NCBI RefSeq assembly: GCF_055900595.2
Contig: NZ_CM148325.1
Length of the DNA: 64,000 nucleotides
Direction: 5' to 3' (one strand)
Shown: one piece after another, positions 1-64,000 of the stretch
How positions within the stretch are numbered: position 1 is the first letter of the stretch
How the letters are laid out: each line of letters opens with the position of its first letter
The notes under the pieces: generated by a model
Databases searched by the model: none
What the model saw: only the letters and a program-made list of their open reading frames with translations
What the model was told of the DNA's origin: nothing
Program-made: the position numbers and the translations under genes

Positions 1-349
1 TCATAATCGCCATCACCAGCAGGACCCAGAAAATCAGCAGGCCGATGGTTTTCAGCAGAATCAATAAACCGGCAATCCAAATGATTGGCAGGAAGGTCAC
101 CACTTTAAACAGCACGATGGCTTTAATGAAACTGAGAATATAGGCAACCAGCAGCGAGGCGCTATCAATGGGGCCCATTGCCGGAATAACGCGGCGCAGT
201 GGCCCGATAATCGGCTGCGTTACCTTCACTACAAACTGTGAGAAGGGGTTGTAAAAATCACAATGAGCCCACTGCATCCAGATGCGTAATAACAGCACCA
301 TGGTATACAGCTCAATGACCGTTGAAAGCAGGAAAGTCAACGTATTCAT
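1..349 (-). CDS. yggT: YggT-family integral membrane protein, N-terminal part only; gene runs off the window start
   Basis: Minus-strand ATG at 347-349; translation MNTLTFLLSTVIELYTMVLLLRIWMQWAHCDFYNP... stays open to position 2. Absent from ORF track because there is no in-window stop. Confidence 0.85.
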   Translation of the reverse strand, partial: MNTLTFLLSTVIELYTMVLLLRIWMQWAHCDFYNPFSQFVVKVTQPIIGPLRRVIPAMGPIDSASLLVAYILSFIKAIVLFKVVTFLPIIWIAGLLILLKTIGLLIFWVLLVMAIM

Positions 350-366
350 GGCGTTCCTTTAATTCC

Positions 367-1071
367 TTATTTTTTAGAGTAATCACGCGCACCAAAAATT
401 GCAGTGCCGATACGAACCATCGTGCTACCTGCCGCAATGGCGGCTTCCATATCGTCCGACATTCCCAGAGAGAGCGTGTCGATATGCGGGTAGCGCGTTT
501 TCAGTCCGGCAAATGCTACAGCCATTTGGCGTGCAACTTCAAACTGCCTTACATATTCTGACTCAGGCGCAGGGATTGCCATCAGCCCGCGCAGACGTAA
601 ACGCGGTAGTTCAGCGACCGCAGCTGCCAGCTCGTCCAGTTCAGCCAGTTGAATCCCGGACTTACTGTTTTCATCACTAATGTTAATTTGAATCAGTACG
701 TTAAGAGGGGGAAGTTCTGCCGGGCGCTGGTCGTTCAGACGGGTAGCGATGCGCAAACGGTCGATGGTATGACACCAGTCGAAATGCTCTGCCACCAGGC
801 GGCTTTTATTAGACTGCAACGGGCCAATAAAATGCCATTCTAATCCTGTTACGCCCAGTTCCTGAAAGTGGCGAATTTTATCTACCCCTTCCTGAACGTA
901 GTTTTCACCAAATTGACGCTGCCCGGCATCAATGGCTTCTGCGATGGCGCTCGCAGGTTTTGTTTTACTGACTGCAAGCAGCGTAATTTCTTCTGGAGAA
1001 CGGCCGCAACGCGTTGCAGCCGCTGAGATTTTGTCCCGGACCTGTGCCAGGTTATGCGCAATATCGTTCAT
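367..1071 (-). CDS. yggS: PLP-homeostasis protein YggS (234 aa)
   Basis: ORF-track protein matches my recollection of YggS full length; sits between yggT and yggR as in E. coli. Confidence 0.93.
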   Translation of the reverse strand: MNDIAHNLAQVRDKISAAATRCGRSPEEITLLAVSKTKPASAIAEAIDAGQRQFGENYVQEGVDKIRHFQELGVTGLEWHFIGPLQSNKSRLVAEHFDWCHTIDRLRIATRLNDQRPAELPPLNVLIQINISDENSKSGIQLAELDELAAAVAELPRLRLRGLMAIPAPESEYVRQFEVARQMAVAFAGLKTRYPHIDTLSLGMSDDMEAAIAAGSTMVRIGTAIFGARDYSKK

Positions 1072-1088
1072 TTTCCGAGGATCTTAGT

Positions 1089-2069
1089 ATGAATATGGAA
1101 GAAATTGTGGCCCTTAGTGTAAAGCATAACGTCTCGGATCTACACCTGTGCAGCGCCTGGCCCGCACGATGGCGCATTCGCGGGCGAATGGAAGCTGCGC
1201 CGTTTGATGCGCTGGACGTCGAAGAGCTACTGCGGGAGTGGCTGGATGACGATCAGCGGACAATATTGCTGGAGAATGGTCAGTTGGATTTTGCTGTGTC
1301 GCTGGCGGAAAACCAGCGGTTGCGTGGCAGTGCGTTCGCGCAACGGCAAGGTATTTCTCTGGCATTACGGTTGTTACCTTCGCACTGTCCACAGCTCGAA
1401 CAGCTTGGTGCGCCACCGGTATTGCCGGAATTACTCAAGAGCGAGAATGGCCTGATTCTGGTGACGGGGGCGACGGGGAGCGGCAAATCTACCACGCTGG
1501 CGGCGATGGTTGGCTATCTCAATCAACATGCCGATGCGCATATTCTGACGCTGGAAGATCCTGTGGAATATCTCTATACCAGTCAGCGATGTTTGATCCA
1601 ACAGCGGGAGATTGGTTTGCACTGTATGACTTTCGCATCGGGATTGCGGGCTGCATTGCGGGAAGATCCTGATGTGATTTTGCTCGGAGAGCTGCGTGAT
1701 AGCGAGACAATCCGTCTGGCGCTGACGGCGGCAGAAACCGGGCATCTGGTGCTGGCGACATTACACACGCGCGGCGCAGCGCAGGCAGTTGAGCGACTGG
1801 TGGATTCGTTTCCGGCGCAGGAAAAAGATCCCGTGCGTAATCAACTGGCAGGTAGTTTACGGGCGGTGTTGTCACAAAAGCTGGAAGTGGATAAACAGGA
1901 AGGACGCGTGGCGCTGTTTGAATTACTGATTAACACACCCGCGGTGGGGAATTTGATTCGTGAAGGGAAAACCCACCAGTTACCGCATGTTATTCAAACC
2001 GGGCAGCAGGTGGGGATGATAACGTTTCAGCAGAGTTATCAGCAGCGGGTGAAAGAAGGGCGCTTGTGA
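1089..2069 (+). CDS. yggR: PilT-like type IV pilus retraction ATPase YggR (326 aa)
   Basis: Track ORF trimmed by 25 codons to ATG at 1089 (MNMEEIVALSV...); Walker A GATGSGKST visible. Confidence 0.9.
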   Translation: MNMEEIVALSVKHNVSDLHLCSAWPARWRIRGRMEAAPFDALDVEELLREWLDDDQRTILLENGQLDFAVSLAENQRLRGSAFAQRQGISLALRLLPSHCPQLEQLGAPPVLPELLKSENGLILVTGATGSGKSTTLAAMVGYLNQHADAHILTLEDPVEYLYTSQRCLIQQREIGLHCMTFASGLRAALREDPDVILLGELRDSETIRLALTAAETGHLVLATLHTRGAAQAVERLVDSFPAQEKDPVRNQLAGSLRAVLSQKLEVDKQEGRVALFELLINTPAVGNLIREGKTHQLPHVIQTGQQVGMITFQQSYQQRVKEGRL

Positions 2070-2097
2070 CGTTGCTGTGTCTGATACGAATTGTAAA

Positions 2098-2200
2098 TAT
2101 GCCCGATGCGCAAGCTTATCGGGCCTACAAGGGAAGCGTAACTTTGAATTCGCACTCACTGTAGGTTGGATAAGGCGTTTACGCCGCATCCAACATGAAA
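2098..2200. repeat. REP/BIME palindromic units
   Basis: gcccgatgcgcaagcttatcgggcctaca and inverted tgtaggttggataaggcgtttacgccgcatcc match the REP consensus family; convergent gene ends on both sides. Confidence 0.7.
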
Positions 2201-2242
2201 CAACGAGCACATTGTCAGAAATCTGTGCGCTAGTAAATCGCC

Positions 2243-2659
2243 TTAATATCCCTGCTCGAAATAGCTTTCGAGAATAATAACCGCAGAGGCAGAGTCGACT
2301 TTGCCTTTGTTGAGCGCCCGATAGCCGCCCTGTTCAAACAGACCGGAACGTGCCTCCACGGTGCTAAGACGCTCGTCATGGAGCTTTACTTCAACACCGA
2401 AACGACCATGAATACGGTTGGCAAATTTACGCGCTCTGGCGGTTAACGGCTGTTCGGTGCCGTCCATATTCAGCGGCAAACCGACGATGATTTCGTCCGG
2501 CTGCCACTCTTTCAGTAAACGCTCGATAATGTTCCAGTCCGGCGTACCGTCCTGCGCTTTAATTGCAGGCAAAGGGCGAGCGGTGCCGGTAATGCGTTGG
2601 CCGACCGCTACGCCAATGCTTTTGGTGCCGAAGTCGAAGGCGAGTAAGGTTCCACTCAT
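2243..2659 (-). CDS. ruvX: Holliday-junction-resolvase-like RNase RuvX/YqgF (138 aa)
   Basis: Track ORF trimmed to [20 protein letters not shown]...; start overlaps yqgE stop by 1 nt. Confidence 0.9.
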
Positions 2660-3222
2660 CAGGCGTGTCCTGCCACACCAGGCATGGTGAGAATATCCAC
2701 ACCAATCAGTTTTGCCGCCTCGCGCCAGCGGTCGGCAATCGGCGTTTTGAACAGAATATTCAGATCTGCCGGGGCCGTTAGCCACGCGTTATCGAGAATT
2801 TCTTGTTCCAGTTGACCTTTCTCCCAGGAGGCATAACCCAGAGCCACCAATACGTCAGACGGTTGTTTATCGGTGCCGAGCGTTTCCAGCACATCGCGGG
2901 AAGTGGTCATCACTGTGTTGTCTGAAATGCGAATGCTGGAAGCAAAATTGGAAGGCGGAGTATGCAAAATAAACCCGCGATCTTCAGCCAGCGGACCGCC
3001 GAGCATAACCGGTTTATCCAGACGGATTGATTCATCACGCGGCTCCGGCGTGATCTTCAGCTTTTCCAGAATCCCTTCAATTTTGAGATTTTCCAGCGGC
3101 TTGTTGACGATGATCCCCATTGCACCATTGGTATTATGTTCGCAAATGTAGACCACGGAACGACGGAAAATCGGATCCTGGAGAGCAGGCATGGCAATAA
3201 GAAAGTGATGCTGTAAATTCAT
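2659..3222 (-). CDS. yqgE: YqgE/AlgH family protein (187 aa)
   Basis: Track ORF trimmed to [17 protein letters not shown]...; cat at 3220-3222. Confidence 0.88.
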
Positions 3223-3330
3223 TGTCAGAGGTTCTGTTTCCTGGTTCAAAAAAGCAACAGCGCCCAGTATGCGTGGAAAGAAGGGCGCTGTCACTCAGAG
3301 TCTCAACGAGATCCTTCTCGCTAAGGTGGG

Positions 3331-4281
3331 TTACTGCTGCTGTAAACGTGCTTCGATGGCATCCATTAACATTCCGGTAATCGACACCGGAAACTCTGCT
3401 TCAATCTCACGAATACAGGTTGGGCTGGTGACGTTAATTTCAGTCAGACGGTCGCCGATGATATCCAGACCAACAAAAATCAGCCCTTTTTCTTTCAGCG
3501 TCGGCCCAATCTGACGGGCGATTTTCCAGTCACTTTCCGTCAGCGGACGAGGTTCACCGCGACCACCGGCAGCCAGATTGCCACGGGTTTCGCCCCCCTG
3601 CGGAATACGCGCCAGGCAATACGGCACCGGCTCGCCATCCACTACCAGCACGCGTTTGTCGCCATCTTTAATGGCTGGCAGGTAATTTTGCGCCATGCAG
3701 TAGCGAGTGCCATGCTCAGTCAGGGTTTCGGCAATCACGCCGAGGTTTGGATCACCTTCTTTCACGCGGAAAATCGACGCGCCGCCCATACCGTCCAGCG
3801 GCTTAAGAATGATGTCGCTGTGTTTTTCCCAGAAAGCTTTTAGCTGCGCTTTATTGCGTGTGACCAGCGTTTCTGGTGTTAAGTCAGAGAACCAGGCAGT
3901 GAACAGTTTTTCGTTACAATCGCGCAGGCTCTGCGGCTTGTTAACGATCAGCGTCCCTTTATCTTCGGCACGTTCCAGAATATAGGTCGAGTAGATAAAC
4001 TCGGTATCAAACGGCGGGTCTTTACGCATCAGGATCACATCGAGATCGGCCAGCGGCAGATCCTGCTCACCCGTGAACTCGTACCATTTATCGTAGTTCT
4101 GTTCGACGCTCAAAGTACGGGTACGAGCGCGAGCCTCACCATTGATCAAATAGAGATCGGCCATCTCCATATAGTGAAGTTCGTAACCACGACGCTGTGC
4201 TTCCAGCAACATAGCGAAACTGGAATCTTTCTTGATGTTGATGTTTGCGATGGGGTCCATCACGATGCCGAGCTTGATCAT
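3331..4281 (-). CDS. gshB: glutathione synthetase (316 aa)
   Basis: MIKLGIVMDPIANINIKKDSSFAMLLEAQRRGYELHYMEM... matches GshB full length; ATP-grasp fold. Confidence 0.95.
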   Translation of the reverse strand: MIKLGIVMDPIANINIKKDSSFAMLLEAQRRGYELHYMEMADLYLINGEARARTRTLSVEQNYDKWYEFTGEQDLPLADLDVILMRKDPPFDTEFIYSTYILERAEDKGTLIVNKPQSLRDCNEKLFTAWFSDLTPETLVTRNKAQLKAFWEKHSDIILKPLDGMGGASIFRVKEGDPNLGVIAETLTEHGTRYCMAQNYLPAIKDGDKRVLVVDGEPVPYCLARIPQGGETRGNLAAGGRGEPRPLTESDWKIARQIGPTLKEKGLIFVGLDIIGDRLTEINVTSPTCIREIEAEFPVSITGMLMDAIEARLQQQ

Positions 4282-4293
4282 TATTCTTCTCCG

Positions 4294-5025
4294 TTAGCCC
4301 AAATCGCCAAAACGCACTTGTAGCGCGGTAATGGCGGTGAGCGCAGTTGTCTCAGTACGCAAAACGCGAGGTCCCAACAGGATATCAGTAAATTGATAGC
4401 GGGCAGTCATGGCAATTTCATCTGCCGATAAACCGCCTTCCGGGCCAATCAGCAGGCGGACGCGTTCGACCGGTAACGGCAACGTATTGATGCTGTTACT
4501 GGCGCGCGGGTGAAGATTCAGTTTCAGTCCTTCATCCTGCTCTGCACACCAGGCTTCCAGATCCATCGCTGGACGGATTTCCGGCACCCGGTTACGGCCA
4601 CACTGCTCACAGGCAGCAATTGCAATCTTCTGCCACTGCTGGAGCTTCTTGTTCAGACGTTCACTATCCAGTTTAACGCCGCAGCGCTCAGAAAAAAGTG
4701 GCGTAATGAGGCTTACACCGAGTTCGATCGATTTCTGGATAGTAAATTCCATTTTTTCACCACGCGACATCACCTGACCGAGGTGAATATGCAGCGGAGA
4801 TTCGCGATCGTCGATCTGGCCTTCCAGCACCTTCACTTCCACGCTTTTTTTGCTGGCGCTGGTAATTTCGGCGTCAAAGACCTGGTTGCTGCCGTCAAAC
4901 AATTGCAGCGCCTGTCCCGGCCCCATACGCAGTACGCGCCCGATATGGTTGGCGGCATCTTCGCAAAGCGCGATGTGAGAATGGCTGGTCAGTGGTTCAG
5001 GATGATAAATGCGGGGGATACGCAT
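4294..5025 (-). CDS. rsmE: 16S rRNA m3U1498 methyltransferase RsmE (243 aa)
   Basis: Track ORF trimmed 9 codons to [12 protein letters not shown]... Confidence 0.9.
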
Positions 5026-5045
5026 AGTTAAAAATCCGCGTCGTC

Positions 5046-5069
5046 TCCCCACGCGGTTGTACGCGTGGG
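5046..5069 (-). other. GC-rich hairpin between endA and rsmE
   Basis: ccccacgcg-gttgta-cgcgtgggg perfect 9-bp inverted repeat; a short T-run follows on the minus strand after about 10 nt. Confidence 0.3.
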
Positions 5070-5104
5070 GTAGGGGTTAACAAAAAGAATCCCGCTAGTG
5101 TAGG

Positions 5105-5812
5105 TTAGCTCTTTCGCGCCTGGCAAGCGCGTTGCACATACGGGTTATGATTGCCCTGCACCTTCGCGATGCGTTCATCACGTTCGCACTCCCAGTCGGT
5201 AACTGGATACATCTTGTCCCATGCGTTGAACAGCTGCGTTTGCTGACGAGAGAGTGTCAGGTTGTATTGGTCACGCATATAGAAGTAGGTGCGCGCAATG
5301 GCACCGCGTGCACGCGCTGGTGGTTCGGCAACTTTTTCTTTGAAATCGACCTTCATGGCGCATTGACCGTACTGGCCTTCACCGCCATTCCACTGGCTGT
5401 ACATAAAGTTGCCGCGATCGCCATTCACCTCACCGACTGACGGCTGCAGGTTATGCATATCGCTTTCCATCTTGCGATAGACCGGATCTTTGGCGCAATT
5501 TTTACGTCCACCGTCCTGCCAGCACTGGCGCTGGTGACCGAATTGCCAGGCAGGAACGACGTGTTCCCACTCTACGCGGCTGGCACGGTTTTCATTTTTT
5601 CGCACCTGATAGCCGCACGATTGCAGATCAACAACGCCTTTTTTGCCCTGCCAGTTAATTTTACATCCGCAATAAAACGTACCGGGCGCGTCAGCGTGGA
5701 CTTTTACCGCCGCGGCTTTCGCTTGAGAAAAACTATTGATACCTTCGGCCAATGCCGGGCCGGAAAATGCTGTGCTCAGTACCACCGCAGCAATAGACAA
5801 ATAACGGTACAT
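5105..5812 (-). CDS. endA: periplasmic endonuclease I (about 235 aa)
   Basis: [22 protein letters not shown] signal peptide then conserved EndA body; start taken at the second Met of the track ORF, so start is uncertain by one codon. Confidence 0.9.
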
Positions 5813-5906
5813 CACTTACTCCGTGTTAAAACGAGCCAGCAACGTAGCGAAAGTTGTTTTGGTATGCAATCAGCCAGATCAGGAAAGTTCCTGATAGTTC
5901 AGGTGG

Positions 5907-6404
5907 TTATTTCGCAACCAGCTGTTCGCCGCAGTGAACACAGCGATAGACGGCTTCGCCACGAACTACGCGATTATGACGGCGTACGGTAAGCTGATGC
6001 TCCTGGCACTTGCAGCGGTAGGGGAAGGTGTTGCGGCGCACGGATTGCAGTTCGAACTGATGCGTACGACGGGCGGGAACGCCCAGCACGCTTTCCATCA
6101 TCCACTTCCACTCTTTGCCATGTGGCGCTACGCGGCCGAAATGTTTCCATACCAGCAAATGTGCCAGTTCGTGCGGCACCACTTCTTCAATAAAGGCTTC
6201 ACTGTTTTCCAACAGCAAAACGGGATTGAGACGAATTTCATAGCTTTCCAGCCAGGCTGTTCCGGCAGAGGTTCCGCGCTGGGTGTAAGAGAGTTTTGGC
6301 TCCGGGTAGTTACGCCCTAGCTTCAGGTTGGCCTGGGCGAGTTTTTCCCGCAGGCGACGCATAACGGCCTGTTGGATGGCGATAGGGAGACGGGATGTTT
6401 TCAT
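5907..6404 (-). CDS. sprT: SprT zinc-metallopeptidase-like protein (165 aa)
   Basis: Track ORF trimmed to [14 protein letters not shown]...; HELAH motif visible. Confidence 0.88.
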
Positions 6405-6480
6405 AGCGGCAGAGGATAGAGCGAAGAAAAGATGACTGCAAGAGGTGGCTTCCTCCATGATGGGAGGAAGCCTGAGGAGA

Positions 6481-7875
6481 TTAATCGTGAGCGCCGATTT
6501 CGCGCAGTTTACGACCTTTCATCAGATTACGTTCAATATGTTCCAGCGAAACGTGTTTGGTTTCCGGTACCAGCCACAATGTCAGCAGGATAAACAGTAC
6601 GTTCAGAGCAGCATACACCCAGAAGGTGTTGGCGTTACCCAGCGTGTTGAGCATGGTCAGGAACGTTGCGCCAACGATCATGTTGGCAATCCAGTTGGTG
6701 GCAGTGGAGCAGGTGATGCCAAAATCGCGGCCTTTCAGCGGCTGAATTTCGGAGCACAGTACCCAAATCAGCGGACCGGCACTCATGGCAAAACCGACAA
6801 TAAACATCAGCAGCATGGCGATGGCGAAATACTGCGCCGACGGAGAGTGGATACCGATATGCATCATTGTACCGAGTACGCCCATACCAGCAGCCATCAC
6901 CAGGAAGCCCAGCGTTAGCGTTGGTTTACGTCCCCAGCGGTCAACAAGGCCGATTGCGATAAAGGTGGCAAGTACGTTGGTCAGGCCGACAATCACTGTC
7001 CCCCACATTTGCTCGGTGGTGTTGGTATAACCCGCCAGTTCGAAGATTTTCGGCGCGTAATACATGATGACGTTCATCCCGGTGAATTGCTGCATTACCT
7101 GCAATAGTACGCCAAGGAACACCGCGCGGCGGAAGTTGCTATTCTCTTTAAACAGCGCCCAGCCACTCTGTTTAACCTGCAAACTTTCACGGATTTCATC
7201 CAGTTCGCGTTTCGCTTCCGCGCTGGTGTCACGCAGGCGTAGCAGCACGCGTTCGGCATCAACAAAACGGCGTTTGGCGGCAAACCAACGTGGGCTGTCT
7301 GGCAGGAAGAAGACACCAATCAGCAGCAAAATTGCCGGGATGATAATCACACCCAGCATCCAGCGCCATGCACCGGTGTAGCTGAAGGCGGTATCAGAAA
7401 GATAAGCGCCGAGGATCCCGATAGTGATCATCAACTGATACATCGAGATCATACTGCCGCGAATTTTTTCCGGCGCAATTTCTGACAGGTACAGTGGTGC
7501 GGTATAAGAGGCCACACCCACCGCCAGCCCCAGCAGAACGCGGGAAAGAATCAGTACTTCAACGTTTGGCGCAGCCGCAGAGAACAGTGAACCGGCAACA
7601 AACAGGATTGCGCCGATCATCAGGCTCTTTTTGCGCCCGAGTTTAAAGGAGAGCCAGCCGCTGCCCACCGCACCGACTGCCGCACCGAACATCATGGAGC
7701 TTACGACCCATTCTTGCGTGTGCGAAGTAATCTGGAATTCATCTGCAATAAACGGCAGTGCGCCAGCAATTACACCGATATCCAGGCCAAAGAGTAATCC
7801 CGCCAGAGCGGCAAGGAAGCAGACGAAAAACGTCATTGCCTTGTTTGACCGCCCCTGTTTTTTAGCGTCAGGCAT
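6481..7875 (-). CDS. galP: galactose:H+ symporter, MFS sugar porter (464 aa)
   Basis: Track ORF trimmed to [24 protein letters not shown]...; 12-TM MFS layout. Confidence 0.95.
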
Positions 7876-8250
7876 GATGCCCTCCAATATGGTTATTTTT
7901 TATTGTGAATTAAGATAGGTGAGTACGACGTAAAAAGATGTGAAGCAAATCACATCAGTGTAATCGCTTACACTAACATTTATCTTAGTTATGATTTAAG
8001 TGCATGAAAATAATTGAGTTATATCATCATAGATTAAAGGTTGTTATCTGCAATTAAGACTTTACTGAAAAGAAATGTAACAACTGTGAAAGCTGAATAA
8101 TAATATGAAAATATTACAAATATTTGGCTGGTGTGGTTGGTGTAATCGATTTCAGTAGTGATGATAATTTGCGGTAAAACGTGTTGAGGAAGAATGATGT
8201 TATTGTGCGGGCGGTTTTTTGCCGGATGCGGCGTGAACGCCTGTCCACTG
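7876..8250 (-). promoter_or_regulatory. AT-rich galP upstream control region
   Basis: Long AT-rich spacer upstream of galP; the known galP promoter region of E. coli lies here. Individual operator sites not mapped. Confidence 0.4.
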
Positions 8251-8257
8251 CGGTGAG

Positions 8258-8290
8258 GTAAAAGAAAAAGGCCAGCGCGAGGCTGGCCTT
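8258..8290 (-). terminator. metK rho-independent terminator
   Basis: Minus strand reads aaaggccagcctcgcgctggccttt followed by tttcttttt, immediately 3' of the metK stop. Confidence 0.65.
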
Positions 8291-8310
8291 TGAAAGCAGG
8301 TGAAGAAAGA

Positions 8311-9465
8311 TTACTTCAGACCGGCAGCATCACGCAGCAGCTGCGCTTTGTCGGTTTTTTCCCACGGGAAATGTTCACGACCAAAGTGACCGTATGCTGC
8401 GGTTTCTTTGTAGATCGGGTGCAGCAGATCCAGCATCTGAATCAGACCGTATGGGCGCAGGTCGAAGAATTCACGTACCAGCAGAGTCAGTTGTTCAGAA
8501 GGCACTTTCTCAGTACCGAAAGTTTCTACCATGATGGAAGTCGGTTCAGCCACGCCGATTGCGTAGGAAACCTGAATTTCACAACGATCGGCCAGGCCAG
8601 CAGCAACAATGTTTTTCGCGACATAACGTGCTGCGTAGGCTGCGGAACGGTCCACTTTTGATGGATCTTTACCGGAGAACGCACCGCCACCATGACGCGC
8701 CATGCCGCCGTAGGTATCAACGATGATTTTACGACCAGTCAGACCGCAGTCACCCATCGGGCCACCGATAACGAAACGACCGGTCGGGTTGATGAAGAAT
8801 TTGGTGGCAGAAGTCAGCCATTCAGCGGGCAGAATCGGCTTGATGATCTCTTCCATTACCGCTTCTTGCAGCGATTTCTGGTCGATCTCTTCAGAGTGCT
8901 GAGTGGAAAGCACGACAGCATCAATGCCAACGATTTTGCCGTCGTCATACTGGAAAGTCACCTGGCTTTTCGCGTCCGGGCGCAGCCACGGCAGAGTGCC
9001 GTTTTTACGCACTTCAGCCTGACGCTGTACCAGACGGTGTGCATAAGTGATAGGTGCTGGCATCAGCACGTCGGTTTCATTAGTTGCGTAGCCAAACATC
9101 AGCCCCTGGTCGCCCGCGCCCTGTTCCAGCGGATCGGCACGGTCAACGCCCTGGTTGATGTCAGGAGACTGTTTACCGATGGCGCTCAGAACCGCACAGG
9201 AGTTAGCGTCAAAGCCCATGTCGGAATGCACATAGCCAATTTCGCGAACGGTATTACGGGTGATCTCTTCGATGTCTACCCAGGCGCTGGTGGTGATTTC
9301 GCCGCCAACTAAAACCATGCCGGTTTTTACGTAGGTTTCGCAAGCAACGCGTGCTTTCGGATCCTGTTCGAGGATCGCGTCTAAAACGGCATCAGAGATT
9401 TGGTCAGCAATTTTGTCAGGATGCCCTTCAGAGACGGACTCGGACGTAAAAAGGTGTTTTGCCAT
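8311..9465 (-). CDS. metK: S-adenosylmethionine synthetase (384 aa)
   Basis: Track ORF trimmed 4 codons to [18 protein letters not shown]... Confidence 0.96.
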
Positions 9466-9505
9466 ATTTAATATCACCTAAAGAGAATTTGGTTAGCTCA
9501 AACTG

Positions 9506-9772
9506 TTGTGTGGATTTTCTGTGGTAGCGGATCCTACCACGACTCTGCAGGTTAAAAACACTGGCAGTCTGAGTGTTAATCGGTATGGATGGATTAACAT
9601 CTGGATGGCTATTTTAGGTCAGTTCTTCACCCAATTTCCACTTTTTTTTGAATCGTGTCTCATTCTGTTAAAAACGTGGCTGGAAATTTTTCCTGACAAT
9701 GCTGGCATTCTGCGTATTTATCTTTTGCAATTTTCTGCCATTGTGGGGTATAAAACGCGGCGCGCGGCTTAA
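9506..9772 (+). CDS. yqgD: small ORF at the position of K-12 yqgD; coding status doubtful
   Basis: Track ORF in the metK upstream region; position and strand match the doubtful K-12 gene. No motifs. Confidence 0.25.
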
Positions 9773-9984
9773 ATAAAAAGCACACGACGTTTCTTTCGTG
9801 TTGCCACTTCCAGCCGGGTTGAAAACAGAGTTTTGGCTTGTGGGTTCGTCTTAACAGGCGGCCGTGGAGGTGATACGAAATAATGAACCGTTGTCTGCTG
9901 CTTAACCTGTCTCACCGTTCTGGTGAAGATTCGTTCCCCGCACTCTGCATCTCTGCTTTGCATACCTGCCGATGTTATACCCAT
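9769..9984 (-). CDS. yqgC: small ORF at the position of K-12 yqgC (71 aa); coding status doubtful
   Basis: 71-aa track ORF, same length, position and strand as K-12 yqgC as I recall it. Confidence 0.3.
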
Positions 9985-10119
9985 CTCGGCGCTTCTCAGG
10001 ATTCAAGAGCTGGTTACAGCTACTGAGGACTGAACAAGGGCGCTCTTGTAAAAACAAGAGTTTTCTCGTGGTTTCGCCGAACTGTCACACTTACGTTCGG
10101 TTATGTGCTTAATAATGTT

Positions 10120-10251
10120 ATGAAAAAGAAACCGGTTGCGCAGTTGGAGCGTCAGCATTCACTGCTGGAAAATCCATGTGCTTATGGGTTGTTATCGCAG
10201 TTCCAGGCTGCGATAGTCGTTAACTGTTTTACACTTAATAAAATAATTTGA
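10120..10251 (+). CDS. yqgB: small acid-stress protein YqgB (43 aa)
   Basis: ATG at 10120; [43 protein letters not shown], immediately upstream of speA. Too short for the ORF track. Confidence 0.65.
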
Positions 10252-10259
10252 GGTTCGCT

Positions 10260-12236
10260 ATGTCTGACGACATGTCTATGGGTTTGCCTTCGTCAGCGGG
10301 CGAACACGGTGTACTACGCTCCATGCAGGAGGTTGCAATGAGCTCCCAGGAAGCCAGCAAGATGCTGCGTACTTACAATATTGCCTGGTGGGGCAATAAC
10401 TACTATGACGTTAACGAGCTGGGCCACATCAGCGTGTGCCCGGACCCGGACGTCCCGGAAGCTCGCGTCGATCTCGCGCAGTTAGTGAAAACTCGCGAAG
10501 CACAGGGTCAGCGTCTGCCTGCACTGTTCTGTTTCCCACAGATCCTGCAGCACCGTTTGCGTTCCATTAACGCCGCGTTCAAACGAGCGCGGGAATCCTA
10601 CGGCTATAACGGCGATTACTTCCTCGTTTATCCGATCAAAGTTAACCAGCACCGCCGCGTGATTGAGTCCCTGATTCATTCGGGCGAACCGCTGGGCCTG
10701 GAAGCCGGTTCCAAAGCCGAGTTGATGGCGGTGCTGGCACATGCTGGCATGACCCGTAGCGTCATCGTCTGCAACGGTTATAAGGACCGCGAATATATCC
10801 GCCTGGCATTAATTGGCGAGAAGATGGGCCACAAGGTCTATCTGGTCATTGAGAAGATGTCAGAAATTGCCATTGTGCTGGATGAAGCAGAACGTCTGAA
10901 TGTCGTTCCTCGTCTGGGCGTGCGTGCACGTCTGGCTTCGCAGGGCTCGGGTAAATGGCAGTCCTCCGGCGGGGAAAAATCGAAGTTTGGCCTGGCGGCG
11001 ACTCAAGTACTGCAACTGGTTGAAACGCTGCGTGAAGCCGGGCGTCTCGACAGCCTGCAACTGCTGCACTTCCACCTCGGTTCGCAGATGGCGAATATTC
11101 GCGATATCGCGACAGGCGTTCGTGAATCCGCGCGTTTCTATGTGGAACTGCACAAGCTGGGCGTCAATATTCAGTGCTTCGACGTCGGCGGCGGTCTGGG
11201 CGTGGACTATGAAGGCACCCGTTCTCAGTCTGACTGCTCCGTAAACTACGGCCTCAATGAATACGCCAACAACATCATCTGGGCGATTGGTGATGCGTGT
11301 GAAGAAAATGGTCTGCCACATCCGACGGTAATCACCGAATCGGGTCGTGCGGTGACTGCGCATCACACCGTGCTGGTGTCGAATATCATCGGCGTGGAAC
11401 GTAACGAATACACGGTGCCGACCGCGCCTGCAGAAGATGCACCGCGCGCCCTGCAAAGCATGTGGGAAACCTGGCAGGAAATGCACGAACCGGGAACTCG
11501 CCGTTCTCTGCGTGAATGGTTACACGACAGCCAGATGGATCTGCACGACATTCATATCGGCTACTCTTCCGGCACCTTTAGCCTGCAAGAACGCGCATGG
11601 GCTGAGCAGCTTTATTTGAGCATGTGCCATGAAGTGCAAAAGCAGCTGGATCCGCAAAACCGTGCTCATCGTCCGATTATCGACGAGCTGCAGGAACGTA
11701 TGGCGGACAAAATGTACGTCAACTTCTCGCTGTTCCAGTCGATGCCGGATGCGTGGGGGATCGACCAGTTGTTCCCGGTTCTGCCGCTGGAAGGGCTGGA
11801 TCAAGTGCCGGAACGCCGCGCTGTGCTGCTGGATATTACCTGTGACTCAGACGGTGCTATCGACCACTATATTGATGGTGACGGTATTGCCACGACAATG
11901 CCTATGCCGGAGTACGATCCGGAGAATCCGCCGATGCTCGGTTTCTTTATGGTCGGCGCATATCAGGAGATCCTCGGCAACATGCACAACCTGTTCGGTG
12001 ATACCGAAGCGGTTGACGTGTTCGTCTTCCCTGATGGTAGCGTAGAGGTAGAACTGTCTGACGAAGGCGATACCGTGGCGGACATGCTGCAATATGTGCA
12101 GCTCGATCCGAAAACGCTGTTAACTCAGTTCCGCGATCAGGTGAAGAAAACCGATCTTGATGCTGAACTGCAACAACAGTTCCTGGAAGAGTTCGAGGCA
12201 GGTTTGTACGGTTATACCTATCTTGAAGATGAATAA
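10260..12236 (+). CDS. speA: biosynthetic arginine decarboxylase (658 aa)
   Basis: Track ORF (TTG-extended) trimmed to ATG at 10260, [20 protein letters not shown]... Confidence 0.96.
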
Positions 12237-12257
12237 TTAAGATTATTCTGCTGGCGG

Positions 12258-12300
12258 GGCGATTTATTTACGTAAATCGGCCCGCTTTCTTTTTATATAT
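12258..12300 (+). terminator. probable speA terminator
   Basis: gcggggcgattta...taaatcggcccgc imperfect hairpin followed by tttctttttat. Confidence 0.5.
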
Positions 12301-12318
12301 TCTTAAAAATAATTTAGC

Positions 12319-12327
12319 TGCTTTTCT
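12319..12327. repeat. IS1 target-site duplication, left copy (tgcttttct)
   Basis: Identical 9-mer abuts both IS1 ends. Confidence 0.9.
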
Positions 12328-12382
12328 GGTGATGCTGCCAACTTACTGATTTAGTGTATGATGGTGTTTTTGAGGTGCTCCA

Positions 12383-12658
12383 GTGGCTTCTGTTTCTATC
12401 AGCTGTCCCTCCTGTTCAGCTACTGACGGGGTGGTGCGTAACGGCAAAAGCACCGCCGGACATCAGCGCTATCTCTGCTCTCACTGCCGTAAAACATGGC
12501 AACTGCAGTTCACTTACACCGCTTCTCAACCCGGTACGCACCAGAAAATCATTGATATGGCCATGAATGGCGTTGGATGCCGGGCAACCGCCCGCATTAT
12601 GGGCGTTGGCCTCAACACGATTTTCCGCCATTTAAAAAACTCAGGCCGCAGTCGGTAA
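12383..12658 (+). CDS. insA: IS1 InsA (91 aa)
   Basis: [40 protein letters not shown]... zinc-finger N-terminus of IS1 InsA. Confidence 0.92.
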
Positions 12659-13080
12659 CCTCGCGCATACAGCCGGGCAGTGACGTCATCGTCTGCGCGG
12701 AAATGGACGAACAGTGGGGATACGTCGGGGCTAAATCGCGCCAGCGCTGGCTGTTTTACGCGTATGACAGGCTCCGGAAGACGGTTGTTGCGCACGTATT
12801 CGGTGAACGCACTATGGCGACGCTGGGGCGTCTTATGAGCCTGCTGTCACCCTTTGACGTGGTGATATGGATGACGGATGGCTGGCCGCTGTATGAATCC
12901 CGCCTGAAGGGAAAGCTGCACGTAATCAGCAAGCGATATACGCAGCGAATTGAGCGGCATAACCTGAATCTGAGGCAGCACCTGGCACGGCTGGGACGGA
13001 AGTCGCTGTCGTTCTCAAAATCGGTGGAGCTGCATGACAAAGTCATCGGGCATTATCTGAACATAAAACACTATCAATAA
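12577..13080 (+). CDS. insB: IS1 InsB reading frame (joined to InsA by -1 frameshift to give the InsAB' transposase)
   Basis: Track ORF with the IS1 InsB body (...[33 protein letters not shown]...); the 5' boundary of the track ORF is not a real start. Confidence 0.85.
12631..12639 (+). other. IS1 A6C-type -1 frameshift window (ttaaaaaac)
   Basis: ttaaaaaactc lies at the insA 3' end inside the insA/insB overlap. Confidence 0.6.
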
Positions 13081-13095
13081 GTTGGAGTCATTACC

Positions 13096-13104
13096 TGCTT
13101 TTCT
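13096..13104. repeat. IS1 target-site duplication, right copy (tgcttttct)
   Basis: Identical to 12319-12327. Confidence 0.9.
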
Positions 13105-13158
13105 TATTAAATAATCTCCCTACAATCGCTGCATTAATTAAATGCAGAGGGAACGGTT

Positions 13159-13890
13159 ATGAAAAAATGGAAAGTACGTAGCGCGTTGGTGGCATTAATC
13201 GTGCTGCTGGCTGGTTGTTCCAGTAATGCGCAGTATAATAGCAGTGCATCAGGCAATGTCGGCACCGCCTGGGGTGGGGATGTGCACTCAACGGTTCAGG
13301 GCGTATCTGCTGAACGAGCCTGGCGCGATCCGGCAGAGATGATCGTTATTAGTTATTCGACTAATGTTCCTTCCGGCTACGACCGCGTTTATAGCATTCG
13401 TATTAACGAACTGGAATATGCTATTCGCGATGGTAATTTTAATTCTCTACCTATTACGCGGGTTTATGATTCATCCAATAATGAACCACGCTATATTGTC
13501 CATGCCAGAGTCGGAATGAATTATCAATTATATGTCCGTAATTACAGTCGTAACACCAACTACGAGATCGTTGCTACGGTTGATGGCCTGGATGTGCTGA
13601 ACGGCAAGCAAGGTTCGCTGAATAACAACGGTTATATTGTGAATGCCGGAGATTCGTTAGCGATTAAAGGATTCCGCAAAGATAAACATACCGAAGCGGC
13701 TTTTCAGTTCGCCAACGTTGCTGATTCCTACGCAGCCAATTCGGCGCAAGGCGATGTGCGTAATACCGGTGTAATCGGCTTTGCCGCCTTTGAATTACAA
13801 GGCCCGGCGAAAAACGCGCTGCCGCCGTGCTCTGGACAAGCCTTTCCGGCAGATAACAATGGCTATGCGCCGCCACCGTGTCGGAAATAG
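13159..13890 (+). CDS. predicted lipoprotein, 243 aa, function unknown; not part of the K-12 speA-speB arrangement
   Basis: ATG at 13159 with upstream agagggaa RBS; N-terminus MKKWKVRSALVALIVLLAGCSSN has a signal peptide plus lipobox LAGC; Asn/Tyr/Ser-rich body; two Cys near the C-terminus. Confidence 0.7.
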   Translation: MKKWKVRSALVALIVLLAGCSSNAQYNSSASGNVGTAWGGDVHSTVQGVSAERAWRDPAEMIVISYSTNVPSGYDRVYSIRINELEYAIRDGNFNSLPITRVYDSSNNEPRYIVHARVGMNYQLYVRNYSRNTNYEIVATVDGLDVLNGKQGSLNNNGYIVNAGDSLAIKGFRKDKHTEAAFQFANVADSYAANSAQGDVRNTGVIGFAAFELQGPAKNALPPCSGQAFPADNNGYAPPPCRK

Positions 13891-13950
13891 CAACCTCGCT
13901 TGATGCCTCGCCCATTTAAGGCGATAATTAGCACAAACTTGTGTTTCACA

Positions 13951-13997
13951 AATCCAACCCTTCCTCGTCGGGCCTAACGACGCGGAAGGGTTTTTTT
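13951..13997 (+). terminator. strong hairpin plus T7 run about 30 bp upstream of speB
   Basis: cccttcctcgtcgggcctaacgacgcggaaggg followed by ttttttt. Confidence 0.55.
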
Positions 13998-14025
13998 ATA
14001 TCGACTTTGTAATAGGAGTCCATCC

Positions 14026-14946
14026 ATGAGCACCTTAGGTCATCAATACGATAACTCACTGGTTTCCAACGCCTTTGGTTTTTTACGCCTGCCGATGAAC
14101 TTCCAGCCATATGACAGCGATGCTGACTGGGTGATTACTGGCGTGCCGTTCGATATGGCCACTTCTGGTCGTGCGGGTGGTCGCCACGGTCCGGCAGCGA
14201 TCCGTCAGGTTTCGACGAATCTGGCCTGGGAACACAATCGCTTCCCGTGGAATTTCGACATGCGTGAGCGCCTGAACGTCGTGGACTGCGGCGATCTGGT
14301 ATATGCCTTCGGAGATGCCCGTGAGATGAGCGAGAAGCTGCAGGCGCACGCCGAGAAGCTGCTGGCTGCCGGTAAGCGTATGCTCTCCTTCGGTGGTGAC
14401 CACTTTGTTACGCTGCCGCTGCTGCGCGCTCATGCGAAGCATTTCGGCAAAATGGCGTTGGTACACTTTGATGCCCACACCGATACCTACGCTAACGGTT
14501 GTGAATTTGACCACGGCACCATGTTCTATACCGCGCCGAAAGAAGGTCTGATCGACCCGAATCATTCTGTGCAGATTGGTATTCGTACCGAGTTTGATAA
14601 AGACAACGGCTTTACCGTGCTGGACGCCTGCCAGGTGAACGATCGCAGCGTGGATGACATTATCGCCCAGGTGAAACAGATTGTGGGTGATATGCCGGTT
14701 TACCTGACCTTTGATATCGACTGCCTGGATCCTGCTTTTGCACCAGGCACCGGTACGCCGGTAATTGGCGGCCTGACCTCCGATCGCGCCATTAAACTGG
14801 TACGCGGCTTGAAAGATCTCAACATCGTTGGGATGGACGTAGTGGAGGTGGCTCCGGCATACGATCAGTCGGAAATCACCGCTCTGGCTGCGGCGACGCT
14901 GGCGCTGGAGATGCTGTATATCCAGGCGGCGAAAAAGGGCGAGTAA
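14026..14946 (+). CDS. speB: agmatinase (306 aa)
   Basis: [43 protein letters not shown]... full-length match to SpeB; aggagt RBS. Confidence 0.96.
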
Positions 14947-14979
14947 GCGCCAGATAAGAGGCGCGCGGGTGATGTGCCA

Positions 14980-15135
<156 letters not shown>

Positions 15136-15149
15136 GGCACTACCTGGCT

Positions 15150-15908
15150 TTACTTAACTCCATCCGCGCTCATACGATCGCGAATATGCTGGGCGCGTTC
15201 GGCGGATGCAGGATGGTCGTCAAACATTGAGCTTTGGCGGCCTTCTTCCAGTTTCGCCAGTTTTTCAAAGCTGGTGGCAAGACCTGCCGGGCTGATACCG
15301 CGTTGGCGCAGCAAATCGTAGGAGTAATCATCGGCCTCTGATTCCTGACGTTGGGTAAATTGCGAATTGACTAGCTTTTCGCCCAGGTCTCCCAGTTGTG
15401 ATTGTGACAAACTGCCGACAATTCCGCCTGCAGAGGCCGCCGCAACGCGAATTGCGTTTGTACCAAGTGCTACCTGCATTCCTTTCTTCACATGGCCTAA
15501 TGCCACGTGCCCCATTTCGTGACCGAGCACCGCTTCGACTTCGTTATCCGTCATCATATCCATCAGCCCGCTATAGACGCGGATACAGCCGTTAGCCATT
15601 GCAAAGGCGTTCACATCCTTCGCCATATACACTTTGTAATTCACCGGCTGACCGTTGATGTTATCGCCTAACGCGCGAGAAATTGTCGTCAGACGTCTAG
15701 CATATTCGCTATTGGCTGGCGCAATCGTCGCTTTGCTGTCCATCTCCTGGCATGCCTGATCGCTCAGTTTTTTCACCTGCGCATCACTCAAACTGTAAGC
15801 CTGAAAAGCTTCCGCTCCTGATGAGAGCAGTCCACTGGAGTCCATATTCTGGCAACCGGTCAGCACCGTAGCCACGCTCATTGCTACCAATAAGGCGCGA
15901 ATTTTCAT
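15150..15908 (-). CDS. loiP: M48 metalloprotease LoiP/YggG (252 aa)
   Basis: Track ORF trimmed 73 codons to MKIRALLVAMSVATVLTGC (lipoprotein signal); HEMGH zinc motif visible. Confidence 0.9.
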   Translation of the reverse strand: MKIRALLVAMSVATVLTGCQNMDSSGLLSSGAEAFQAYSLSDAQVKKLSDQACQEMDSKATIAPANSEYARRLTTISRALGDNINGQPVNYKVYMAKDVNAFAMANGCIRVYSGLMDMMTDNEVEAVLGHEMGHVALGHVKKGMQVALGTNAIRVAAASAGGIVGSLSQSQLGDLGEKLVNSQFTQRQESEADDYSYDLLRQRGISPAGLATSFEKLAKLEEGRQSSMFDDHPASAERAQHIRDRMSADGVK

Positions 15909-16185
15909 GTTTTCTCTTCCGCACAAGGTCAGGATTATTCTAAAAATGCGCCGTTTGCAGGTGAATCGACGCTCAGTCTCAGTATAAGGAAAAGCGCAGC
16001 GGACGGGCGAGTGGATTGCGCAACATGCGAGCATGATCCAGAGATTTCTGAAGCGGCAAAAGGATGTTCCATGTACATGACGAGCGGCTTGCGGTAAATT
16101 GTTGGCAAATTTTCCGGCGTAGCCCAAAACGCGCTGTCGTCAAGTCGTTAAGGGCGTGCCCTTCATCATCCGATCTGGAGTCAAA

Positions 16186-18177
16186 ATGTCCTCACGTAAA
16201 GAGCTTGCCAATGCTATTCGTGCGCTGAGCATGGACGCAGTACAGAAAGCCAAATCCGGTCACCCGGGTGCCCCTATGGGTATGGCTGACATTGCCGAAG
16301 TCCTGTGGCGTGATTTCCTGAAACACAACCCGCAGAATCCGTCCTGGGCTGACCGTGACCGCTTCGTGCTGTCCAACGGCCACGGCTCCATGCTGATCTA
16401 CAGCCTGCTGCACCTCACCGGTTACGATCTGCCGATGGAAGAACTGAAAAACTTCCGTCAGCTGCACTCTAAAACTCCGGGTCACCCGGAAGTGGGTTAC
16501 ACCGCAGGTGTAGAAACCACCACCGGTCCGCTGGGTCAGGGTATTGCCAACGCAGTCGGTATGGCGATTGCAGAAAAAACGCTGGCGGCGCAGTTTAACC
16601 GTCCGGGCCACGACATCGTCGACCACTACACCTACGCCTTCATGGGCGACGGCTGCATGATGGAAGGCATCTCCCACGAAGTTTGCTCTCTGGCGGGTAC
16701 GCTGAAGCTGGGTAAACTGATTGCGTTCTACGATGACAACGGTATTTCTATCGATGGTCACGTTGAAGGCTGGTTTACCGACGACACCGCAATGCGTTTC
16801 GAAGCTTACGGCTGGCACGTTATTCGCGATATCGACGGTCATGACGCGGCATCCATCAAACGCGCAGTAGAAGAAGCGCGCGCAGTGACTGACAAACCGT
16901 CCCTGCTGATGTGCAAAACCATCATCGGTTTCGGTTCCCCGAACAAAGCCGGTACCCACGACTCCCACGGTGCGCCGCTGGGCGACGCTGAAATTGCCCT
17001 GACCCGCGAACAGCTGGGCTGGAAATACGCGCCGTTCGAAATCCCGTCTGAAATCTATGCTCAGTGGGATGCGAAAGAAGCAGGCCAGGCGAAAGAATTC
17101 GCATGGAACGAGAAATTCGCTGCTTACGCGAAAGCTTATCCGCAGGAAGCTGCTGAATTTACCCGCCGTATGAAAGGCGAAATGCCGTCTGACTTCGATG
17201 CCAAAGCGAAAGAATTCATCGCTAAACTGCAGGCTAATCCGGCGAAAATCGCCAGCCGTAAAGCGTCTCAGAATGCGATTGAAGCGTTCGGCCCGCTGTT
17301 GCCGGAATTCCTCGGCGGCTCTGCTGACCTGGCACCGTCTAACCTGACCCTGTGGTCTGGTTCTAAAGCAATCAACGAAGATGCTGCGGGTAATTACATC
17401 CACTACGGTGTTCGCGAGTTCGGTATGACCGCGATTGCTAACGGTATCTCCCTGCACGGTGGCTTCCTGCCGTACACCTCCACCTTCCTGATGTTCGTGG
17501 AATACGCACGTAACGCCGTACGTATGGCTGCGCTGATGAAACAGCGTCAGGTGATGGTTTACACCCACGACTCCATCGGTCTGGGCGAAGATGGCCCGAC
17601 TCACCAGCCGGTAGAGCAGGTCGCTTCTCTGCGCGTGACCCCGAACATGTCCACATGGCGTCCGTGTGACCAGGTTGAATCCGCGGTCGCGTGGAAATAC
17701 GGCGTTGAGCGTCAGGACGGCCCGACTGCGCTTATCCTCTCCCGTCAGAACCTGGCGCAGCAGGAACGTACTGAAGAGCAGCTGGCAAACATCGCGCGCG
17801 GTGGTTATGTGCTGAAAGACTGTGCCGGTCAGCCGGAACTGATCTTCATCGCTACCGGTTCTGAAGTTGAACTGGCGGTTGCTGCCTACGAAAAACTGAC
17901 TGCTGAAGGCGTGAAAGCGCGCGTGGTTTCCATGCCGTCTACCGACGCATTCGACAAGCAGGATGCGGCTTACCGTGAGTCTGTACTGCCGAAAGCGGTT
18001 ACTGCACGCGTTGCGGTGGAAGCTGGCATTGCTGACTACTGGTACAAGTATGTTGGCCTGAACGGTGCTATCGTCGGCATGACCACCTTCGGTGAATCTG
18101 CTCCGGCAGAGCTGCTGTTTGAAGAGTTCGGCTTCACCGTTGACAACGTTGTTGCGAAAGCAAAAGAACTGCTGTAA
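16186..18177 (+). CDS. tktA: transketolase 1 (663 aa)
   Basis: Track ORF trimmed 10 codons to [35 protein letters not shown]... Confidence 0.96.
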
Positions 18178-18194
18178 TCGGTAAGATGCTTTGT

Positions 18195-18222
18195 GAGAAG
18201 GGCCGCGAAAGCGGCCCTTTTT
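18195..18222. terminator. bidirectional terminator shared by tktA and the convergent SPFH gene
   Basis: agggccgcgaaagcggccct then ttttttt on the + strand; the SPFH stop codon abuts the T-run on the other strand. Confidence 0.7.
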
Positions 18223-19131
18223 TTACTTAGTAGAGATAAACGGAACTGTACTGCCGGGGATCATGGTATCGGGTAGCTTACCGTCCCAACGCTCAGCAGT
18301 GGTGAGGGCAACAAGTCCGGGATTATCCCGCAGAGCTTCACCGCGCAGGCGGATCGCTTCTGCTTCAGCCGCACTTTTTAAACGAATAGTTTCAGCCTCT
18401 GCCGCGCCTCTTACGCGAATAGTCTCAGCTTCTGCTTTGGCTGCCGCCAGTTTACTGTCTGCTTCTGCCTGGGCCTGAGTTACCGCTATTTGCGCCTGGA
18501 TTTTCTCTGTTTCCAGATTTTGCTTACGTGTGGCAATGGCGACTTCTGCTTTCATTCGATCTTCAATCGATTTTTCATAAGCGTCAGAAAAATCAATATT
18601 TTCAATCTGGACACCATCAATCACCACCGGGCCAACAACGGCTTTACGCATTGCATTTTGCAGATCCTGAACCAGTTTTGTACGATCCTGTACCGCGCTG
18701 ATGGCGGTATATTGGCCGAAAACGTTCTCCAGTTGAGTTGGCAACTGACGGACAATCAGACGATCTTTTAATGCTTCAATGGTGTTGTAGGTGGTATAAA
18801 CCGCGCCTGCTTCTGAAGGTTTAATGTGGAAGCTGACTGATACTGTCATTTGTGCCGGTTGCTGGTCGCGGCTGTAGGCCTGTAATCCCTGATAAACCAC
18901 AGCCTGATTACGCGTGGAAATTTTCTCTACGCTTTCCATAAAAGGGATCTTAAAACCCAGACCCGGCTCGGCAACTTTTACGATTTTTCCGTAGCGCAGC
19001 AAAATGCCGCGTTCACCTTCATTAACGGTGTAATACGAGAGAAATGGCAGCACAACCACGGTAATCACGCCAATGGCGATAGCAATAGATTTTTGTGGGC
19101 GAAATGAGGTTATTGAAACAGGTGCTTTCAT
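18223..19131 (-). CDS. SPFH/band-7 (prohibitin/HflC-like) membrane protein, 302 aa; not part of the K-12 tktA-cmtB arrangement
   Basis: aaggaag RBS 7 nt upstream of the ATG; N-terminal TM segment (IAIAIGVITVVVLPFLSYY), SPFH-like core (NEGERGILLRYGKI...), C-terminal Ala/Glu-rich 11-residue repeats. Confidence 0.8.
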   Translation of the reverse strand: MKAPVSITSFRPQKSIAIAIGVITVVVLPFLSYYTVNEGERGILLRYGKIVKVAEPGLGFKIPFMESVEKISTRNQAVVYQGLQAYSRDQQPAQMTVSVSFHIKPSEAGAVYTTYNTIEALKDRLIVRQLPTQLENVFGQYTAISAVQDRTKLVQDLQNAMRKAVVGPVVIDGVQIENIDFSDAYEKSIEDRMKAEVAIATRKQNLETEKIQAQIAVTQAQAEADSKLAAAKAEAETIRVRGAAEAETIRLKSAAEAEAIRLRGEALRDNPGLVALTTAERWDGKLPDTMIPGSTVPFISTK

Positions 19132-19506
19132 GAGAATCTTCCTTGAGTAAAGCGTGGGAATATGTCACATGAGGTGAGGAGAAAACAGCCAACAGGTGAG
19201 AATTCAGAATCTATAAAGGGGGAGAGCGAAAAACATCGGCTAAAAAAGTATGTTTTCGAACATTCAATAGATAAATAGAGATATGCATCACAAATACATA
19301 GGCAGATAAAACATTGGTTTTGTGATAAACATAGCAAACACAAACTTGACTTTATAAGTATAAATTTCATGTTGTTGTTATTTAACATTTTATTATTTTG
19401 GTTCATGTTTTTTTTCTTCTCGCGTGCCCAATTGCTTTCATTAAATCGCACGAGTATTTTATTTTTACCGCCGGACGGTACCCTAAAAATAAAATAAGGA
19501 TAATTT

Positions 19507-19950
19507 ATGCGGCTTATTGATTATTTTCCAGAATCATCAATCTCAGTTATACATTCAGCAAAAGATTGGCAGGAAGCTATCAATTTCTCGATGGCATCAT
19601 TGCTGGATAAAAACTATATCAGCGAGAATTACATTCAGGCTATTAAAGATTCCACCATTAACAATGGCCCTTATTATATTCTCGCACCAGGCGTGGCAAT
19701 GCCTCATGCGCGACCGGAATGTGGGGCGCTTAAAACCGGGATGTCTTTGACGTTACTTAAACCAGGCGTTTATTTTCCGGGGAATGACGAACCGATTAAA
19801 TTACTTATCGGTCTTTCTGCTGCCGATGCCGATTCGCACATTGGTGCTATTCAGGCGTTAAGTGAATTGCTGTGCGAAGAAGAAATACTTGAACAACTCT
19901 TAACTGCAACATCAGAAAAACAATTAGCGGACATTATCAGCCGCGAATAA
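19507..19950 (+). CDS. cmtB: PTS mannitol-family EIIA component, cryptic (147 aa)
   Basis: MRLIDYFPESSISVIHSAKDWQEAINFSMASLLDKNYISENYIQAIKDSTINNGPYYILAPGVAMPHARPE... matches CmtB. Confidence 0.9.
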   Translation: MRLIDYFPESSISVIHSAKDWQEAINFSMASLLDKNYISENYIQAIKDSTINNGPYYILAPGVAMPHARPECGALKTGMSLTLLKPGVYFPGNDEPIKLLIGLSAADADSHIGAIQALSELLCEEEILEQLLTATSEKQLADIISRE

Positions 19951-19977
19951 TGACTCTCTCCTCTACAGGATAATATT

Positions 19978-21366
19978 ATGGAAAACAAGTCTGCTCGTGC
20001 AAAGGTCCAGGCTTTTGGGGGCTTTTTGACGGCAATGGTCATCCCCAATATTGGTGCTTTTATTGCCTGGGGTTTTATTACTGCATTATTTATTCCTACT
20101 GGTTGGCTGCCTAACGAACATTTCGCCAAAATTGTCGGCCCGATGATTACCTATTTATTGCCCGTAATGATTGGTTCTACCGGTGGCCATTTAGTCGGCG
20201 GTAAACGCGGCGCAGTCATGGGCGGAATAGGGACAATTGGTGTAATCGTCGGCGCAGAAATCCCGATGTTCCTTGGTTCAATGATCATGGGACCGTTAGG
20301 TGGGCTGGTCATAAAATATGTCGATAAGGCACTGGAAAAACGCATACCTGCTGGTTTTGAGATGGTTATCAATAACTTCTCATTAGGTATCACCGGGATG
20401 CTCCTTTGTCTGCTGGGTTTTGAAGTAATCGGCCCGGCGGTGTTAATTGCCAATACTTTCGTCAAAGAGTGTATTGAGGCGCTGGTACATGCGGGCTATC
20501 TGCCTTTGCTGTCAGTCATCAATGAACCGGCGAAAGTGCTTTTCCTCAATAACGCGATAGATCAGGGCGTCTATTACCCGTTGGGGATGCAACAGGCTTC
20601 AGTTAACGGTAAATCCATCTTCTTTATGGTGGCGTCCAACCCTGGGCCTGGCTTAGGACTGCTGTTGGCGTTTACTTTGTTTGGTAAAGGGATGAGTAAA
20701 CGTTCTGCGCCCGGGGCGATGATTATTCACTTCCTCGGTGGGATCCACGAACTGTATTTCCCGTATGTGCTGATGAAGCCGCTGACCATTATTGCCATGA
20801 TTGCCGGCGGTATGTCTGGCACCTGGATGTTTAACTTACTGGACGGTGGTCTGGTGGCTGGTCCAAGTCCGGGGTCTATCTTTGCTTACCTTGCACTGAC
20901 GCCGAAAGGCTCGTTCCTGGCGACAATTGCCGGTGTTACGGTAGGTACCCTGGTGTCCTTTGCTATCACTTCCGTAATACTGAAGATGGAAAAAACGGTG
21001 GAAACGGAGAGCGAAGATGAGTTTGTGCAGTCCGCCAATGCGGTTAAGGCGATGAAACAAGAAGGTACATTCTCGTTAAGCCGGGTTAAGCGTATCGCCT
21101 TTGTTTGCGATGCGGGAATGGGCTCCAGCGCGATGGGCGCAACCACCTTCCGTAAGCGCCTGGAAAAAGCGGGGCTGGCAATAGAAGTAAAACATTACGC
21201 GATAGAAAACGTGCCTGCAGATGTGGATATCGTCGTTACTCACGCTAGTCTGGAAGGGCGCGTGAAACGTGTGACGGATAAACCGCTGATATTGATTAAT
21301 AACTATATTGGCGATCCCAAACTCGACACTTTATTTAATCAATTAACCGCTGAACATAAAAACTGA
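19978..21366 (+). CDS. cmtA: PTS mannitol-family EIICB component, cryptic (462 aa)
   Basis: Full-length match to CmtA; multi-TM EIIC followed by EIIB. Confidence 0.9.
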   Translation: MENKSARAKVQAFGGFLTAMVIPNIGAFIAWGFITALFIPTGWLPNEHFAKIVGPMITYLLPVMIGSTGGHLVGGKRGAVMGGIGTIGVIVGAEIPMFLGSMIMGPLGGLVIKYVDKALEKRIPAGFEMVINNFSLGITGMLLCLLGFEVIGPAVLIANTFVKECIEALVHAGYLPLLSVINEPAKVLFLNNAIDQGVYYPLGMQQASVNGKSIFFMVASNPGPGLGLLLAFTLFGKGMSKRSAPGAMIIHFLGGIHELYFPYVLMKPLTIIAMIAGGMSGTWMFNLLDGGLVAGPSPGSIFAYLALTPKGSFLATIAGVTVGTLVSFAITSVILKMEKTVETESEDEFVQSANAVKAMKQEGTFSLSRVKRIAFVCDAGMGSSAMGATTFRKRLEKAGLAIEVKHYAIENVPADVDIVVTHASLEGRVKRVTDKPLILINNYIGDPKLDTLFNQLTAEHKN

Positions 21367-21380
21367 TTGCCGAGGTAAAA

Positions 21381-22658
21381 ATGAAAACCAAAGTTGCTGC
21401 TATTTATGGCAAGCGGGATGTCCGTCTGCGCGAATTTGAACTGCCCGAAATTACCGATAATGAACTGCTGGTGAGTGTAATTTCTGACAGTGTGTGTTTA
21501 TCGACCTGGAAAGCGGCGTTACTCGGTAGCGAACATAAACGGGTGCCCGACGATTTAGAAAATCATCCGGTCATTACCGGGCATGAATGTGCCGGGATTA
21601 TTGTTGAAGTGGGGAAAAATCTTACCGACAAATATAAAAAAGGCCAACGTTTTGTATTGCAACCGGCGATGGGGCTACCAAGCGGGTATTCTGCGGGATA
21701 CAGCTACGAATATTTTGGCGGTAATGCTACCTATATGATTATTCCGGAGATCGCCATTAACCTGGGCTGCGTATTACCGTATCACGGATCTTATTTTGCT
21801 GCGGCGTCTCTGGCAGAGCCGATGTGCTGCATTATTGGCGCTTATCATGCCAATTATCACACCACGCAATATGTTTATGAGCATCGCATGGGCGTGAAAC
21901 CTGGTGGCAATATTGCGCTGCTGGCGTGTGCTGGCCCGATGGGGATAGGCGCTATCGATTACGCTATTAACGGCGGCATACAACCGTCGCGGGTAGTGGT
22001 GGTCGATATCGACGACAAACGCCTGGCACAGGTGCAGAAGCTGCTGCCGGTGGAGCTGGCGGCCAGCAAAGGCATTGAGCTGATATATGTGAATACCAAA
22101 GGAATGGCCGATCCGGTACAGAAGCTGCGGGCGCTGACAGGAGATGCTGGGTTCGATGACATTTTTGTTTATGCGGCGGTGCCTGCTGTCGTTGAGATGG
22201 CTGACGAATTACTGGCGGAAGATGGCTGCCTGAACTTCTTTGCCGGGCCGACGGATAAAAACTTCAAAGTGCCGTTTAATTTCTACAACGTCCATTACAA
22301 CAGCACGCACGTCGTCGGTACATCGGGTGGTTCAACGGACGATATGAAAGAGGCGATTGCCCTGAGCGCCACGGGGCAGTTGCAACCGTCGTTTATGGTG
22401 ACGCATATCGGTGGCCTGGATGCAGTGCCAGAAACCGTTCTCAATTTACCGGATATCCCCGGTGGTAAAAAACTCATTTACAACGGCGTTACCATGCCGC
22501 TCACCGCCATTGCCGATTTTGCCGAAAAAGGTAAAACAGATCCGCTGTTTAAAGAGCTTGCGCGGCTGGTTGAGGAAACGCACGGCATCTGGAATGAACA
22601 GGCCGAGAAATATCTGCTGGCGCAATTTGGCGTTGATATCGGGGAGGCCGCGCAATGA
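21381..22658 (+). CDS. yggP: Zn-dependent medium-chain dehydrogenase-like protein YggP (425 aa)
   Basis: Full-length match to K-12 YggP as recalled; immediately downstream of cmtA. Confidence 0.85.
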   Translation: MKTKVAAIYGKRDVRLREFELPEITDNELLVSVISDSVCLSTWKAALLGSEHKRVPDDLENHPVITGHECAGIIVEVGKNLTDKYKKGQRFVLQPAMGLPSGYSAGYSYEYFGGNATYMIIPEIAINLGCVLPYHGSYFAAASLAEPMCCIIGAYHANYHTTQYVYEHRMGVKPGGNIALLACAGPMGIGAIDYAINGGIQPSRVVVVDIDDKRLAQVQKLLPVELAASKGIELIYVNTKGMADPVQKLRALTGDAGFDDIFVYAAVPAVVEMADELLAEDGCLNFFAGPTDKNFKVPFNFYNVHYNSTHVVGTSGGSTDDMKEAIALSATGQLQPSFMVTHIGGLDAVPETVLNLPDIPGGKKLIYNGVTMPLTAIADFAEKGKTDPLFKELARLVEETHGIWNEQAEKYLLAQFGVDIGEAAQ

Positions 22659-23620
22659 TGTCCCTGGCGTGGCCATTATTTCGCGTTACGGAGCAGGCAG
22701 CGTTGGCTGCCTGGCCGCAAACCGGATGTGGCAACAAAAATAAAATTGATGGCCTGGCGGTCACCGCGATGCGCCAGGCATTAAACGATGTCGCTTTTCG
22801 TGGGCGAGTGGTCATCGGCGAGGGAGAAATTGACCATGCGCCGATGCTGTGGATTGGCGAAGAGGTGGGCAAAGGCGATGGGCCAGAAGTCGATATCGCG
22901 GTTGACCCGATTGAAGGCACGCGGATGGTGGCGATGGGGCAGAGCAATGCGCTGGCGGTAATGGCTTTCGCCCCACGAGGCAGCCTGTTACACGCGCCCG
23001 ATATGTATATGAAAAAGCTGGTCGTTAATCGGCTGGCGGCGGGCGCGATTGATCTGGCGTTACCCCTGGCGGACAACTTGCGCAATGTGGCGAAAGCGTT
23101 AGGCAAACCGCTGGACCAGCTACGTATGGTTACGCTGGATAAACCGCGCCTGAGAGCCGCAATTGAGGAAGCGACACAACTGGGCGTGAAGGTTTTTGCC
23201 CTGCCAGATGGCGATGTCGCCGCCAGCGTGCTGACCTGCTGGCAGGATAATCCTTACGACGTGATGTACACCATCGGCGGCGCGCCGGAAGGAGTTATTT
23301 CTGCCTGTGCTGTTAAAGCATTGGGTGGGGATATGCAGGCCGAGCTGATTGATTTTTGTCAGGCCAAAGGGGATTACACGGAAAATCGGCAGATTGCAGA
23401 ACAGGAACGCCAGCGTTGCAAGGCAATGGGCGTTGACGTTAACCGTGTGTACTCGCTCGATGAACTGGTGAGGGGGAACGATATCCTCTTTAGCGCTACG
23501 GGCGTGACGGGCGGCGAGTTGGTGAATGGTATCCAACAGACGGCGAATGGGGTGCGGACGCAGACATTACTGATCGGCGGCGCGGACCAAACGTGTAATA
23601 TAATAAACTCCCTGCATTGA
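22655..23620 (+). CDS. yggF: class II fructose-1,6-bisphosphatase, GlpX paralogue (321 aa)
   Basis: Full-length match to YggF; start overlaps yggP stop by 4 nt. Confidence 0.85.
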   Translation: MMSLAWPLFRVTEQAALAAWPQTGCGNKNKIDGLAVTAMRQALNDVAFRGRVVIGEGEIDHAPMLWIGEEVGKGDGPEVDIAVDPIEGTRMVAMGQSNALAVMAFAPRGSLLHAPDMYMKKLVVNRLAAGAIDLALPLADNLRNVAKALGKPLDQLRMVTLDKPRLRAAIEEATQLGVKVFALPDGDVAASVLTCWQDNPYDVMYTIGGAPEGVISACAVKALGGDMQAELIDFCQAKGDYTENRQIAEQERQRCKAMGVDVNRVYSLDELVRGNDILFSATGVTGGELVNGIQQTANGVRTQTLLIGGADQTCNIINSLH

Positions 23621-23641
23621 TGGTGATCTATCGGAAGACGA

Positions 23642-24151
23642 ATGGCGACGCTGACAGAAGATGATGTGCTTGAGCAACTGGACGCACAGGACAATTTATT
23701 GTCATTTATGAAAACTGCATATGCCATTTTGCTCCAGGGGATACGCCAGTTTCTGCCGTCGCTGTTTGTCGATAATGATGAAGAGATCGTGGAATATGCA
23801 GTGAAGCCGTTACTCGCTCAAAGCGGCCCGCTTGACGATATTGATGTTGCGCTACGTTTGATTTTTGCGCTGGGGAAAATGGACAAATGGCTGTATGCCG
23901 ATATCACGCACTTTTCCCAGTTCTGGCATTACCTGAATGAACAGGATGAAACGCCCGGATTTGCCGATGACATTACCTGGGATTTTATCAGCAACGTCAA
24001 TAGCATAACCCGCAATGCGACGCTCTATGACGCGTTAAAAGCGATGAAGTTCGCTGATTTCGCCGTCTGGTCAGAGGTGCGTTTTAGTGGGATGGTCAAA
24101 ACGGCGCTGACGCTGGCAGTAACGACCACCTTAAAGGAATTAACGCCGTGA
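23642..24151 (+). CDS. yggD: MtlR-family putative regulator YggD (169 aa)
   Basis: MATLTEDDVLEQLDAQDNLLSFMKTAYAILLQGIRQ... matches YggD. Confidence 0.85.
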   Translation: MATLTEDDVLEQLDAQDNLLSFMKTAYAILLQGIRQFLPSLFVDNDEEIVEYAVKPLLAQSGPLDDIDVALRLIFALGKMDKWLYADITHFSQFWHYLNEQDETPGFADDITWDFISNVNSITRNATLYDALKAMKFADFAVWSEVRFSGMVKTALTLAVTTTLKELTP

Positions 24152-24861
24152 AAATCGAACTGACGGTGAATGGATTGAAGGTACAGGCGCAGTACCCGAA
24201 CGAAGAGATTGAAAATGTGCATAAACCGTTGCTGCGTATGCTGGCAGCCTTACAGACGGTAAATCCGCAGCGGCGTACCGTGGTTTTTCTTTGCGCTCCG
24301 CCGGGGACGGGTAAATCTACCCTAACCACTTTCTGGGAATATCTCGCGCAACAAGACCCGGAACTACCCGCTATTCAGACGCTGCCGATGGATGGTTTTC
24401 ACCATTACAATAGCTGGCTGGACGCGCATCAATTGCGCCCCTTCAAAGGCGCACCAGAGACATTTGACGTTGCGAAACTGGCGGAAAATCTGCGCCAGGT
24501 CGTGGAAGGGGATTGTACGTGGCCGCAGTACGATCGACAAAAGCATGATCCTGTTGAAGATGTGTTGCACGTTACCGCACCACTCGTCATCGTCGAAGGA
24601 AACTGGTTGTTGCTGGATGACGAGAAGTGGCGGGCGTTGGCATCGTTCTGCGATTTTTCTGTTTTTATTCATGCCCCCGTTCAAATTCTGCGGGAACGCT
24701 TGATTAGTCGTAAAATTGCGGGGGGATTATCGCGGGATGAAGCCGAAGCTTTTTATGCCCGAACCGATGGTCCCAATGTCGAGCGTGTGCTGCTGAATAG
24801 TTGTCAGGCCAATCTGATATTAGAGATGACGGAAGAAGGCAGGTATAACTTCATAAGCTGA
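24148..24861 (+). CDS. yggC: P-loop kinase-like protein YggC (237 aa)
   Basis: Walker A CAPPGTGKST visible; 4-nt overlap with yggD. Confidence 0.85.
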   Translation: MKIELTVNGLKVQAQYPNEEIENVHKPLLRMLAALQTVNPQRRTVVFLCAPPGTGKSTLTTFWEYLAQQDPELPAIQTLPMDGFHHYNSWLDAHQLRPFKGAPETFDVAKLAENLRQVVEGDCTWPQYDRQKHDPVEDVLHVTAPLVIVEGNWLLLDDEKWRALASFCDFSVFIHAPVQILRERLISRKIAGGLSRDEAEAFYARTDGPNVERVLLNSCQANLILEMTEEGRYNFIS

Positions 24862-25145
24862 CAATTTATTCCAGTTATTGTGCGGTTATTATTACGCCAG
24901 TCTGGAATAAAGCCTCCTGCAAGAAGGGAAGAAAGTGTGATACAAGTCAGATAATTGTCTTCTTTGACTGGACAATCATTCCTTTTATTCCACGTTTCGC
25001 TTATCCTAGCTGAAGCGTTTCAGTCGATTAAATGTTCGACAATTAACCAATCAGTCGCAGTTTGCGACAGGTAAGGTTTCCCCGGACGATTTGCTGGATT
25101 ACTCTGTCTGGCAAATTTGCTCAGGGAAAACCTTGCAGGAGATCT

Positions 25146-26165
25146 ATGACCGTACGCGTAGCGATAAATGGCTTCGGTCGCATCGGGCGTAATGTGGTTC
25201 GTGCTTTGTATGAATCCGGACGCCGGGCGGAAATTACCGTGGTGGCAATCAACGAACTGGCGGATGCTGCGGGCATGGCGCATTTGTTGAAATATGACAC
25301 CAGTCATGGCCGTTTTGCATGGGAAGTACGACAGGAACGCGATCAACTTTTTGTTGGTGATGACGCCATCCGCGTATTGCACGAACGTTCACTGCAATCG
25401 CTCCCATGGCGTGAACTTGGCGTCGATGTGGTTCTTGACTGCACCGGCGTATATGGCTCCCGCGAGCATGGCGAAGCGCATATTGCCGCCGGGGCCAAAA
25501 AAGTGCTCTTTTCACATCCTGGCAGTAACGATCTCGACGCGACCGTGGTTTACGGCGTCAATCAGGATCAACTTCGTGCGGAACACCGCATCGTTTCTAA
25601 CGCTTCCTGTACCACGAATTGCATAATTCCCGTCATCAAATTGTTAGATGATGCGTACGGTATTGAGTCCGGCACAGTGACCACAATTCACTCCGCCATG
25701 CACGATCAACAGGTTATTGATGCATACCATCCTGACCTGCGTCGCACCCGGGCAGCCAGCCAGTCGATCATTCCAGTCGATACTAAACTGGCCGCCGGTA
25801 TCACACGATTTTTTCCGCAATTTAACGATCGCTTTGAAGCGATTGCGGTGCGTGTACCAACCATAAATGTGACGGCAATCGATTTAAGCGTGACGGTGAA
25901 GAAACCTGTAAAAGCCAATGAAGTCAACCTGTTGCTGCAAAAAGCAGCACAAGGTGCATTTCATGGTATAGTTGACTATACGGAATTGCCGTTGGTCTCT
26001 GTAGATTTTAACCACGATCCGCACAGTGCCATTGTCGATGGCACCCAAACCCGGGTCAGTGGCGCGCACCTGATCAAAACGTTGGTCTGGTGCGATAACG
26101 AATGGGGCTTTGCTAACCGAATGCTCGACACGACGTTAGCTATGGCTACTGTTGCTTTCAGGTAA
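25146..26165 (+). CDS. epd: erythrose-4-phosphate dehydrogenase (339 aa)
   Basis: Track ORF trimmed 28 codons to [25 protein letters not shown]... Confidence 0.93.
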
Positions 26166-26214
26166 GACGCAAGCAGCGTCTGCAAAACTTTTAGAATCAA
26201 CGAGAGGATTCACC

Positions 26215-27378
26215 ATGTCTGTAATTAAGATGACCGATCTGGATCTTGCTGGGAAACGTGTATTTATCCGTGCGGATCTGAACGTACCAGTAAAAGACGG
26301 GAAAGTAACCAGCGACGCGCGTATCCGTGCTTCTCTGCCGACCATCGAACTGGCCCTGAAACAAGGCGCGAAAGTGATGGTAACTTCCCACCTGGGTCGT
26401 CCTACCGAAGGCGAGTACAACGAAGAATTCTCTCTGCTGCCGGTTGTTAACTACCTGAAAGACAAACTGTCTAACCCGGTTCGTCTGGTTAAAGATTACC
26501 TCGACGGCGTTGACGTTGCTGAAGGTGAACTGGTTGTTCTGGAAAACGTTCGCTTCAACAAAGGCGAGAAGAAAGACGACGAAACCCTGTCCAAAAAATA
26601 TGCTGCACTGTGTGACGTGTTCGTAATGGACGCATTCGGTACTGCTCACCGCGCGCAGGCTTCTACTCACGGTATCGGTAAATTCGCTGATGTTGCGTGC
26701 GCAGGCCCGCTGCTGGCAGCTGAACTGGACGCGCTGGGTAAAGCACTGAAAGAACCTGCTCGCCCGATGGTGGCTATCGTTGGTGGTTCTAAAGTATCTA
26801 CCAAACTGACCGTTCTGGATTCCCTGTCCAAAATCGCTGACCAGCTGATCGTGGGTGGTGGTATCGCTAACACCTTTATCGCGGCACAAGGCCACGATGT
26901 GGGTAAATCCCTGTACGAAGCTGACCTGGTTGACGAAGCAAAACGTCTGCTGACCACCTGCAACATTCCGGTTCCGTCTGACGTTCGCGTAGCAACTGAG
27001 TTCTCTGAAACTGCACCGGCTACCCTGAAATCTGTTAACGATGTGAAAGCTGACGAGCAGATCCTGGATATCGGCGATGCTTCTGCGCAGGAACTGGCTG
27101 AAATCCTGAAGAATGCGAAAACCATTCTGTGGAACGGCCCGGTTGGCGTGTTCGAATTCCCGAACTTCCGCAAAGGTACTGAAATCGTGGCTAACGCTAT
27201 CGCAGACAGCGAAGCGTTCTCCATCGCTGGTGGCGGTGACACTCTGGCAGCAATCGACCTGTTCGGCATTGCTGACAAAATCTCCTACATCTCCACTGGC
27301 GGCGGCGCATTCCTCGAATTCGTGGAAGGTAAAGTACTGCCTGCAGTAGCGATGCTCGAAGAGCGCGCTAAGAAGTAA
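26215..27378 (+). CDS. pgk: phosphoglycerate kinase (387 aa)
   Basis: Track ORF trimmed 21 codons to [25 protein letters not shown]... Confidence 0.96.
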
Positions 27379-27440
27379 AAAATCACAGGGCAGGGAAACC
27401 TGCCCTTGTTGCAGCGCGCTTTTAGAGCACGCATTTTTTC

Positions 27441-27566
27441 ATACTCTAAATAATTCGAGTTGCAGGAAGGCGACAAGAGAGTGAATCCCCAGGAGCTTAC
27501 ATAAGTAAGTGACTGGGGTGAGCGAACGCAGACGCAGCACATGCAACTTGAAGTATGACGAGTATA
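27441..27566 (+). repeat. ERIC (intergenic repeat unit) element
   Basis: Contains gtgaatccccaggagcttacat and aagtaagtgactggggtgagcg, the two sequences targeted by the standard ERIC primers; near-identical inverted copy at 39383-39507. Confidence 0.85.
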
Positions 27567-27592
27567 AGGCCCGACGATACAGGACAAGAGAC

Positions 27593-28672
27593 ATGTCTAA
27601 GATTTTTGATTTCGTAAAACCTGGCGTAATCACTGGTGATGACGTACAGAAAGTTTTCCAGGTAGCAAAAGAAAACAACTTCGCACTGCCAGCAGTAAAC
27701 TGCGTCGGTACTGACTCCATCAACGCCGTACTGGAAACCGCGGCTAAAGTTAAAGCGCCGGTTATCGTTCAGTTCTCCAACGGTGGTGCTTCCTTTATCG
27801 CTGGTAAAGGCGTGAAATCTGACGTTCCGCAGGGTGCTGCTATCCTGGGTGCGATCTCTGGTGCGCATCACGTTCACCAGATGGCTGAACACTATGGTGT
27901 TCCAGTGATCCTGCACACCGACCACTGCGCGAAAAAACTGCTGCCGTGGATCGACGGTCTGCTGGACGCGGGTGAAAAACACTTCGCAGCTACCGGTAAG
28001 CCGTTGTTCTCTTCTCACATGATCGACCTGTCTGAAGAATCTCTGCAAGAGAACATCGAAATCTGCTCTAAATACCTGGAGCGTATGTCCAAAATCGGCA
28101 TGACTCTGGAAATCGAACTGGGTTGCACCGGTGGTGAAGAAGACGGCGTGGACAACAGCCACATGGACGCTTCTGCACTGTACACCCAGCCGGAAGACGT
28201 TGATTACGCATACACCGAGCTGAGCAAAATCAGCCCGCGCTTCACCATCGCAGCGTCCTTCGGTAACGTACACGGCGTATACAAGCCGGGTAACGTTGTT
28301 CTGACTCCGACCATCCTGCGTGACTCTCAGGAATATGTTTCTAAGAAACACAACCTGCCGCACAACAGCCTGAACTTCGTATTCCACGGCGGTTCCGGTT
28401 CTACTGCTCAGGAAATCAAAGACTCCGTAAGCTACGGCGTAGTGAAAATGAACATCGATACCGATACCCAATGGGCAACCTGGGAAGGTGTTCTGAACTA
28501 CTACAAAGCGAACGAAGCTTATCTGCAGGGTCAGTTGGGCAACCCGAAAGGCGAAGATCAGCCGAACAAGAAATACTACGATCCGCGCGTATGGCTGCGT
28601 GCCGGTCAGACTTCGATGATCGCTCGTCTGGAAAAAGCATTCCAGGAACTGAACGCGATCGACGTTCTGTAA
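27593..28672 (+). CDS. fbaA: class II fructose-bisphosphate aldolase (359 aa)
   Basis: Track ORF trimmed 28 codons to MSKIFDFVKPGVITGDDVQKVF... Confidence 0.96.
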   Translation: MSKIFDFVKPGVITGDDVQKVFQVAKENNFALPAVNCVGTDSINAVLETAAKVKAPVIVQFSNGGASFIAGKGVKSDVPQGAAILGAISGAHHVHQMAEHYGVPVILHTDHCAKKLLPWIDGLLDAGEKHFAATGKPLFSSHMIDLSEESLQENIEICSKYLERMSKIGMTLEIELGCTGGEEDGVDNSHMDASALYTQPEDVDYAYTELSKISPRFTIAASFGNVHGVYKPGNVVLTPTILRDSQEYVSKKHNLPHNSLNFVFHGGSGSTAQEIKDSVSYGVVKMNIDTDTQWATWEGVLNYYKANEAYLQGQLGNPKGEDQPNKKYYDPRVWLRAGQTSMIARLEKAFQELNAIDVL

Positions 28673-28696
28673 GATATTCCTTTCTGCTTATCTCAA

Positions 28697-28720
28697 GGCC
28701 CGCTCTGCGGGTCTTTTTTT
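28697..28720 (+). terminator. fbaA rho-independent terminator
   Basis: ggcccgctctgcgggtc followed by ttttttt. Confidence 0.65.
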
Positions 28721-28730
28721 CGCCAAAAGA

Positions 28731-28845
28731 AAAAATGCCTGATGCGCTACGCTTATCAGGCCTACACGTATCCTGCAATATACTGAATTTACAGGCTTTT
28801 GTAGGTCTGGTAAGGCGTTAAAGCCGCATCCAGTATGACAAATCG
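28731..28845. repeat. REP/BIME units
   Basis: gcctgatgcgctacgcttatcaggcctac and inverted gtaggtctggtaaggcgttaaagccgcatcc. Confidence 0.75.
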
Positions 28846-28864
28846 CACATTGCTATCTGTCTGA

Positions 28865-28887
28865 GGCCCGCTCTGCGGATCTTTTTT
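28865..28887 (+). terminator. second, near-identical copy of the fbaA terminator hairpin
   Basis: ggcccgctctgcggatc followed by tttttt on the far side of the REP cluster. Confidence 0.5.
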
Positions 28888-29029
28888 CACCAAAAGCAAG
28901 GTGATGCAGATGAGAAATCTGTGATCTATTTGGCAAAATTATGCTTTATTGTTTACCCTTGTCAGACTGCCCGTCATAAGGCGGCGGAGTGTATTTCTCC
29001 ATTTTGAGTCAGTTGAAAAGGAATATTGA

Positions 29030-29890
<861 letters not shown>

Positions 29891-30028
29891 TCAACGCTGA
29901 GGCCAGATAATACTCTCTGGCCTCTCTCTTATTAGTTTTTCTGATTGCCAATTAATATTATCAATTTCCGCTAATAACAATCCCGCGATATAGTCTCTGC
30001 ATCAGATACTTAATTCGGAATATCCAAC

Positions 30029-30664
30029 GTGTTTTCTTATTACTTTCAAGGTCTTGCCCTTGGGGCGGCTATGATCCTACCGCTCGGTCCACAAAATGCT
30101 TTTGTGATGAATCAGGGCATACGTCGTCAGTACCACATTATGATTGCCTTACTTTGTGCTATCAGCGATTTGGTCCTGATTTGCGCCGGGATTTTTGGTG
30201 GCAGTGCGTTATTGATGCAGTCGCCGTGGTTGCTTGCGCTGGTCACCTGGGGCGGCGTAGCCTTCTTGCTGTGGTATGGTTATGGCGCTTTTAAAACAGC
30301 AATGAGCAGTAATATTGAGTTAGCCAGTGCCGAAGTCATGAAGCAAGGCAGATGGAAAATTATCGCCACCATGCTGGCAGTGACCTGGCTGAATCCGCAT
30401 GTTTACCTGGATACTTTTGTTGTACTGGGCAGCCTTGGTGGGCAGCTTGACGTCGAACCAAAACGTTGGTTTGCGCTCGGGACAATTAGCGCCTCTTTCC
30501 TCTGGTTCTTTGGTCTGGCTCTTCTCGCAGCCTGGCTGGCACCGCGTCTGCGTACGGCAAAAGCACAGCGCATTATCAATCTGGTAGTGGGATGTGTTAT
30601 GTGGTTTATTGCCTTGCAGCTGGCGAGAGACGGTATTGCGCATGCACAAGCCTTGTTCAGTTAG
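30029..30664 (+). CDS. argO: arginine exporter (211 aa)
   Basis: GTG start; [34 protein letters not shown]... LysE-family layout. Confidence 0.9.
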
Positions 30665-30756
30665 GCGCTATCTGATGGAAAAATAAAACAGAGGCGCTAA
30701 GCTTGCCTCCAGAGGTCCTGAATTTTGGGCAAGTCAATTAACACGGAGAGACTAAC

Positions 30757-31497
30757 GTGAAGTTCAAAGTTATCGCCCTGGCGGCATTAATGGGTATTAG
30801 CGGGATGGCAGCGCAGGCTAACGAATTGCCGGATGGACCGCATATTGTCACCTCCGGTACGGCAAGCGTGGATGCGGTGCCAGACATTGCCACTCTTGCG
30901 ATTGAAGTCAACGTGGCCGCGAAGGATGCCGCTACTGCCAAGAAACAGGCGGATGAGCGCGTCGCACAATACATTTCCTTCCTTGAACTCAATCAGATCG
31001 CGAAAAAAGATATCAGCTCAGCGAACTTACGCACCCAGCCAGATTATGATTATCAGGATGGTAAAAGTATCCTGAAAGGCTACCGTGCTGTGAGAACGGT
31101 GGAAGTCACGCTCCGTCAGTTAGACAAACTGAATTCCTTGCTGGATGGTGCGCTGAAGGCGGGTCTTAACGAAATTCGTTCTGTATCGCTGGGCGTGGCG
31201 CAGCCGGATGCCTATAAAGACAAAGCGCGTAAGGCAGCGATTGATAACGCGATTCATCAGGCGCAGGAACTGGCGAACGGCTTTCATCGTAAACTAGGGC
31301 CGGTATATAGCGTGCGCTACCATGTTTCCAACTATCAGCCCAGCCCAATGGTGCGGATGATGAAAGCCGATGCCGCGCCGGTCTCAGCCCAGGAAACTTA
31401 CGAGCAGGCTGCTATTCAGTTTGATGATCAGGTCGATGTGGTCTTCCAGTTAGAACCTGTGGATCAACAACCCGCTAAAACACCTGCCGCACAATAA
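30757..31497 (+). CDS. yggE: DUF541 periplasmic protein YggE (246 aa)
   Basis: GTG start; signal peptide MKFKVIALAALMGISGMAAQA; full-length match. Confidence 0.9.
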   Translation: MKFKVIALAALMGISGMAAQANELPDGPHIVTSGTASVDAVPDIATLAIEVNVAAKDAATAKKQADERVAQYISFLELNQIAKKDISSANLRTQPDYDYQDGKSILKGYRAVRTVEVTLRQLDKLNSLLDGALKAGLNEIRSVSLGVAQPDAYKDKARKAAIDNAIHQAQELANGFHRKLGPVYSVRYHVSNYQPSPMVRMMKADAAPVSAQETYEQAAIQFDDQVDVVFQLEPVDQQPAKTPAAQ

Positions 31498-31664
31498 TAC
31501 TTGTAGCCCGACGTATTGGTCGGGCTAATGCCTTTACCCGATATTGCCTCCTTTTTCTGTAATTTTCTGTAAAACCATGACGTAATCACCTATCTTTGCT
31601 CGCGGTTTCATCAAGGATAGGCTAACTGAAACGGTTAAGCGGACAAGGATGCGGGGGAGCTGGG

Positions 31665-32561
31665 ATGGACATTTTTATTTCGAAAAAGATGCGCAATTTC
31701 ATTTTATTAGCGCAAACTAATAATATTGCCCGGGCGGCAGAAAAAATCCATATGACGGCTTCGCCATTTGGCAAAAGCATTGCCGCGCTGGAAGAACAAA
31801 TTGGCTATACGCTATTTACCCGCAAAGATAATAATATCAGCCTCAATAAAGCCGGGCAGGAACTGTATCAAAAACTGTTCCCGGTTTATCAACGGCTTTC
31901 TGCGATTGATAATGAAATCCATAACTCAGGACGTTGTTCACGAGAAATTGTGATAGGCATAGATAATACTTATCCGACCATTATTTTTGATCAGTTGATT
32001 AGTCTCGGAGATAAGTACGAAGGCGTGACCGCCCAGCCAGTTGAGTTCAGCGAAAACGGCGTTATCGATAATCTTTTTGACCGTCAGTTAGATTTTATAA
32101 TCTCCCCACAGCATGTATCTGCACGAGTTCAGGAACTGGAAAACCTGACTATTAGTGAACTACCACCGCTGCGATTGGGCTTTCTCGTTTCTCGCCGTTA
32201 TGAAGAGCGACAAGAGCAAGAGTTGCTTCAGGAGCTACCCTGGCTACAAATGCGCTTTCAGAACCGGGCCAACTTCGAAGCAATGATTGATGCGAATATG
32301 CGTCCTTGTGGGATCAATCCCACCATTATTTATCGACCTTACAGTTTTATGGCCAAAATCAGCGCCGTGGAGCGCGGACATTTTCTGACGGTGATCCCGC
32401 ATTTTGCCTGGCGACTGGTTAATCCGGCAACGCTGAAATATTTTGATGCGCCGCACAGGCCGATGTATATGCAGGAATATCTTTATTCAATCAGAAATCA
32501 TCGTTATACCGCCACGATGCTTCAGCATATTGCTGAAGATCGTGACGGGACGAGTCATTAA
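31665..32561 (+). CDS. ygfI: LysR-family transcriptional regulator YgfI (298 aa)
   Basis: N-terminal HTH region and LysR substrate-binding domain length; 3' end overlaps the convergent scpC stop by 4 nt. Confidence 0.85.
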   Translation: MDIFISKKMRNFILLAQTNNIARAAEKIHMTASPFGKSIAALEEQIGYTLFTRKDNNISLNKAGQELYQKLFPVYQRLSAIDNEIHNSGRCSREIVIGIDNTYPTIIFDQLISLGDKYEGVTAQPVEFSENGVIDNLFDRQLDFIISPQHVSARVQELENLTISELPPLRLGFLVSRRYEERQEQELLQELPWLQMRFQNRANFEAMIDANMRPCGINPTIIYRPYSFMAKISAVERGHFLTVIPHFAWRLVNPATLKYFDAPHRPMYMQEYLYSIRNHRYTATMLQHIAEDRDGTSH

Positions 32562-34036
32562 CCCAGCATCGAGCCGGTTGCAATTAAATTACGGTGTAAA
32601 TCGAAGACGTGGCTAAGATCGTGGTGAATATGTCCGCCGGGCGCATTTTCCAGATAGCGATGCAGATAATCCCTATACATAGGATGTGCACAATTATCAA
32701 TGATGGTGCGGGCGCGTTGAAGCGGGGAAAGACCACGCAGATCGGCGATCCCTTGTTCGGTGATGATCACTTTGACGCTGTGTTCGCTGTGATCAACATG
32801 GCTGCACATTGGCACGACGGTTGAGATCTTGCCTTCTTTAGCAATCGACGGGGCCATAAAGATCGACAGATACGCGTTGCGTTCAAAATCACCGCTGCCA
32901 CCGATGCCGTTCATCAGATCGACCCCGGCTACGTGCGTTGAGTTGGCATGCCCGTAAATATCAAACTCCAGGCCGACGTTCAGAGCGATGACGCCCAGAC
33001 GACGGATGATTTCCGGGTTATTGGAAATCTCCTGCGGACGCAACACAATGCGGCTGGCAAAGTAATCCATATTGTCGTAAATCTTGCGCAGGGAATCGGC
33101 CGAGATAGTCAGGCTGGAGGCGCTGGCCCCGCTGATTTTGCCCGTTTCCAGTAAATGCACCACCGATTCCTGTAGCACTTCCGAATACATCATGAACGGA
33201 GGAATTTCCGGGTTTTCCCCTAGTCGCGCCATGACTGCATTATTGATATTGCCCACGCCACTTTGCAGCGGCAGAAATTCCGGTGGAATACGCCCATGCG
33301 CCATTTCCTGCAACAAGAACGTGACCACGTTATCGGCAATCTGCTGGCACATGGGATTTTGCTTATCCAGCATATTACCGGCGTCGGGCAAGTTGGTTTC
33401 CACGACGGCGACAATCTTTTTCGGATCGATTTGCACATAGCGGGTACCGACGCGATCCATTGCATGGAAGATCGACACGCTATTGCGCCGCGGTGGCGCG
33501 CCAGGAATCACAATATCCGCCAGTTCTGCAACGCGCGGATCGTGATAGTGATTGAGTTCAATGATCACTTTCTTCGCCCGCAGCAGCCAGGTCGGCGCAT
33601 TACCGATCCCGCTGGTTAACCAGACTCGGCCATCCGGTGCCAGTGCCGATGCTTCAATGACGGCAACATCAATTTCGCCGAAGAAACCGTAATTGACCAT
33701 TTGCGCCACTTCGCTCAAATGCAGGTCAACGAAACTCACCGCGCCCTGATTGATCTTTTTACGTAAACCGGACGATGTTTGATATGGCGCACGCCAGGAA
33801 ACAGCATCGGCGTCAGAAAGTACATCGTCAGCGGCGGCGCTGATTGACGCCCCCGTCAGCAGGCGAATTTGATACGGCTTTTTGGCCTCATGCTGTTCGT
33901 TAGCTCTGCGGGCAATCGCGTTGGGTAGGGCTTTCGGCGAACCCGCCGGGGTAAAGCCGCTAAATGCCACCATGTCGTTATGCTGGATAATTTCTGCCGC
34001 TTCATCGGCGGTCATCCTTGTCCACTGAGTTTCCAT
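32558..34036 (-). CDS. scpC: propionyl-CoA:succinate CoA-transferase (492 aa)
   Basis: Full-length match to ScpC/YgfH. Confidence 0.9.
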   Translation of the reverse strand: METQWTRMTADEAAEIIQHNDMVAFSGFTPAGSPKALPNAIARRANEQHEAKKPYQIRLLTGASISAAADDVLSDADAVSWRAPYQTSSGLRKKINQGAVSFVDLHLSEVAQMVNYGFFGEIDVAVIEASALAPDGRVWLTSGIGNAPTWLLRAKKVIIELNHYHDPRVAELADIVIPGAPPRRNSVSIFHAMDRVGTRYVQIDPKKIVAVVETNLPDAGNMLDKQNPMCQQIADNVVTFLLQEMAHGRIPPEFLPLQSGVGNINNAVMARLGENPEIPPFMMYSEVLQESVVHLLETGKISGASASSLTISADSLRKIYDNMDYFASRIVLRPQEISNNPEIIRRLGVIALNVGLEFDIYGHANSTHVAGVDLMNGIGGSGDFERNAYLSIFMAPSIAKEGKISTVVPMCSHVDHSEHSVKVIITEQGIADLRGLSPLQRARTIIDNCAHPMYRDYLHRYLENAPGGHIHHDLSHVFDLHRNLIATGSMLG

Positions 34037-34059
34037 TTTTACTCCTTCGTTCGCAGGGA

Positions 34060-34845
34060 TTAATGACCAACGAAATTAGGTTTACGTTTTTCGAGGAAAG
34101 CGTTCATCCCTTCCTGGTAATCTTCGCTGTCATAAACCGCGCGGCGCATCCCCTGAATACGTTCAAATTCATCGGAGTTCATGGTGTGCGCTTCGCCCAG
34201 TACACGCAGTTCTTCTTTGATAACGGCAATGGCTAACGGCGCTTTCTCAGAGATGTGGTGCGCCATTTGTAAGGTGAAATCTTCCAGTTCTTCCACTTCC
34301 ACAACATGGTTGAGGATGCCGACAGCCAGCGCGCGCTGGGCTGTGATTGGCGAAGCGGTAAAAATCAGCTCTTTGACAATGTGGAAGCCCGCGTCGCGGG
34401 TCAGGTTGTGAATGCCGACCAGGTTATACGGGACGCCGAGGTTTACAGGCGTCATTGAGAAGGTTGAGGTACTGGCGGCGATGATCAGATCGGAATTCAT
34501 GATCATTTCAAATGCGCCCCCCCAAACACTACCTTCCACCATCGAAATGATCGGTTTCGGGAATTTTTGGATCATGCGGGTGATTTGACGCAACGGATCA
34601 TCATAGGAGAGCGGATCGCGACCGCCAGACGGCAGTTCGTGAATATCGTGACCTGCGGAGAAGACTTTGGATCCACTCGGCGCGCGCAAAATGATACAGC
34701 GAATTTCCGGCCGGTTGAGATCGCTTAATGCCTGCATAAGATCATCAATAAAGACTTTACTTAAGGCATTAAGTTTTCGGCCATAGTTAAACTCAATGAC
34801 CGCCACTTTGTTGATAGTGACAACGTTCACATACTGATAAGACAT
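34060..34845 (-). CDS. scpB: methylmalonyl-CoA decarboxylase, crotonase fold (261 aa)
   Basis: Track ORF trimmed 14 codons to MSYQYVNVVTINKVAVIEF... Confidence 0.9.
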   Translation of the reverse strand: MSYQYVNVVTINKVAVIEFNYGRKLNALSKVFIDDLMQALSDLNRPEIRCIILRAPSGSKVFSAGHDIHELPSGGRDPLSYDDPLRQITRMIQKFPKPIISMVEGSVWGGAFEMIMNSDLIIAASTSTFSMTPVNLGVPYNLVGIHNLTRDAGFHIVKELIFTASPITAQRALAVGILNHVVEVEELEDFTLQMAHHISEKAPLAIAVIKEELRVLGEAHTMNSDEFERIQGMRRAVYDSEDYQEGMNAFLEKRKPNFVGH

Positions 34846-34855
34846 AAAAATTCCT

Positions 34856-35851
34856 TTAATCAAAATATTGCGTCTGGATAAATTCACTGAGCTGTCGCAG
34901 GCCGGTGCGCGGTGAGAGCGTATTGTTTTTGACCGCTAAAAGCGTCTGGCGGTAATAGCGATCGAAATCTTCATTCGCGAACAGGTGATTCAGTACTTCT
35001 TCTTCGGTTTGTTTACGCAGCCATTCCACCGATTGTTGTTGCCGCACTTGCTGTAAACGACCACTGGCAGTTAGCGCGGTTTTGAAGTCGATGATGGCGT
35101 GCCAGATCTCATCGATTCCACGTTTTTCCAGTGCGCTACAAGTCAGAACTCGTGGCTGCCATTCGTCGTATTTACGTCGCAGAATATGCAGGGCACTCTC
35201 GTACATATGCCGGGCAATGGCGACATTGGTATGGTTATCGCCATCGTCTTTGTTGATAACGATCAGATCTGCCACTTCCATCAGCCCCTTTTTAATCCCC
35301 TGCAGATCATCGCCGCCACCGGCAATTTGCAACGAGATAAAACAGTCCACCATGCGGGCGACTTCCGTTTCCGACTGTCCGACGCCAACCGTTTCGACAA
35401 TCACTACGTCATAACCCGCCGCTTCGCATAACAGCATTAATTCCCGCGCTCGCTGACTGGCACCGCCCAGATGGCCGGAGGATGGTACCGGGCGAATAAA
35501 CGCCGCCTCGGCACGCGCCAGGTCATTCATGCGGGTTTTATCTCCGAGAATGCTACCGCCAGTGACCGGGCTGCTGGGATCGACCGCAATAACTGCAACC
35601 TTTAGTCCCTCACGAATCAACAACATGCCAAAGGCTTCAAGAAAGGTACTTTTCCCCGCGCCGGGTGTGCCGGTAACACCCAGTCGCAGGGCGTTACCAC
35701 AGAACGGCATAATGGCATCAAGCAGTTGCGTACTTAGCGCCTGATGACGCGGGTGACGGCTTTCCACCAGCGTCATGGCCTGGGCGAGCGTGGCACGCTC
35801 ACCCTGACGTAAGCGGCGAATACTTTCTGCCAGCGTAGCTTCATTAATCAT
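34856..35851 (-). CDS. argK: MeaB-like G-protein chaperone of methylmalonyl-CoA mutase (331 aa)
   Basis: P-loop GTPGAGKST visible; full length. Confidence 0.9.
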
Positions 35852-37988
35852 GATGCTGGCTTATCAGATTCAGTACGTCGCGCACGCTGTCGAGCATAGG
35901 CGTACCTGGACCATAAATCGCCGCCACGCCGCGCTCCTGCAGGAAGGCGTAATCCTGCGGCGGAATGACGCCACCCGCGACCACGCAGATATCTTCGCGT
36001 CCCCATTTTTTCAGCGCTTCGACCAGTTCCGGGATCAGCGTTTTATGACCGGCAGCCAGTGAAGATGCGCCCACTACGTGAACGTCGTTTTCTACTGCCA
36101 GGCGGGCGATCTCTTCAGGTGTAGAGAACATCGGGCTTAAATCTACGTCGAAACCGAGATCGGAATAGGCGCTGGCGATCACTTTCGCGCCGCGATCGTG
36201 CCCATCCTGGCCCATTTTGGCGATCAGAATGCGCGGGCGACGACCATTGTCGGCAAGGAACTGCTCCGTTTGCGCAACAATGGCATCGAACTCGGAGGCC
36301 GATTTCTCAGACTGATGATAGCTTTGCGCAATCACGCCGGTAACACACTGGCTTGGCACCAGATAACGGTCGAAAGCGGCTTCCAGCGCATCGGAAATTT
36401 CACCCAGGGTGGCGCGAACGCGAGCGGCATTAACAGCGGCAGCCAGCAGGTTTTCGTTATGCTGTGCGGCGTGAGTCAGGGCGTTCAACGCGGCGGTTAC
36501 GGCGGCATCATCACGGGTGGCGCGAATGCGTTCCAGCGAAGCAATTTGCTCGTTACGCACCATCACGTTGTCGATCTCAAGTACATCGGTTTCGTCTTCG
36601 TGATCCAGTTTGTACTTGTTGACACCAACGATGACACGTTTTCCCTGATCGATCAGCGACTGTTCACGCGCTGAGGCTTCTTCGATCATTCGTTTTGGCA
36701 GACCTGCTTCGATCGCTTTCGCCATACCTCCGGCTTCGTTGATCTGTTGGATAATGGCTCTGGCTTGTTTGACGATTTGATCGGTCAGCGATTCAACGTA
36801 ATAGGATCCGGCCAGTGGATCGACGGTGCGGCAGAGTTCTGATTCTTCCTGAATGATGATCTGGGTATTGCGGGCAATGCGTGCTGAGAAATCGGTAGGC
36901 AAACCAAGCGCTTCATCAAAGGCGTTGGTATGCAGTGACTGAGTACCGCCCAGCGTTGCAGCCAGTGCTTCAATGGTGGTGCGGATAACGTTGTTATACG
37001 GATCCTGTTCAGTCAGGCTCCAGCCTGAGGTCTGGCAGTGGGTACGCAGCGCCAGTGATTTCGGATCCTGTGCGCCAAATCCACTGACCGCTTCGCTCCA
37101 TAAATAACGTGCCGCACGCAACATGGCGACGTTCATAAACAGATCCATGCCAATGCCGAAGAAAAACGACAGGCGAGGAGCGAAGTCATCAATTTTCAGC
37201 CCAGCGGAGATTGCTGCTTTGATGTACTCAATCCCATCAGCGAGCGTAAATGCTACCTGCTGCACGCAGTTGGCACCCGCTTCACCCATATGGTAACCGC
37301 TGATACTGATGGTATTAAATCGCGGCATGTTGCCGGAACACCAGGCGATGATGTCTGCGATAATACGCATTGACGGTTTTGGCGGGTAAATATAGGTGTT
37401 GCGGCAAAGATACTCTTTGAGGATATCGTTCTGAATGGTGCCTGTCAGTTTATCGGGCGTAACTCCTTGCTCTTCTGCGGCGACGATATAAAACGCCAGT
37501 ACGGGTAACACTGCGCCATTCATGGTCATCGAAACCGACATTTTATCCAGCGGGATCTGGTCGAACAGGACTTTCATATCTTCCACGGTGTCGATAGCAA
37601 CGCCCGCTTTGCCGACGTCGCCCGCCACGCGCGGGTTATCGGAGTCGTAGCCACGGTGGGTGGCAAGGTCAAACGCAACGGAAAGACCTTTTTGCCCGGC
37701 GGCCAGGTTACGGCGATAAAAAGCGTTAGACTCTTTTGCTGTCGAGAAACCGGCATACTGACGGATAGTCCACGGTTGGGCGGTATACATAGTGGCACGC
37801 GGGCCACGAACGTAGGGTGGCAAACCAGGAAGGGTACCAGTCACTTCCAGATTATCGAGATCGGCTTCAGTATACAGCGGCTTGATGGCGATCCCTTCTG
37901 CGGTTTGCTGAACCAGCGAGTCGACAGTTTTCTCCCGACGACTCAATTCCTTGTTGGCAATCTGTTGCCACTCCTGCACGTTAGACAT
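35844..37988 (-). CDS. scpA: B12-dependent methylmalonyl-CoA mutase, 'sleeping beauty mutase' (714 aa)
   Basis: Track ORF trimmed 7 codons to MSNVQEWQQ...; 8-nt overlap with argK. Confidence 0.92.
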
Positions 37989-38191
37989 TATTTGCTCCAT
38001 AAAACGCAATCAAAATGAGGGTATTTGCGCTTACGGTGAGCTTTTTACGTGGGTTTGTCGCCAGCAAAAAAAATGCATCCAGACGTCGTTTTTTGCCGCC
38101 TGAGATTTGTCTATTTTGTGATGTGATTCAAGGAATACAAAAAGAACTGGAGGTGATGCCTGGTATGTATTACCAGGCATTATTTGATGGA

Positions 38192-39085
38192 TTATTCCTG
38201 ACGAAGAACTTTGTGACCATAATCGAGCAACGCATCAGTGACTTTACGCATCATGCGGCTTTCAGGAGCAAAGCGGTGCCAGTAGAGCATCCGGCGTTGA
38301 AATAGCCCTGGCGTTAAGTCAATCAGTTCGCCGCTGGCCAGCTCTTTCTCGATTTGCAGGTGCGGGATCATACAGCAGGTGGTGCCCTGACGAGCAAGTT
38401 GCACGAATGCTTCCGAAGAATTAACGATATGGCACGGTACGCTGCCTGGGGGCAGATCGAAGTTTTGCTGCAAAAAGGCCTGGTGCATATCGTCAAGATG
38501 GTCAAAGGCGACCACAGGTGCTTTCAATAATGCCGAACGCGTTACGCCGTTAGGGAAATATTTTTCGGCAAACGGTTTTGAGCTGACGAACAGATAGTCA
38601 AGCGCACCGAGCTTATCGACAAGACAACTCGGCAGCGCCTGATGTTGAATACTCACCGCGCCGACCACTTCGCCGCGGCGCAGACGTTCCTGAGTGCGGG
38701 TTTCATCTTCTACCTGCAAGTTGAGGCGGATAGGCGAATCAGCTAACACAGGAGCCAGCGCCGGAAGCAACCACGTCGCCAGACTGTCAGCGTTGACCGC
38801 CAGTGAAAGCAGCAGCGGAGTTGAACCGGTTTGTTCATCGCCCAGCCACTCTTCTTCCAGTAACTCCACCTGGCGTAGCAGTGCCAGCAGTTTTTGCCCT
38901 TGTTCCGTCGGGCGCGGCGGTACGGTACGCACCAACAGCGGCTGCCCGAACATATTTTCCAGTTGCTTAATGCGCTGTGAGACGGCTGATTGTGTAATGC
39001 ACAGCTTTTGTGCCGCGCGCTCAAATCCTCGTTCACGTATCACCGCATCCAGTGCCTGTAATGTTCTGTAGTCCGGGCGTTTCAT
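38192..39085 (-). CDS. argP: LysR-family regulator ArgP/IciA (297 aa)
   Basis: Track ORF trimmed 22 codons to [28 protein letters not shown]... Confidence 0.92.
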
Positions 39086-39382
39086 TGCTGTTGTCTGCTC
39101 CTGGTAAATGCTTTTTCCTGCACTATGACACAATTTTGCGTCAGGTTGCATATACCGAAGCCGTCGGCGGGTACATTTGTATCAGTGGTTAAACACGCAG
39201 CTTAAAAGATCAGGGATTTGCGCTATTGCATTTCGCTCAGCGAGTTCGCGCCCTGGAGCGGCATACCCAGACCTTTATATGCTTTATTTGCCGGGCGAAA
39301 GGGGATGCCCGCCATTGCGCGATATTTTATGGATGAGTTAACCACGCGGCTTGCCAACGGGGTCTGAATCGCTTTTTTTGTA

Positions 39383-39507
39383 TATACTCGTCATACTTCA
39401 AGTTGCATGTGCTGTGTCTGCGTTCGCTCACCCCAGTCACTTACTTCTGTAAGCTCCTGGGGATTCACTCTCTTGTCGCCTTCCTGCAACTCGAATTATT
39501 TAGAGTA
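39383..39507 (-). repeat. ERIC element, inverted relative to the copy at 27441-27566
   Basis: Reverse complement of the pgk-fbaA ERIC with only a couple of mismatches by eye. Confidence 0.85.
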
Positions 39508-39545
39508 TAATGCGAGTGAAATTTCATACCACAGGCGAAACGATC

Positions 39546-40205
39546 ATGACGCAGGATGAATTGAAAAAAGCAGTAGGATGGGCGGCACTTCAGTATGTTC
39601 AGCCCGGCACCATTGTTGGTGTAGGTACAGGTTCCACCGCCGCACACTTTATTGATGCGCTCGGCACGATGAAAGGCCAGATTGAAGGGGCCGTTTCCAG
39701 TTCGGATGCGTCCACTGAAAAACTGAAAAGCCTCGGCATTCACGTTTTTGATCTCAACGAAGTCGACAGCCTTGGCATCTACGTTGATGGCGCAGATGAA
39801 ATCAACGGCCACATGCAAATGATCAAAGGCGGCGGCGCGGCGCTGACCCGTGAAAAAATCATTGCTTCGGTTGCGGAAAAATTTATCTGTATTGCAGACG
39901 CTTCTAAGCAGGTTGATATTCTGGGCAAATTCCCGCTGCCAGTAGAAGTTATCCCGATGGCACGTAGTGCAGTGGCGCGCCAGCTGGTGAAACTGGGCGG
40001 TCGTCCGGAATACCGTCAGGGCGTGGTGACCGATAACGGCAACGTGATCCTCGACGTCCACGGCATGGAAATCCTTGACCCGATAGCGATGGAAAACGCC
40101 ATAAATGCGATTCCGGGCGTGGTGACTGTTGGCTTGTTTGCTAACCGTGGCGCGGACGTTGCGCTGATTGGCACACCTGACGGTGTCAAAACCATTGTGA
40201 AATGA
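39546..40205 (+). CDS. rpiA: ribose-5-phosphate isomerase A (219 aa)
   Basis: Track ORF trimmed 12 codons to [35 protein letters not shown]... Confidence 0.95.
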
Positions 40206-40460
40206 TCTGACGGGGGAACCTCCCCCGTTAAAAAAATTCTCTTCATTAAATTTGGTGACATGTGTCACGTTTTTACCTGGCTATTGTCGATTGCTCTAAA
40301 TAAATCCTCTAATCCAGCATATTCATCCAAGAAAAACCTTTGCGTGATATTTCCTCAACATCGCGACGCAAACGTTCATATTGCCGCAATATTATTTTTT
40401 GATATGTTGAAAGGCGGATGCAAATCCGCACACAACATTTCAAAAGACAGGATTGGGTAA

Positions 40461-41693
40461 ATGGCAAAGGTATCGCTGGAGAAAGACAAGATTAAGTTTC
40501 TGCTGGTAGAAGGCGTGCACCAAAAGGCGCTGGAAAGCCTTCGTGCAGCGGGTTACACCAACATCGAATTTCACAAAGGCGCGCTGGATGATGAACAATT
40601 AAAAGAATCCATCCGCGATGCCCACTTCATCGGCCTGCGATCCCGTACCCATCTGACTGAAGACGTGATCAACGCCGCAGAAAAACTGGTCGCTATTGGC
40701 TGTTTCTGTATCGGAACGAACCAGGTTGATCTGGATGCAGCTGCAAAACGCGGGATCCCGGTATTTAACGCACCGTTCTCTAATACGCGCTCTGTTGCGG
40801 AGCTGGTAATTGGCGAACTTCTGCTGCTATTGCGCGGCGTACCGGAAGCCAACGCTAAAGCGCACCGTGGTGTCTGGAACAAGCTGGCAGCTGGCTCTTT
40901 TGAAGCGCGCGGCAAAAAGCTGGGTATCATCGGCTATGGTCATATTGGTACACAGTTGGGCATTCTGGCTGAATCGCTGGGAATGTATGTTTACTTTTAT
41001 GATATTGAAAACAAACTGCCGCTGGGCAACGCCACTCAGGTACAGCATCTTTCTGATCTGCTGAATATGAGCGATGTGGTGAGTTTGCATGTGCCAGAGA
41101 ATCCGTCTACCAAAAATATGATGGGCGCGAAAGAGATTTCGCTAATGAAGCCCGGCTCGTTGCTGATTAATGCCTCGCGCGGAACGGTGGTGGATATTCC
41201 GGCACTGTGTGATGCGCTGGCGAGCAAACACCTGGCAGGTGCGGCAATCGATGTCTTTCCGACGGAACCGGCGACCAACAGCGATCCGTTTACCTCTCCG
41301 CTGTGCGAGTTCGATAACGTCCTTCTGACGCCACATATTGGCGGTTCGACTCAGGAAGCACAGGAGAATATCGGTCTGGAAGTTGCAGGTAAATTAATCA
41401 AGTACTCTGACAATGGCTCAACGCTCTCTGCGGTGAACTTCCCGGAAGTCTCGCTGCCACTGCATGGTGGGCGTCGTCTGATGCACATCCACGAAAACCG
41501 TCCGGGCGTGTTAACTGCGCTGAACAAAATCTTCGCCGAGCAGGGCGTTAACATCGCTGCACAGTATCTGCAAACCTCAGCGCAGATGGGTTATGTGGTT
41601 ATTGATATTGAAGCTGACGAAGACGTTGCCGAAAAAGCGCTGCAGGCAATGAAAGCTATTCCGGGCACCATTCGCGCCCGTCTGCTGTACTGA
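40461..41693 (+). CDS. serA: D-3-phosphoglycerate dehydrogenase (410 aa)
   Basis: MAKVSLEKDKIKFLLVEGVHQKALESLRAAGYTNIEFHKGALDDEQLKESIRDAHFIGLRSRT... full-length match. Confidence 0.96.
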   Translation: MAKVSLEKDKIKFLLVEGVHQKALESLRAAGYTNIEFHKGALDDEQLKESIRDAHFIGLRSRTHLTEDVINAAEKLVAIGCFCIGTNQVDLDAAAKRGIPVFNAPFSNTRSVAELVIGELLLLLRGVPEANAKAHRGVWNKLAAGSFEARGKKLGIIGYGHIGTQLGILAESLGMYVYFYDIENKLPLGNATQVQHLSDLLNMSDVVSLHVPENPSTKNMMGAKEISLMKPGSLLINASRGTVVDIPALCDALASKHLAGAAIDVFPTEPATNSDPFTSPLCEFDNVLLTPHIGGSTQEAQENIGLEVAGKLIKYSDNGSTLSAVNFPEVSLPLHGGRRLMHIHENRPGVLTALNKIFAEQGVNIAAQYLQTSAQMGYVVIDIEADEDVAEKALQAMKAIPGTIRARLLY

Positions 41694-41714
41694 TCTCCCT
41701 TCTTTAATAATCAA

Positions 41715-41744
41715 CGGGCAAGTCACTGGCTTGCCCGTTTTTTT
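41715..41744 (+). terminator. serA rho-independent terminator
   Basis: cgggcaagtcactggcttgcccg followed by ttttttt. Confidence 0.75.
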
Positions 41745-41756
41745 GTGCACAGAAAA

Positions 41757-42460
41757 CCCCCAGCTAGGCTGGGGGTTCCGGAAAGCTTTCAGCTTTGAGC
41801 CAGTTATTAAAACCCCTTTTGATTTGTTAAAACACCTTGCGGTCTGGCAACTGCAAGTGTCAAACAAGAAATCAAAAGGGGGTCCCAATGGGGGACGAAA
41901 AGAGCTTAGCGCACACCCGCTGGAACTGTAAATATCACATAGTTTTTGCGCCGAAATACCGAAGACTGGCGTTTTACGGAGAGAAGCGTAGGGCGATAGG
42001 CAGTATTTTGAGAAAGCTGTGTGAGTGGAAAAGCGTACGGATTCTGGAAGCAGAGTGCTGCGCAGATCATATCCATATGCTTGTGGAAATCCCACCCAAA
42101 ATGAGCGTATCCGGCTTTATGGGATATCTGAAAGGGAAAAGCAGTCTGATGCTTTACGAGCAGTTTGGGGATTTGAAATTCAAATACAGAAACAGGGAGT
42201 TCTGGTGCCGAGGGTACTATGTCGATACGGTGGGTAAGAACACGGCGAAGATACAGGACTACATAAAGCACCAGCTTGAAGAGGATAAAATGGGGGAGCA
42301 GTTATCGATTCCATATCCGGGCAGCCCGTTTACGGGCCGTAAGTAACGAAGTTGAATGCAAATGTCAGATCGTATGCGCCTGTTAGGGCGCGGCTGGTAA
42401 CAGAGCCTTACAGGCGCATTTGAAAAACCTCCGGCTATGCCGGAGGATATTTATTATCCC
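41757..42460 (+). mobile_element. IS200-like (IS200/IS605 family) element; boundaries approximate to about 30 bp
   Basis: Left-end palindrome cccccagctaggctggggg, a stem-loop covering the tnpA RBS, a 152-aa Y1/HUH transposase, and right-end hairpins (cctccggctatgccggagg). No terminal inverted repeats, as expected for this family. Confidence 0.75.
41888..42346 (+). CDS. tnpA: IS200-type Y1 (HUH) transposase TnpA (152 aa)
   Basis: Track ORF trimmed to MGDEKSLAHTRWNCKYHIVFAPKYRR...; HUH motif HIHMLV and catalytic-Tyr region conserved. Confidence 0.92.
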   Translation: MGDEKSLAHTRWNCKYHIVFAPKYRRLAFYGEKRRAIGSILRKLCEWKSVRILEAECCADHIHMLVEIPPKMSVSGFMGYLKGKSSLMLYEQFGDLKFKYRNREFWCRGYYVDTVGKNTAKIQDYIKHQLEEDKMGEQLSIPYPGSPFTGRK

Positions 42461-42599
42461 TTTTCCCGCGCATGTCACTGCCATTTGTAATGCGCTGCAA
42501 TTGCCTTTGCGAGTCTGCTCGAAGAAATAAATCAAAGCCAGATCAATGCGTTGTGCTTATTTAAAGAGAGTTTACGATGGCAGGGCAGCATGGGGCTGT

Positions 42600-42740
42600 A
42601 ACGGTAAAGCCCTCACCGAAGCGAGGGCTTGAAGGAGAAGGGTTATGATGCGACTCGTCATCATACTGATTGTACTGTTACTGATAAGTTTGCCAGCTTA
42701 TTAACAGTCAGTCACAGGGGAGGAGTCATCCTCCCTTACC
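42600..42740 (-). ncRNA. sibC: SibC antisense sRNA (antitoxin of ibsC); ends approximate
   Basis: Region antisense to ibsC ending in hairpin aagccctcgcttcggtgagggctt on the minus strand; position between serA and ygfA matches K-12 sibC. Confidence 0.45.
42645..42704 (+). CDS. ibsC: type I toxin IbsC, 19-aa hydrophobic peptide
   Basis: atgatgcgactcgtcatcatactgattgtactgttactgataagtttgccagcttattaa = MMRLVIILIVLLLISLPAY*, matching the Ibs toxin family as recalled. Too short for the ORF track. Confidence 0.65.
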   Translation: MMRLVIILIVLLLISLPAY

Positions 42741-42804
42741 CTTACTCACTAAATTAGGTTAAAGAATCAACGATGTCAATCAGGGCGATGCAGGTGTGTC
42801 GCCC

Positions 42805-43353
42805 TTACCACTCCCAGACTTTCGACGGTGTAACCACCGCAGGAAGTGGGATATCCCACTCTTCAACGGGGAGTTTTTCCACCAACTGACAATCATGCGC
42901 ATAACCCACCGGTTGCATTTGATAGCTCTGCCAGTTTTGTAAGGTCCGATCATAAAAACCACCGCCCATTCCCAGGCGCTGACCGTACTCATCAAAGGCG
43001 ACCAGCGGTGTGATCAACACGTCTAATCGGGAAAGGGGTAGCACGTCACGCACATCCAGTTTTGGCTCATGGATCTTCAACCTGTTCATCACCAGTTCGC
43101 TTTGCGGATGGTAATTCAGGAACAGCAAATTACCGGCACTAAAGGGATGCAAAACTGGAAGATATACGCGCTTACCGGCGCGCCAGAGTTGTTCTATGAG
43201 TGGCTGGGTGTCGAGTTCGCCATCAAAAGAGAGGAATACAGCGACCGTATGTGCCATCACCACCGGGGGATACGTCATCATCCGGGTAGCGGCTTGTTGA
43301 CCCATTTCCTGCTGTTGTTCCGGCGTTAACGCACGACGACGTTGCCGAATCAT
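42805..43353 (-). CDS. ygfA: 5-formyltetrahydrofolate cyclo-ligase (182 aa)
   Basis: Track ORF trimmed 18 codons to MIRQRRRALTPEQQQEMGQQAATRMM...; start choice uncertain. Confidence 0.85.
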   Translation of the reverse strand: MIRQRRRALTPEQQQEMGQQAATRMMTYPPVVMAHTVAVFLSFDGELDTQPLIEQLWRAGKRVYLPVLHPFSAGNLLFLNYHPQSELVMNRLKIHEPKLDVRDVLPLSRLDVLITPLVAFDEYGQRLGMGGGFYDRTLQNWQSYQMQPVGYAHDCQLVEKLPVEEWDIPLPAVVTPSKVWEW

Positions 43354-43427
43354 TTTGCGGATTTCTTGTCGAGATAATGTCAGTGGGATTTCTGGTAGTT
43401 GCGTCATGGCTGGTGCCAGATAAGAAG

Positions 43428-43610
43428 GGAATCTCCGAGATGCCGCCGCAGGCTGTAACCCTTGAACCCTTGGTTCAAGGTGAATGTGTCGTCACAGTTT
43501 TAAGGCTTCTCGGACGGACCGAGCATGCTCACCAACCGCGGAGCGCCACATTCTTGTGGTATGAAATATCGGCTCAGGGGACTGGCCCGCTTGCGAACAT
43601 CTCAGAGAAA
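43428..43610 (-). ncRNA. ssrS: 6S RNA
   Basis: Minus strand reads atttctctgagatgttcgcaagcgggccagtcccctgagccgatatttcataccacaagaatgtggcgctccgcggttggtgagcatgctcggtccgtccgagaagcc..., matching E. coli 6S RNA; located between zapA and ygfA. Confidence 0.88.
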
Positions 43611-43652
43611 TTTTGTCTTCACGGTTACTCTACCACAGTAAACCGAAAAGTG

Positions 43653-44048
<396 letters not shown>

Positions 44049-44149
44049 CTATAGCTACCCTGATGAGAAGAGACAAGCCCTTTTCTGGTCCACCAGGGCC
44101 CAAAGTGGTAGCATATCATGAATATTCCTCCCTTTGACGACGAATGCTT

Positions 44150-44728
44150 ATGTCTATACAGAACGAAATGCCTGGTTACAACGAAATGAACCAGTATCTG
44201 AACCAACAAGGGACGGGTCTGACCCCTGCTGAGATGCATGGTTTAATCAGTGGGATGATATGTGGTGGTAACGATGACAGCTCATGGCTGCCGCTGCTTC
44301 ACGACCTGACGAACGAAGGCATGGCTTTCGGTCATGAGCTGGCACAGGCATTGCGCAAAATGCACTCTGCTACCAGCGATGCCCTGCAGGATGACGGCTT
44401 CCTTTTTCAGCTTTATCTGCCTGATGGCGATGATGTCAGCGTTTTCGATCGGGCTGATGCGCTGGCAGGTTGGGTTAATCACTTCCTGCTTGGTCTTGGC
44501 GTTACGCAACCGAAGCTGGACAAAGTGACCGGCGAAACCGGTGAAGCCATCGACGATCTGCGTAACATCGCGCAGCTGGGCTACGACGAAGACGAAGATC
44601 AGGAAGAGCTGGAAATGTCGCTTGAAGAGATCATCGAGTACGTCCGTGTTGCCGCGCTGTTATGCCACGACACCTTTACTCATCCGCAACCGACCGCGCC
44701 AGAAGTACAAAAACCGACTCTACACTAA
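44150..44728 (+). CDS. ygfB: UPF0149 family protein YgfB (192 aa)
   Basis: Track ORF trimmed 2 codons to [21 protein letters not shown]... Confidence 0.85.
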
Positions 44729-44753
44729 AAACAAAAAACGTAAGGAGAGTGTT

Positions 44754-46079
44754 ATGAGTGAGATATCCCGGCAAGAGTTTCAGCGTCGCCGTCAGGCCCT
44801 GGTGGAGCAAATGCAACCCGGCAGCGCCGCGCTGATTTTTGCTGCACCAGAAGTAACACGTAGCGCCGACAGCGAATACCCCTATCGTCAGAACAGTGAC
44901 TTCTGGTACTTCACCGGCTTTAACGAACCGGAAGCGGTGCTGGTGCTGATTAAAAGTGATGACACTCATAACCACAGCGTTCTGTTTAACCGCGTACGCG
45001 ACCTGACGGCAGAGATCTGGTTTGGTCGCCGCTTAGGTCAGGATGCTGCACCGGATAAACTGGGCGTTGATCGCGCACTGGCGTTCAGCGAAATCAATCA
45101 GCAACTTTATCAACTACTTAATGGTCTGGATGTGGTGTACCACGCCCAGGGCGAATATGCATATGCTGATGAAATCGTGAACAGCGCGCTTGAAAAACTG
45201 CGTAAAGGTTCGCGACAGAATCTCACCGCCCCGGCAACGATGATCGACTGGCGTCCCATTGTTCATGAAATGCGCCTGTTCAAATCACCAGAAGAGATTG
45301 CCGTACTTCGCCGCGCGGGGGAAATCACCGCCCTGGCGCATACCCGGGCGATGGAAAAATGCCGTCCGGGAATGTTCGAGTACCATCTGGAAGGCGAAAT
45401 TCACCACGAATTTAACCGCCACGGTGCGCGCTATCCGTCCTATAACACCATTGTCGGCAGCGGTGAAAACGGCTGCATTCTGCACTACACCGAAAACGAG
45501 AGTGAACTGCGCGACGGTGACCTGGTGTTGATTGACGCGGGTTGTGAATACAAAGGTTACGCGGGCGATATTACCCGCACCTTCCCTGTTAACGGTAAAT
45601 TCACTCAGGCTCAGCGTGAAATCTACGACATTGTGCTGGAGTCTCTTGAAACCAGCCTGCGCCTGTATCGTCCGGGAACGTCCATTCAGGAAGTCACCGG
45701 TGAAGTGGTGCGCATCATGGTTAGCGGCCTGGTAAAACTCGGCATCCTGAAAGGTGATGTTGATGAACTGATCGCTCAGAACGCCCATCGTCCTTTCTTT
45801 ATGCATGGCCTTAGCCACTGGTTAGGACTGGATGTCCATGACGTTGGCGTTTATGGCCAGGATCGCTCGCGCATTCTGGAACCGGGCATGGTACTGACCG
45901 TAGAGCCGGGGCTGTATATTGCGCCGGATGCAGAAGTGCCAGAACAATATCGCGGTATCGGCATTCGTATTGAAGACGACATTGTGATTACCGAAACCGG
46001 TAACGAAAACCTCACCGCCAGCGTGGTGAAAAAGCCGGAAGAAATCGAAGCGTTGATGGCATCTGCGAGAAAGCAATGA
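44754..46079 (+). CDS. pepP: Xaa-Pro aminopeptidase (441 aa)
   Basis: Track ORF trimmed 71 codons to MSEISRQEFQRRRQALVEQMQPGSAALIF... Confidence 0.93.
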   Translation: MSEISRQEFQRRRQALVEQMQPGSAALIFAAPEVTRSADSEYPYRQNSDFWYFTGFNEPEAVLVLIKSDDTHNHSVLFNRVRDLTAEIWFGRRLGQDAAPDKLGVDRALAFSEINQQLYQLLNGLDVVYHAQGEYAYADEIVNSALEKLRKGSRQNLTAPATMIDWRPIVHEMRLFKSPEEIAVLRRAGEITALAHTRAMEKCRPGMFEYHLEGEIHHEFNRHGARYPSYNTIVGSGENGCILHYTENESELRDGDLVLIDAGCEYKGYAGDITRTFPVNGKFTQAQREIYDIVLESLETSLRLYRPGTSIQEVTGEVVRIMVSGLVKLGILKGDVDELIAQNAHRPFFMHGLSHWLGLDVHDVGVYGQDRSRILEPGMVLTVEPGLYIAPDAEVPEQYRGIGIRIEDDIVITETGNENLTASVVKKPEEIEALMASARKQ

Positions 46080-47254
46080 GCGTAATCATCGTCGGTGGCG
46101 GCATGGCGGGCGCGACGCTGGCGCTGGCTATTTCCCGGTTAAGTCACGGGGCGCTGCCGGTACATTTGATTGAAGCGACCGCGCCAGAGTCTCATGCTCA
46201 TCCGGGCTTTGATGGACGGGCTATTGCGTTGGCGGCGGGCACCTGTCAGCAACTGGCGCGCATCGGCGTCTGGCAATCTCTGGCAGATTGCGCAACCGCC
46301 ATCACTACCGTTCATGTCAGCGATCGTGGTCATGCCGGATTCGTCACCCTCGCCGCAGAAGATTACCAACTGGCGGCGCTGGGGCAGGTTGTCGAATTGC
46401 ATAATGTCGGGCAACGGCTGTTTGCATTGCTGCGCAAAGCACCTGGCGTAACGCTGCATTGCCCTGATCGCGTGGCTAACGTTGCCCGTGCTCAGAGTCA
46501 CGTTGAAGTGACGCTGGAGAGTGGCGAGACGCTGACGGGCTGCGTGCTGGTAGCCGCTGATGGCACCCATTCCGCGTTAGCCACCGCGTGCGGCGTTGAC
46601 TGGCAGCAGGAGCCTTACGAACAACTGGCTGTGATTGCTAACGTTGCGACTTCCGTTGCGCACGAAGGGCGCGCTTTTGAACGCTTTACGCAACATGGCC
46701 CGCTGGCGATGTTGCCGATGTCTGACGGACGCTGTTCGCTGGTCTGGTGTCATCCACTGGAACGGCGCGAAGAGGTGCTGTCGTGGAGCGACGAGACGTT
46801 TTGCCGTGAACTCCAGTCGGCCTTTGGTTGGCGACTTGGGAAAATTACCCACGCTGGTAAACGCAGTGCTTACCCGCTGGCGTTAACCCGCGCCGCCAGA
46901 CCTATTACCCATCGTACCGTGCTGGTGGGCAATGCGGCGCAAACTCTGCACCCGATTGCCGGGCAAGGGTTCAACCTCGGTATGCGGGATGTCATGAGCC
47001 TTGCGGAAACGCTGACTCAGGCTCAGGCACGTGAAGATGACATCGGTGATTACGGCGTATTGTGCCGTTATCAGCAGCGTCGGCAGAGCGATCGCGAAGC
47101 AACCATCGGTGTCACGGACAGCCTTGTACATCTTTTTGCCAACCGTTGGACGCCGCTGGTTGTCGGGCGCAACATCGGGCTGATGGCAATGGAATTATTC
47201 ACTCCGGCACGCGATGTGCTGGCGCAGCGCACCCTCGGTTGGGTGGCGCGTTAA
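46076..47254 (+). CDS. ubiH: 2-octaprenyl-6-methoxyphenol hydroxylase (392 aa)
   Basis: FAD-binding GxGxxG (IIVGGGMAGATLA); 4-nt overlap with pepP. Confidence 0.92.
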   Translation: MSVIIVGGGMAGATLALAISRLSHGALPVHLIEATAPESHAHPGFDGRAIALAAGTCQQLARIGVWQSLADCATAITTVHVSDRGHAGFVTLAAEDYQLAALGQVVELHNVGQRLFALLRKAPGVTLHCPDRVANVARAQSHVEVTLESGETLTGCVLVAADGTHSALATACGVDWQQEPYEQLAVIANVATSVAHEGRAFERFTQHGPLAMLPMSDGRCSLVWCHPLERREEVLSWSDETFCRELQSAFGWRLGKITHAGKRSAYPLALTRAARPITHRTVLVGNAAQTLHPIAGQGFNLGMRDVMSLAETLTQAQAREDDIGDYGVLCRYQQRRQSDREATIGVTDSLVHLFANRWTPLVVGRNIGLMAMELFTPARDVLAQRTLGWVAR

Positions 47255-47276
47255 AGGCGGCTTTAAGGAATAAACA

Positions 47277-48479
47277 ATGCAAAGTGTTGATGTAGCCATT
47301 GTTGGCGGCGGCATGGTGGGGCTGGCGGTTGCCTGCGGCTTGCAGGGCAGCGGCTTACGCGTTGCCGTACTGGAGCAGCGCGTACCGGAACCCCTGGCGG
47401 CGGATGCACCACCACAACTGCGCGTTTCGGCTATCAATGCCGCCAGCGAAAAATTACTCACCCGTCTTGGCGTCTGGCAGGACATTCTCTCTCGTAGGGC
47501 CAGTTGTTATCACGGTATGGAAGTGTGGGACAAAGACAGTTTTGGTCACATTTCGTTTGACGATCAAAGCATGGGCTATAGCCATCTTGGGCATATCGTT
47601 GAAAACTCAGTGATTCACTACGCGCTGTGGAACAAAGCGCAGCAGTCGTCAGATATCACTCTGTTGGCCCCCGCAGAATTACAGCAGGTCGCCTGGGGAG
47701 AAAATGAAACCTTCCTGACGCTGAAAGATGGCAGCATGTTAACGGCGCGTCTGGTAATTGGCGCAGACGGCGCTAATTCCTGGTTGCGCAACAAAGCCGA
47801 TATTCCGCTGACTTTCTGGGATTATCTGCATCACGCGCTGGTGGCGACCATTCGCACGGAAGAACCGCATGATGCGGTGGCGCGACAGGTTTTCCATGGC
47901 GAAGGCATTCTGGCCTTTTTGCCGCTTAGCGATCCGCATCTTTGCTCAATTGTCTGGTCACTGTCGCCAGAGGAAGCACAGCGGATGCAGCAGGCAGGCG
48001 AAGACGAATTTAACCGCGAGTTAAATATCGCTTTTGATAATCGCCTGGGCTTATGCAAGGTTGAGAGTGAACGCCTGGTGTTCCCGCTGACTGGGCGTTA
48101 TGCGCGCCAGTTTGCCGCGCACCGTCTGGCGCTGGTGGGCGACGCCGCGCATACCATTCACCCGTTGGCGGGGCAGGGGGTGAATCTCGGCTTTATGGAT
48201 GCTGCAGAGCTGATTGCTGAACTGAAACGGTTGCATCGTCAGGGTAAAGACATCGGGCAGTACATTTACCTGCGTCGCTATGAGCGTAGCCGCAAGCACA
48301 GTGCGGCGCTGATGCTGGCAGGTATGCAGGGATTCCGCGATCTGTTTTCCGGGGCTCATCCGGCGAAAAAACTGCTGCGTGATATTGGCCTGAAACTGGC
48401 CGACACGCTTCCTGGCGTTAAACCACAACTTATCCGCCAGGCAATGGGATTAAACGATTTGCCTGAATGGCTGCGTTAA
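47277..48479 (+). CDS. ubiI: 2-octaprenylphenol hydroxylase UbiI/VisC (400 aa)
   Basis: FAD-binding VAIVGGGMVGLAVA; paralogue directly downstream of ubiH. Confidence 0.92.
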   Translation: MQSVDVAIVGGGMVGLAVACGLQGSGLRVAVLEQRVPEPLAADAPPQLRVSAINAASEKLLTRLGVWQDILSRRASCYHGMEVWDKDSFGHISFDDQSMGYSHLGHIVENSVIHYALWNKAQQSSDITLLAPAELQQVAWGENETFLTLKDGSMLTARLVIGADGANSWLRNKADIPLTFWDYLHHALVATIRTEEPHDAVARQVFHGEGILAFLPLSDPHLCSIVWSLSPEEAQRMQQAGEDEFNRELNIAFDNRLGLCKVESERLVFPLTGRYARQFAAHRLALVGDAAHTIHPLAGQGVNLGFMDAAELIAELKRLHRQGKDIGQYIYLRRYERSRKHSAALMLAGMQGFRDLFSGAHPAKKLLRDIGLKLADTLPGVKPQLIRQAMGLNDLPEWLR

Positions 48480-48559
48480 AAATTTCTCCTCTGTTGTTTA
48501 TTTGATACCCATCACACTTTCATCTCCCGGTTTTTTCGCCGGGAGATTTTCCTCATTTG

Positions 48560-48926
48560 AAATAAACTAATTTCACCTCCGTTTTCGCATTATATTTTCT
48601 AATGTCACGAATTTTTGATTTAGTGTTTTTTGACATTTTTTCAGTTCTTAATATTGCCTTATTCAAATTAAGTTTCTCATCACATCATCTTTGTATAGAA
48701 AATGGAATGTTTTTTGGTTTTTTATTCTGTTGTTATTCTGGCGTTTTTTAACCATAAGCTAATGTGATGATCAATTTTACCTTATGGTTAACAGTCTGTT
48801 TCGGTGGTAAGTTCAGGGAAAAGAGAACGATTGCGTTGGGGACCGGGAGTGGCTCCGATGCTGGGTTTCGTGGTGATAATTTCGCCATGGAAAAGTTGTC
48901 AGCCCCGCTTATTCAATGAGGACAAG
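48560..48926 (+). promoter_or_regulatory. AT-rich gcvTHP upstream control region
   Basis: About 400 bp AT-rich spacer between the ubiI terminator hairpin (tctcccggttttttcgccgggaga) and gcvT; in E. coli this region holds the gcv promoter and its regulator-binding sites. Sites not individually mapped. Confidence 0.4.
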
Positions 48927-50021
48927 ATGGCACAACAGACTCCTTTGTACGAACAACACACGCTTTGCGGCGCTCGCATGGTGGATTTCCACGGCTGGAT
49001 GATGCCGCTGCATTACGGTTCGCAAATCGACGAACATCATGCGGTACGTACCGATGCCGGAATGTTTGATGTGTCACATATGACCATCGTCGATCTTCGC
49101 GGCAGTCGCACCCGGGAGTTTCTGCGTTATCTGCTGGCGAACGATGTGGCGAAGCTCACCAAAAGCGGCAAAGCCCTTTACTCGGGGATGTTGAATGCCT
49201 CTGGCGGTGTGATAGATGATCTCATCGTTTACTACTTTACTGAAGATTTCTTCCGCCTCGTTGTTAACTCCGCCACCCGCGAAAAAGACCTCTCCTGGAT
49301 TACCCAACACGCTGAACCCTTCGGTATCGAAATTACCGTTCGTGATGACCTTTCCATGATTGCCGTACAAGGGCCGAATGCGCAGGCAAAAGCTGCCACA
49401 CTGTTTAATGATGCTCAGCGTCAGGCGGTGGAAGGGATGAAACCCTTCTTTGGCGTGCAGGCGGGCGCTCTGTTTATTGCCACCACCGGTTATACCGGTG
49501 AAGTGGGCTACGAAATTGCGCTGCCCAATGAAAAAGCGGCGGATTTCTGGCGTGCGCTGGTGGAAGCGGGCGTTAAGCCCTGCGGTCTGGGCGCGCGTGA
49601 CACGCTGCGTCTGGAAGCGGGTATGAATCTTTATGGTCAGGAGATGGACGAAACCATTTCTCCTTTAGCAGCCAACATGGGCTGGACCATCGCGTGGGAA
49701 CCGGCTGATCGTGACTTTATCGGTCGTGAAGCTCTGGAAGCGCAGCGTGAACATGGCACAGAAAAACTGGTTGGTCTGGTGATGACCGAAAAAGGCGTGC
49801 TGCGTAATGAACTGCCGGTACGTTTTACCGATGCGCAGGGCAATCAGCATGAAGGCATTATCACCAGCGGTACTTTCTCCCCGACGTTGGGTTACAGCAT
49901 TGCGCTGGCACGCGTGCCGGAAGGTATTGGCGAAACGGCGATTGTGCAAATTCGCAACCGTGAAATGCCGGTAAAAGTGACGAAACCTGTTTTTGTGCGT
50001 AACGGCAAAGCCGTCGCGTGA
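48927..50021 (+). CDS. gcvT: glycine cleavage system T protein, aminomethyltransferase (364 aa)
   Basis: Track ORF trimmed 41 codons to [27 protein letters not shown]... Confidence 0.95.
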
Positions 50022-50044
50022 TTTACTTTTTTGGAGATTAATTG

Positions 50045-50434
50045 ATGAGCAACGTACCAGCAGAACTGAAATACAGCAAAGAACACGAATGGCTGCGTAA
50101 AGAAGCCGACGGCACTTACACTGTTGGCATCACTGAGCACGCTCAGGAGCTGTTAGGCGATATGGTGTTTGTTGACCTGCCGGAAGTGGGCGCAACGGTA
50201 AGCGCGGGCGATGACTGCGCGGTTGCCGAATCGGTAAAAGCGGCGTCAGACATTTATGCGCCAGTAAGCGGTGAAATCGTGGCGGTAAACGACGCACTGA
50301 GCGATTCTCCGGAACTGGTGAACAGCGAACCGTATGCAGGCGGCTGGATCTTCAAAATCAAAGCCAGCGATGAAAGCGAACTGGAATCACTGCTGGATGC
50401 GACCGCATACGAAGCATTGTTAGAAGACGAGTAA
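50045..50434 (+). CDS. gcvH: glycine cleavage system H protein (129 aa)
   Basis: [34 protein letters not shown]...; lipoyl-lysine region present. Confidence 0.95.
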
Positions 50435-50552
50435 CGGCTTTATTCCTCTTCTGCGGAAGAGGATTAGGGTGAGGAACATTTACGCCTCACCCTCACTCTC
50501 TTCGCAAGGAGAGAGGTTCACAATTCACTGCACGTTTCAGGAACCATCGCTC

Positions 50553-53426
50553 ATGACACAGACGTTAAGCCAGCTTGAAAACAGCGGCGCTTTTATTGAA
50601 CGCCATATCGGACCGGACGCCGCGCAACAGCAAGAAATGCTGAATGCCGTTGGCGCACAATCGTTAAACGCGCTGACCGGCCAGATTGTGCCGAAAGATA
50701 TTCAGCTTGCGATACCACCGCAGGTTGGCGCACCGGCGACCGAATACGCCGCGCTGGCGGAACTCAAGGCTATTGCCAGTCGCAATAAACGCTTCACGTC
50801 TTACATCGGCATGGGTTACACCGCCGTGCAGCTACCGCCGGTTATCCTGCGTAACATGCTGGAAAATCCGGGCTGGTATACCGCGTATACTCCGTATCAA
50901 CCTGAAGTCTCCCAGGGCCGCCTTGAAGCACTGCTCAACTTCCAGCAGGTAACGCTGGATTTGACCGGGCTGGATATGGCTTCGGCTTCTCTTCTTGACG
51001 AAGCCACTGCTGCTGCCGAAGCAATGGCGATGGCAAAACGCGTCAGTAAACTGAAAAATGCCAACCGCTTCTTCGTTGCTTCTGACGTGCATCCGCAAAC
51101 TTTAGATGTAGTACGTACACGCGCAGAAACCTTTGGTTTTGAAGTGATTGTCGATGATGCACAAAAAGTGCTCGATCACCAGGACGTCTTCGGCGTGCTG
51201 TTACAGCAGGTCGGCACTACCGGTGAAATTCACGACTACACTGCGCTTATCAGCGAACTGAAATCACGCAAAATTGTAGTCAGCGTCGCCGCCGATATTA
51301 TGGCGCTGGTGCTGTTAACTGCACCGGGTAAACAGGGCGCGGATATTGTCTTTGGTTCGGCGCAACGCTTTGGCGTACCGATGGGCTACGGTGGCCCACA
51401 TGCGGCATTCTTTGCAGCGAAAGATGAATACAAACGCTCAATGCCGGGCCGTATTATTGGCGTATCGAAAGATGCCGCGGGCAATACTGCGCTGCGCATG
51501 GCGATGCAGACTCGCGAGCAACATATTCGCCGTGAGAAAGCGAACTCCAACATTTGTACTTCCCAGGTACTGCTGGCTAACATCGCCAGCCTGTATGCCG
51601 TTTATCACGGTCCGGTTGGCCTGAAACGTATCGCTAACCGCATCCACCGTCTGACCGATATCCTGGCTGCAGGTCTGCAACAAAAAGGTCAGAAGCTGCG
51701 CCATGCGCACTATTTCGATACTTTGTGTGTGGAAGTGGCCGACAAAGCGGGCGTGCTGGCGCGTGCCGAAGCGGCTGAAATCAACCTGCGTAGCGATATT
51801 CTGAATGCGGTGGGGATCACCCTTGATGAAACCACCACGCGCGAAAACGTGATGCAGCTTTTCAGCGTACTGCTGGGCGATAATCACGGACTGGACATCG
51901 ACACGCTGGACAAAGACGTGGCTCACGACAGCCGTTCTATTCAGCCTGCAATGCTGCGCGATGACGAAATTCTCACCCATCCGGTGTTTAATCGCTACCA
52001 CAGCGAAACCGAAATGATGCGCTATATGCACTCGCTGGAGCGTAAAGATCTGGCGCTGAATCAGGCGATGATCCCGCTGGGTTCCTGCACCATGAAACTG
52101 AACGCCGCCGCCGAGATGATCCCAATCACCTGGCCGGAATTTGCCGAACTGCACCCGTTCTGCCCGCCGGAACAGGCCGAAGGTTATCAGCAGATGATCG
52201 CCCAACTGGCTGACTGGCTGGTGAAACTGACCGGTTACGACGCCGTCTGTATGCAGCCGAACTCTGGCGCTCAGGGCGAATACGCGGGGCTGCTGGCGAT
52301 TCGTCATTATCATGAAAGCCGCAACGAAGGGCATCGCGATATCTGCCTGATCCCGGCTTCTGCGCATGGCACTAACCCGGCTTCCGCGCATATGGCAGGA
52401 ATGCAGGTGGTGGTTGTGGCGTGTGATAAAAACGGCAACATCGATCTGACTGACCTGCGCGCGAAAGCGGAGCAGGCGGGCGATAATCTCTCCTGCATTA
52501 TGGTGACCTATCCTTCCACCCACGGCGTGTACGAAGAAACGATCCGTGAAGTGTGTGAAATCGTGCATAAGTTCGGCGGTCAGGTTTACCTTGATGGCGC
52601 GAACATGAACGCCCAGGTTGGCATCACTTCGCCGGGCTTTATTGGCGCGGACGTTTCGCACCTTAACCTGCATAAAACTTTCTGCATTCCGCACGGCGGT
52701 GGTGGTCCGGGTATGGGACCGATCGGCGTGAAAGCGCATTTGGCACCGTTTGTTCCGGGTCATAGCGTGGTGCAAATCGAAGGCATGTTAACCCGTCAGG
52801 GCGCGGTTTCTGCGGCACCGTTCGGTAGCGCTTCTATTCTGCCAATTAGCTGGATGTACATCCGCATGATGGGCGCAGAAGGGCTGAAAAAAGCAAGCCA
52901 GGTGGCAATCCTCAACGCCAACTATATTGCCAGCCGCCTGCAGGATGCTTTCCCGGTGCTGTATACCGGTCGCGACGGTCGCGTGGCGCATGAATGTATT
53001 CTTGATATTCGTCCGTTGAAAGAAGAAACCGGCATCAGCGAGCTGGATATTGCCAAGCGCCTGATCGACTATGGTTTCCACGCGCCGACTATGTCGTTCC
53101 CGGTGGCGGGGACGCTGATGGTTGAACCGACTGAATCTGAAAGCAAAGTGGAACTGGATCGCTTTATTGATGCGATGCTGTCTATCCGCGCAGAAATCGA
53201 CCAGGTGAAAGCCGGTGTTTGGCCGCTGGAAGATAACCCGCTGGTGAACGCGCCGCACATTCAGAGCGAACTGGTCGCCGAGTGGGCGCATCCGTACAGC
53301 CGTGAAGTTGCAGTATTCCCGGCAGGCGTGGCAGACAAATACTGGCCAACAGTGAAACGTCTGGATGATGTTTACGGCGACCGTAACCTGTTCTGCTCCT
53401 GCGTACCGATTAGCGAATACCAGTAA
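50553..53426 (+). CDS. gcvP: glycine dehydrogenase (decarboxylating), P protein (957 aa)
   Basis: Track ORF trimmed 28 codons to [22 protein letters not shown]... Confidence 0.96.
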
Positions 53427-53448
53427 TTTACTGATTCGACTATCTTCT

Positions 53449-53468
53449 AAAGGCGCTTCGGCGCCTTT
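53449..53468 (+). other. hairpin aaaggcgcttcggcgccttt, first copy, no T-run
   Basis: Perfect GC-rich stem 20 nt after the gcvP stop; identical stem repeated at 53622-53641. Confidence 0.5.
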
Positions 53469-53487
53469 GACACTGATGTCAAACTCA

Positions 53488-53598
53488 ACATTGCCTGATG
53501 CACCTCGTTTATCAGGCCTACATAGTCTGTGCAATGTATTGAATTTGCACGATCTTGTAGGCTGGATAAGGCGTTCACGCCGCATCCGGCATAATAAA
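53488..53598. repeat. REP/BIME units
   Basis: gcctgatgcacctcgtttatcaggcctaca and inverted gtaggctggataaggcgttcacgccgcatccggc. Confidence 0.75.
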
Positions 53599-53621
53599 AG
53601 CACTTTGTCATCAATAATTTG

Positions 53622-53649
53622 AAAGGCGCTTCGGCGCCTTTATTTTTTT
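53622..53649 (+). terminator. rho-independent terminator, second copy of the hairpin with T-run
   Basis: aaaggcgcttcggcgccttt followed by attttttt. Confidence 0.65.
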
Positions 53650-53659
53650 AGGAAAACAA

Positions 53660-54403
53660 ATGACTATAGCACTTGTGACCGGTGGCAGTCGCGGCATCGG
53701 GCGGGCAACTGCATTACTGTTGGCGCAAGAAGGGTATACGGTGGCGGTTAATTATCAGCAAAACCTCCACGCGGCGCAGGAAGTGGTGAAGTTAATCACG
53801 CAAGCCGGTGGCAAGGCATTCGTGCTTCAGGCGGATATCAGCGACGAAAATCAGGTCATCGCAATGTTTACAGCAATCGATCAGCACGATGAACCGCTAG
53901 CCGCGCTGGTCAATAACGCCGGGATCTTGTTTACCCAGTGCACCGTAGAAAACCTTACCGCAGAGCGAATCAACCGGGTACTTTCCACCAATGTGACGGG
54001 ATATTTTCTCTGTTGCCGCGAGGCGGTAAAACGCATGGCGCTTAAAAATGGCGGTAATGGCGGTGCTATCGTCAACGTCTCGTCAGTGGCCTCACGGCTG
54101 GGATCGCCGGGAGAATACGTTGACTATGCGGCATCGAAAGGGGCGATTGATACGTTAACCACCGGACTATCGCTGGAAGTCGCCGCGCAGGGGATCCGCG
54201 TTAACGGCGTGCGGCCAGGGTTTATTTATACCGAAATGCACGCCAGCGGTGGCGAGCCTGGACGCGTTGATCGCGTTAAGTCGAACATCCCCATGCAGCG
54301 TGGCGGACAGGCGGAAGAGGTCGCGCAGGCCATCGTCTGGCTGTTAAGTGATAAAGCCTCTTATGTTACGGGAAGTTTTATCGATTTGGCGGGCGGGAAA
54401 TAA
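53660..54403 (+). CDS. ygfF: short-chain dehydrogenase/reductase YgfF (247 aa)
   Basis: TGGSRGIG cofactor-binding motif at the N-terminus; full length. Confidence 0.88.
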   Translation: MTIALVTGGSRGIGRATALLLAQEGYTVAVNYQQNLHAAQEVVKLITQAGGKAFVLQADISDENQVIAMFTAIDQHDEPLAALVNNAGILFTQCTVENLTAERINRVLSTNVTGYFLCCREAVKRMALKNGGNGGAIVNVSSVASRLGSPGEYVDYAASKGAIDTLTTGLSLEVAAQGIRVNGVRPGFIYTEMHASGGEPGRVDRVKSNIPMQRGGQAEEVAQAIVWLLSDKASYVTGSFIDLAGGK

Positions 54404-54464
54404 AACAGGACAGTTGTCTGACCGGATGCAACGCAACAAGTATTGCATCCGGTACTTCATCGAC

Positions 54465-55925
<1,461 letters not shown>

Positions 55926-55942
55926 TTACAGGAAATAGTACC

Positions 55943-56254
55943 ATGCAGCCAAACGACATCACTTTTTTTCAACGATTCCAGGATGACATTCTGGCTGGGT
56001 GTAAAACCATCACCATCCGCGACGAGTCTGAATCGCACTTCAAAACGGGTGATGTGCTTCGTGTCGGGCGATTTGAAGATGACGGTTATTTTTGCACGAT
56101 TGAAGTCACCGCAACCTCAACCGTAACGCTGGATACACTGACGGAAAAACATGCAGAGCAGGAAAATATGACCCTGACTGATCTGAAAAAGGTCATTGCC
56201 GATATCTATCCCGGCCAGACACAGTTTTATGTGATTGAATTTAAATGCCTTTAA
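55943..56254 (+). CDS. yqfB: ASCH-domain protein YqfB (103 aa)
   Basis: [44 protein letters not shown]... full length. Confidence 0.85.
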
Positions 56255-56414
56255 ATTGAACTCACGCCTGTTAGTTGAAATTTCGCATTTAATTTCATGA
56301 TTTTTCGGAGATTAGTCTCAAATCAGAATTTATTTTAGCTAACAGGTGTTCACTGGAACTATTCTCAGTTACGCTGGAGAGGTATACATGTGCGTGTACG
56401 TTTCTCCGGAGTAA

Positions 56415-57077
<663 letters not shown>

Positions 57078-57087
57078 TTGGTGCGCC

Positions 57088-57147
57088 GTTGTAGGCATGA
57101 TAAGACGCGTCAGCGTCGCATCAGGCGATAAATGCCTGATGCGATAC
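57088..57147. repeat. REP units
   Basis: gttgtaggcatgataagacgcgtcagcgtcgcatcaggcgataaatgcctgatgcgatac. Confidence 0.7.
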
Positions 57148-57153
57148 AGAGAT

Positions 57154-58134
57154 TTACTCTTCCAGCGAATAGGGCAGCGGCTCGATATGCAATGTATTCG
57201 CATCGTCGCGTACGCGGAAGATGCTGTCCGGTTCCATATCGTTATTCATGACGACCTGTACCACTACCTGGCCATCTTCCAGTTTTACCGCAGCCAGCAC
57301 CGTACCGGTACGACGCCAGTTCTCGCCCATTTTCAGCTCTAAATCTTCACCTGCTTCCGGCAGTCGACTGGCGCTACCTGCCAGCAGCCAGAGGGCACGT
57401 TTGTTGGCACCGCGGAATTTAGCTCGTGCCACCATCTCTTGTCCGGTATAGCAGCCTTTTTTAAAGCTGATGCCGCCCAGCGCCTGGAGGTTGGTCGCCT
57501 GTGGGATAAACTGCCCGCTGTTGGCGGCATCAATCACCGGAAAACCCGCTTCAATGTTTAATGCCAGCCACTGTTGGCTATTGTTCAGTTCCGCTTCACC
57601 GCGCAGTTTATCGGTCAGCGTATTGGCGGTAGCTTCATCGGTTACGATCAGGAAACGTTCTGCTGGGTGTTCAAACCATAGCAGGGTAGTCGCACCTTCT
57701 CTGATAACCTGCTTTTCCTTCGAAGGTAATTCACTAAAGAGGTTAGCCAGCGCAGCGCGTGCCTGAAAACCGGCAACACCAAGCAGCACACGTTCATCGT
57801 CTGGCGCGATGGTCACTTTAGAGAACACCGCATATTTTTTCAGTTCAGTCAGTTGCGACTCGCGCACGCTGCGCCGTTCAATCCACGCAAAGCCATCGCC
57901 GTCGCGGAACAGACGTAAATTGCTCCACATTTTACCTTTGGCGTCGCAATGGGCGGCGAGCAGGTGCTGATCTTCTGTCATCTGGCTGACATCTGCTGTC
58001 ACCTGACCCTGCATATATTTTTCGCTGTCCGTGCCAGTAATGGTGGCAAGCGCCCAGTCATCAAGCGTCATCAGCGTCAGCGGTAAACGGGCAGAAGCCG
58101 TAGGCTGACGGGGAGGAAAAGGTGTAAAAGCCAT
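57154..58134 (-). CDS. ygfZ: folate-binding tRNA-modification protein YgfZ (326 aa)
   Basis: Track ORF trimmed 22 codons to [27 protein letters not shown]... Confidence 0.9.
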
Positions 58135-58373
58135 AATGGAGTCCTGTTTTACAAACGGCGTATTTATGACTAATGGTAAAAGAGCTATGAGGCAATGCAA
58201 GTGCTTTCACTACGCGATCTGTGCCTTCTGATATGCTTTGCGAGGCGACTTCCAAAAAAATGAAGCCCTTGAAATATTGTGGGTTAATTTCGCGATCGCG
58301 ATTGTGTTTACTGATATTCCCGCAAAAGAAGTCGAAAAACACGTTACAATAGCCTGGTACTGGATTTTCGTGA

Positions 58374-59040
<667 letters not shown>

Positions 59041-59079
59041 AGATGACGGCAAAGGCTGTGTGCTAAGCCGTCAGTGACA

Positions 59080-59601
59080 TCAGGCGTAATGCTCTGCCAT
59101 TTCGTTGAGGATTTGCTCGCACCAGCTCTGAATACGCTCGTCGCTAAGGTCATACTGGTTAGTTTCGTCCAGTGCCAGACCCACGAACAGTTGCCCGTCA
59201 GCAATCACCGGTTTCGGGCTGGTAAACTCATATCCTTCCGTTGGCCAGTAGCCGACGAACTTCACGCCTTTGGTCGAGAGTTTGTCATGCAGCATGCCGA
59301 GCGCATCGAGGAACCACTCGCCATACCCCAGTTGATCGCCAAGCCCATACAGCGCAACAATTTTACCTTCGAGATTCAGGTCGTCGAGCTGATCCCAGAC
59401 GGCTTCCCAGTCTTCCTGGATTTCGCCAAAATCCCAGGTCGGGATACCCAGAATGAGCACATCGTACTGCTCCATTAATTTCGGGGAGTCGTCCTTGAGG
59501 TTATGTAAGGTCACCAGTTCTGGGCCGATAATATCGCGGATTTTTTCTGCCGCCATTTCGGTATAACAGGTGCTGGAACCATAAAAAAGACCCATATTCA
59601 T
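59080..59601 (-). CDS. fldB: flavodoxin 2 (173 aa)
   Basis: [38 protein letters not shown]... flavodoxin fold signature. Confidence 0.92.
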
Positions 59602-59712
59602 AACGTAAGCTTCTCGATTCTGCTGTGGCTTTTGCGGCTAGTGTATCAGAATCGCTTTAGTCACGGCACAATAAGGCATAATGGATCAAATGAGTGACCA
59701 TAAGGGGCGCAA

Positions 59713-60609
59713 GTGAAACAGGATCTGGCACGCATCGAGCAGTTTCTTGATGCTCTGTGGCTGGAAAAAAATCTGGCTGAAAATACGTTGAACGCATACC
59801 GTCGCGATCTGTCAATGATGGTGGAGTGGTTGCATCACCGCGGGTTGACGCTGGCGACGGCGCAAAGTGACGATTTGCAGGCATTACTGGCAGAACGGCT
59901 GGAGGGTGGGTATAAAGCCACCAGCTCAGCGCGTTTGCTGAGTGCAGTGCGCCGATTGTTCCAGTATCTTTATCGCGAAAAGTTTCGTGAAGACGATCCC
60001 AGCGCGCATCTCGCTTCGCCGAAATTGCCCCAGCGTTTGCCAAAAGATTTAAGCGAAGCGCAGGTCGAACGATTATTACAGGCACCATTAATTGATCAGC
60101 CACTGGAGCTGCGCGATAAAGCCATGCTTGAAGTGTTGTATGCTACCGGGCTGCGAGTCTCTGAACTGGTCGGGCTGACAATGAGTGATATCAGCCTGCG
60201 TCAGGGCGTAGTGCGGGTCATTGGTAAAGGCAACAAAGAACGCCTTGTGCCGTTAGGTGAAGAGGCGGTTTACTGGCTGGAAACTTATCTGGAACACGGG
60301 CGACCGTGGTTGCTAAACGGTGTGTCAATTGACGTGTTGTTTCCCAGCCAGCGCGCGCAGCAGATGACGAGACAAACCTTCTGGCACCGCATTAAACATT
60401 ATGCTGTGCTGGCGGGGATCGACAGCGAAAAGTTGTCACCGCATGTGTTGCGTCACGCCTTTGCCACTCATTTATTAAATCATGGTGCGGATTTACGCGT
60501 GGTTCAGATGCTACTGGGCCACAGCGATCTCTCTACCACGCAAATTTATACGCATGTCGCTACCGAGCGTCTGCGGCAACTTCATCAACAGCATCACCCG
60601 CGGGCGTGA
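59713..60609 (+). CDS. xerD: site-specific tyrosine recombinase XerD (298 aa)
   Basis: GTG start; catalytic region HVLRHAFATHLLNHGADLRVVQMLLGHSDLSTTQIYTH. Confidence 0.96.
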   Translation: MKQDLARIEQFLDALWLEKNLAENTLNAYRRDLSMMVEWLHHRGLTLATAQSDDLQALLAERLEGGYKATSSARLLSAVRRLFQYLYREKFREDDPSAHLASPKLPQRLPKDLSEAQVERLLQAPLIDQPLELRDKAMLEVLYATGLRVSELVGLTMSDISLRQGVVRVIGKGNKERLVPLGEEAVYWLETYLEHGRPWLLNGVSIDVLFPSQRAQQMTRQTFWHRIKHYAVLAGIDSEKLSPHVLRHAFATHLLNHGADLRVVQMLLGHSDLSTTQIYTHVATERLRQLHQQHHPRA

Positions 60610-60633
60610 TGTCTGAAAAGAACGGGAAGATTT

Positions 60634-61344
60634 ATGAAGAAAGGTTTTATGTTATTTACGTTGTTGGCGGCGTTTTCAGGCTTTGCTCAGGCGGATGACG
60701 CGGCAATTCAACAAACGTTAGCCAAAATGGGCATCAAAAGCAGTGATATTCAGCCTGCGCCCGTGGCTGGTATGAAGACAGTTCTGACTAACAGCGGTGT
60801 GTTGTACATCACTGATGATGGTAAACATATCATTCAGGGACCAATGTATGACGTTAGCGGAACGACTCCGGTCAATGTCACTAATAAGATGTTGTTAAAG
60901 CAGCTGAACGCGCTTGAAAACGAGATGATCGTTTATAAAGCGCCGCAGGAAAAACACGTCATTACCGTGTTTACTGATATTACCTGTGGTTACTGCCACA
61001 AACTGCATGAGCAAATGGCAGACTACAACGCGCTGGGGATCACCGTGCGTTATCTTGCTTTCCCGCGCCAGGGGCTGGAGAGCCAGGCTGAGCAACAAAT
61101 GAAAGCCATCTGGTGTGCGAAAGATAAAAAGAAAGCATTTGATGATGTGATGGCGGGTAAAGCTGCCACTCCGGCAAGTTGCGATATCGATATTGCCGAT
61201 CATTACGCACTTGGCGTCCAGCTTGGCGTTAGTGGCACTCCGGCAATTGTGCTGAGCAATGGCACACTTGTTCCGGGTTACCAGCCGCCGAAAGAGATGA
61301 AAGAATTCCTCGACGAACACCAAAAAATGACCAGCGGTAAATAA
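60634..61344 (+). CDS. dsbC: periplasmic disulfide isomerase DsbC (236 aa)
   Basis: Signal peptide; active site CGYC. Confidence 0.96.
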   Translation: MKKGFMLFTLLAAFSGFAQADDAAIQQTLAKMGIKSSDIQPAPVAGMKTVLTNSGVLYITDDGKHIIQGPMYDVSGTTPVNVTNKMLLKQLNALENEMIVYKAPQEKHVITVFTDITCGYCHKLHEQMADYNALGITVRYLAFPRQGLESQAEQQMKAIWCAKDKKKAFDDVMAGKAATPASCDIDIADHYALGVQLGVSGTPAIVLSNGTLVPGYQPPKEMKEFLDEHQKMTSGK

Positions 61345-61349
61345 TTCGC

Positions 61350-63083
61350 GTGAAACAACAGATACAACTTCGTCGCCGTGAAGTCGATGAAACGGCAGAC
61401 TTGCCCGCTGAATTGCCTCCCTTGCTGCGCCGTTTATATGCCAGCCGGGGAGTACGCAGTGCGCAAGAACTGGAACGTAGTGTAAAAGGTATGCTGCCCT
61501 GGCAGCAACTGAGCGGCGTCGAAAAGGCCGTTGAGATCCTTTACAACGCTTTTCGCGAAGGAACGCGGATTATGGTGGTCGGTGACTTCGACGCCGACGG
61601 TGCCACCAGCACGGCTCTAAGCGTGCTGGCGATGCGCTCGCTTGGTTGCAGCAATATCGACTACCTGGTACCAAACCGGTTCGAAGACGGTTACGGCTTA
61701 AGCCCGGAAGTGGTTGATCAGGCCCATGCCCGTGGCGCGCAGTTAATTGTCACGGTGGATAACGGTATTTCCTCCCATGCGGGGGTTGAACACGCTCGCT
61801 CGTTGGGCATTCCGGTTATTGTTACCGATCACCATTTGCCGGGCGAAACATTACCCGCGGCGGAAGCGATCATTAACCCTAACTTGCGCGACTGCAATTT
61901 CCCGTCGAAATCACTGGCAGGCGTGGGGGTGGCGTTTTATTTAATGCTGGCGCTGCGCACCTTTTTGCGTGATCAGGGCTGGTTTGATGAGCGTGGTATC
62001 GCAATTCCTAACCTGGCAGAACTGCTGGATCTGGTCGCATTGGGGACAGTGGCAGACGTCGTGCCGCTGGATGCTAATAATCGCATTCTGACCTGGCAGG
62101 GGATGAGTCGCATCCGTGCCGGAAAGTGCCGTCCAGGGATTAAAGCGCTGCTGGAAGTGGCCAACCGCGATGCGCAAAAACTCGCCGCCAGCGATTTAGG
62201 TTTTGCGCTGGGGCCACGTCTCAATGCTGCCGGGCGACTGGATGATATGTCCGTTGGTGTGGCGCTGTTGCTGTGCGACAACATCGGCGAAGCGCGCGTA
62301 CTGGCAAATGAACTCGATGCGCTAAACCAGACGCGAAAAGAGATCGAACAGGGAATGCAGGTTGAAGCCCTGACCCTGTGCGAGAAACTGGAGCGCAGCC
62401 GCGAGACACTACCCGGCGGGCTGGCAATGTATCACCCGGAATGGCATCAGGGCGTGGTTGGTATTCTGGCTTCGCGTATTAAAGAGCGTTTTCACCGTCC
62501 GGTTATCGCTTTTGCGCCTGCGGGTGACGGTACGCTGAAAGGTTCCGGTCGCTCCATTCAGGGGCTGCATATGCGTGATGCGCTGGAGCGGCTAGACACA
62601 CTCTACCCCGGCATGATGCTGAAATTTGGCGGTCATGCGATGGCGGCAGGCCTGTCGCTGGAAGAGGATAAATTCGAACTCTTTCAGCAACGGTTTGGCG
62701 AACTGGTTACTGAGTGGCTGGACCCTTCGCTATTGCAAGGCGAAGTGGTGTCAGACGGTCCGCTAAGCCCAGCCGAAATGACCATGGAAGTGGCGCAGCT
62801 GCTGCGCGATGCTGGCCCGTGGGGGCAGATGTTCCCGGAGCCGCTGTTTGACGGTCATTTCCGTCTGCTGCAACAGCGACTGGTGGGTGAACGTCATTTG
62901 AAAGTCATGGTCGAACCGGTCGGCGGCGGTCCGCTGCTGGACGGTATTGCTTTTAATGTCGATACCGCCCTCTGGCCGGATAATGGCGTGCGCGAAGTGC
63001 AACTGGCTTACAAGCTGGATATCAACGAGTTTCGTGGCAACCGCAGCCTGCAAATTATCATCGACAATATCTGGCCAATTTAG
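61350..63083 (+). CDS. recJ: ssDNA 5'-3' exonuclease RecJ (577 aa)
   Basis: GTG start at 61350; DHH motifs (VVGDFDADGATS, VTDHH). Confidence 0.96.
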   Translation: MKQQIQLRRREVDETADLPAELPPLLRRLYASRGVRSAQELERSVKGMLPWQQLSGVEKAVEILYNAFREGTRIMVVGDFDADGATSTALSVLAMRSLGCSNIDYLVPNRFEDGYGLSPEVVDQAHARGAQLIVTVDNGISSHAGVEHARSLGIPVIVTDHHLPGETLPAAEAIINPNLRDCNFPSKSLAGVGVAFYLMLALRTFLRDQGWFDERGIAIPNLAELLDLVALGTVADVVPLDANNRILTWQGMSRIRAGKCRPGIKALLEVANRDAQKLAASDLGFALGPRLNAAGRLDDMSVGVALLLCDNIGEARVLANELDALNQTRKEIEQGMQVEALTLCEKLERSRETLPGGLAMYHPEWHQGVVGILASRIKERFHRPVIAFAPAGDGTLKGSGRSIQGLHMRDALERLDTLYPGMMLKFGGHAMAAGLSLEEDKFELFQQRFGELVTEWLDPSLLQGEVVSDGPLSPAEMTMEVAQLLRDAGPWGQMFPEPLFDGHFRLLQQRLVGERHLKVMVEPVGGGPLLDGIAFNVDTALWPDNGVREVQLAYKLDINEFRGNRSLQIIIDNIWPI

Positions 63084-63173
63084 CGTCATATTATCTATAA
63101 AAAAGAGCGTGGATTCGGTACAATCCCGCTCTTATCACCGCATTTTGACTAGCTCAATAAAAGAAATCAGACC

Positions 63174-64000
63174 ATGTTTGAAATTAATCCGGTAAATAAT
63201 CGCATTCAGGACCTCACGGAACGCTCCGACGTTCTTAGGGGGTATCTTTGACTACGACGCCAAGAAAGAGCGTCTGGAAGAAGTAAACGCCGAGCTGGAA
63301 CAGCCGGATGTCTGGAACGAACCCGAACGCGCACAGGCGCTGGGTAAAGAGCGTTCCTCCCTCGAAGCCGTTGTCGACACCCTCGACCAAATGAAACAGG
63401 GGCTGGAAGATGTTTCTGGTCTGCTGGAGCTGGCTGTAGAAGCTGACGACGAAGAAACCTTTAACGAAGCCGTTACTGAACTCGACGCCCTGGAAGAAAA
63501 ACTGGCGCAGCTTGAGTTCCGTCGTATGTTCTCTGGCGAATATGATAGCGCCGACTGCTACCTCGATATTCAGGCAGGTTCTGGCGGTACGGAAGCACAG
63601 GACTGGGCGAGCATGCTTGAGCGTATGTATCTGCGCTGGGCTGAATCGCGTGGTTTCAAAACTGAAATCATCGAAGAGTCGGAAGGTGAAGTGGCGGGTA
63701 TTAAATCCGTGACTATCAAAATCTCCGGCGATTACGCTTACGGCTGGCTGCGTACTGAAACCGGCGTTCACCGCCTGGTGCGCAAGAGCCCGTTTGACTC
63801 CGGCGGTCGTCGCCACACGTCGTTCAGCTCCGCGTTTGTTTACCCGGAAGTCGATGATGATATCGATATCGAAATCAATCCGGCGGATCTGCGCATCGAC
63901 GTTTATCGCGCATCCGGCGCGGGTGGTCAGCACGTTAACCGTACCGAATCTGCGGTGCGTATTACTCACATCCCAACCGGGATTGTGACCCAATGCCAGA
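63174..64000 (+). CDS. prfB: peptide chain release factor 2, partial (runs off window end); needs +1 frameshift after codon 25
   Basis: ATG at 63174, 25 codons ([25 protein letters not shown]), in-frame TGA at 63249-63251, then +1 frame from 63250 ([12 protein letters not shown]...) with SPF and GGQ motifs. Absent from ORF track because there is no in-window stop in the second frame. Confidence 0.92.
63237..63252 (+). other. prfB programmed +1 frameshift site
   Basis: agggggtatctttgac: internal Shine-Dalgarno-like aggggg, slippery CUU, then UGA C. Confidence 0.88.

Follow-up and report, generated by a model that had tools for sequence, protein, structure and literature searches.

Two near-identical ERIC elements form a 12-kb inverted pair in Escherichia coli: one nearly fixed in the pgk-fbaA spacer, the other a rare insertion upstream of rpiA

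Introduction

Two almost identical repeats lie in opposite orientation about 12 kb apart in the window (the whole stretch of DNA that was analysed, 64,000 nucleotides), which raises the question of what these repeats are, why they are so alike and whether the segment between them can be inverted. A sequence-only reading had described them as ERIC units with both standard primer targets, located in the pgk-fbaA and argP-rpiA spacers, and had proposed that they could mediate inversion of the fbaA to argP segment and that their similarity reflects recent spread or gene conversion. The explanation that we favour, and hold with good confidence, is that these are two ERICs, of which copy 1 is old and fixed and copy 2 is a derived insertion with a single origin, and that no inversion switch is involved. 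ERIC, also termed IRU or RU-1, is the subject of Sharples and Lloyd 1990, Hulton, Higgins and Sharp 1991 and Wilson and Sharp 2006, as cited in PMC2229807 and PMC10969869. The features discussed below are collected in Table 1.

Table 1. Features at and around the two ERIC copies (positions are those of the window).
Feature	Position	Strand	Location or context	Evidence or role
pgk	26215..27378	+	gene upstream of copy 1	
ERIC copy 1	27441..27566	+	pgk-fbaA intercistronic spacer	repeat arm, primer targets, hairpin
inter-arm segment	27567..39382	.	11,816 nt	ORF list
fbaA	27593..28672	+	gene downstream of copy 1	relies on promoters upstream of spacer
argP	38192..39085	-	divergent from rpiA	
yqfE remnant (LysR-family gene)	39227..39368	+	copy 2 starts 14 nt past stop	alignments
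ERIC copy 2	39383..39508	-	yqfE/argP-rpiA spacer	repeat arm; rare polymorphic insertion
119 nt present in filled allele only, GTATATAATGCG	39387..39505	.		filled vs empty alignment
TATAAT	39506..39511	+	34 nt upstream of rpiA ATG	putative rpiA -10 box
rpiA	39546..40205	+	gene downstream of copy 2	

The repeat pair consists of two ERICs

The repeat search returned an inverted pair with arms of 126 nt that are 98% complementary and separated by 11,816 nt. Compared directly, the two copies share 124/126 identities, and the mismatches are at 27502, in the central loop, where copy 1 has T and copy 2 has G, and at 27534, where they have G and A, respectively. The flanks of the arms are unrelated and the similarity ends exactly at the arm borders. 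The ERIC1R primer target was matched at 27481-27502 in copy 1 with no mismatches and at 39447-39468 in copy 2 with one, and the ERIC2 target was matched perfectly in each (27503-27524 and 39425-39446), such that both copies have the adjacent targets that make up the conserved central inverted repeat of an ERIC; the number of matches expected by chance, from shuffled sequence, was 0. Neither the repeat search nor the primer-target search found a third ERIC copy within the window. The identity and arrangement of the pair were therefore read correctly from the sequence alone, and the ORF coordinates confirm its location in the two spacers.

Other ERIC hallmarks are also present. Both arms are imperfect palindromes of the expected length (~127 bp) that are predicted to fold into one long hairpin, with energies of -48.8 and -45.7 kcal/mol in one orientation and -37.8 and -35.9 kcal/mol in the other (z -4.4 to -7.9 against shuffles). 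Both are extragenic and are near a gene end or inside a transcription unit, and the element is dispersed, megablast detecting a median of 5 places in each E. coli genome. Copy 2 has TA termini and a target-site duplication, as seen from filled and empty alleles, and shows presence/absence polymorphism with low sequence diversity; the flanks of copy 1 read CA...TA. Neither arm matched Rfam at the gathering threshold, and Rfam is without an ERIC family. Both arms are ERICs (IRUs), the ~127-bp non-autonomous, MITE-like palindromic repeat of enterobacteria, and the kind of element and the kind of polymorphism are both already known.

Copy 1 in the pgk-fbaA spacer

Copy 1 occupies most of the 214-nt spacer, from 62 nt past the pgk stop to 26 nt short of the fbaA ATG. 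Of 5,426 complete E. coli genomes, 5,414 have it together with both flanks, and it is an old, fixed resident of this spacer. In the operon sense its RNA is predicted to form a hairpin of -48.8 kcal/mol (z -7.9 against shuffles), which persists when the entire spacer is folded. No transcription start site (TSS) was detected in the 214-nt spacer in published work, and the only mapped promoters of fbaA, those of epd/pgk, lie upstream of it (PMC2759082). As the spacer is without a TSS and the hairpin is kept in the whole-spacer fold, we infer that copy 1 is co-transcribed within the epd-pgk-fbaA transcript. In Yersinia, ERICs in the 3'-UTR alter mRNA stability in a manner that depends on their orientation (PMC2229807, PMC10969869), and by analogy copy 1 may change how stable the pgk and fbaA segments of the mRNA are relative to each other. 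The sole match of the terminator and promoter scan around both copies and an empty allele was a terminator-like hairpin 3' of pgk. Literature searches on this spacer returned the statement on the TSS alone, and nothing about an ERIC there.

Copy 2 is a rare, derived insertion

Occupancy of the argP-rpiA spacer, which the sequence-only reading had suggested comparing with that of pgk-fbaA, is far lower: copy 2 with both flanks was present in 66/5,426 complete E. coli genomes (1.2%). The site is empty in K-12, O121, C439 and APEC, and because it is empty in K-12 this occupancy may be uncatalogued so far. It is also empty in a sister Escherichia lineage (L014, ~92-93% identical), in which the 3' end of yqfE is present; this was the single close Escherichia outgroup among the matches listed in the RpiA search of genome contigs. 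No ERIC was found within 2.5 kb of rpiA in 80 loci of other species, among the matches listed, and copy 2 is absent from 79 enterobacterial species besides the sister lineage. Copy 2 is thus a derived insertion, as its site is empty in both the sister lineage and the other species.

Derived does not however mean very recent, and the earlier suggestion of recent spread is upheld only in the first respect, because copy 2 is carried on at least four structural backgrounds and its locus has three length forms (126, 197 and 275 bp). The longer forms, in other strains, share this ERIC backbone and add either one hairpin-rich internal module (71 nt) or two (71 and ~79 nt), and the 79-nt module recurs at the matching internal site of the yehL-yehK ERIC; against Rfam the long form gave only a sub-threshold match, to AaHKsRNA22. 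The gene yqfE is intact in strains SCU-172 and VCSW7, both of which carry copy 2. Filled and empty alleles occur together on each of the O121-type, K-12/B2-type and island-type spacer haplotypes, and the rpiA haplotype is identical in E2348/69 (filled) and an APEC strain (empty). A single insertion then requires later recombination or repeated loss, and copy 2, which persists at ~1% on several haplotypes, may have been moved between strains by homologous recombination, lost again by precise excision, or both.

Whether copy 2 was instead ancestral to E. coli and was excised precisely from almost all lineages, by palindrome slippage between the TA repeats, has to be considered here. Precise deletion is known to act on long palindromes that have short direct repeats at their borders, and copy 2 is found on the structurally most ancestral haplotype, with an intact yqfE and three further genes, in addition to three deleted haplotypes that each have empty alleles too. 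The site is however filled in only 9/247 island-bearing genomes, the sister lineage is empty and the other genera lack the element, among the matches listed, and the diversity of copy 2 is very low, with one change from copy 1. We regard an ancestral copy 2 as improbable, and favour the derived insertion.

Anatomy of the insertion and the rpiA upstream region

Copy 2 lies 37 nt before the rpiA ATG, downstream of a yqfE remnant which has lost its start codon and has an 89-nt internal deletion relative to K-12. On alignment of filled and empty alleles, the 119-nt unique part is bracketed by a duplicated TATA (39383-39386 and 39506-39509), giving a net gain of 123 bp over the empty site, and the target is TA-rich. 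A duplicated target of TA, or of at most TATA, would fit this junction; ERICs are listed as having both TA ends and a duplication of the target site (PMC2229807). Filled and empty E. coli alleles do not differ in the TATAAT before rpiA, and TATAATGCG is kept at the same distance from the ATG in Salmonella, Citrobacter, Kluyvera, Enterobacter, Klebsiella and Pseudescherichia. Judged from this sequence conservation, the motif is probably the -10 box of rpiA, which the end of the ERIC regenerates. Copy 2 would have inserted just past the yqfE stop, into a TA-rich target at the upstream edge of this box, and the TATA end of the element itself would have restored it; rpiA probably stays expressed, because the box is rebuilt in this way. 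Neither rpiA nor fbaA appears in the supplements of a TSS-profiling paper.

The insertion could also have been co-opted for the regulation of rpiA, by supplying a new -35 and upstream region or a hairpin in the 5'- or 3'-UTR of rpiA or yqfE. Everything upstream of the conserved TATAAT is replaced by the insertion, its distance from the yqfE stop is typical of a 3'-UTR ERIC, as in the Yersinia cases above, and the rpiA-sense strand has a predicted fold of -35.9 kcal/mol (z -4.4). Against this, the frequency is 1.2% with no sign of a sweep, and the consensus scan found no sigma-70-like promoter around either copy or on an empty allele, a result that carries no information on the effect on rpiA. 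We regard co-option as decidedly improbable.

No inverted form among complete genomes

The inter-arm segment carries fbaA, mscS, argO, yggE and srsR on the plus strand and scpC, scpB, meaB/argK, scpA and argP on the minus strand, with the yqfE remnant also inside, and the gene order and orientation match K-12 and all genomes retrieved. A RecA-dependent inversion of this 11.8-kb segment through the ERIC pair would give two chromosomal isoforms, as had been proposed. RecA recombination in E. coli needs less homology than the 126 bp at 98% identity that the arms offer, so a rare inversion, also within a subpopulation, is physically possible. A synthetic inverted junction was built from pgk, the ERIC and the reverse-complemented argP side, and was searched for with a match threshold of >=80% coverage. 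There were no full-length matches in any of the 5,426 complete genomes, including all 66 with both arms, whereas the native junctions were recovered by the same method in 5,414 and 66 genomes. Every retrieved genome with copy 2 was collinear, and a single orientation was seen among the 5,426 assemblies. No recombinase or transposase gene is present in or beside the segment, which holds metabolic, regulatory and transport genes only. Moreover, fbaA is essential on standard media, so the inverted product should be counter-selected. Inversion would cut fbaA off from the epd/pgk promoters, the spacer being without a TSS (PMC2759082). Inversion was therefore rejected at the assembly level and is exceedingly unlikely as an account of this locus; the ERIC pair does not act as an inversion switch.

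Similarity of the copies and the origin of copy 2

The copies are 98-99% identical to each other and ~90% identical to the yehL-yehK ERIC, and ongoing gene conversion (concerted evolution) could maintain such near-identity. Alignment of 8 copy-1 and 10 copy-2 alleles, with seven genomes holding both, showed otherwise. The central position is T in all eight copy-1 alleles and G in all ten copy-2 alleles, and none of the variable positions (six in copy 1, three in copy 2) has a counterpart in the second copy of its genome, so that no shared derived variants were found within the seven genomes with both copies. Copy 1 also has the same sequence in genomes without copy 2, such as K-12. Gene conversion, the other process offered in the earlier reading, is unsupported by this fixed T/G difference and by strain-specific SNPs that are never common to both copies; it was rejected, and we consider it very unlikely.

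The best genome-wide BLAST match to copy 2 was the pgk-fbaA copy in K-12, O157:H7 and strain 2/0, with 125/126 identities in the first two, whereas the yehL-yehK ERIC, an independent copy, is only ~90% identical; the closest paralog is thus defined by the best BLAST place in these three genomes and by this one other ERIC. Leaving the internal modules aside, the ten copy-2 alleles differ by 0-1 positions, and the sole metagenome contig with the central-G variant again has it at yqfE-rpiA. The central G in 10/10 alleles and in this contig points to a single origin of copy 2 in E. coli. Its source would most likely be the pgk-fbaA copy 12 kb away, or an identical master, after which one diagnostic T-to-G change would have been gained. 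The likeness of the two copies would reflect the youth of copy 2 compared with other ERICs, and not sequence exchange.

A more specific possibility, which we put forward as speculative and rather doubtful, is that copy 2 records comparatively recent mobility, in which an inverted 12-kb hop from pgk-fbaA to the rpiA promoter was followed by gain or loss of the 71- and 79-nt modules. If true, mobilisation of ERICs and their internal modules continues in some lineages, and the 66 filled genomes with their close empty relatives are a natural panel for finding the mobilising enzyme.

Comparison with known systems

Two known MITE-like repeats can thus present as a striking, near-perfect inverted repeat in E. 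coli without any rearrangement, and in ERIC-PCR or assembly of strains with both arms a 12-kb inverted pair is to be expected. In the argP-rpiA spacer, ERIC is cleanly polymorphic between filled and empty alleles; the target is defined, there is a likely donor and the element comes in three lengths. The insertion hits a conserved putative rpiA -10 box and restores it. The locus is a convenient marker should ERIC mobility be studied experimentally.

As in IS- and rrn-mediated inversions and the fim and hin switches, a segment is flanked by two inverted homologous sequences, but here the arms have a length of only 126 bp, a recombinase is absent, the second orientation was found in 0/5,426 genomes and an essential operon would be broken by inversion. 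ERIC variants with ~70-bp insertions at fixed internal sites were reportedly described in 1997 by Sharp and by Cromie, Collins and Leach. The argP-rpiA alleles of other strains, with their 71- and ~79-nt modules, resemble these, whereas the two copies in the window are of the plain 126-bp form. TA-duplicating MITEs, such as the IS630-Spn1-linked RUP of S. pneumoniae and Correia/NEMIS (PMC2229807), are likewise small, with terminal inverted repeats and TA ends, and copy 2 has a TA-compatible duplication and sits beside a promoter or in a UTR as they do. They differ in that ERIC has no known partner transposase, with none evident near either copy, and in that the duplication at copy 2 is ambiguous between TA and TATA. 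The closest likeness is to ERIC/IRU itself: both copies are intergenic imperfect palindromes of 126-127 bp with the ERIC1R/ERIC2 central repeat, of an element with multiple genomic copies. Copy 1 is in a probably co-transcribed position, and copy 2 has TA termini, target duplication and a spacer occupancy that varies by strain with little sequence diversity where filled. From this family they show no difference in kind.

The inverted ERIC pair and its gene context

The repeat search returned a single strong inverted repeat in the window, composed of two 126-nt arms that are 98% complementary and separated by 11,816 nt (copy 1 and copy 2, see table). Direct comparison of the arms gave 124 identities over 126 positions, with mismatches at 27502 (T in copy 1 and G in copy 2, at the palindrome tip) and 27534 (G and A respectively), and the similarity stops abruptly at either end. 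Both arms carry the ERIC1R and ERIC2 primer targets side by side; the ERIC2 target is exact in each, and ERIC1R is exact in copy 1 but differs at one position in copy 2; shuffled sequence is expected to give zero matches. A third copy was not detected in the 64-kb window by the primer-target search. Each arm is predicted to fold into one long hairpin (-48.8 and -45.7 kcal/mol in one orientation, -37.8 and -35.9 in the other; z-scores -4.4 to -7.9). The description of two near-identical inverted ERIC units in these spacers, made in the sequence-only reading, is accurate.

The window is from E. coli and retains the K-12 gene order, read on the opposite strand: pgk, fbaA, mscS, argO, yggE and srsR on the plus strand, then scpC, scpB, meaB, scpA and argP on the minus strand, followed by rpiA and serA on the plus strand. 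The yqfE of the window is a decayed LysR gene.

Locations of the ERIC copies and other features in the window, in loci fetched from other genomes (L numbers) and on plasmids
Feature	Location	Details
Copy 1	27441-27566 (+)	214-nt pgk-fbaA spacer; 62 nt past pgk stop, 26 nt ahead of fbaA ATG
Copy 2	39383-39508 (-)	divergent argP-rpiA spacer; start 14 nt past yqfE stop, end 37 nt ahead of rpiA ATG
GC-rich hairpin	27387-27406	immediately after pgk stop
argP-rpiA spacer	39086-39545; L011:9755-13045; L012:9977-13045	scar of lost gene island
pgk-fbaA region	26800-28200	>=99% identity in 26 records
argP-rpiA region	38742-40150	>=99% identity in 4 records
REP/BIME-type repeats	2160-2203; 14972-15140; 28724-28843; 53480-53599	in spacers, including just 3' of fbaA
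STnc490	41755-41878	after serA; Rfam, gathering level
Sib antitoxin RNA (with ibsC)	42629-42779	Rfam, gathering level
6S RNA	43428-43611	Rfam, gathering level
ES036/CssrF	53514-53556	overlaps REP element; Rfam, gathering level
Two-module ERIC	L005:13061-13335 (E2348/69); L012:13061-13335 (VCSW7)	homologous to window 39383-39508; 71- and ~79-nt modules
One-module ERIC	L006:13061-13257 (06-00048)	homologous to window 39383-39508; 71-nt module
Deleted scp region	L005:9669-11577 (E2348/69)	pseudogene fragments remain
Aggregatibacter sRNA 22 match	L005:13068-13188 (-)	29.1 bits, gathering 39.8, E 0.0014
Plasmid ERIC-like matches (examples)	NZ_AP038229.1 122927-123013; NZ_CP114132.1 28478-28511

The island whose scar occupies the argP-rpiA spacer is present in 247 of 5,426 complete E. 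coli genomes and encodes an intact yqfE LysR regulator, an FMN-dependent NADH-azoreductase, a DUF1471 protein and a ferredoxin-reductase-family gene. The yqfE remnant is 231 nt in K-12; the window lacks a further 89 nt, and strain E686 another 24 nt. The hairpin after pgk was scored as terminator-like on the minus strand, where TTTTTT comes after it; on the plus strand it lies ahead of copy 1 and has a weak T tail. The REP/BIME-type repeats (GCCGGATGCGGCGT-like palindromes) correspond to families D1-D3 and pair I2 of the repeat search.

The window lineage is thinly sampled, and its best-matching strain is E686 in the pgk-fbaA region and N96 in the argP-rpiA region. These unlike best matches and the few records of high identity suggest that the lineage is a mosaic of recombination tracts.

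Occupancy of the two sites across genomes

As the sequence-only reading had proposed, occupancy of both spacers was compared across strains, using each ERIC copy with 60 nt of each flank as the query and counting matches at >=80% coverage. Copy 1 with both flanks was found in 5,414 of the 5,426 genomes and copy 2 in 66, so the two have very different population histories. The empty argP-rpiA site (without copy 2) reads GTATATAATGCG in K-12, an O121 strain, C439 and an APEC strain; when filled, the site becomes GTATATA-[119 nt]-TATAATGCG, which is a net 123 bp longer and has TA (up to TATA) duplicated. The literature describes such a duplication both for ERIC and for other MITEs that target TA (PMC2229807).

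An outgroup scan with RpiA, one genome per species, covered at least 80 loci, and no ERIC lay within 2.5 kb of rpiA among the 80 loci listed. One of these loci, L014, comes from a genome labelled E. coli but has only ~92-93% identity to the window; it keeps the yqfE 3' end, and its site is empty. The empty state is therefore ancestral, and copy 2 is a derived insertion within E. coli.

Origin and age of copy 2

Copy 2 was compared genome-wide with three genomes that lack it (K-12, O157:H7 E32511 and strain 2/0); in each, the pgk-fbaA ERIC matched it best (125/126 in the first two). The yehL-yehK ERIC, by contrast, has only about 90% identity to copy 2. The central position is G in 10/10 copy-2 alleles and T in 8/8 copy-1 alleles, and a 41-nt probe for the G variant matched one metagenome contig, also at yqfE-rpiA. 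Together these point to a single insertion, probably derived from the pgk-fbaA copy or an identical master, with one substitution afterwards.

Copy 2 is carried on at least four different structural backgrounds: intact yqfE with the three-gene island (SCU-172, VCSW7), the K-12-type remnant (E2348/69), the 45-nt-deleted remnant (EC42405, CFSAN018748, Z1323HEC0462, 06-00048) and the 89-nt-deleted remnant (the window, N96, E686). Empty alleles are found on three of these as well, only 9 of the 247 island-bearing genomes are filled, and the same rpiA haplotype is shared by E2348/69, which is filled, and an APEC strain, which is empty. To account for this distribution, copy 2 must have spread by homologous recombination, been repeatedly and precisely lost, or both. 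The suggestion of recent spread holds in that copy 2 is derived, rare and closest to the pgk-fbaA copy, but given the several backgrounds, the empty alleles on these and three length forms, the insertion is not brand new.

The argP-rpiA ERIC is 126, 197 or 275 bp long on one backbone, the longer forms having one or two internal hairpin-rich modules. The 71- and 79-nt modules are alike, sharing a CATCCATG hairpin loop and a terminal stem, CAAAT(T/C)CG...CG(A/G)ATTTG, with paired changes between them. The 79-nt module is present in 649 of 5,426 genomes at about one copy per genome, and in an APEC strain sits inside the yehL-yehK ERIC at the identical internal position. A sub-threshold Rfam match of a long form to Aggregatibacter sRNA 22 is probably mere hairpin similarity. 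About 20 ERIC-like matches were on plasmids rather than chromosomes.

Inversion and gene conversion between the copies

Inversion of the fbaA-argP segment, which the sequence-only reading had raised, was searched for with a synthetic junction joining the pgk 3' end and ERIC to the reverse complement of the argP side. At >=80% coverage it was found in 0 of 5,426 genomes, the relevant denominator being the 66 with both arms; the same method recovered the native junctions in 5,414 and 66 genomes. The larger loci fetched from two-arm genomes were all collinear with the window, and the segment between the arms and the genes next to it include no recombinase. An inversion switch is thus unsupported, and rare RecA-mediated events between 126-bp repeats are physically possible. 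Class II aldolase is essential under standard conditions, and the inverted form would place fbaA back-to-back with rpiA, cut off from the epd and pgk promoters; it should therefore be strongly counter-selected. A 5' RACE study found no start site in the pgk-fbaA spacer and concluded that fbaA relies on promoters lying upstream (PMC2759082). In E2348/69 the scpA-meaB-scpB-scpC region is mostly deleted, so that the arms are only about 7.3 kb apart, not 11.8 kb.

Gene conversion had been offered as another source of the similarity. Across seven genomes with both copies, none of the six variable positions in copy 1 or three in copy 2 is mirrored in the partner, the central T/G difference is fixed between loci, and the copy 1 sequence is unchanged in genomes without copy 2. 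Concerted evolution was rejected on these grounds, and the likeness of the copies reflects recent common origin, not homogenisation.

Possible roles and comparison with known elements

A putative rpiA -10 box, the TATAATGCG hexamer, lies 34 nt ahead of the rpiA start codon; its conservation extends from Salmonella to Klebsiella and Pseudescherichia. Copy 2 inserted at its upstream edge, and the ERIC terminus (…GAGTATA) restores it exactly, so filled and empty alleles differ solely upstream of the putative box. A consensus scanner called no promoter in either rpiA allele. Copy 2 is a low-frequency insertion allele and would leave the predicted rpiA core promoter formally intact. Of mild interest is the rpiA-promoter polymorphism itself, in which filled and empty alleles are clearly resolved and a probable donor lies nearby.

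Copy 1 is most likely carried along passively and transcribed within the epd-pgk-fbaA mRNA, and its hairpin is retained when the whole pgk-fbaA spacer is folded. In Yersinia, ERICs affect how stable adjoining mRNA segments are, depending on ERIC orientation and in connection with RNase E (PMC2229807, PMC10969869); by analogy, copy 1 could conceivably tune the pgk:fbaA ratio.

The pair lacks the tested hallmarks of both concerted evolution and an inversion switch, and the idea of a rearrangement has no support. Strain-variable ERIC loci had already been documented. The inverted pair is real and belongs to a known class of element: all testable defining features of ERIC were found, namely size, palindrome, central repeat, extragenic position and multiple copies, as well as terminal TA with a duplication and an occupancy that varies among strains, with little sequence diversity.

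Follow-up and report, generated by a model that had tools for sequence, protein, structure and literature searches.

The scp operon of Escherichia coli and its convergent neighbour srsR, a probable fifth gene and candidate LysR-type regulator

The scp locus and its described relatives

The closest described system is the scpA-argK-scpB-scpC operon of Escherichia coli K-12 (sbm-ygfD-ygfG-ygfH, b2917-b2920), which is followed by srsR (ygfI, b2921). The propionibacterial Wood-Werkman pathway shares with it a B12-dependent mutase, a MeaB-type GTPase and a succinate-recycling CoA transferase (PMC5512728), whereas the scp pathway uses the biotin-independent decarboxylase ScpB instead of a transcarboxylase and has no epimerase gene. 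Indeed, the scp operon has been reported to lack the methylmalonyl-CoA epimerase step, and propionate formation from glucose required that an epimerase be added (PMC5512728). The operon is weakly expressed in the laboratory, and its mutase requires added B12, which the host cannot synthesise (PMC3850637). A peak of Rho termination lies 47 nt into scpA (K-12 position 3060897, Rho score 11.0), where reads went from 159 to 15 in the absence of bicyclomycin and from 543 to 563 in its presence (Adams et al. 2021, supplementary file 2). Another published Rho region lies where scpB begins and shows that the operon is not transcribed evenly along its length (Adams et al. 2021). Clusters in Methylococcales (L040, L042 and L046) match the E. 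coli operon in all four genes and in their order (scpA-meaB-scpB-scpC), with ScpA 76-77% and ScpC 63-66% identical.

We analysed a stretch of 64,000 nucleotides (contig NZ_CM148325.1 of assembly GCF_055900595.2), referred to here as the window. Coordinates were taken from the list of open reading frames, the junction sequences and the RefSeq annotations of K-12 and of a strain with 99% identity. The locus contains the following features.

31665..32561, plus strand: srsR (ygfI), LysR-type regulator, 298 aa; NF047842 (SrsR equivalog), 632 bits; 297/298 residues identical to K-12
32558..34036, minus strand: scpC (ygfH), propionyl-CoA:succinate CoA transferase, 492 aa; TIGR03458, 754 bits; 488/492 identical
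34060..34845, minus strand: scpB (ygfG), methylmalonyl-CoA decarboxylase, 261 aa; NF008506, 485 bits; 260/261 identical
34856..35851, minus strand: argK/meaB (ygfD), mutase-associated GTPase, 331 aa; NF006958, 494 bits; 329/331 identical
35844..37988, minus strand: scpA (sbm), B12-dependent methylmalonyl-CoA mutase, 714 aa; NCBIfam NF006944, 1252 bits (cut-off 876); 709/714 identical
37935..37947, minus strand: equivalent of the published scpA Rho peak, mapped by offset from the scpA start
38156..38180, minus strand: hairpin (ATGCCTGGTAATACATACCAGGCAT) after the argP stop, probable argP terminator, read directly from the sequence

The locus is thus the known E. coli operon leading from succinyl-CoA through methylmalonyl-CoA to propionyl-CoA and propionate. 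Each of the five proteins is full length, free of internal stops, equal in length to its K-12 counterpart and above its NCBIfam equivalog cut-off; these matches and the 99% identity to K-12 bear out the gene identities and intactness given in the initial annotation. SrsR has an N-terminal HTH_1 domain and a C-terminal LysR substrate-binding domain. The four enzyme genes lie on one strand with minimal spacers, in the order expected of an operon (mutase, MeaB GTPase, decarboxylase, CoA transferase). The tight spacing that had been described was seen in the junction sequences: the scpA stop overlaps the argK ATG by 8 nt (ATGATTAA, 35844-35851), and gaps of 10 nt and 23 nt separate argK from scpB and scpB from scpC. 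The chromosomal site is the usual one in E. coli, with argP on one side and srsR-yggE-argO on the other. Order, strands, spacers and flanks are those of K-12, from which the window differs by about 2.4% of nucleotides and by 13 substitutions (five in ScpA, two in ArgK, one in ScpB, four in ScpC and one, R91C, in SrsR), with no structural difference. Since K-12 and about 79% of complete E. coli genomes share this layout, it is not a chance feature of the window. Where the operon is intact, purifying selection on its enzymes is strong, as their 99% identity shows.

Two points of the first description required amendment. The operon had been taken to end at 38009, which is the TTG of the maximal open reading frame; the true scpA start is the ATG at 37988, which is preceded by GGAG at 37998-37995 and is annotated and conserved across species. 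The operon had also been called complete, which holds in that all four genes are intact but not for the pathway, given the missing epimerase step and the need for added B12 noted above. Poor expression in laboratory strains agrees with the published work. For scpB, a start at GTG 34887 (the longest open reading frame) was rejected in favour of the ATG at 34845. As first written, the finding adds nothing new, the operon being textbook material.

srsR as a fifth gene and the dyad upstream of scpA

Cognate LysR-type regulators are usually transcribed divergently from their targets, classical examples of a regulator with an adjacent target operon being CynR/cynTSX and IlvY/ilvC. Like these, srsR encodes the HTH_1 and LysR_substrate domains and is strictly linked to one metabolic operon, whose upstream region, the presumed target, contains an interrupted dyad. 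In contrast to them, srsR faces the 3' end of the operon in all loci compared, in convergent orientation, and a divergent arrangement with a shared control region was found in none.

Among loci of Enterobacterales and Aeromonas retrieved with ScpC, srsR was convergent to scpC in 43 of 43 species, and four more divergent SrsR members (from Hafnia, 'Martelella alba' and two metagenomic sources) all adjoin scpC, so that srsR lies tail-to-tail with scpC in 47 of 47 species loci. The linkage is kept in at least eight differing chromosomal contexts and persists where argP, yggE and argO are not neighbours (Yersinia, Kosakonia, Aeromonas, Superficieibacter, Sodalis and Acerihabitans). SrsR itself forms a narrow family of 56 clusters, each at least 60% identical, which is confined to these taxa, and a family-wide cluster survey together with the locus comparison found no member away from scpC. 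These patterns suggest that srsR belongs to the same five-gene unit as the operon. Conserved synteny also suggests that SrsR serves the operon, a stronger connection between the genes than interference; the word 'regulator' in the initial annotation implied as much, though no case was made for it there.

Loss of the operon provided a second line of evidence. One common deletion junction is present in about 1,113 of 5,426 complete E. coli genomes; the operon-lacking fifth includes ST131. In the deletion lineage srsR carries the nonsense mutations S92* and/or W193*, and its pN/pS is 0.76, compared with 0.01 between operon-intact lineages, values that come from one lineage with the deletion and from only a few sampled genomes. 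Flanking genes gave pN/pS of 0.00-0.12, with yggE and argP remaining constrained. In that lineage srsR evolves almost neutrally, its constraint having been lost after the operon was.

If SrsR acts on the operon, a plausible place is found just upstream of scpA, where two elements were noted.

38064..38096, no strand assigned: dyad GCAAAAAA-N17-TTTTTTGC, candidate operator, about 75 nt upstream of scpA
38117..38132, minus strand: CRP/FNR-type half-palindrome CTTGAATCACATCACA, identified by consensus resemblance only

The dyad occurs once in the window and in none of 100 shuffles. Its arms and spacing were exact in 31 scanned loci, including K-12, whose arms are identical to those of the window, and had one or two mismatches in three others; the spacer varies. 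Yersinia retains only the right half although srsR is present, and scanning of the upstream regions showed that the dyad is missing in the Sodalis group despite the presence of srsR. The Methylococcales clusters have neither srsR downstream nor the dyad upstream, and so offer a natural 'minus regulator' comparison. The CRP/FNR-type site reads TTTGA-N6-TCACA in most genera, and its distance from the dyad centre, about 44 bp on the upstream side, is conserved. The dyad arms include TTTTGC, which is the most strongly conserved stretch of the SrsR box as published; the 11-nt box itself is too degenerate to be informative in the window, with 36 matches against 24.7 expected. In two respects the dyad departs from classical LysR sites: it spans 33 bp as against the usual T-N11-A site of about 15 bp, and published screens saw no SrsR binding there. 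Genomic SELEX with purified SrsR on K-12 DNA, which has the exact dyad, gave ten peaks and none at scpA. A study of YgfI by ChIP-exo and RNA-seq reported dhaKLM and fermentation genes, and its text and the accessible supplements never mention the scp genes.

These published results could mean that the adjacency of srsR and scpC is functionally meaningless, SrsR being a global stationary-phase or fermentation regulator and the operon being controlled otherwise, or being a decaying remnant silenced by Rho. SrsR (YgfI/DhfA) is currently described as a regulator of stationary-phase stress or of dihydroxyacetone and formate; its published targets (yfdO/yfdP, fucAO, bluR, dhaKLM and others) lie elsewhere, and an srsR mutant is published as affected in biofilm, peroxide and glycerol phenotypes. 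Transcription into scpA is blocked by Rho, and the operon is gone from one fifth of the complete E. coli genomes. We nevertheless consider such an explanation unlikely, as it accounts neither for the travel of srsR with the operon across at least eight contexts nor for the restriction of the SrsR family to the neighbourhood of scpC, nor for the appearance of stop codons and near-neutral change in srsR only after deletion of the operon, while yggE and argP remained constrained. Strong purifying selection on the enzymes in operon-intact lineages argues against a decaying remnant.

Our preferred reading, which we hold to be probable rather than firm, is that the scp operon has srsR as a fifth gene, most likely encoding its own LysR-type regulator, which would act at the dyad beside the CRP/FNR-type site, and that a 3' stem-loop of the operon lies inside srsR. 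A fuller proposal, which for us hangs in the balance, is that SrsR is a dedicated, ligand-dependent regulator of scp whose co-inducer is absent in the laboratory, that the five genes form a mobile module, and that the operon's terminator lies in the last srsR codons, so that strong transcription of the operon feeds back on srsR. On the preferred reading, three things would keep the operon 'asleep': sigma-70 hexamers cannot be recognised in its promoter, which probably depends on an activator together with a co-inducer; Rho, according to the published data, halts transcription arriving at scpA from upstream; and the enzyme requires external B12.

The junction of scpC and srsR

Ju et al. are said to have described, in 2019, convergent E. 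coli gene pairs that end at shared or bidirectional intrinsic terminators. Such pairs (bioRxiv 2022.10.23.513370) resemble scpC and srsR in that their transcripts have to end in or beside each other and that the junction has a stem-loop. Unlike those pairs, scpC and srsR have no intergenic DNA between them, and the stem-loop lies inside the coding sequence of the partner.

32558..32561, no strand assigned: TTAA, the overlapping stop codons of scpC and srsR, from the junction sequence
32509..32548, minus strand: conserved stem-loop, candidate terminator of the scp transcript or stabiliser of its 3' end, from folding and covariation
32490..32508, minus strand: U-rich tail UAUAACGAUGAUUUCUGAU (GAUUUUUCA in most other genera), the sequence after the hairpin

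The 4-nt overlap with a convergent LysR-family gene, as initially annotated, consists of two TAA stops on opposite strands that share bases. An exact 4-nt overlap (YTAR) was seen in 34 of 44 loci and a longer one in eight, while spacers of 77-186 nt separate the genes in Sodalis, 'Martelella alba' and a metagenomic relative. Because the overlap leaves no intergenic space, the 3' stem-loop of the operon is encoded within the final ~17 srsR codons, in codons ~282-295, beginning 10 nt past the scpC stop. It is stable and contains G+C, with a predicted free energy of about -31 kcal/mol (fold z-score -3.5); synonymous recodings of the same peptide averaged -20 kcal/mol, and only 2 of 2000 were equally stable. 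In an alignment of 30 species, 91.6% of cells were paired and 8 of the 20 pairs showed changes on both sides, a result reached by none of 500 shuffles. Cells paired through G.U alone numbered 68 on the scpC-sense strand as against 18 on the srsR-sense strand. Together with a U-rich tail that is found on the scpC-sense strand and not on the srsR-sense strand, this asymmetry makes the stem-loop appear one-directional.

The hairpin looks like the terminator of the operon. A U5 run starts 8-10 nt past the main stem, so that only the formation of an outer helix would bring it next to the stem; the E. coli sequence is UUUCUGAUU, with no canonical adjacent U-tract, and a terminator scan with simple criteria does not call the hairpin and tail. 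The accessible part of the published Term-seq 3' ends and Rho sites lists none for scpC or ygfI (Adams et al. 2021). From its position, scp transcripts probably end about 60-70 nt into srsR, at the hairpin 10-50 nt past the scpC stop. In the opposite direction, scans of the window sequence found neither a terminator nor a strong C-rich Rho-loading region 3' of the srsR stop, and srsR transcripts probably run antisense into scpC until they meet Rho or a head-on polymerase.

The initial annotation had proposed that the convergent overlap could couple expression of srsR and scpC through transcriptional interference. In such a mechanism, antisense RNA or polymerases from srsR would lower the output of scpC and the operon, transcription of the operon would lower srsR, and the geometry itself would be the regulatory device. 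The conserved zero-spacer layout speaks for this, the bare 3' side of srsR makes antisense transcription into scpC plausible, and polymerases colliding head-on where E. coli genes converge are a phenomenon already described (bioRxiv 2022.10.23.513370). However, the conserved hairpin should restrict operon transcripts to the final ~60-70 nt of srsR, and both units are weakly expressed in the laboratory, as published work and low read counts indicate, so that collisions would be rare. The overlap is dispensable, as the loci with spacers indicate, and may persist simply because any change must keep two reading frames. Interference as the purpose of the arrangement seems to us quite improbable. 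That the 3' end of srsR acts as protein-binding DNA, or pairs only as a by-product of a constrained SrsR C-terminal peptide, is hardly credible: the 40-bp palindrome is near-perfect and part of the signal does lie in the amino acids, as the folding of the recodings shows, but recodings so rarely reach the natural stability, a binding site would conserve bases rather than pairing, the G.U-only pairs favour scpC-sense RNA, and the C-terminal tail, with its variable ends, is otherwise the least conserved part of SrsR.

Implications

The scpC hairpin offers a tidy case of a terminator-like RNA structure within the coding sequence of a convergent gene. According to a recent preprint, a change in the proteostasis of worm hosts no longer occurred once the sbm operon had been deleted, and the difference between strains in the presence of the operon, absent from about one fifth of complete E. 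coli genomes, could matter for host interactions. For engineers, who now swap the promoter to obtain propionate, 1-propanol or odd-chain polymers, a role of SrsR as proposed here would provide a native switch. That E. coli retains an operon for a B12-dependent mutase which no one has managed to switch on is an old, small puzzle, as is the purpose of that operon; if SrsR is the regulator of the operon, the puzzle would become directly testable through the ligand and the condition to which SrsR responds.

Identity and silencing of the operon

The locus is the archetypal, previously described sleeping-beauty mutase (sbm) operon of E. coli, scpA-argK(meaB)-scpB-scpC, with the LysR-type gene srsR (ygfI) convergent to it. 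The initial annotation had read the genes correctly as an intact four-gene operon. All products exceeded the NCBIfam equivalog cut-offs over their full length, and pairwise protein comparisons with K-12 gave 99% identity at equal length (ScpA 709/714, ArgK 329/331, ScpB 260/261, ScpC 488/492, SrsR 297/298). The ORF listing and the junction sequences gave coordinates that agree with RefSeq annotation of both K-12 MG1655 and a 99%-identical strain.

Genes of the locus (ORF list, junctions and RefSeq annotation)
31665-32561, plus strand: srsR/ygfI
32558-34036, minus strand: scpC
34060-34845, minus strand: scpB
34856-35851, minus strand: argK/meaB
35844-37988, minus strand: scpA
38192-39085, minus strand: argP

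The junction sequences also confirmed the two overlaps that had been described, namely 8 nt between scpA and argK (ATGATTAA) and 4 nt between scpC and srsR, where TTAA provides two TAA stops on opposite strands. Gaps of 10 nt (argK-scpB) and 23 nt (scpB-scpC) separate the remaining genes, and the geometry in K-12 is exactly the same. The operon end had been placed at 38009, which corresponds to the TTG opening the longest ORF; the actual start of scpA is the ATG at 37988, a correction of 21 nt, and this codon is preceded by GGAG, is annotated, and can be aligned across genera.

Over window positions 31500-39500, identity was only ~97.6% with K-12 and with the majority of E. coli genomes, and reached at least 99% in just 4 of 5,443 matching records, indicating that the window represents a sparsely sampled E. 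coli lineage. The argP-rpiA interval contains a dispersed repeat of ~130 bp (39380-39515), unannotated in RefSeq and probably an ERIC/IRU-type element, with a median of 5 and a maximum of 10 near-identical copies per E. coli genome; its multicopy nature explains the several BLAST places found per genome. An Rfam scan of 31000-39600 detected neither a riboswitch nor any other known RNA at the operon, the sole match being a sub-threshold V_AS5 hit within this repeat (41 bits against a gathering score of 96). In E. coli 2020CK-00188 the same interval carries a 231-nt ORF (L004, 8727-8957) annotated as 'LysR substrate-binding domain-containing protein', which is the yqfE pseudogene in K-12 and a third LysR-related sequence at the locus; the ORF listing of the window contained no ORF of at least 60 aa at the matching place.

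Cobalamin must be added for the mutase to function (PMC3850637). One study judged the native operon to be an incomplete pathway, since ScpA makes the (R)-enantiomer while the (S)-form is held to be the substrate of ScpB, and propionate production from glucose needed an added epimerase (PMC5512728). Published Rho-termination data (Adams et al. 2021, supplementary file 2) place two bicyclomycin-sensitive regions within the operon.

Bicyclomycin-sensitive Rho regions (Adams et al. 2021, supplementary file 2)
Window ~37941 (K-12 peak 3060897): 47 nt into scpA, Rho score 11
Window ~34806 (K-12 peak 3064032): 39 nt into scpB, Rho score 4.9

Reads across the scpA region went from 159 to 15 without bicyclomycin and from 543 to 563 in its presence; in wild-type cells, transcription that enters the operon stops early. 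Rho thus insulates the operon from argP-side transcription, and this block is one reason for the silence of the operon. The tables of that study have no entries for scpC or ygfI.

Linkage of srsR to the operon

We surveyed other species by scanning for ScpC in one genome per GTDB species, with tblastn as the second step. The four-gene operon was found in 43 species of Enterobacterales and Aeromonas, and srsR lay convergent directly after scpC in all 43. The srsR-scpC pairing was retained in the absence of argP, yggE and argO, and next to other flanking ORFs, in Yersinia, Kosakonia, Aeromonas, Superficieibacter, Sodalis, Acerihabitans and two MAGs. A search from the SrsR side yielded a narrow family of 56 clusters, all at least 60% identical. 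Four additional divergent members, from Hafnia paralvei, from a genome labelled Martelella alba and from two metagenomic contigs, likewise adjoin scpC, in new contexts. In contrast, the Methylococcales loci (L040, L042, L046) carry scpA-meaB-scpB-scpC in the same order without a downstream srsR; in two of them (L040, L042) scpB and scpC are at least 250 nt apart. Given the constancy of the linkage across contexts, the five genes act as a single module, a pattern usually seen with a dedicated regulator.

Citrobacter braakii ATCC 51113 (L048, 7001-8476) has a second, solitary ScpC-like gene, 81% identical, with no scpA, argK, scpB or srsR nearby; it could be a paralogue or a copy that has moved.

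Within E. coli, the locus was matched in 5,425 of 5,426 complete genomes and was whole in only ~4,272. The remaining genomes keep ~30% of the locus, in which a 5' remnant of scpA is joined to the final 153 nt of scpC. In 1,113 of the 5,426 genomes, ST131 among them, this junction is identical, which points to one ancestral deletion of ~4.4 kb.

The deletion and the state of srsR in its lineage
L003 (E. coli ST131), 2166-4114: ~4.4-kb deletion, scpA/scpC fusion; also in L085-L087 (same lineage)
ST131: srsR with S92* and W193*
VTB96929v: srsR with S92* only
CRE287: srsR with an in-frame 6-nt deletion
GW-AmxH19: srsR intact, with extra substitutions

Exact 61-mers containing S92* and W193* were present in 552 and 845 genomes, respectively. 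Between two operon-intact lineages (the window and K-12) srsR showed a pN/pS of 0.01; within the deletion lineage the value was 0.76 (3 synonymous differences against 8 non-synonymous ones, of which two are stops), and the flanking genes of the same pair gave 0.12 (yggE) and 0.00 (argP). These figures, based on small numbers and a single deletion event, fit a relaxation of constraint on srsR after the operon was lost.

A candidate operator upstream of scpA

Alignment of the scpA-upstream regions across different contexts revealed GCGGCAAAAAAyGAC-N~13-TTTTTTGCTGGCGACAA. Written as the pattern GCAAAAAA-N17-TTTTTTGC, this dyad occurs once in the 64-kb window, at 38064-38096, and in none of 100 shuffles. 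Arms and spacing were exact in 31 scanned loci, K-12 included, and near-exact in 3 more, while the 17-bp spacer is free to vary; in most loci 71-75 nt lie between the dyad and the scpA ATG. It was found also where argP is not adjacent, was reduced to its right half in Yersinia, and was missing in the Sodalis group and in Methylococcales. A conserved CRP/FNR-type half-palindrome, TTTGA-N6-TCACA (CTTGAATCACATCACA in the window), lies ~44 bp further upstream. That the dyad forms a hairpin or terminator in the RNA of a 5' leader was considered and rejected, since its arms consist of A/U alone, conservation is lacking in the 17-nt spacer, and the element persists without upstream argP.

Genomic SELEX with SrsR had given 10 peaks, including yfdO/yfdP, fucA/fucP, bluR and paaZ/paaA, and the box TCAGATTTTGC (PMC9181523); a ChIP-exo and RNA-seq study of YgfI reported dhaKLM and fermentation genes as targets. 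The accessible text of these two studies does not mention the scp genes, and in a literature search ygfI and an operon gene were named together only in the genome announcement of a genome-reduced strain. The published box proved too degenerate to serve as a test and was dropped (36 matches with up to 2 mismatches in the window, against 24.7 expected). Its best-kept part, TTTTGC, is contained in the dyad arms. The chief evidence against SrsR binding is that genomic SELEX was performed on K-12 DNA, in which the exact dyad is present, and no peak was reported there. Taken with the linkage of the genes, the dyad suggests that SrsR could regulate the operon by acting at this candidate site.

A copy of the dyad ahead of srsR would have hinted at autoregulation, but a search found none there. 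A different block, TTCTGTGAG-N3-CTGTAAAA (also written TTCTGTRAn-N3-CTGTAAAA; window 31560-31600), is conserved in Escherichia, Citrobacter, Klebsiella, Salmonella, Yokenella and, in a different chromosomal context, Superficieibacter; it could be the srsR promoter or operator and is unrelated to the scpA dyad.

The convergent junction and transcriptional interference

The 4-nt stop overlap (YTAR) was exact in 34 of 44 loci, and most others overlap by 6-40 nt; the genes abut with zero gap in Aeromonas and are separated by 186 nt in Sodalis. Three loci found from the SrsR side have spacers of 3, 77 and 128 nt. A stem-loop lies just beyond scpC.

Stem-loop at the junction
32548 down to 32509, minus strand (scpC-sense): 40-nt stem-loop starting 10 nt past the scpC stop, in srsR codons ~282-295

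The 146-nt segment containing this hairpin had a fold z-score of -3.5, and when the SrsR peptide was recoded synonymously 2,000 times, only 2 variants were as stable. A comparable hairpin is located at the corresponding position in Escherichia, Citrobacter, Klebsiella, Salmonella, Yokenella, Pluralibacter, Superficieibacter, Aeromonas and Kosakonia sacchari. Across an alignment of 30 species, pairing holds in 91.6% of cells, and 8 of the 20 pairs show covariation, with changes on both sides; none of 500 shuffles reached the observed values, and slid controls paired at 28-54%. Cells that pair by G.U only numbered 68 on the scpC-sense strand versus 18 on the srsR-sense strand, and the hairpin therefore appears to be selected in the operon RNA. 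The sequence next to it on the 3' side is GAUUUUUCA in most genera and UGAUUUCUGAUU in E. coli, and hairpin and tail together look like a non-canonical terminator or 3' stabiliser. A scan of 31300-39600 for sigma-70 promoters and simple terminators, in which counts did not exceed chance and the scpC hairpin was not called, was used as evidence neither way.

On the srsR strand we found no conserved counterpart of this hairpin and no strong C-rich, G-poor region of the Rho-loading kind. About 70 nt into scpC, on the antisense strand, Citrobacter has a small hairpin with a U5 run; it is unconserved and absent from K-12. From these features, scp transcripts are predicted to end at the hairpin, inside srsR, and srsR transcripts would run antisense into scpC.

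The initial annotation had suggested that the overlap could couple ygfI and scpC expression by transcriptional interference. We consider this the weaker reading, because the hairpin restricts one direction of transcription, the gene pair is kept with spacers in three relatives, and both units are weakly expressed under the conditions studied. The operon as originally presented was already known and is of low intrinsic interest; regulation by SrsR offers a concrete, inexpensive idea of what might wake it.

Follow-up and report, generated by a model that had tools for sequence, protein, structure and literature searches.

The spacer between rpiA and serA carries a short inverted repeat, and the question raised by this locus is whether the repeat serves as the operator of a dimeric regulator and, if so, which protein binds it. 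A sequence-only reading of the stretch of DNA analyzed here (64,000 nucleotides, referred to below as the window) had described a perfect 14-bp palindrome with half-sites resembling those of CRP, and had considered it a possible operator for a dimeric regulator that was left unnamed. Our analysis identifies the element, with a probability of about 0.9, as the known cAMP-CRP operator of E. coli serA (40251-40272), already catalogued and hence not new.

The window is a piece of E. coli chromosome. Of 5426 complete genomes of this species, 5425 match the rpiA-serA region (40100-40560), with identities of 95-99.6% and with rpiA and serA annotated there. The genes around the element run in the order scpA(-), argP(-), rpiA(+), serA(+), as seen from the list of open reading frames and from RefSeq annotation of the E. 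coli regions that match. The 14-mer GTGACATGTGTCAC (40255-40268) starts 50 bp past the end of rpiA (stop codon at 40205) and ends 193 bp ahead of the serA ATG (40461), in agreement with the original placement after rpiA and about 190 bp upstream of serA. Several features of the surroundings were noted in passing. The hairpin at the end of rpiA, ACGGGGGAACCTCCCCCGT, is followed by an A-run and then by TTCTCTTC, rather than by a plain T-run; other Enterobacterales possess an equivalent rpiA hairpin followed by a conserved CTTTTCTT. Downstream of serA, an IS200-like transposase gene (41888-42343, plus strand; Pfam Y1_Tnp, E = 8e-37) lies between serA and fau/ygfA, a gap that in K-12 and in the closest complete genome holds the ibsC toxin gene instead. 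This gene looks like a strain-specific insertion adjoining serA.

Structure of the element and its match to the CRP motif

The element is not a perfect palindrome, because its central TG is not self-complementary: the reverse complement GTGACACATGTCAC differs from GTGACATGTGTCAC at the two central bases, and a search with GTGACATGTGTCAC gives 0 mismatches on the plus strand and 2 on the minus strand. The actual structure of 40255-40268 consists of two 6-bp arms, GTGACA and TGTCAC, with a non-symmetric 2-bp TG between them. Inverted repeats of this 6+2+6 type occur 19 times in the window, compared to 15.6 expected from a naive calculation and 17.4 +/- 3.7 in Markov-1 random sequence; the palindrome as a statistically unusual feature is thereby ruled out. 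The features of the element that exceed chance are the match to the CRP motif and the conservation, not the inverted repeat as such.

To score CRP sites, we derived a 22-bp weight matrix, made symmetric, from 65 sites of RegulonDB as tabulated by Shimada et al. (2011; Table S4), with serA excluded; it recovered the textbook consensus AAATGTGATCTAGATCACATTT. The segment 40251-40272 (TTTGGTGACATGTGTCACGTTT) scored 12.6 bits, rank 10 among the approximately 64,000 positions of the window; at least three quarters of the training sites themselves score lower (75th percentile, 12.1 bits). Ten window positions reached at least 12.6 bits, while 1.6 +/- 1.3 are expected in random sequence. Several of the other top hits coincide with CRP boxes published by Shimada et al. 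(2011), those of galP, epd, mscS/fbaA, argP/scpA and gcvT (Table 1), which indicates that the matrix works properly.

Aligned with the consensus TGTGA-N6-TCACA, the serA box reads GGTGA-CATGTG-TCACG. Eight of the ten core positions agree, the 6-bp core spacing is correct, and both mismatches fall on the outermost bases, where G and G replace T and A. The site is sub-optimal, given G at both outermost consensus positions. The CRP-like character of the half-sites that the sequence-only reading had noticed thus lies in the cores GTGA and TCAC, and the longer arms GTGACA and TGTCAC do not hold as half-sites; the spacing, described as unusual, is the canonical 6 bp. The comparison with regulator consensus sites proposed at that stage accordingly points to CRP, both by matrix score and by core bases. 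The strict pattern GTGA-N6-TCAC has 5 matches in the window against 0.89 expected, and TGTGA-N6-TCACA with up to two mismatches is not enriched there (32 against 26.8 +/- 5.2).

The scan of the window also yielded a pair of CRP-like sites 44 bp apart (19274-19295 and 19318-19339; 14.2 and 13.6 bits) and a single CRP-like site at 34813-34834 (13.0 bits). The spacer of the epd CRP box differs from that of K-12.

Table 1. Coordinates of the serA CRP site, its neighborhood and other strong CRP-matrix hits in the window.
Feature	Coordinates	Strand	Basis or remark
rpiA CDS, upstream neighbor	39546-40205	+	ORF list; RefSeq annotation of matching E. coli regions
rpiA terminator hairpin ACGGGGGAACCTCCCCCGT	40208-40231	+	RNA folding energy -17.1 kcal/mol (z = -3.8), equaled by none of 200 shuffles
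Older RegulonDB "CRP site at -80" AAAAATTCTCTTCATTAAATTT	40232-40253		PMC3105977 Table S4; 7.2 bits on CRP matrix
22-bp CRP site, full footprint-length motif TTTGGTGACATGTGTCACGTTT	40251-40272		Matrix 12.6 bits; orthologous site in most Enterobacterales
16-bp CRP box GGTGACATGTGTCACG	40254-40269		Verbatim in PMC3105977 Table S3
Left half-site core GTGA	40255-40258		Mean 1.79 bits per column, 44 Enterobacterales sequences
6-bp spacer CATGTG, variable among species	40259-40264		Mean 1.07 bits per column
Right half-site core TCAC	40265-40268		Mean 1.87 bits per column, 44 Enterobacterales sequences
Putative serA P2 core promoter: TTGTCG (40284-40289), 18-bp spacer, TCTAAT (40308-40313), start ~40320-40325	40284-40313	+	Own reading of the sequence and the -80 coordinate
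Putative serA P1: TTGCCG (40381-40386), N16, TATGTT (40403-40408), start near 40416	40381-40408		Own reading of the sequence
serA CDS, regulated gene	40461-41693	+	ORF list; RefSeq annotation of matching E. coli regions
Strong CRP-matrix hit at known box, galP	7939-7954		
Strong CRP-matrix hit at known box, epd	24936-24951		
Strong CRP-matrix hit at known box, mscS/fbaA	28920-28935		
Strong CRP-matrix hit at known box, argP/scpA	38117-38132		
Strong CRP-matrix hit at known box, gcvT	48501-48516		

The published CRP site of serA

The element had been put forward as a candidate without an assigned regulator, but the exact 16-mer GGTGACATGTGTCACG is already in print. It is listed as the CRP box of the Genomic SELEX-chip peak serA<rpiA>argP (3.05663 Mb of the K-12 genome), with serA as the target (PMC3105977, Table S3; Shimada et al., 2011); the resolution of the peak is that of the tiling array, and it was assigned to the 16-mer by motif. 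The main text of the same paper (Table 1) counts serA among the known CRP targets that SELEX recovered. The suggested operator for a dimeric regulator can therefore be attributed to CRP itself, on the matrix match, the published box and the conserved cores.

In K-12 JM109 the 16-mer is identical, and there too it lies in the rpiA-serA spacer, equally far from serA, so that the window holds the same object as the K-12 serA P2 CRP site, in another E. coli strain. One flanking base of the site differs, 40270 being C in K-12 and T in the window; with C the site scores 11.4 bits on the matrix, with T 12.6 bits. The window departs from the K-12 spacer at 40270, 40278, 40282, 40313 and 40334-40335.

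RegulonDB, as reproduced in Table S4 of PMC3105977, lists CRP as an activator of serA. The table places the site at -80, on AAAAATTCTCTTCATTAAATTT, with a printed flank ending in "ggtgacatgt". The conserved 12.6-bit motif starts at the last three bases of this 22-mer. The 2011 entry looks shifted 19 bp upstream of the conserved motif, since AAAAATTCTCTTCATTAAATTT scores 7.2 bits and overlaps the motif with 12.6 bits, and RegulonDB curators may want to check it.

As cited by later papers, Yang, Lin and Newman (2002; Mol Microbiol 43:323) found that CRP and Lrp activate serA. In the in vivo transcriptome study of Li et al. (2021; PMC8085971), serA is argued to behave as Crp-repressed, not activated, and the net sign of the CRP effect on serA in cells is disputed. 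The Crp ChIP-exo data (PMC5957442) place serA within a set of 699 promoter peaks that includes many non-CRP promoters, and do not localize Crp to the motif.

Conservation and alternative explanations

Conservation was assessed with a SerA query and one genome per species, which gave 80 loci across Enterobacterales, Vibrionaceae, Pasteurellaceae, Shewanella and others; the 600 nt upstream of each serA were extracted and scanned with the CRP matrix. Among the 46 Enterobacterales species with rpiA upstream of serA, 38 have the GTGA-N6-TCAC cores at the orthologous place, 194-227 bp before the serA ATG (315 bp in one Pantoea), and the orthologous site is usually the best matrix hit within 400 bp upstream of serA. 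The site is found in Escherichia, Citrobacter, Enterobacter, Kluyvera, Pantoea, Erwinia and Yersinia, as well as in Serratia, Rahnella, Edwardsiella, Proteus, Providencia, Xenorhabdus and Budvicia. Degenerate sites occur in Pectobacterium and Brenneria (left half), two Photorhabdus (TCAT), one Erwinia (GTGG) and a Pantoea insect symbiont. The matrix scan of the extracted upstream regions found no CRP site in Vibrio, Pasteurellaceae or Shewanella. Within the species, 5152 of the 5426 complete E. coli genomes match the 34 nt that span the CRP box with an identity of 99% or more.

In a site-anchored alignment of 44 Enterobacterales sequences, the mean information falls from 1.79 and 1.87 bits per column in the two cores to 1.07 in the spacer, 0.34 in the left flank and 0.33 in the right flank. 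Many species possess better sites than E. coli, and those of Yersinia, Budvicia and Rosenbergiella are nearer the consensus: TTTGGTGATATATATCACATTT, found in Yersinia and Budvicia, scores 17.6 bits, and the Rosenbergiella site 18.4 bits. Across 39 species there are 18 different 14-mers, with spacers such as CTTGTG, TATATA and CTTATG, and the E. coli 14-mer GTGACATGTGTCAC is shared only with E. albertii. The sixth arm pair (6-9) is complementary in only 17 of the 39 species, which indicates that selection acts on the CRP cores and not on a longer palindrome. At position 5 of the half-sites, the left and right bases change independently of each other (C/A and T/G combinations), as expected if the site is recognized by a protein and not if it forms an RNA stem. 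Absence or degeneration in relatives had been named beforehand as evidence against an operator; the cores are largely retained, and for them the outcome favors function, while the palindrome with 6-bp arms is not conserved.

The SerA protein of E. albertii is 100% identical to that encoded in the window. In the rpiA-serA spacer of E. albertii, the sequences to the left and right of the CRP site have diverged from E. coli, while 27 nt, AAATTTGGTGACATGTGTCACGTTTTT, are identical. E. albertii as the source of the window, suggested by the identical SerA, was rejected on this spacer difference and on the match of the window to E. coli genomes at 98-99.6%.

An inverted repeat could arise by chance and have no function, and the window counts given above agree with such an origin, both for 6+2+6 repeats and for the consensus with up to two mismatches. 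Yet the cores persist in most of the Enterobacterales species, although the rest of the spacer around them can no longer be recognized as related; over 5100 E. coli genomes show almost no variation at the site, and selection of the locus by CRP in vitro has been published (PMC3105977). Conservation across Enterobacterales effectively excludes chance, which we regard as extremely improbable. An operator of another dimeric regulator, such as FNR, a different CRP/FNR-family protein or a GntR-type factor, is only slightly easier to accept and still very improbable. Many helix-turn-helix dimers use short palindromes of this type, and FNR, a member of the same protein family, has the same half-site spacing and dyad geometry as CRP; its site is TTGAT-N4-ATCAA, with T as the discriminating base. 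In contrast, every orthologue here has GTGA/TCAC, with the CRP-discriminating G at the second core position, and an FNR site is ruled out by these cores. Where the orthologues depart from the E. coli sequence, they approach the CRP consensus (TGATATATATCACATTT) and no other known motif, and the protein that selected the locus in SELEX was CRP itself (PMC3105977).

The same letters could also be read as RNA, as a small intrinsic-terminator-like hairpin (stem GUGAC/GUCAC, loop AUGU, followed by GUUUUU) acting as a back-up terminator for rpiA read-through. The element is located downstream of rpiA on the transcribed strand, and a consensus scan classed 40255-40268 together with GTTTTTACCT as terminator-like; shuffled sequences are expected to give 0.3 hits of this kind. 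However, the hairpin has little stability (-6.4 kcal/mol, z = -1.3), 22 of 200 shuffles reaching an equally good fold, and is missing from the minimum-energy fold of the 95-nt region, and a strong rpiA terminator hairpin is already present 24 bp upstream. Its features also vary among species: at least five T in the 8 nt after the stem are found at only 7 of 39 orthologous sites, the 14-mer hairpin averages -3.9 kcal/mol over these 39 sites, six species have a mismatch (C/A, T/T, A/A or T/C) at stem pair 5-10, and even K-12 has GCTTTT after the stem, not GTTTTT. By its weak folding energy and non-conserved U-tract the element fails as a Rho-independent terminator, and this role is improbable as well, if marginally less so than the two preceding explanations. 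The CRP operator thus remains the preferred reading.

Position relative to the serA promoters and possible mode of action

If -80 is taken as the center of AAAAATTCTCTTCATTAAATTT (40242.5), transcription from the distal promoter P2 would start at 40322-40323, and the center of the CRP motif (40261.5) would therefore lie at -60.5 or -61.5; this start and the position near -61 depend on the coordinate that RegulonDB gives for a site placed elsewhere. P2 reportedly starts 136 bp before the serA ATG, in which case the center would be at -63.5. Together the two estimates would place the motif at about -61 to -64 (range -60.5 to -63.5). CRP sites of class I promoters are centered near -61.5, -71.5, -82.5 or -92.5 from the transcription start.

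A simple sigma-70 scan of 40150-40480 called no promoter; it is usual for such a scan to miss a weak activator-dependent one. The base at 40313 is T in the window and A in K-12, so that the putative P2 -10 element reads TCTAAT instead of TCTAAA. In the cross-species consensus of the rpiA-serA spacer there is a second conserved island, 40368-40411 (GCAAACGTTCATATTGCCGCAATATTATTTTTTGATATGTTGAA), which probably covers the P1 promoter and the proximal Lrp sites.

In our reading, a CRP dimer recognizes GTGA and TCAC, 6 bp apart, inside the 22-bp site. From a center about 61 bp upstream of the P2 start, bound CRP would recruit RNA polymerase by contacting its alpha C-terminal domain, in the manner of lac and other class I promoters, and P2 transcription would be raised when cAMP is high. 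The putative arrangement shares with lac P1, where CRP is centered at -61.5, a single CRP site, the 6-bp core spacing and, by the predicted start, a weak sigma-70 promoter about 61 bp downstream of the center; it differs in the cores, GGTGA/TCACG rather than TGTGA/TCACA, and in the disputed net effect in vivo.

There may be more to the site than simple activation of P2. Of the two serA promoters, P2 is said to be the minor, Lrp-repressed one, and the CRP site reportedly lies near the upstream edge of the Lrp-bound region; about 154 bp separate its center from the putative start of P1 further downstream, near 40416. It is conceivable, though we consider it unlikely, that the site is an anciently conserved station at the upstream edge of an Lrp complex driving the main promoter P1, where CRP could modulate, and possibly antagonize, Lrp-dependent activation. 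If true, this would reconcile the view of CRP as an activator of P2 (Yang et al., 2002; RegulonDB) with the Crp-repressed behavior of serA in vivo (PMC8085971), and would explain the retention of the site across Enterobacterales.

The identification of the element as the serA CRP operator adds little new, as textbooks already count serA in the regulons of CRP and Lrp and the exact box is already in a published table. Judged by its distribution, the site is ancestral to the Enterobacterales, from Escherichia to Proteus, Yersinia and Budvicia, and with it probably the control of serine biosynthesis by CRP, which is not common to Vibrio or Pasteurellaceae.

What the first reader, a model, noticed from the sequence alone, without database searches (positions are those of the whole stretch)
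41757..42460. IS200-like element inserted between serA and the ibsC/sibC locus
A roughly 0.7-kb element carrying a 152-aa Y1/HUH transposase, a 5' palindrome and a stem-loop over the tnpA RBS sits just after the serA terminator and about 180 bp upstream of ibsC. K-12 does not carry IS200 as far as I recall, so together with IS1 this points to a non-K-12 lineage. The insertion is adjacent to the SibC promoter/terminator region on the other strand and could affect antitoxin RNA levels.
Basis: partly seen in the sequence, partly recalled or inferred. Interest (0 to 1): 0.45.

Follow-up and report, generated by a model that had tools for sequence, protein, structure and literature searches.

The report
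Ordinary IS200 copy behind serA terminator
This is an intact copy of the well-known small insertion sequence IS200, placed exactly at the end of the serA transcription terminator, which looks like this element's preferred kind of landing site; it leaves the neighbouring ibsC/SibC toxin-antitoxin locus untouched.

Summary
It has an intact 152-aa Y1/HUH transposase, left and right subterminal hairpins, and a 5'UTR stem-loop that buries the ribosome-binding site. Two empty sites, in K-12 MG1655 and in a strain with the same flank allele, fix the ends to within 2 nt and show no target duplication.

The element lies directly after the seven-T run of the serA terminator. It is 147 nt from the SibC 3' end, 189 nt from the ibsC ATG, and about 300 nt from the SibC promoter, which is on the far side. 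So "adjacent to the SibC promoter/terminator" is wrong, and any effect on SibC is speculative. Both IS ends also carry terminator-like hairpins.

The position is not chance. 17 of 5,426 complete E. coli genomes carry IS200 in this same T-run, involving two IS200 subtypes, two flank alleles and several junction variants. Across 138 distinct IS200-type left junctions from many taxa, 80% pass a strict hairpin-plus-T-tract test, against 0.6% of controls.

Verdict: an already known element, of low interest as filed. The terminator targeting is a side observation worth following up. I could not establish whether it has been published.

The parts
40461..41693 (+). serA (phosphoglycerate dehydrogenase), the gene upstream of and co-oriented with the IS
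   Evidence: ORF of 410 aa. Annotated as serA in the matching E. coli records.
41713..41744 (+). serA intrinsic terminator: hairpin 41713-41739 plus T-run 41738-41744. This is the insertion target; the IS starts immediately after the 7th T.
   Evidence: Terminator scan found 12 pairs, 7 of them GC. DNA fold. The empty sites show hairpin-T7 directly followed by ATCCC.
41745..42455 (+). IS200 element, 711 bp, with no terminal inverted repeats and no target-site duplication. Ends are good to within 2 nt.
   Evidence: Empty-site comparisons. The same ends are seen at 20 other sites. Copies 100% identical over 711 bp occur elsewhere in E. coli.
41755..41777 (+). Left-end subterminal hairpin AACCCCCAGC-TAG-GCTGGGGGTT, at nt 11-33 of the element. 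In Salmonella IS200 the equivalent hairpin (nt 12-34) is a bidirectional terminator. It is also the presumed TnpA binding site.
   Evidence: Function is by homology, from PMC4513863.
41807..41896 (-). [quoted passage not shown] Coordinates were transferred from the Salmonella description and not measured here.
   Evidence: PMC4513863. Rfam STnc490 matches the same segment on the + strand.
41813..41882 (+). tnpA 5'UTR stem-loop (nt 69-138 of the element) that sequesters the Shine-Dalgarno AAGGGGGT at 41876-41883.
   Evidence: RNA fold: -43.8 kcal/mol, z = -4.7. Coordinates. The positions are the same as in Salmonella IS200.
41888..42346 (+). tnpA, a 152-aa Y1/HUH transposase (H61-I-H63, Y125)
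   Evidence: PDB relatives include 2ec2, IS608 TnpA (2a6m) and 2xm3.
42428..42446 (+). Right-end subterminal hairpin CCTCCGGC-TAT-GCCGGAGG, followed by ATATTTATT, the last 9 nt of the element. It is terminator-like on both strands.
42456..42505 (.). Variable spacer of native sequence between the IS and the conserved ibsC upstream block. The window has the 'long' allele.
   Evidence: Alignments.
42645..42704 (+). ibsC (19-aa type I toxin, MMRLVIILIVLLLISLPAY), intact
   Evidence: Sequence. Mapped from the MG1655 and RefSeq annotation.
42603..42743 (-). SibC antitoxin sRNA, using the MG1655 b4446 coordinates transferred by alignment. The Rfam SIB_RNA match covers 42629-42779 and includes the promoter.

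Best explanation
An intact copy of IS200 (IS200/IS605 family, tnpA-only IS200 group) is inserted, without target duplication, immediately 3' of the T-tract of the serA intrinsic terminator and in the same orientation as serA.

By homology with IS608 and ISDra2, it would move by single-strand 'peel and paste'. The Y1/HUH transposase binds the left and right subterminal hairpins on the top strand, excises a single-stranded circle, and pastes it 3' of a short target on single-stranded DNA.

For this clade the target appears to be a hairpin followed by a T-rich tail ending in TT, which is the DNA image of an intrinsic terminator. That pattern also resembles the element's own right end (hairpin plus ATATTTATT). 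An A-run lies immediately 5' of both hairpin feet (LE CAGAAAA|CCCCC, RE TTGAAAAA|CCTCC). This is where IS608 carries the guide tetranucleotide that pairs with the cleavage site, so it fits a T-rich cleavage site.

The serA terminator is therefore a recurrent hot spot rather than a coincidental neighbour. The copy is probably near-silent. It sits behind two terminators in tandem (serA's own and the left-end hairpin), its Shine-Dalgarno sequence is buried in a stem-loop, and an antisense RNA (art200) is inferred. It probably has little or no effect on ibsC or SibC, whose sequences and promoters are intact and 147-300 nt away.

Shown here: the ends, the anatomy, the lack of target duplication, the flank pattern and the recurrence.
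Inferred: the single-strand mechanism, guide pairing, hairpin recognition, silence of the copy, and the lack of effect on SibC.
For: Identity and anatomy:
- Searches give the protein family, motifs and hairpins.
- Feature positions match the published Salmonella IS200 map: hairpin nt 12-34, stem-loop nt 69-138, Y125 catalytic (PMC4513863).

Ends and absence of target duplication:
-.

Recurrence at this site:
- 17 of 5,426 complete E. coli genomes are occupied in the same orientation.
- The copies at this site are window-type (99.9-100%) in the window and two genomes, and IS200C-type (>=99% to IS200C, about 96% to the window) in nine.
- There are two right-flank alleles and five junction variants.
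- Six different fau protein accessions flank the occupied sites.

Target pattern:
- 21 of 21 E. coli-type copies carrying either TnpA abut a hairpin plus T-rich tail. In 18 of the 19 sites with an upstream gene call on record (the window plus L013-L032 other than L015 and L028), a co-oriented gene ends 50-230 nt before tnpA; L015 and L028 are the exceptions.
- Of 138 unique left flanks across E. coli, Y. pestis IS1541, Vibrio, Brenneria and several MAGs, 110 pass a strict perfect-stem terminator test, against 4 of 700 controls.
- 99% of flanks have MFE <= -10 kcal/mol, against 39% of controls. T count in the last 8 nt is 6.0 against 1.9.
- Tandem Y. pestis copies use the right-end hairpin plus ATATTTATT of the upstream copy as target (L108, L109, L111).

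Strand:
- The window's + strand has GC skew +0.038, and serA is on the minus strand of MG1655 at 3.057 Mb. The IS top strand is therefore on the lagging-strand template, as is usual for this family (PMC5027513).

Insulation:
- Terminator-like hairpins are predicted at the right end on both strands.
Against: - No transposition, cleavage or expression data exist for this copy.
- T6/T7/T8 junction differences could be homopolymer sequencing errors or slippage rather than distinct insertion positions.
- Two IS subtypes at one site could arise by gene conversion between IS copies rather than by separate insertions.
- Because terminators lie in non-essential DNA, part of the flank bias could be survivorship (selection against insertions elsewhere) rather than target choice. 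However, the exact junction at the end of the T-tract and the fixed orientation argue for targeting.
- The published view is that IS200 is essentially immobile in E. coli and Salmonella (PMC12594629).
- Many cross-taxon loci are MAG contig ends, where binning of an enterobacterial-type IS may be unreliable. The junction sequences themselves are still real.
Confidence: 0.9

Rival explanations
1. One reading: the insertion perturbs the ibsC/SibC toxin-antitoxin pair, for example by read-out from tnpA into ibsC (antisense to SibC), or by changing local terminator or promoter context.
For: The IS is on the ibsC sense strand, 189 nt upstream of the ATG. The right-end tail ATATTTATT is an imperfect U-tract, so some tnpA read-through is conceivable.
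Against: - The SibC promoter is on the far side, about 300 nt away, and the SibC 3' end is 147 nt away.
- All native sequence from 42456 rightwards matches an unoccupied genome apart from single-base differences.
- The right-end hairpin is terminator-like on both strands.
- tnpA transcription is described as intrinsically weak (PMC4513863).
- The same site is tolerated in 17 genomes of different backgrounds.
Confidence: 0.07
2. The position after the serA terminator reflects one ancestral insertion inherited vertically or spread by recombination, plus purifying selection that leaves only harmless intergenic copies. On this view there is no real target preference for terminators.
For: Only 0.3% of genomes are occupied. 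Five of the 17 are near-identical 'N' isolates and two are the SX4/SX48 pair. The serA-ibsC segment shows divergent alleles, suggesting recombination.
Against: - Two IS subtypes 4% apart occupy the site.
- Occupied and empty versions exist for both flank alleles.
- Junction variants occur.
- 110 of 138 independent sites in many taxa share the exact hairpin-T-tract junction in one orientation, against 0.6% of controls. Selection for harmlessness alone would not put the junction at the last T nor fix the orientation.
Confidence: 0.1
3. The copy is retained mainly as a source of regulatory RNAs (the processed 5'tnpA sRNA and art200 acting in trans), as reported for Salmonella, rather than as a mobile element.
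For: The 5' region matches Rfam STnc490 at 146 bits over the full model. Trans-regulatory roles for 5'tnpA are published for Salmonella (PMC5435999, PMC12594629). The sequence is highly conserved, with 100% identical copies in other strains.
Against: About half of E. coli genomes lack IS200 entirely. The published targets are Salmonella virulence genes absent from E. coli. High identity between copies is equally explained by recent transposition.
Confidence: 0.15

Closest known systems
IS200 of Salmonella enterica (707-709 bp; IS200/IS605 family, IS200 group)
   Same: - A single tnpA encoding a 152-aa Y1/HUH transposase with catalytic Y125.
- Left-end hairpin at nt 11-33 versus 12-34 in Salmonella.
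- 5'UTR stem-loop at nt 69-138 hiding the SD AAGGGGGU.
- The STnc490/art200 region and a right-end hairpin.
- No inverted repeats.
   Different: 711 bp rather than 707 bp. This is an E. coli isoform whose exact ISfinder name was not checked. I did not align it to a Salmonella reference sequence.
IS200C (the name PGAP gives the common E. coli isoform)
   Same: Same length (711 bp), the same ends (GTGCACAG...GGATATTTATT), and the same terminator-abutting insertion pattern. It occupies the same serA site in nine fetched genomes.
   Different: About 96% nucleotide identity to the window copy. RefSeq labels the window-type protein only 'IS200/IS605 family transposase'.
IS1541 of Yersinia pestis
   Same: The same left-end hairpin, the same left junction rule (hairpin plus T-tract, then GTGCCCAG...), and the same right end. 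It is high-copy and includes head-to-tail tandems spaced 710 bp apart.
   Different: A different host and a few substitutions in the first 10 nt (GTGCCCAG versus GTGCACAG).
IS608 (H. pylori) and ISDra2 (D. radiodurans), the mechanistic paradigms
   Same: Homologous TnpA: PDB 2a6m/2vjv at E=3e-19 and 2xm3 at E=5e-16. Both have subterminal hairpins, insert 3' of a short target flanking the left end, make no target duplication, and show lagging-strand-template bias.
   Different: They carry tnpB and use simple tetra- or pentanucleotide targets (TTAC, TTGAT) with no reported need for a hairpin in the target. Here the target looks like hairpin plus T-tail.
Bacterial class C group II introns (functional analogy only; own knowledge, not tested here)
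   Same: They insert just downstream of intrinsic-terminator stem-loops, so they avoid gene disruption.
   Different: They are unrelated retroelements with an RNA-based mechanism.

Membership tests
IS200/IS605 family, IS200 group | Encodes a Y1 HUH transposase (TnpA) | tested here: met
   Pfam PF01797 E=9e-37. NCBIfam NF033573 scores 144 bits against a cutoff of 55. PDB homologues include 2ec2, 2a6m and 2xm3.
IS200/IS605 family, IS200 group | HUH motif and a single catalytic tyrosine present | tested here: met
   H61-I-H63 and Y125. Y125F is the catalytically dead mutant of Salmonella TnpA (PMC4513863).
IS200/IS605 family, IS200 group | No terminal inverted repeats; subterminal hairpins at both ends | tested here: met
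   The left hairpin 41755-41777 and right hairpin 42428-42446 fold as ssDNA. The two ends are unrelated in sequence.
IS200/IS605 family, IS200 group | No target-site duplication on insertion | tested here: met
   The empty sites read T7|ATCCC and the occupied site reads T7-IS-ATCCC.
IS200/IS605 family, IS200 group | Insertion 3' of a conserved short target that flanks the left end | tested here: met
   The left flank ends in TT in at least 114 of 138 unique sites, with positions -6 to -1 strongly T. In addition, a preceding hairpin is nearly universal.
IS200/IS605 family, IS200 group | tnpA only, no tnpB; about 0.7 kb | tested here: met
   711 bp with a single 152-aa ORF of the family.
IS200/IS605 family, IS200 group | Left-end terminator hairpin, SD-sequestering 5'UTR stem-loop, and STnc490/art200 region | tested here: met
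   Rfam RF01405 at 146 bits over the full model. Fold z = -4.7. Expression of art200 was not tested.
IS200/IS605 family, IS200 group | Single-strand 'peel and paste' transposition | not testable with these tools
   Inferred from homology to IS608 and ISDra2.
Sib/Ibs type I toxin-antitoxin locus (the neighbour, not the element) | Sib sRNA antisense to a 19-aa hydrophobic Ibs ORF | tested here: met
   Rfam SIB_RNA at 135.9 bits, 42629-42779 on the minus strand. ibsC at 42645-42704 on the plus strand. MG1655 annotation of sibC and ibsC transferred by alignment.

The most novel reading that the evidence does not exclude
IS200-clade elements (IS200, IS200C, IS1541 and relatives in Vibrio, Desulfovibrionaceae and Firmicutes) may recognise intrinsic terminators as a structured single-strand target. 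The target would be a hairpin plus T-tail that mimics the element's own right end, read in one orientation. If so, individual terminators such as serA's would be hit repeatedly and independently, and the E. coli isoforms would be, or recently were, mobile, contrary to the view that IS200 is an immobile ancestral genome component. The flank pattern itself is solid. What is uncertain is whether it reflects hairpin recognition by TnpA rather than a T-rich target plus selection, and whether it is already described in literature I could not read (Beuzon & Casadesus 1997; Odaert et al. 1998; He et al. 2015).
Probability: 0.3. Interest if true: 0.45.

Novelty: already known. Interest (0 to 1): 0.17.

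Why it matters
As filed, it matters little. It is one more copy of a long-known insertion sequence, useful mainly as a strain marker, since K-12 and about half of complete E. coli genomes lack IS200.

The wider pattern could matter more. If IS200-type elements really read terminator hairpins as targets, three things would follow:
- It would explain how a very compact element reaches high copy number (up to 35 per E. coli genome) without disrupting genes.
- It would give a natural example of structure-guided targeting by a Y1 transposase, beyond the tetranucleotide rule of IS608.
- It would make 'IS200 is immobile' directly testable, by looking for recurrent independent hits at defined terminators.

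Tried and rejected
1. I first suspected a non-E. coli Escherichia species, because the flanks were only 93-94% identical to most E. coli. I rejected this. The 11.7 kb upstream reaches 99.0% to complete E. coli genomes, and the IS1/speA region is 100% identical to strains U1 and 28Eco12. The low local identity comes from divergent alleles of the serA 3' end and the serA-ibsC spacer.

2. I looked for a second IS200 copy in the window and found none. The repeat finder returned only an ERIC-like pair.

3. I looked for an outward sigma-70 promoter at the IS right end facing ibsC. The consensus scan found none on the + strand.

4. Eight full-text searches found no explicit statement that IS200 or IS1541 targets terminators. 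The nearest is a bioRxiv survey noting terminator-like sequences over-represented upstream of ISs, strongest for IS200/IS605 (10.1101/2025.07.22.666184). It cites prior experimental evidence that such terminators are active, rather than treating them as a flanking target. The key older papers (PMC146608, PMC106867) are not held.

5. I tried measuring hairpin-to-junction tail length from MFE structures. This was uninformative, because A-run/T-run pairing extends the predicted stems.

Full report
**1. What is there.**
The region reads rpiA (39510-40205, +), serA (40461-41693, +), an insert, ibsC/SibC, fau (42805-43407, -), 6S RNA (43428-43611, -), zapA and ygfB. This is the K-12 serA-sibC-fau-ssrS neighbourhood in reverse orientation.

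The serA stop is followed by a strong intrinsic terminator: a hairpin at 41713-39 and a T-run at 41738-44. In unoccupied genomes the T7 run is followed directly by ATCCC. This holds in K-12-like strain 9FA, in MG1655, and in strain 2020CK-00188, whose right flank is the same allele as the window.

In the window, 711 bp (41745-42455) lie between T7 and ATCCC, with no duplicated target. The ends can slide by up to 2 nt because TT both precedes and ends the insert.

**2. Anatomy of the insert.**
- The left hairpin is at 41755-41777, a 10-bp stem.
- A long 5'UTR stem-loop spans 41813-41882 and pairs the Shine-Dalgarno AAGGGGGT (41876-83). MFE is -43.8 kcal/mol, z = -4.7, and no shuffle of 200 folds as well.
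- tnpA is at 41888-42346 and encodes 152 aa. It matches Pfam Y1_Tnp at 9e-37 and NCBIfam transpos_IS200 at 144 bits against a cutoff of 55. It has H61-I-H63 and Y125. Solved homologues include 2ec2, IS608 TnpA (2a6m) and 2xm3.
- The right hairpin is at 42428-42446, followed by ATATTTATT.
- Rfam STnc490 matches 41755-41878 end to end at 146 bits.

Element-relative positions coincide with the published map of Salmonella IS200: hairpin nt 11-33 here versus nt 12-34, and stem-loop nt 69-138. The catalytic Y125 also matches (PMC4513863). By that paper, an antisense sRNA (art200) is encoded opposite the 5'UTR. I transferred its position (about 41896->41807, minus strand) but did not test it.

Identical 711-bp copies exist at other loci in several E. 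coli genomes. 2,641 of 5,426 complete genomes carry IS200 sequence, with up to 35 places per genome. The element is therefore an ordinary, intact IS200.

**3. Relation to ibsC and SibC.**
Transferring the MG1655 annotation by a gap-free alignment places SibC at 42743->42603 (minus strand) and ibsC at 42645-42704 (plus strand). The Rfam SIB match (42629-42779) begins with the TTGACA -35 box, so the SibC promoter is at about 42750-42779, on the side away from the IS.

The IS right end is 147 nt from the SibC 3' end, 189 nt from the ibsC ATG, and about 300 nt from the SibC promoter. The sequence from 42456 onward matches that of the unoccupied same-allele genome apart from single-base differences. 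The first 50 nt (42456-42505) are a naturally variable spacer.

The right hairpin is terminator-like on both strands. The left hairpin, together with serA's own terminator, blocks entry from serA. The element therefore abuts the serA terminator, not sibC. An effect on SibC is possible only through weak read-out, and I rate it at about 0.07.

**4. Why this position.**
17 of 5,426 complete E. coli genomes have IS200 at this same place and in the same orientation. In the twelve occupied sites I compared:
- The IS is the window type (99.9-100%) in the window, L001 and L003.
- It is the IS200C type (>=99% to IS200C, about 96% to the window) in L004-L012.
- Both right-flank alleles occur in occupied and in empty form.
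- The junctions differ: T7|IS|ATCCC, T6|IS|T-ATCCC, T7|IS|T-ATCCC, T8|IS|ATCCC and T7ATT|IS|T-ATCCC.
- Six different fau protein accessions flank them.

This points to several independent insertions into one T-tract. Two caveats apply: homopolymer lengths can be sequencing or slippage artefacts, and the IS subtype could be swapped by gene conversion.

**5. The general rule.**
Ten other sites encoding the identical TnpA and ten encoding the IS200C TnpA all show the left end (GTGCACAGAAAACCCCCAGC...) abutting a GC-rich hairpin plus a T-rich tail. In 18 of the 19 sites with an upstream gene call on record, a co-oriented gene ends 50-230 nt before tnpA; L015 and L028 are the exceptions.

These came from Y. 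pestis (IS1541), Vibrio ruber and V. penaeicida, Brenneria, Edwardsiella, Pluralibacter, and MAGs labelled Mailhella/Desulfovibrio, Bacillota, Oxalobacter and others. Pooled results:
- Of 138 unique left flanks, 110 pass a strict test (perfect stem of at least 5 bp with at least 3 GC pairs, loop of 3-8 nt, T-rich tail reaching the junction), against 4 of 700 random controls.
- 99% have a 45-nt MFE of -10 kcal/mol or lower, against 39% of controls.
- The last 8 nt hold 6.0 T on average, against 1.9.
- Most strict-test 'failures' still show imperfect hairpins by eye.
- Positions -6 to -1 are strongly T and the flank ends in TT.

In Y. pestis, head-to-tail tandems occur in which the upstream copy's right hairpin plus ATATTTATT serves as the target (L108, L109, L111). 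The element's own right end therefore fits the target definition.

Both hairpins are preceded by an A-run (LE CAGAAAA|CCCCC, RE TTGAAAAA|CCTCC). In IS608 the tetranucleotide 5' of the hairpin foot is the guide that pairs with the cleavage site (PMC6006769). An A-run guide would fit T-rich cleavage sites, but this is an inference.

The window's + strand has positive GC skew (+0.038), and serA lies on the MG1655 minus strand at 3.057 Mb. With oriC near 3.93 Mb (own knowledge), the IS top strand lies on the lagging-strand template, which is the family's usual bias (PMC5027513).

**6. Comparison with what is known.**
The element passes every sequence-testable membership criterion of the IS200 group; see the membership table. 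The mechanism is inferred from IS608 and ISDra2.

I found no explicit published statement of the terminator-abutting rule in the searchable library. The closest is a bioRxiv survey reporting terminator-like sequences over-represented immediately upstream of ISs, strongest for IS200/IS605. The older IS200 and IS1541 papers and the 2015 family review could not be read, so I make no claim of novelty for it. [quoted passage not shown]

**7. Lineage.**
MG1655 is empty at this site, and a K-12-like genome shows no IS200 anywhere (H13). The non-K-12 inference is therefore right, although IS1 alone is not diagnostic. No complete E. coli genome in the collection matches the occupied locus above 95.8%. 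The upstream 11.7 kb peaks at 99.0%, and the IS1-speA junction is 100% identical to strains U1 and 28Eco12. The window is E. coli-type, from a lineage or mosaic not represented exactly in that set.

**8. Verdict.**
Novelty: already known. Interest: 0.17. The side observation on terminator targeting and recurrent hits deserves a systematic check.

Noticed in passing
window 41713-41745; loci L013-L152: IS200-type elements from many taxa abut a hairpin plus T-tract (an intrinsic terminator) at their left end, always in the same orientation. 110 of 138 unique flanks pass a strict test, against 4 of 700 controls. The serA terminator is occupied in 17 E. coli genomes, involving two IS subtypes and several junction variants.
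   Followed up: yes
L108, L109, L111 (Yersinia pestis NCTC5923): Head-to-tail tandem IS1541 copies spaced 710 bp apart. The downstream copy starts right after the upstream copy's right hairpin plus ATATTTATT, so the element's own right end behaves as a target.
   Followed up: partly
window 41350-41744 and 42456-42560: The 3' end of serA, its terminator and the serA-ibsC spacer are a divergent allele, about 93% identical to most E. coli against about 99% for the upstream 11.7 kb. The spacer has 'long' and 'short' alleles (a 12-nt indel plus substitutions). The terminator stem keeps its pairing through different wobble positions. IbsC ends ...ISLPAY here against ...ISFSAY in K-12.
   Followed up: partly
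window 12328 onward (about 12328-13095): An IS1 left end with an exact 23-nt match lies just downstream of the speA ORF (10248-12236). The 2-kb junction region is 100% identical to E. coli strains U1 and 28Eco12. Only 10 of 5,426 genomes share the arrangement.
   Followed up: partly
window 27441-27566 and 39383-39508: A 126-nt inverted repeat pair, 98% complementary, 11.8 kb apart. The size and position (intergenic, one copy just upstream of rpiA) suggest ERIC/IRU elements. The second copy gives a sub-threshold Rfam hit to V_AS5 (41 bits against a gathering score of 96).
   Followed up: no
window 53514-53556 (-): An Rfam ES036 (CssrF) sRNA match just above the gathering score (38.4 against 37.6 bits).
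   Followed up: no
L033-L070, L074-L081, L098-L101 (MAG contigs): Exact enterobacterial-type IS200 left hairpins sit at the ends of many contigs of MAGs labelled Oxalobacter, Saccharibacteria, Peptococcaceae, Mailhella, Bacillota and Desulfovibrio. This suggests either genuinely wide spread of this IS clade or assembly breaks and binning artefacts at a repeated element.
   Followed up: no

What the first reader, a model, noticed from the sequence alone, without database searches (positions are those of the whole stretch)
42600..42740. ibsC/sibC type I toxin-antitoxin pair
A 19-codon ORF encoding a purely hydrophobic peptide (MMRLVIILIVLLLISLPAY) lies antisense to a region ending in a strong terminator hairpin, at the position of K-12 sibC/ibsC. 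The pair is too small for the ORF track and easy to miss in automated annotation.
Basis: partly seen in the sequence, partly recalled or inferred. Interest (0 to 1): 0.3.

Follow-up and report, generated by a model that had tools for sequence, protein, structure and literature searches.

The report
Known ibsC/sibC toxin-antitoxin pair
This is the well-known ibsC/sibC pair of Escherichia coli, a 19-residue membrane toxin gene overlapped on the other strand by the small RNA that silences it; it sits in its usual place and is an ordinary finding.

Summary
The observation and the interpretation both hold. A 19-codon ORF at 42645-42704 (+) encodes MMRLVIILIVLLLISLPAY. It matches Pfam Ibs_toxin (39.7 bits, cut-off 27). 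It is the only one of 206 short ATG-ORFs in the window with at least 75% hydrophobic residues. On the opposite strand, Rfam SIB_RNA matches full length (135.9 bits, gathering score 56, E 7e-28).

Ungapped mapping onto K-12 sibC places the 141-nt SibC RNA at 42743 to 42603 (-), with 9 mismatches. It ends in a 10-bp UUCG hairpin of -17.8 kcal/mol. Gene order is serA / ibsC-sibC / fau / ssrS / zapA, as in K-12, and the locus occurs in 5424 of 5426 complete E. coli genomes.

The peptide is RefSeq WP_100635201.1, the allele also carried by O157:H7. It differs from K-12 IbsC by F16L and S17P. Those changes come from a 4-nt block in the loop of SibC target recognition domain 1. Domain 2, the Shine-Dalgarno site, the start codon, the terminator and both promoters' hexamers are conserved.

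The mechanism, antisense repression of a membrane-depolarising peptide, is inferred from K-12 experiments and was not tested here. One local peculiarity is a 711-bp IS200 inserted 129 bp upstream of the ibsC transcription start. It leaves the pair intact. Already known; low interest.

The parts
42645..42704 (+). ibsC coding sequence: 19 codons plus stop, MMRLVIILIVLLLISLPAY
   Evidence: Translation. Pfam Ibs_toxin 39.7 bits against a cut-off of 27. An identical peptide is annotated as WP_100635201.1 'type I toxin-antitoxin system Ibs family toxin' at the same locus in E. coli 2020CK-00188 and O157:H7.
42632..42637 (+). Shine-Dalgarno AAGGAG of ibsC, 7 nt upstream of the ATG
   Evidence: Read from the sequence. 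Invariant in 11 alleles.
42551..42578 (+). Putative ibsC promoter: TTGTGC (42551-42556), 16-nt spacer, TACGAT (42573-42578)
   Evidence: Position inferred from the K-12 transcription start (Han et al. 2010, PMC2943612). The -10 hexamer is invariant, and the -35 hexamer is invariant at its first four positions, while the spacer is variable among 11 alleles. Not flagged by the consensus scan.
42585..42743 (+). ibsC mRNA, 159 nt, by homology with K-12 (18-nt 5' overhang beyond the SibC 3' end)
   Evidence: Han et al. 2010 report a 159-nt ibsC mRNA with an 18-nt 5' overhang in the full duplex. Mapped here through the ungapped K-12 alignment. Predicted fold -65.5 kcal/mol, z -5.0. The ends are inferred, not measured.
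42603..42743 (-). SibC antitoxin RNA, 141 nt, fully complementary to the ibsC translation initiation region and ORF
   Evidence: Ungapped match to K-12 sibC b4446 with 9 mismatches in one register only. Rfam SIB_RNA 135.9 bits. Fold -54.7 kcal/mol, z -5.3, 0 of 200 shuffles as stable. 10 of 42 consensus pairs show compensatory changes across paralogues.
42751..42779 (-). SibC promoter: TTGACA (42779-42774), 17-nt spacer, TAATTT (42756-42751); +1 = A at 42743
   Evidence: Read from the sequence. These bases are positions 1-29 of the Rfam SIB_RNA model, so they are conserved across the family. The -35 hexamer is unchanged in all 11 alleles; the -10 hexamer varies at one position (42754) in one allele, and one spacer position varies. 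The -10 matches the consensus at only 3 of 6 positions and was not flagged by the scan.
42607..42630 (-). SibC terminator hairpin (P7): 10-bp stem, UUCG loop, then UUUACC to 42603
   Evidence: -17.8 kcal/mol. Identical to K-12 and invariant in 11 alleles. Compensatory changes in this stem across paralogues.
42676..42698 (-). SibC target recognition domain 1 (TRD1, SibC +46 to +68; P5 loop), opposite ibsC codons 11-18
   Evidence: Domain limits from Han et al. 2010. 5 of the 9 differences from K-12 SibC fall here: +49 to +52 GCUG to UGGC, and +61 G to C. In the MFE fold, +48 to +55 form the hairpin loop.
42629..42645 (-). SibC target recognition domain 2 (TRD2, SibC +99 to +115; P1 3' strand plus single-stranded J1/7), opposite the ibsC Shine-Dalgarno site and start
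   Evidence: Domain limits from Han et al. 2010. Identical to K-12 and invariant in 11 alleles. +107 to +113 are unpaired in the MFE fold.
42718..42735 (.). GC-rich hairpin GGGAGGA-nnnn-UCCUCCC: P2 of SibC on the - strand, and the 3' hairpin of the ibsC mRNA on the + strand
   Evidence: -12.5 kcal/mol. Most of the variation falls in the loop, with one variable stem position (42732).

Best explanation
This is the chromosomal type I toxin-antitoxin locus ibsC/sibC of an Escherichia coli-like genome, in its ancestral position between serA and fau. The + strand makes a roughly 159-nt mRNA for the 19-residue hydrophobic peptide IbsC. When overproduced in K-12, that peptide inserts into the inner membrane, depolarises it and stops growth. 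The - strand makes the 141-nt SibC RNA, which is perfectly complementary to the ribosome-binding site and the whole ORF. SibC first contacts the mRNA through two exposed segments. TRD1 is a hairpin loop opposite codons 11-18. TRD2 is a single-stranded stretch opposite the Shine-Dalgarno site and start codon. Pairing then spreads, translation is blocked and the mRNA is degraded, so the toxin is normally not made. Shown here: the sequence elements, their conservation, the family matches, the synteny and the predicted folds. Inferred from K-12 experiments: transcription, toxicity, repression and the roles of TRD1 and TRD2. The copy in the window is the O157:H7-type peptide allele (F16L, S17P relative to K-12). 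It has an IS200 element 129 bp upstream of the ibsC start that leaves all parts of the pair intact.
For: Rfam SIB_RNA matches full length at 135.9 bits against a gathering score of 56. Pfam Ibs_toxin scores 39.7 bits against 27. The ORF is the only strongly hydrophobic short ORF among 206 in the window. SibC is 93.6% identical to K-12 SibC in a single ungapped register, against 60-75% to the other four paralogues. Gene order serA / ibs / fau / ssrS / zapA matches K-12 and other E. coli. The locus is present in 5424 of 5426 complete genomes. The same peptide is annotated as an Ibs family toxin in RefSeq records. The MFE fold reproduces the P1, P2, P5, P6, J1/7 and P7 layout that Han et al. probed (one search compared). 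10 of 42 pairs covary across paralogues. The Shine-Dalgarno site, start codon, TRD2 and terminator are invariant in 11 alleles. The mechanism comes from the literature: PMC2943612 and PMC8309996.
Against: Nothing in the sequence contradicts it. There is no expression or toxicity evidence for this particular allele. F16 is conserved in all five K-12 Ibs peptides and is L here. The review of the IbsC mutagenesis says that residues 6-19, including the C-terminal residues, are needed for toxicity. NCBIfam gave no hit for the 20-residue construct. Neither promoter nor the SibC terminator passed the simple consensus scans.
Confidence: 0.95

Rival explanations
1. The pair is a decaying relic. The RNA and ORF are recognisable, but the toxin has lost activity through F16L and S17P, or is never expressed, so the locus is functionally inert in this lineage.
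For: F16 is invariant in the five K-12 Ibs peptides and is replaced here. Residues 6-19, including the C-terminal residues, are reported as required for IbsC toxicity (review of Mok et al. in PMC8309996). Neither promoter reaches the consensus scan threshold.
Against: The ORF, Shine-Dalgarno site, promoter hexamers and terminator are intact, and most of them are invariant across alleles. The same peptide is fixed in the O157:H7 lineage, with 313 genomes within 1-2 nt of this ORF. L for F keeps hydrophobicity, position 17 is the most variable in the family (S, Q, P, A) and P17 occurs in K-12 IbsB and IbsE. The K-12 promoters, which are active experimentally, carry the same -10 hexamers and near-identical -35 hexamers: SibC identical, ibsC differing only at its last base (TTGTGT against TTGTGC).
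Confidence: 0.04
2. The pair is intact, but its expression is altered by the adjacent IS200. Transcription reading out of tnpA, which has the same orientation as ibsC, or loss of upstream sequence, shifts the toxin/antitoxin balance.
For: IS200 (41745-42455) lies 129 bp upstream of the ibsC +1, with tnpA on the same strand.
Against: The insertion leaves 95 bp of native sequence upstream of the ibsC -35 hexamer, identical to the IS-free strain 2020CK-00188 except for one base (42494, A for G). The IS200 right end carries an 8-bp GC-rich hairpin at 42428-42446, scored terminator-like on both strands. SibC covers the whole mRNA and its own promoter is 300 bp away from the element. 17 complete genomes tolerate an IS200 at the same junction.
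Confidence: 0.08
3. It is one of the other Sib/Ibs paralogues (A, B, D or E), or a translocated copy, rather than the sibC orthologue.
For: The family is multi-copy and its members are similar. The TRD1 loop differs from K-12 SibC.
Against: Synteny with serA and fau/ssrS. 93.6% identity to SibC against at most 74.8% to the others. TRD2, J1/7 and the terminator are identical to SibC and differ from all other paralogues. R3 is shared only with IbsC.
Confidence: 0.01

Closest known systems
E. coli K-12 sibC (b4446) / ibsC (b4665)
   Same: Same chromosomal position, between fau and serA. Same lengths: 141-nt RNA and 19-codon ORF, with no indels. Identical TRD2, Shine-Dalgarno site, start codon, terminator and -10 hexamers. 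Same predicted secondary structure.
   Different: There are 9 substitutions in SibC, 5 of them in TRD1. The peptide differs by F16L and S17P. The ibsC promoter spacer differs at 4 positions, and the last base of the -35 hexamer differs (TTGTGC against TTGTGT). The serA-proximal intergenic sequence is diverged and carries an IS200.
Ibs family toxin WP_100635201.1 at the same locus in E. coli O157:H7 and strain 2020CK-00188
   Same: Identical peptide. SibC is identical in 2020CK-00188 and 2 nt different in O157:H7.
   Different: In O157:H7 the ORF differs by one synonymous base. Neither strain has the IS200. The flanking 6 kb of 2020CK-00188 is only 98.2% identical to the window.
Paralogous SibA/IbsA, SibB/IbsB, SibD/IbsD and SibE/IbsE of K-12
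   Same: Same architecture and fold. Conserved M1, M2, I6, I7, L11, L12, S15 and Y19. Conserved AUGAUGA...UCAUCAU hairpin and P1.
   Different: 60-75% RNA identity. Different TRD1 and TRD2 sequences and different terminator stems. They occur as tandem pairs at other loci (yegL-mdtA, yqiK-hldE), outside this window.
Other chromosomal type I toxin-antitoxin pairs (hok/Sok, ldr/Rdl, tisB/IstR-1, shoB/OhsC)
   Same: A small hydrophobic membrane toxin repressed by an antisense RNA (PMC2943612 introduction; PMC8309996).
   Different: No sequence relationship. In Sib/Ibs the antisense RNA spans the entire initiation region and ORF, whereas the others overlap only partly or act in trans.

Membership tests
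Sib RNA (Rfam RF00113) | Covariance-model score at or above the curated gathering score, full-length match | tested here: met
   135.9 bits against 56, E 7.4e-28, model positions 1-147 of 147.
Sib RNA (Rfam RF00113) | Conserved secondary structure: P1 closing stem, P2 hairpin, P5 hairpin with exposed loop, P6 AUGAUGA/UCAUCAU hairpin, single-stranded J1/7, terminator P7 | tested here: met
   The MFE fold gives exactly this layout, z -5.3. The consensus of 7 Sib sequences has 42 pairs, 10 of them with compensatory changes. This is prediction only, with no probing.
Sib RNA (Rfam RF00113) | Encoded antisense to, and spanning, a complete ibs ORF and its ribosome-binding site | tested here: met
   SibC 42603-42743 (-) contains the Shine-Dalgarno site 42632-42637 and the ORF 42645-42704 (+).
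Sib RNA (Rfam RF00113) | Expressed as an abundant RNA of about 140 nt | not testable with these tools
   Only promoter-like hexamers (TTGACA-17-TAATTT) and the terminator hairpin can be read.
Ibs toxin (Pfam PF13956) | Profile HMM score above the gathering cut-off over the whole peptide | tested here: met
   39.7 bits against 27, E 4.3e-10, profile positions 1-19 of 19. The query was padded with one upstream codon to reach the tool's 20-residue minimum.
Ibs toxin (Pfam PF13956) | 18-19 residues, almost entirely hydrophobic, with the family-invariant M1, M2, I6, I7, L11, L12, S15 and Y19 | tested here: met
   All eight invariant positions are present. 79% are L/I/V/F/M/A/W/C.
Ibs toxin (Pfam PF13956) | NCBIfam model hit | tested here: inconclusive
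   No NCBIfam family was reported for the 20-residue construct. PGAP nevertheless names the identical peptide, WP_100635201.1, an Ibs family toxin.
Ibs toxin (Pfam PF13956) | Overexpression depolarises the membrane and stops growth | not testable with these tools
   Known for K-12 IbsC (PMC8309996). Untested for the L16/P17 allele.
sibC/ibsC orthologue (as opposed to sibA, B, D or E) | Location between serA and fau (ygfA)-ssrS | tested here: met
   serA 40461-41693 (+), fau 42805-43407 (-), 6S RNA 43428-43611 (-). Same order in K-12 and other E. coli.
sibC/ibsC orthologue (as opposed to sibA, B, D or E) | Closest in sequence to SibC/IbsC, with the SibC-specific TRD2 and terminator | tested here: met
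   93.6% to SibC against 74.8, 72.6, 61.6 and 60.4% to SibD, E, A and B. TRD2 and P7 are identical to SibC. The peptide is 89% identical to IbsC.
sibC/ibsC orthologue (as opposed to sibA, B, D or E) | K-12 TRD1 sequence, including G49-C50-U51 | tested here: not met
   +49 to +52 are UGGC instead of GCUG, and +61 is C instead of G. Because the RNA is cis-encoded, its own mRNA carries the complementary changes. This is allelic variation, also seen in O157:H7 and, in part, in other strains. It is not evidence against orthology.
Type I toxin-antitoxin system | The antisense RNA represses translation or stability of the toxin mRNA | not testable with these tools
   Shown for K-12 SibC/ibsC (PMC2943612). 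Inferred here from perfect complementarity and conserved TRD2.

The most novel reading that the evidence does not exclude
The 4-nt block replacement in the TRD1 loop (GCUG to UGGC, giving F16L and S17P) could make this allele's SibC orthogonal to K-12-type ibsC at TRD1. Alternatively it could bring it closer to another Sib paralogue of the same genome. Either way, allelic turnover at TRD1 would retune cross-talk within the five-member Sib/Ibs family. Separately, the recurrent IS200 insertion at the serA terminator could modulate expression of the pair. Neither idea is excluded and neither is supported beyond the position of the changes.
Probability: 0.08. Interest if true: 0.3.

Novelty: already known. 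Interest (0 to 1): 0.08.

Why it matters
It matters mainly for annotation. The toxin ORF is too short for generic ORF callers, and the SibC RNA is still missing from the PGAP-annotated E. coli records inspected here. Flagging the pair therefore avoids leaving a 'gene-less' gap between serA and fau, and avoids mistaking the hairpins there for simple terminators. Biologically it adds nothing new. The locus is nearly universal in E. coli, the mechanism has been dissected in K-12, and this peptide allele is already in RefSeq. The modest point of interest is that allelic differences fall in the same TRD1 loop that Han et al. showed to determine which ibs mRNA a Sib RNA recognises.

Tried and rejected
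- **NCBIfam scan:** the scan of the peptide returned nothing. I did not count this against membership, because Pfam and the RefSeq naming agree.
- **Consensus promoter/terminator scan:** it missed both promoters and the SibC terminator. It reported two promoter-like sites inside the ORF on the - strand (42696-42669 and 42687-42660), which I regard as chance matches (2 found against 0.6 expected). It also reported a bidirectional hairpin that belongs to the IS200 right end.
- **Overlapping ORFs:** these include a 42-aa TTG ORF at 42629-42757 (+) and a 30-aa ATG ORF at 42572-42664 (-) inside SibC. I rejected them. They have no Shine-Dalgarno site, the second runs through the SibC terminator, and neither has any family match.
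- **TRD1 enrichment:** 5 of 9 substitutions fall in TRD1 (binomial p 0.008). This does not hold up if the 4-nt block is counted as one event (2 of 5 events, p 0.19), so I make no selection claim.
- **Sister sib loci:** I fetched the wrong side of the 2020CK-00188 chromosome when looking for its sibD/E locus. I then dropped the idea, because that strain is not the source of the window (98.2% identity in the flank).
- **Papers not held:** Fozo et al. 2008 (PMC2597788) and Mok et al. 2010 (PMC3009890) are not in the library. Their results are cited only through Han et al. 2010 and the 2021 review.

Full report
**Observation**

The window holds a 19-codon ORF at 42645-42704 on the + strand, encoding MMRLVIILIVLLLISLPAY. 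An AAGGAG Shine-Dalgarno sequence lies at 42632-42637, 7 nt upstream of the first ATG. The generic ORF list, with its minimum of 20 aa, does not show it. It is not a chance ORF. Of 206 ATG-initiated ORFs of 15-25 codons in all six frames of the 64-kb window, it is the only one with at least 75% L/I/V/F/M/A/W/C. It also matches Pfam PF13956 (Ibs_toxin) over the whole 19-position profile, at 39.7 bits against a cut-off of 27, E 4.3e-10. That query was padded with one upstream codon to reach the tool's 20-residue minimum. An NCBIfam scan of the same construct returned nothing.

**The antisense RNA**

A scan of the whole window against Rfam 15 at gathering thresholds gave four hits. One is RF00113 SIB_RNA at 42779-42629 on the - strand: 135.9 bits against a gathering score of 56, E 7.4e-28, model positions 1-147 of 147. 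The Rfam model starts in the promoter and stops before the terminator, so I mapped the RNA itself onto the curated K-12 annotation (sibC b4446, 141 nt; ibsC b4665). Only one ungapped register fits. SibC runs from 42743 to 42603 (-) with 9 mismatches; neighbouring registers give about 100 mismatches.

- **Promoter.** Upstream lie TTGACA (42779-42774), a 17-nt spacer and TAATTT (42756-42751), with A42743 as +1.
- **3' end.** A 10-bp hairpin with a UUCG loop sits at 42630-42607, -17.8 kcal/mol, followed by UUUACC. It has no long U-run, so the simple scan did not flag it.
- **Fold.** The 141-nt RNA folds at -54.7 kcal/mol, z = -5.3, with 0 of 200 shuffles as stable. The layout is P1 (+1-6 with +101-106), the P2 hairpin, a long P5 hairpin with an open 8-nt loop at +48-55, the AUGAUGA/UCAUCAU P6 hairpin, a single-stranded +107-113 and the terminator. 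This is the architecture Han et al. (PMC2943612) established by probing K-12 SibC.
- **Covariation.** In an alignment with the five K-12 Sib RNAs and a second SibC allele, RNAalifold finds 42 pairs. 10 of them show compensatory double changes, notably in P2, P5 and the terminator.

**Orthology and context**

The order of genes and RNAs is as follows:

- serA, 40461-41693 (+)
- the pair
- fau/ygfA, 42805-43407 (-)
- 6S RNA ssrS, 43428-43611 (-)
- zapA

This is the K-12 arrangement in reverse orientation, and the arrangement in every other E. coli record inspected.

The RNA is 93.6% identical to K-12 SibC. It is 74.8, 72.6, 61.6 and 60.4% identical to SibD, E, A and B. The peptide is 89% identical to IbsC and shares R3 only with IbsC. 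A 341-nt or 191-nt query around the pair matches 5424 of 5426 complete E. coli genomes at 90-100%.

The peptide equals RefSeq WP_100635201.1. That protein is annotated 'type I toxin-antitoxin system Ibs family toxin' at this locus in strain 2020CK-00188 (DNA identical over 191 nt) and in O157:H7 (one synonymous change). The finding is therefore the sibC/ibsC orthologue, carrying the O157:H7-type peptide allele.

**How this copy differs from K-12**

The nine SibC substitutions are at +17, +18 (P2 loop), +30, +49 to +52, +61 and +88. The block +49 to +52 (GCUG to UGGC) lies in the P5 loop, inside target recognition domain 1 (TRD1, +46 to +68). It includes the G49-C50-U51 triplet that Han et al. 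changed to switch SibC specificity towards ibsD. On the coding strand the same block turns TTC AGC into TTG CCA, giving F16L and S17P.

TRD2 (+99 to +115, window 42645-42629, opposite the Shine-Dalgarno site and start codon) and the terminator are identical to K-12.

I aligned 11 alleles: the window, K-12, 2020CK-00188, Ecol_316, O157:H7, 55989 and five more sampled across the identity range.

| Region | Behaviour across 11 alleles |
|---|---|
| 42593-42653 (terminator, Shine-Dalgarno, start, TRD2 target) | invariant |
| -10 hexamers | ibsC invariant; SibC varies at one position (42754) in one allele |
| -35 hexamers | SibC invariant; ibsC invariant at its first four positions only |
| ibsC promoter spacer and first transcribed bases | variable |
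| Codons 4-5 and 13 | variable |
| Codons 16-17 (TRD1 loop) | variable |
| P2 hairpin | variable, mostly in the loop, plus one stem position (42732) |

Peptide alleles seen were ...SFSAY...SFPAY and ...SLPAY, plus V5A and L4V variants. The apparent enrichment of substitutions in TRD1 (5 of 9, p 0.008) is not significant if the 4-nt block counts as one event (p 0.19). I make no claim of selection.

**Mechanism (inferred from K-12 experiments, not tested here)**

According to Han et al. 2010, which also summarises Fozo et al. 2008, and the review PMC8309996:

- Ibs peptides are 18-19-residue hydrophobic toxins whose overexpression depolarises the membrane within minutes and is lethal.
- Sib RNAs of about 140 nt repress their cognate ibs mRNAs.
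- SibC recognises ibsC mRNA independently through TRD1, within the ORF, and TRD2, at the initiation region. Pairing then spreads and the mRNA is degraded.
- The ibsC mRNA is about 159 nt, with an 18-nt 5' overhang beyond the SibC 3' end.

Transferred to the window, this puts the ibsC +1 at G42585 and the mRNA at 42585-42743. A TTGTGC-16-TACGAT promoter lies at 42551-42578, with its -10 ending 7 nt before +1. The mRNA is predicted to be highly structured: -65.5 kcal/mol, z -5.0. A ChIP-seq study found sigma-S RNA polymerase at the K-12 sibC promoter, with temperature-dependent rpoS effects on SibC level (PMC4447067). Because SibC is cis-encoded, every allelic change is automatically compensated in its own target, so the pair in the window should be self-consistent.

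**Local peculiarity: IS200**

The serA-ibsC spacer is 951 bp here, against about 240 bp in IS-free strains. A 711-bp IS200 (41745-42455, tnpA on the + strand) sits directly after the T7 run of the serA terminator hairpin (41715-41737). The Rfam STnc490 hit at 41755-41878 is the leader of this element. The element ends 129 bp before the ibsC +1 and 95 bp before its -35 hexamer. The remaining native sequence matches the IS-free strain 2020CK-00188 except for one base, 42494. The IS200 right end carries a GC-rich hairpin (42428-42446) that scores terminator-like on both strands. I therefore consider an effect on the pair possible but unlikely.

Seventeen complete genomes carry an IS200 at the very same junction and orientation. 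They have different backgrounds and two IS200 variants, 99.9% and 96% identical to this copy.

**Source of the window**

The 6 kb beyond ssrS is 95-98.3% identical to all 5425 matching complete E. coli genomes and to none better. The window therefore comes from an E. coli-like lineage not represented in that collection. I ran no further search on naming it, because it does not bear on the verdict.

**Verdict**

The feature is already known: an allele of an experimentally characterised and nearly universal E. coli locus, whose peptide is already in RefSeq.

The remark about automated annotation is half right. PGAP annotates the Ibs CDS in all records inspected but never the SibC RNA; only the curated K-12 record has it. 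Interest is low.

The only open questions are whether the L16/P17 peptide is as toxic as K-12 IbsC, whether the TRD1 block change alters cross-talk with other Sib paralogues, which lie outside this window, and whether the IS200 affects expression.

Noticed in passing
window 41745-42455 (IS200); serA terminator hairpin 41715-41737: A 711-bp IS200 (tnpA on the + strand; its leader is the Rfam STnc490 hit at 41755-41878) is inserted exactly after the T7 run of the serA terminator, 129 bp upstream of the ibsC +1. Seventeen of 5426 complete E. coli genomes have an IS200 at the same junction and orientation. They have different flanking backgrounds and two IS200 variants (99.9% and 96% identical to this copy). 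This suggests a recurrent insertion site, or an old insertion spread by recombination.
   Followed up: partly
window 43400-49400: The core-gene block next to the locus (ssrS, zapA, ygfB, pepP, ubiH, ubiI, gcvT) is only 95-98.3% identical to every one of 5425 complete E. coli genomes. The window therefore comes from an E. coli-like lineage not represented among them. The serA 3' end and terminator are about 92-93% identical to the three IS200-carrying strains compared.
   Followed up: partly
L001, L002, L006, L007, L012-L016 (PGAP-annotated E. coli records) compared with L003 (K-12): PGAP records annotate the Ibs CDS and the 6S RNA, but none annotates the SibC antitoxin RNA, even though Rfam RF00113 detects it easily. 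Only the curated K-12 record lists sibC.
   Followed up: yes
window 42520-42800, aligned with 10 other alleles: Allelic variation at the locus is patterned. 42593-42653 (SibC terminator, Shine-Dalgarno site, start codon, TRD2 target) is invariant. The ibsC promoter spacer, codons 4-5, 13 and 16-17 (TRD1 loop) and the P2 hairpin (mostly its loop) vary. L16 was seen only in the window, 2020CK-00188 and O157:H7 alleles.
   Followed up: partly
window 42783-42804: An inverted repeat, GGGCGA-N10-TCGCCC, lies between the fau stop codon (42805) and the SibC -35 hexamer. It may be the fau transcript's 3' hairpin, without a U-run. Read-through from ssrS-fau into sibC therefore seems possible. Two SibC transcripts are reported in K-12 (PMC4447067).
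   Followed up: no
window 53514-53556 (-): A borderline Rfam hit to ES036 (CssrF) sRNA, 38.4 bits against a gathering score of 37.6.
   Followed up: no
window 43428-43611 (-): 6S RNA (ssrS), a full-length Rfam match at 138.1 bits, immediately upstream of fau as in K-12.
   Followed up: no
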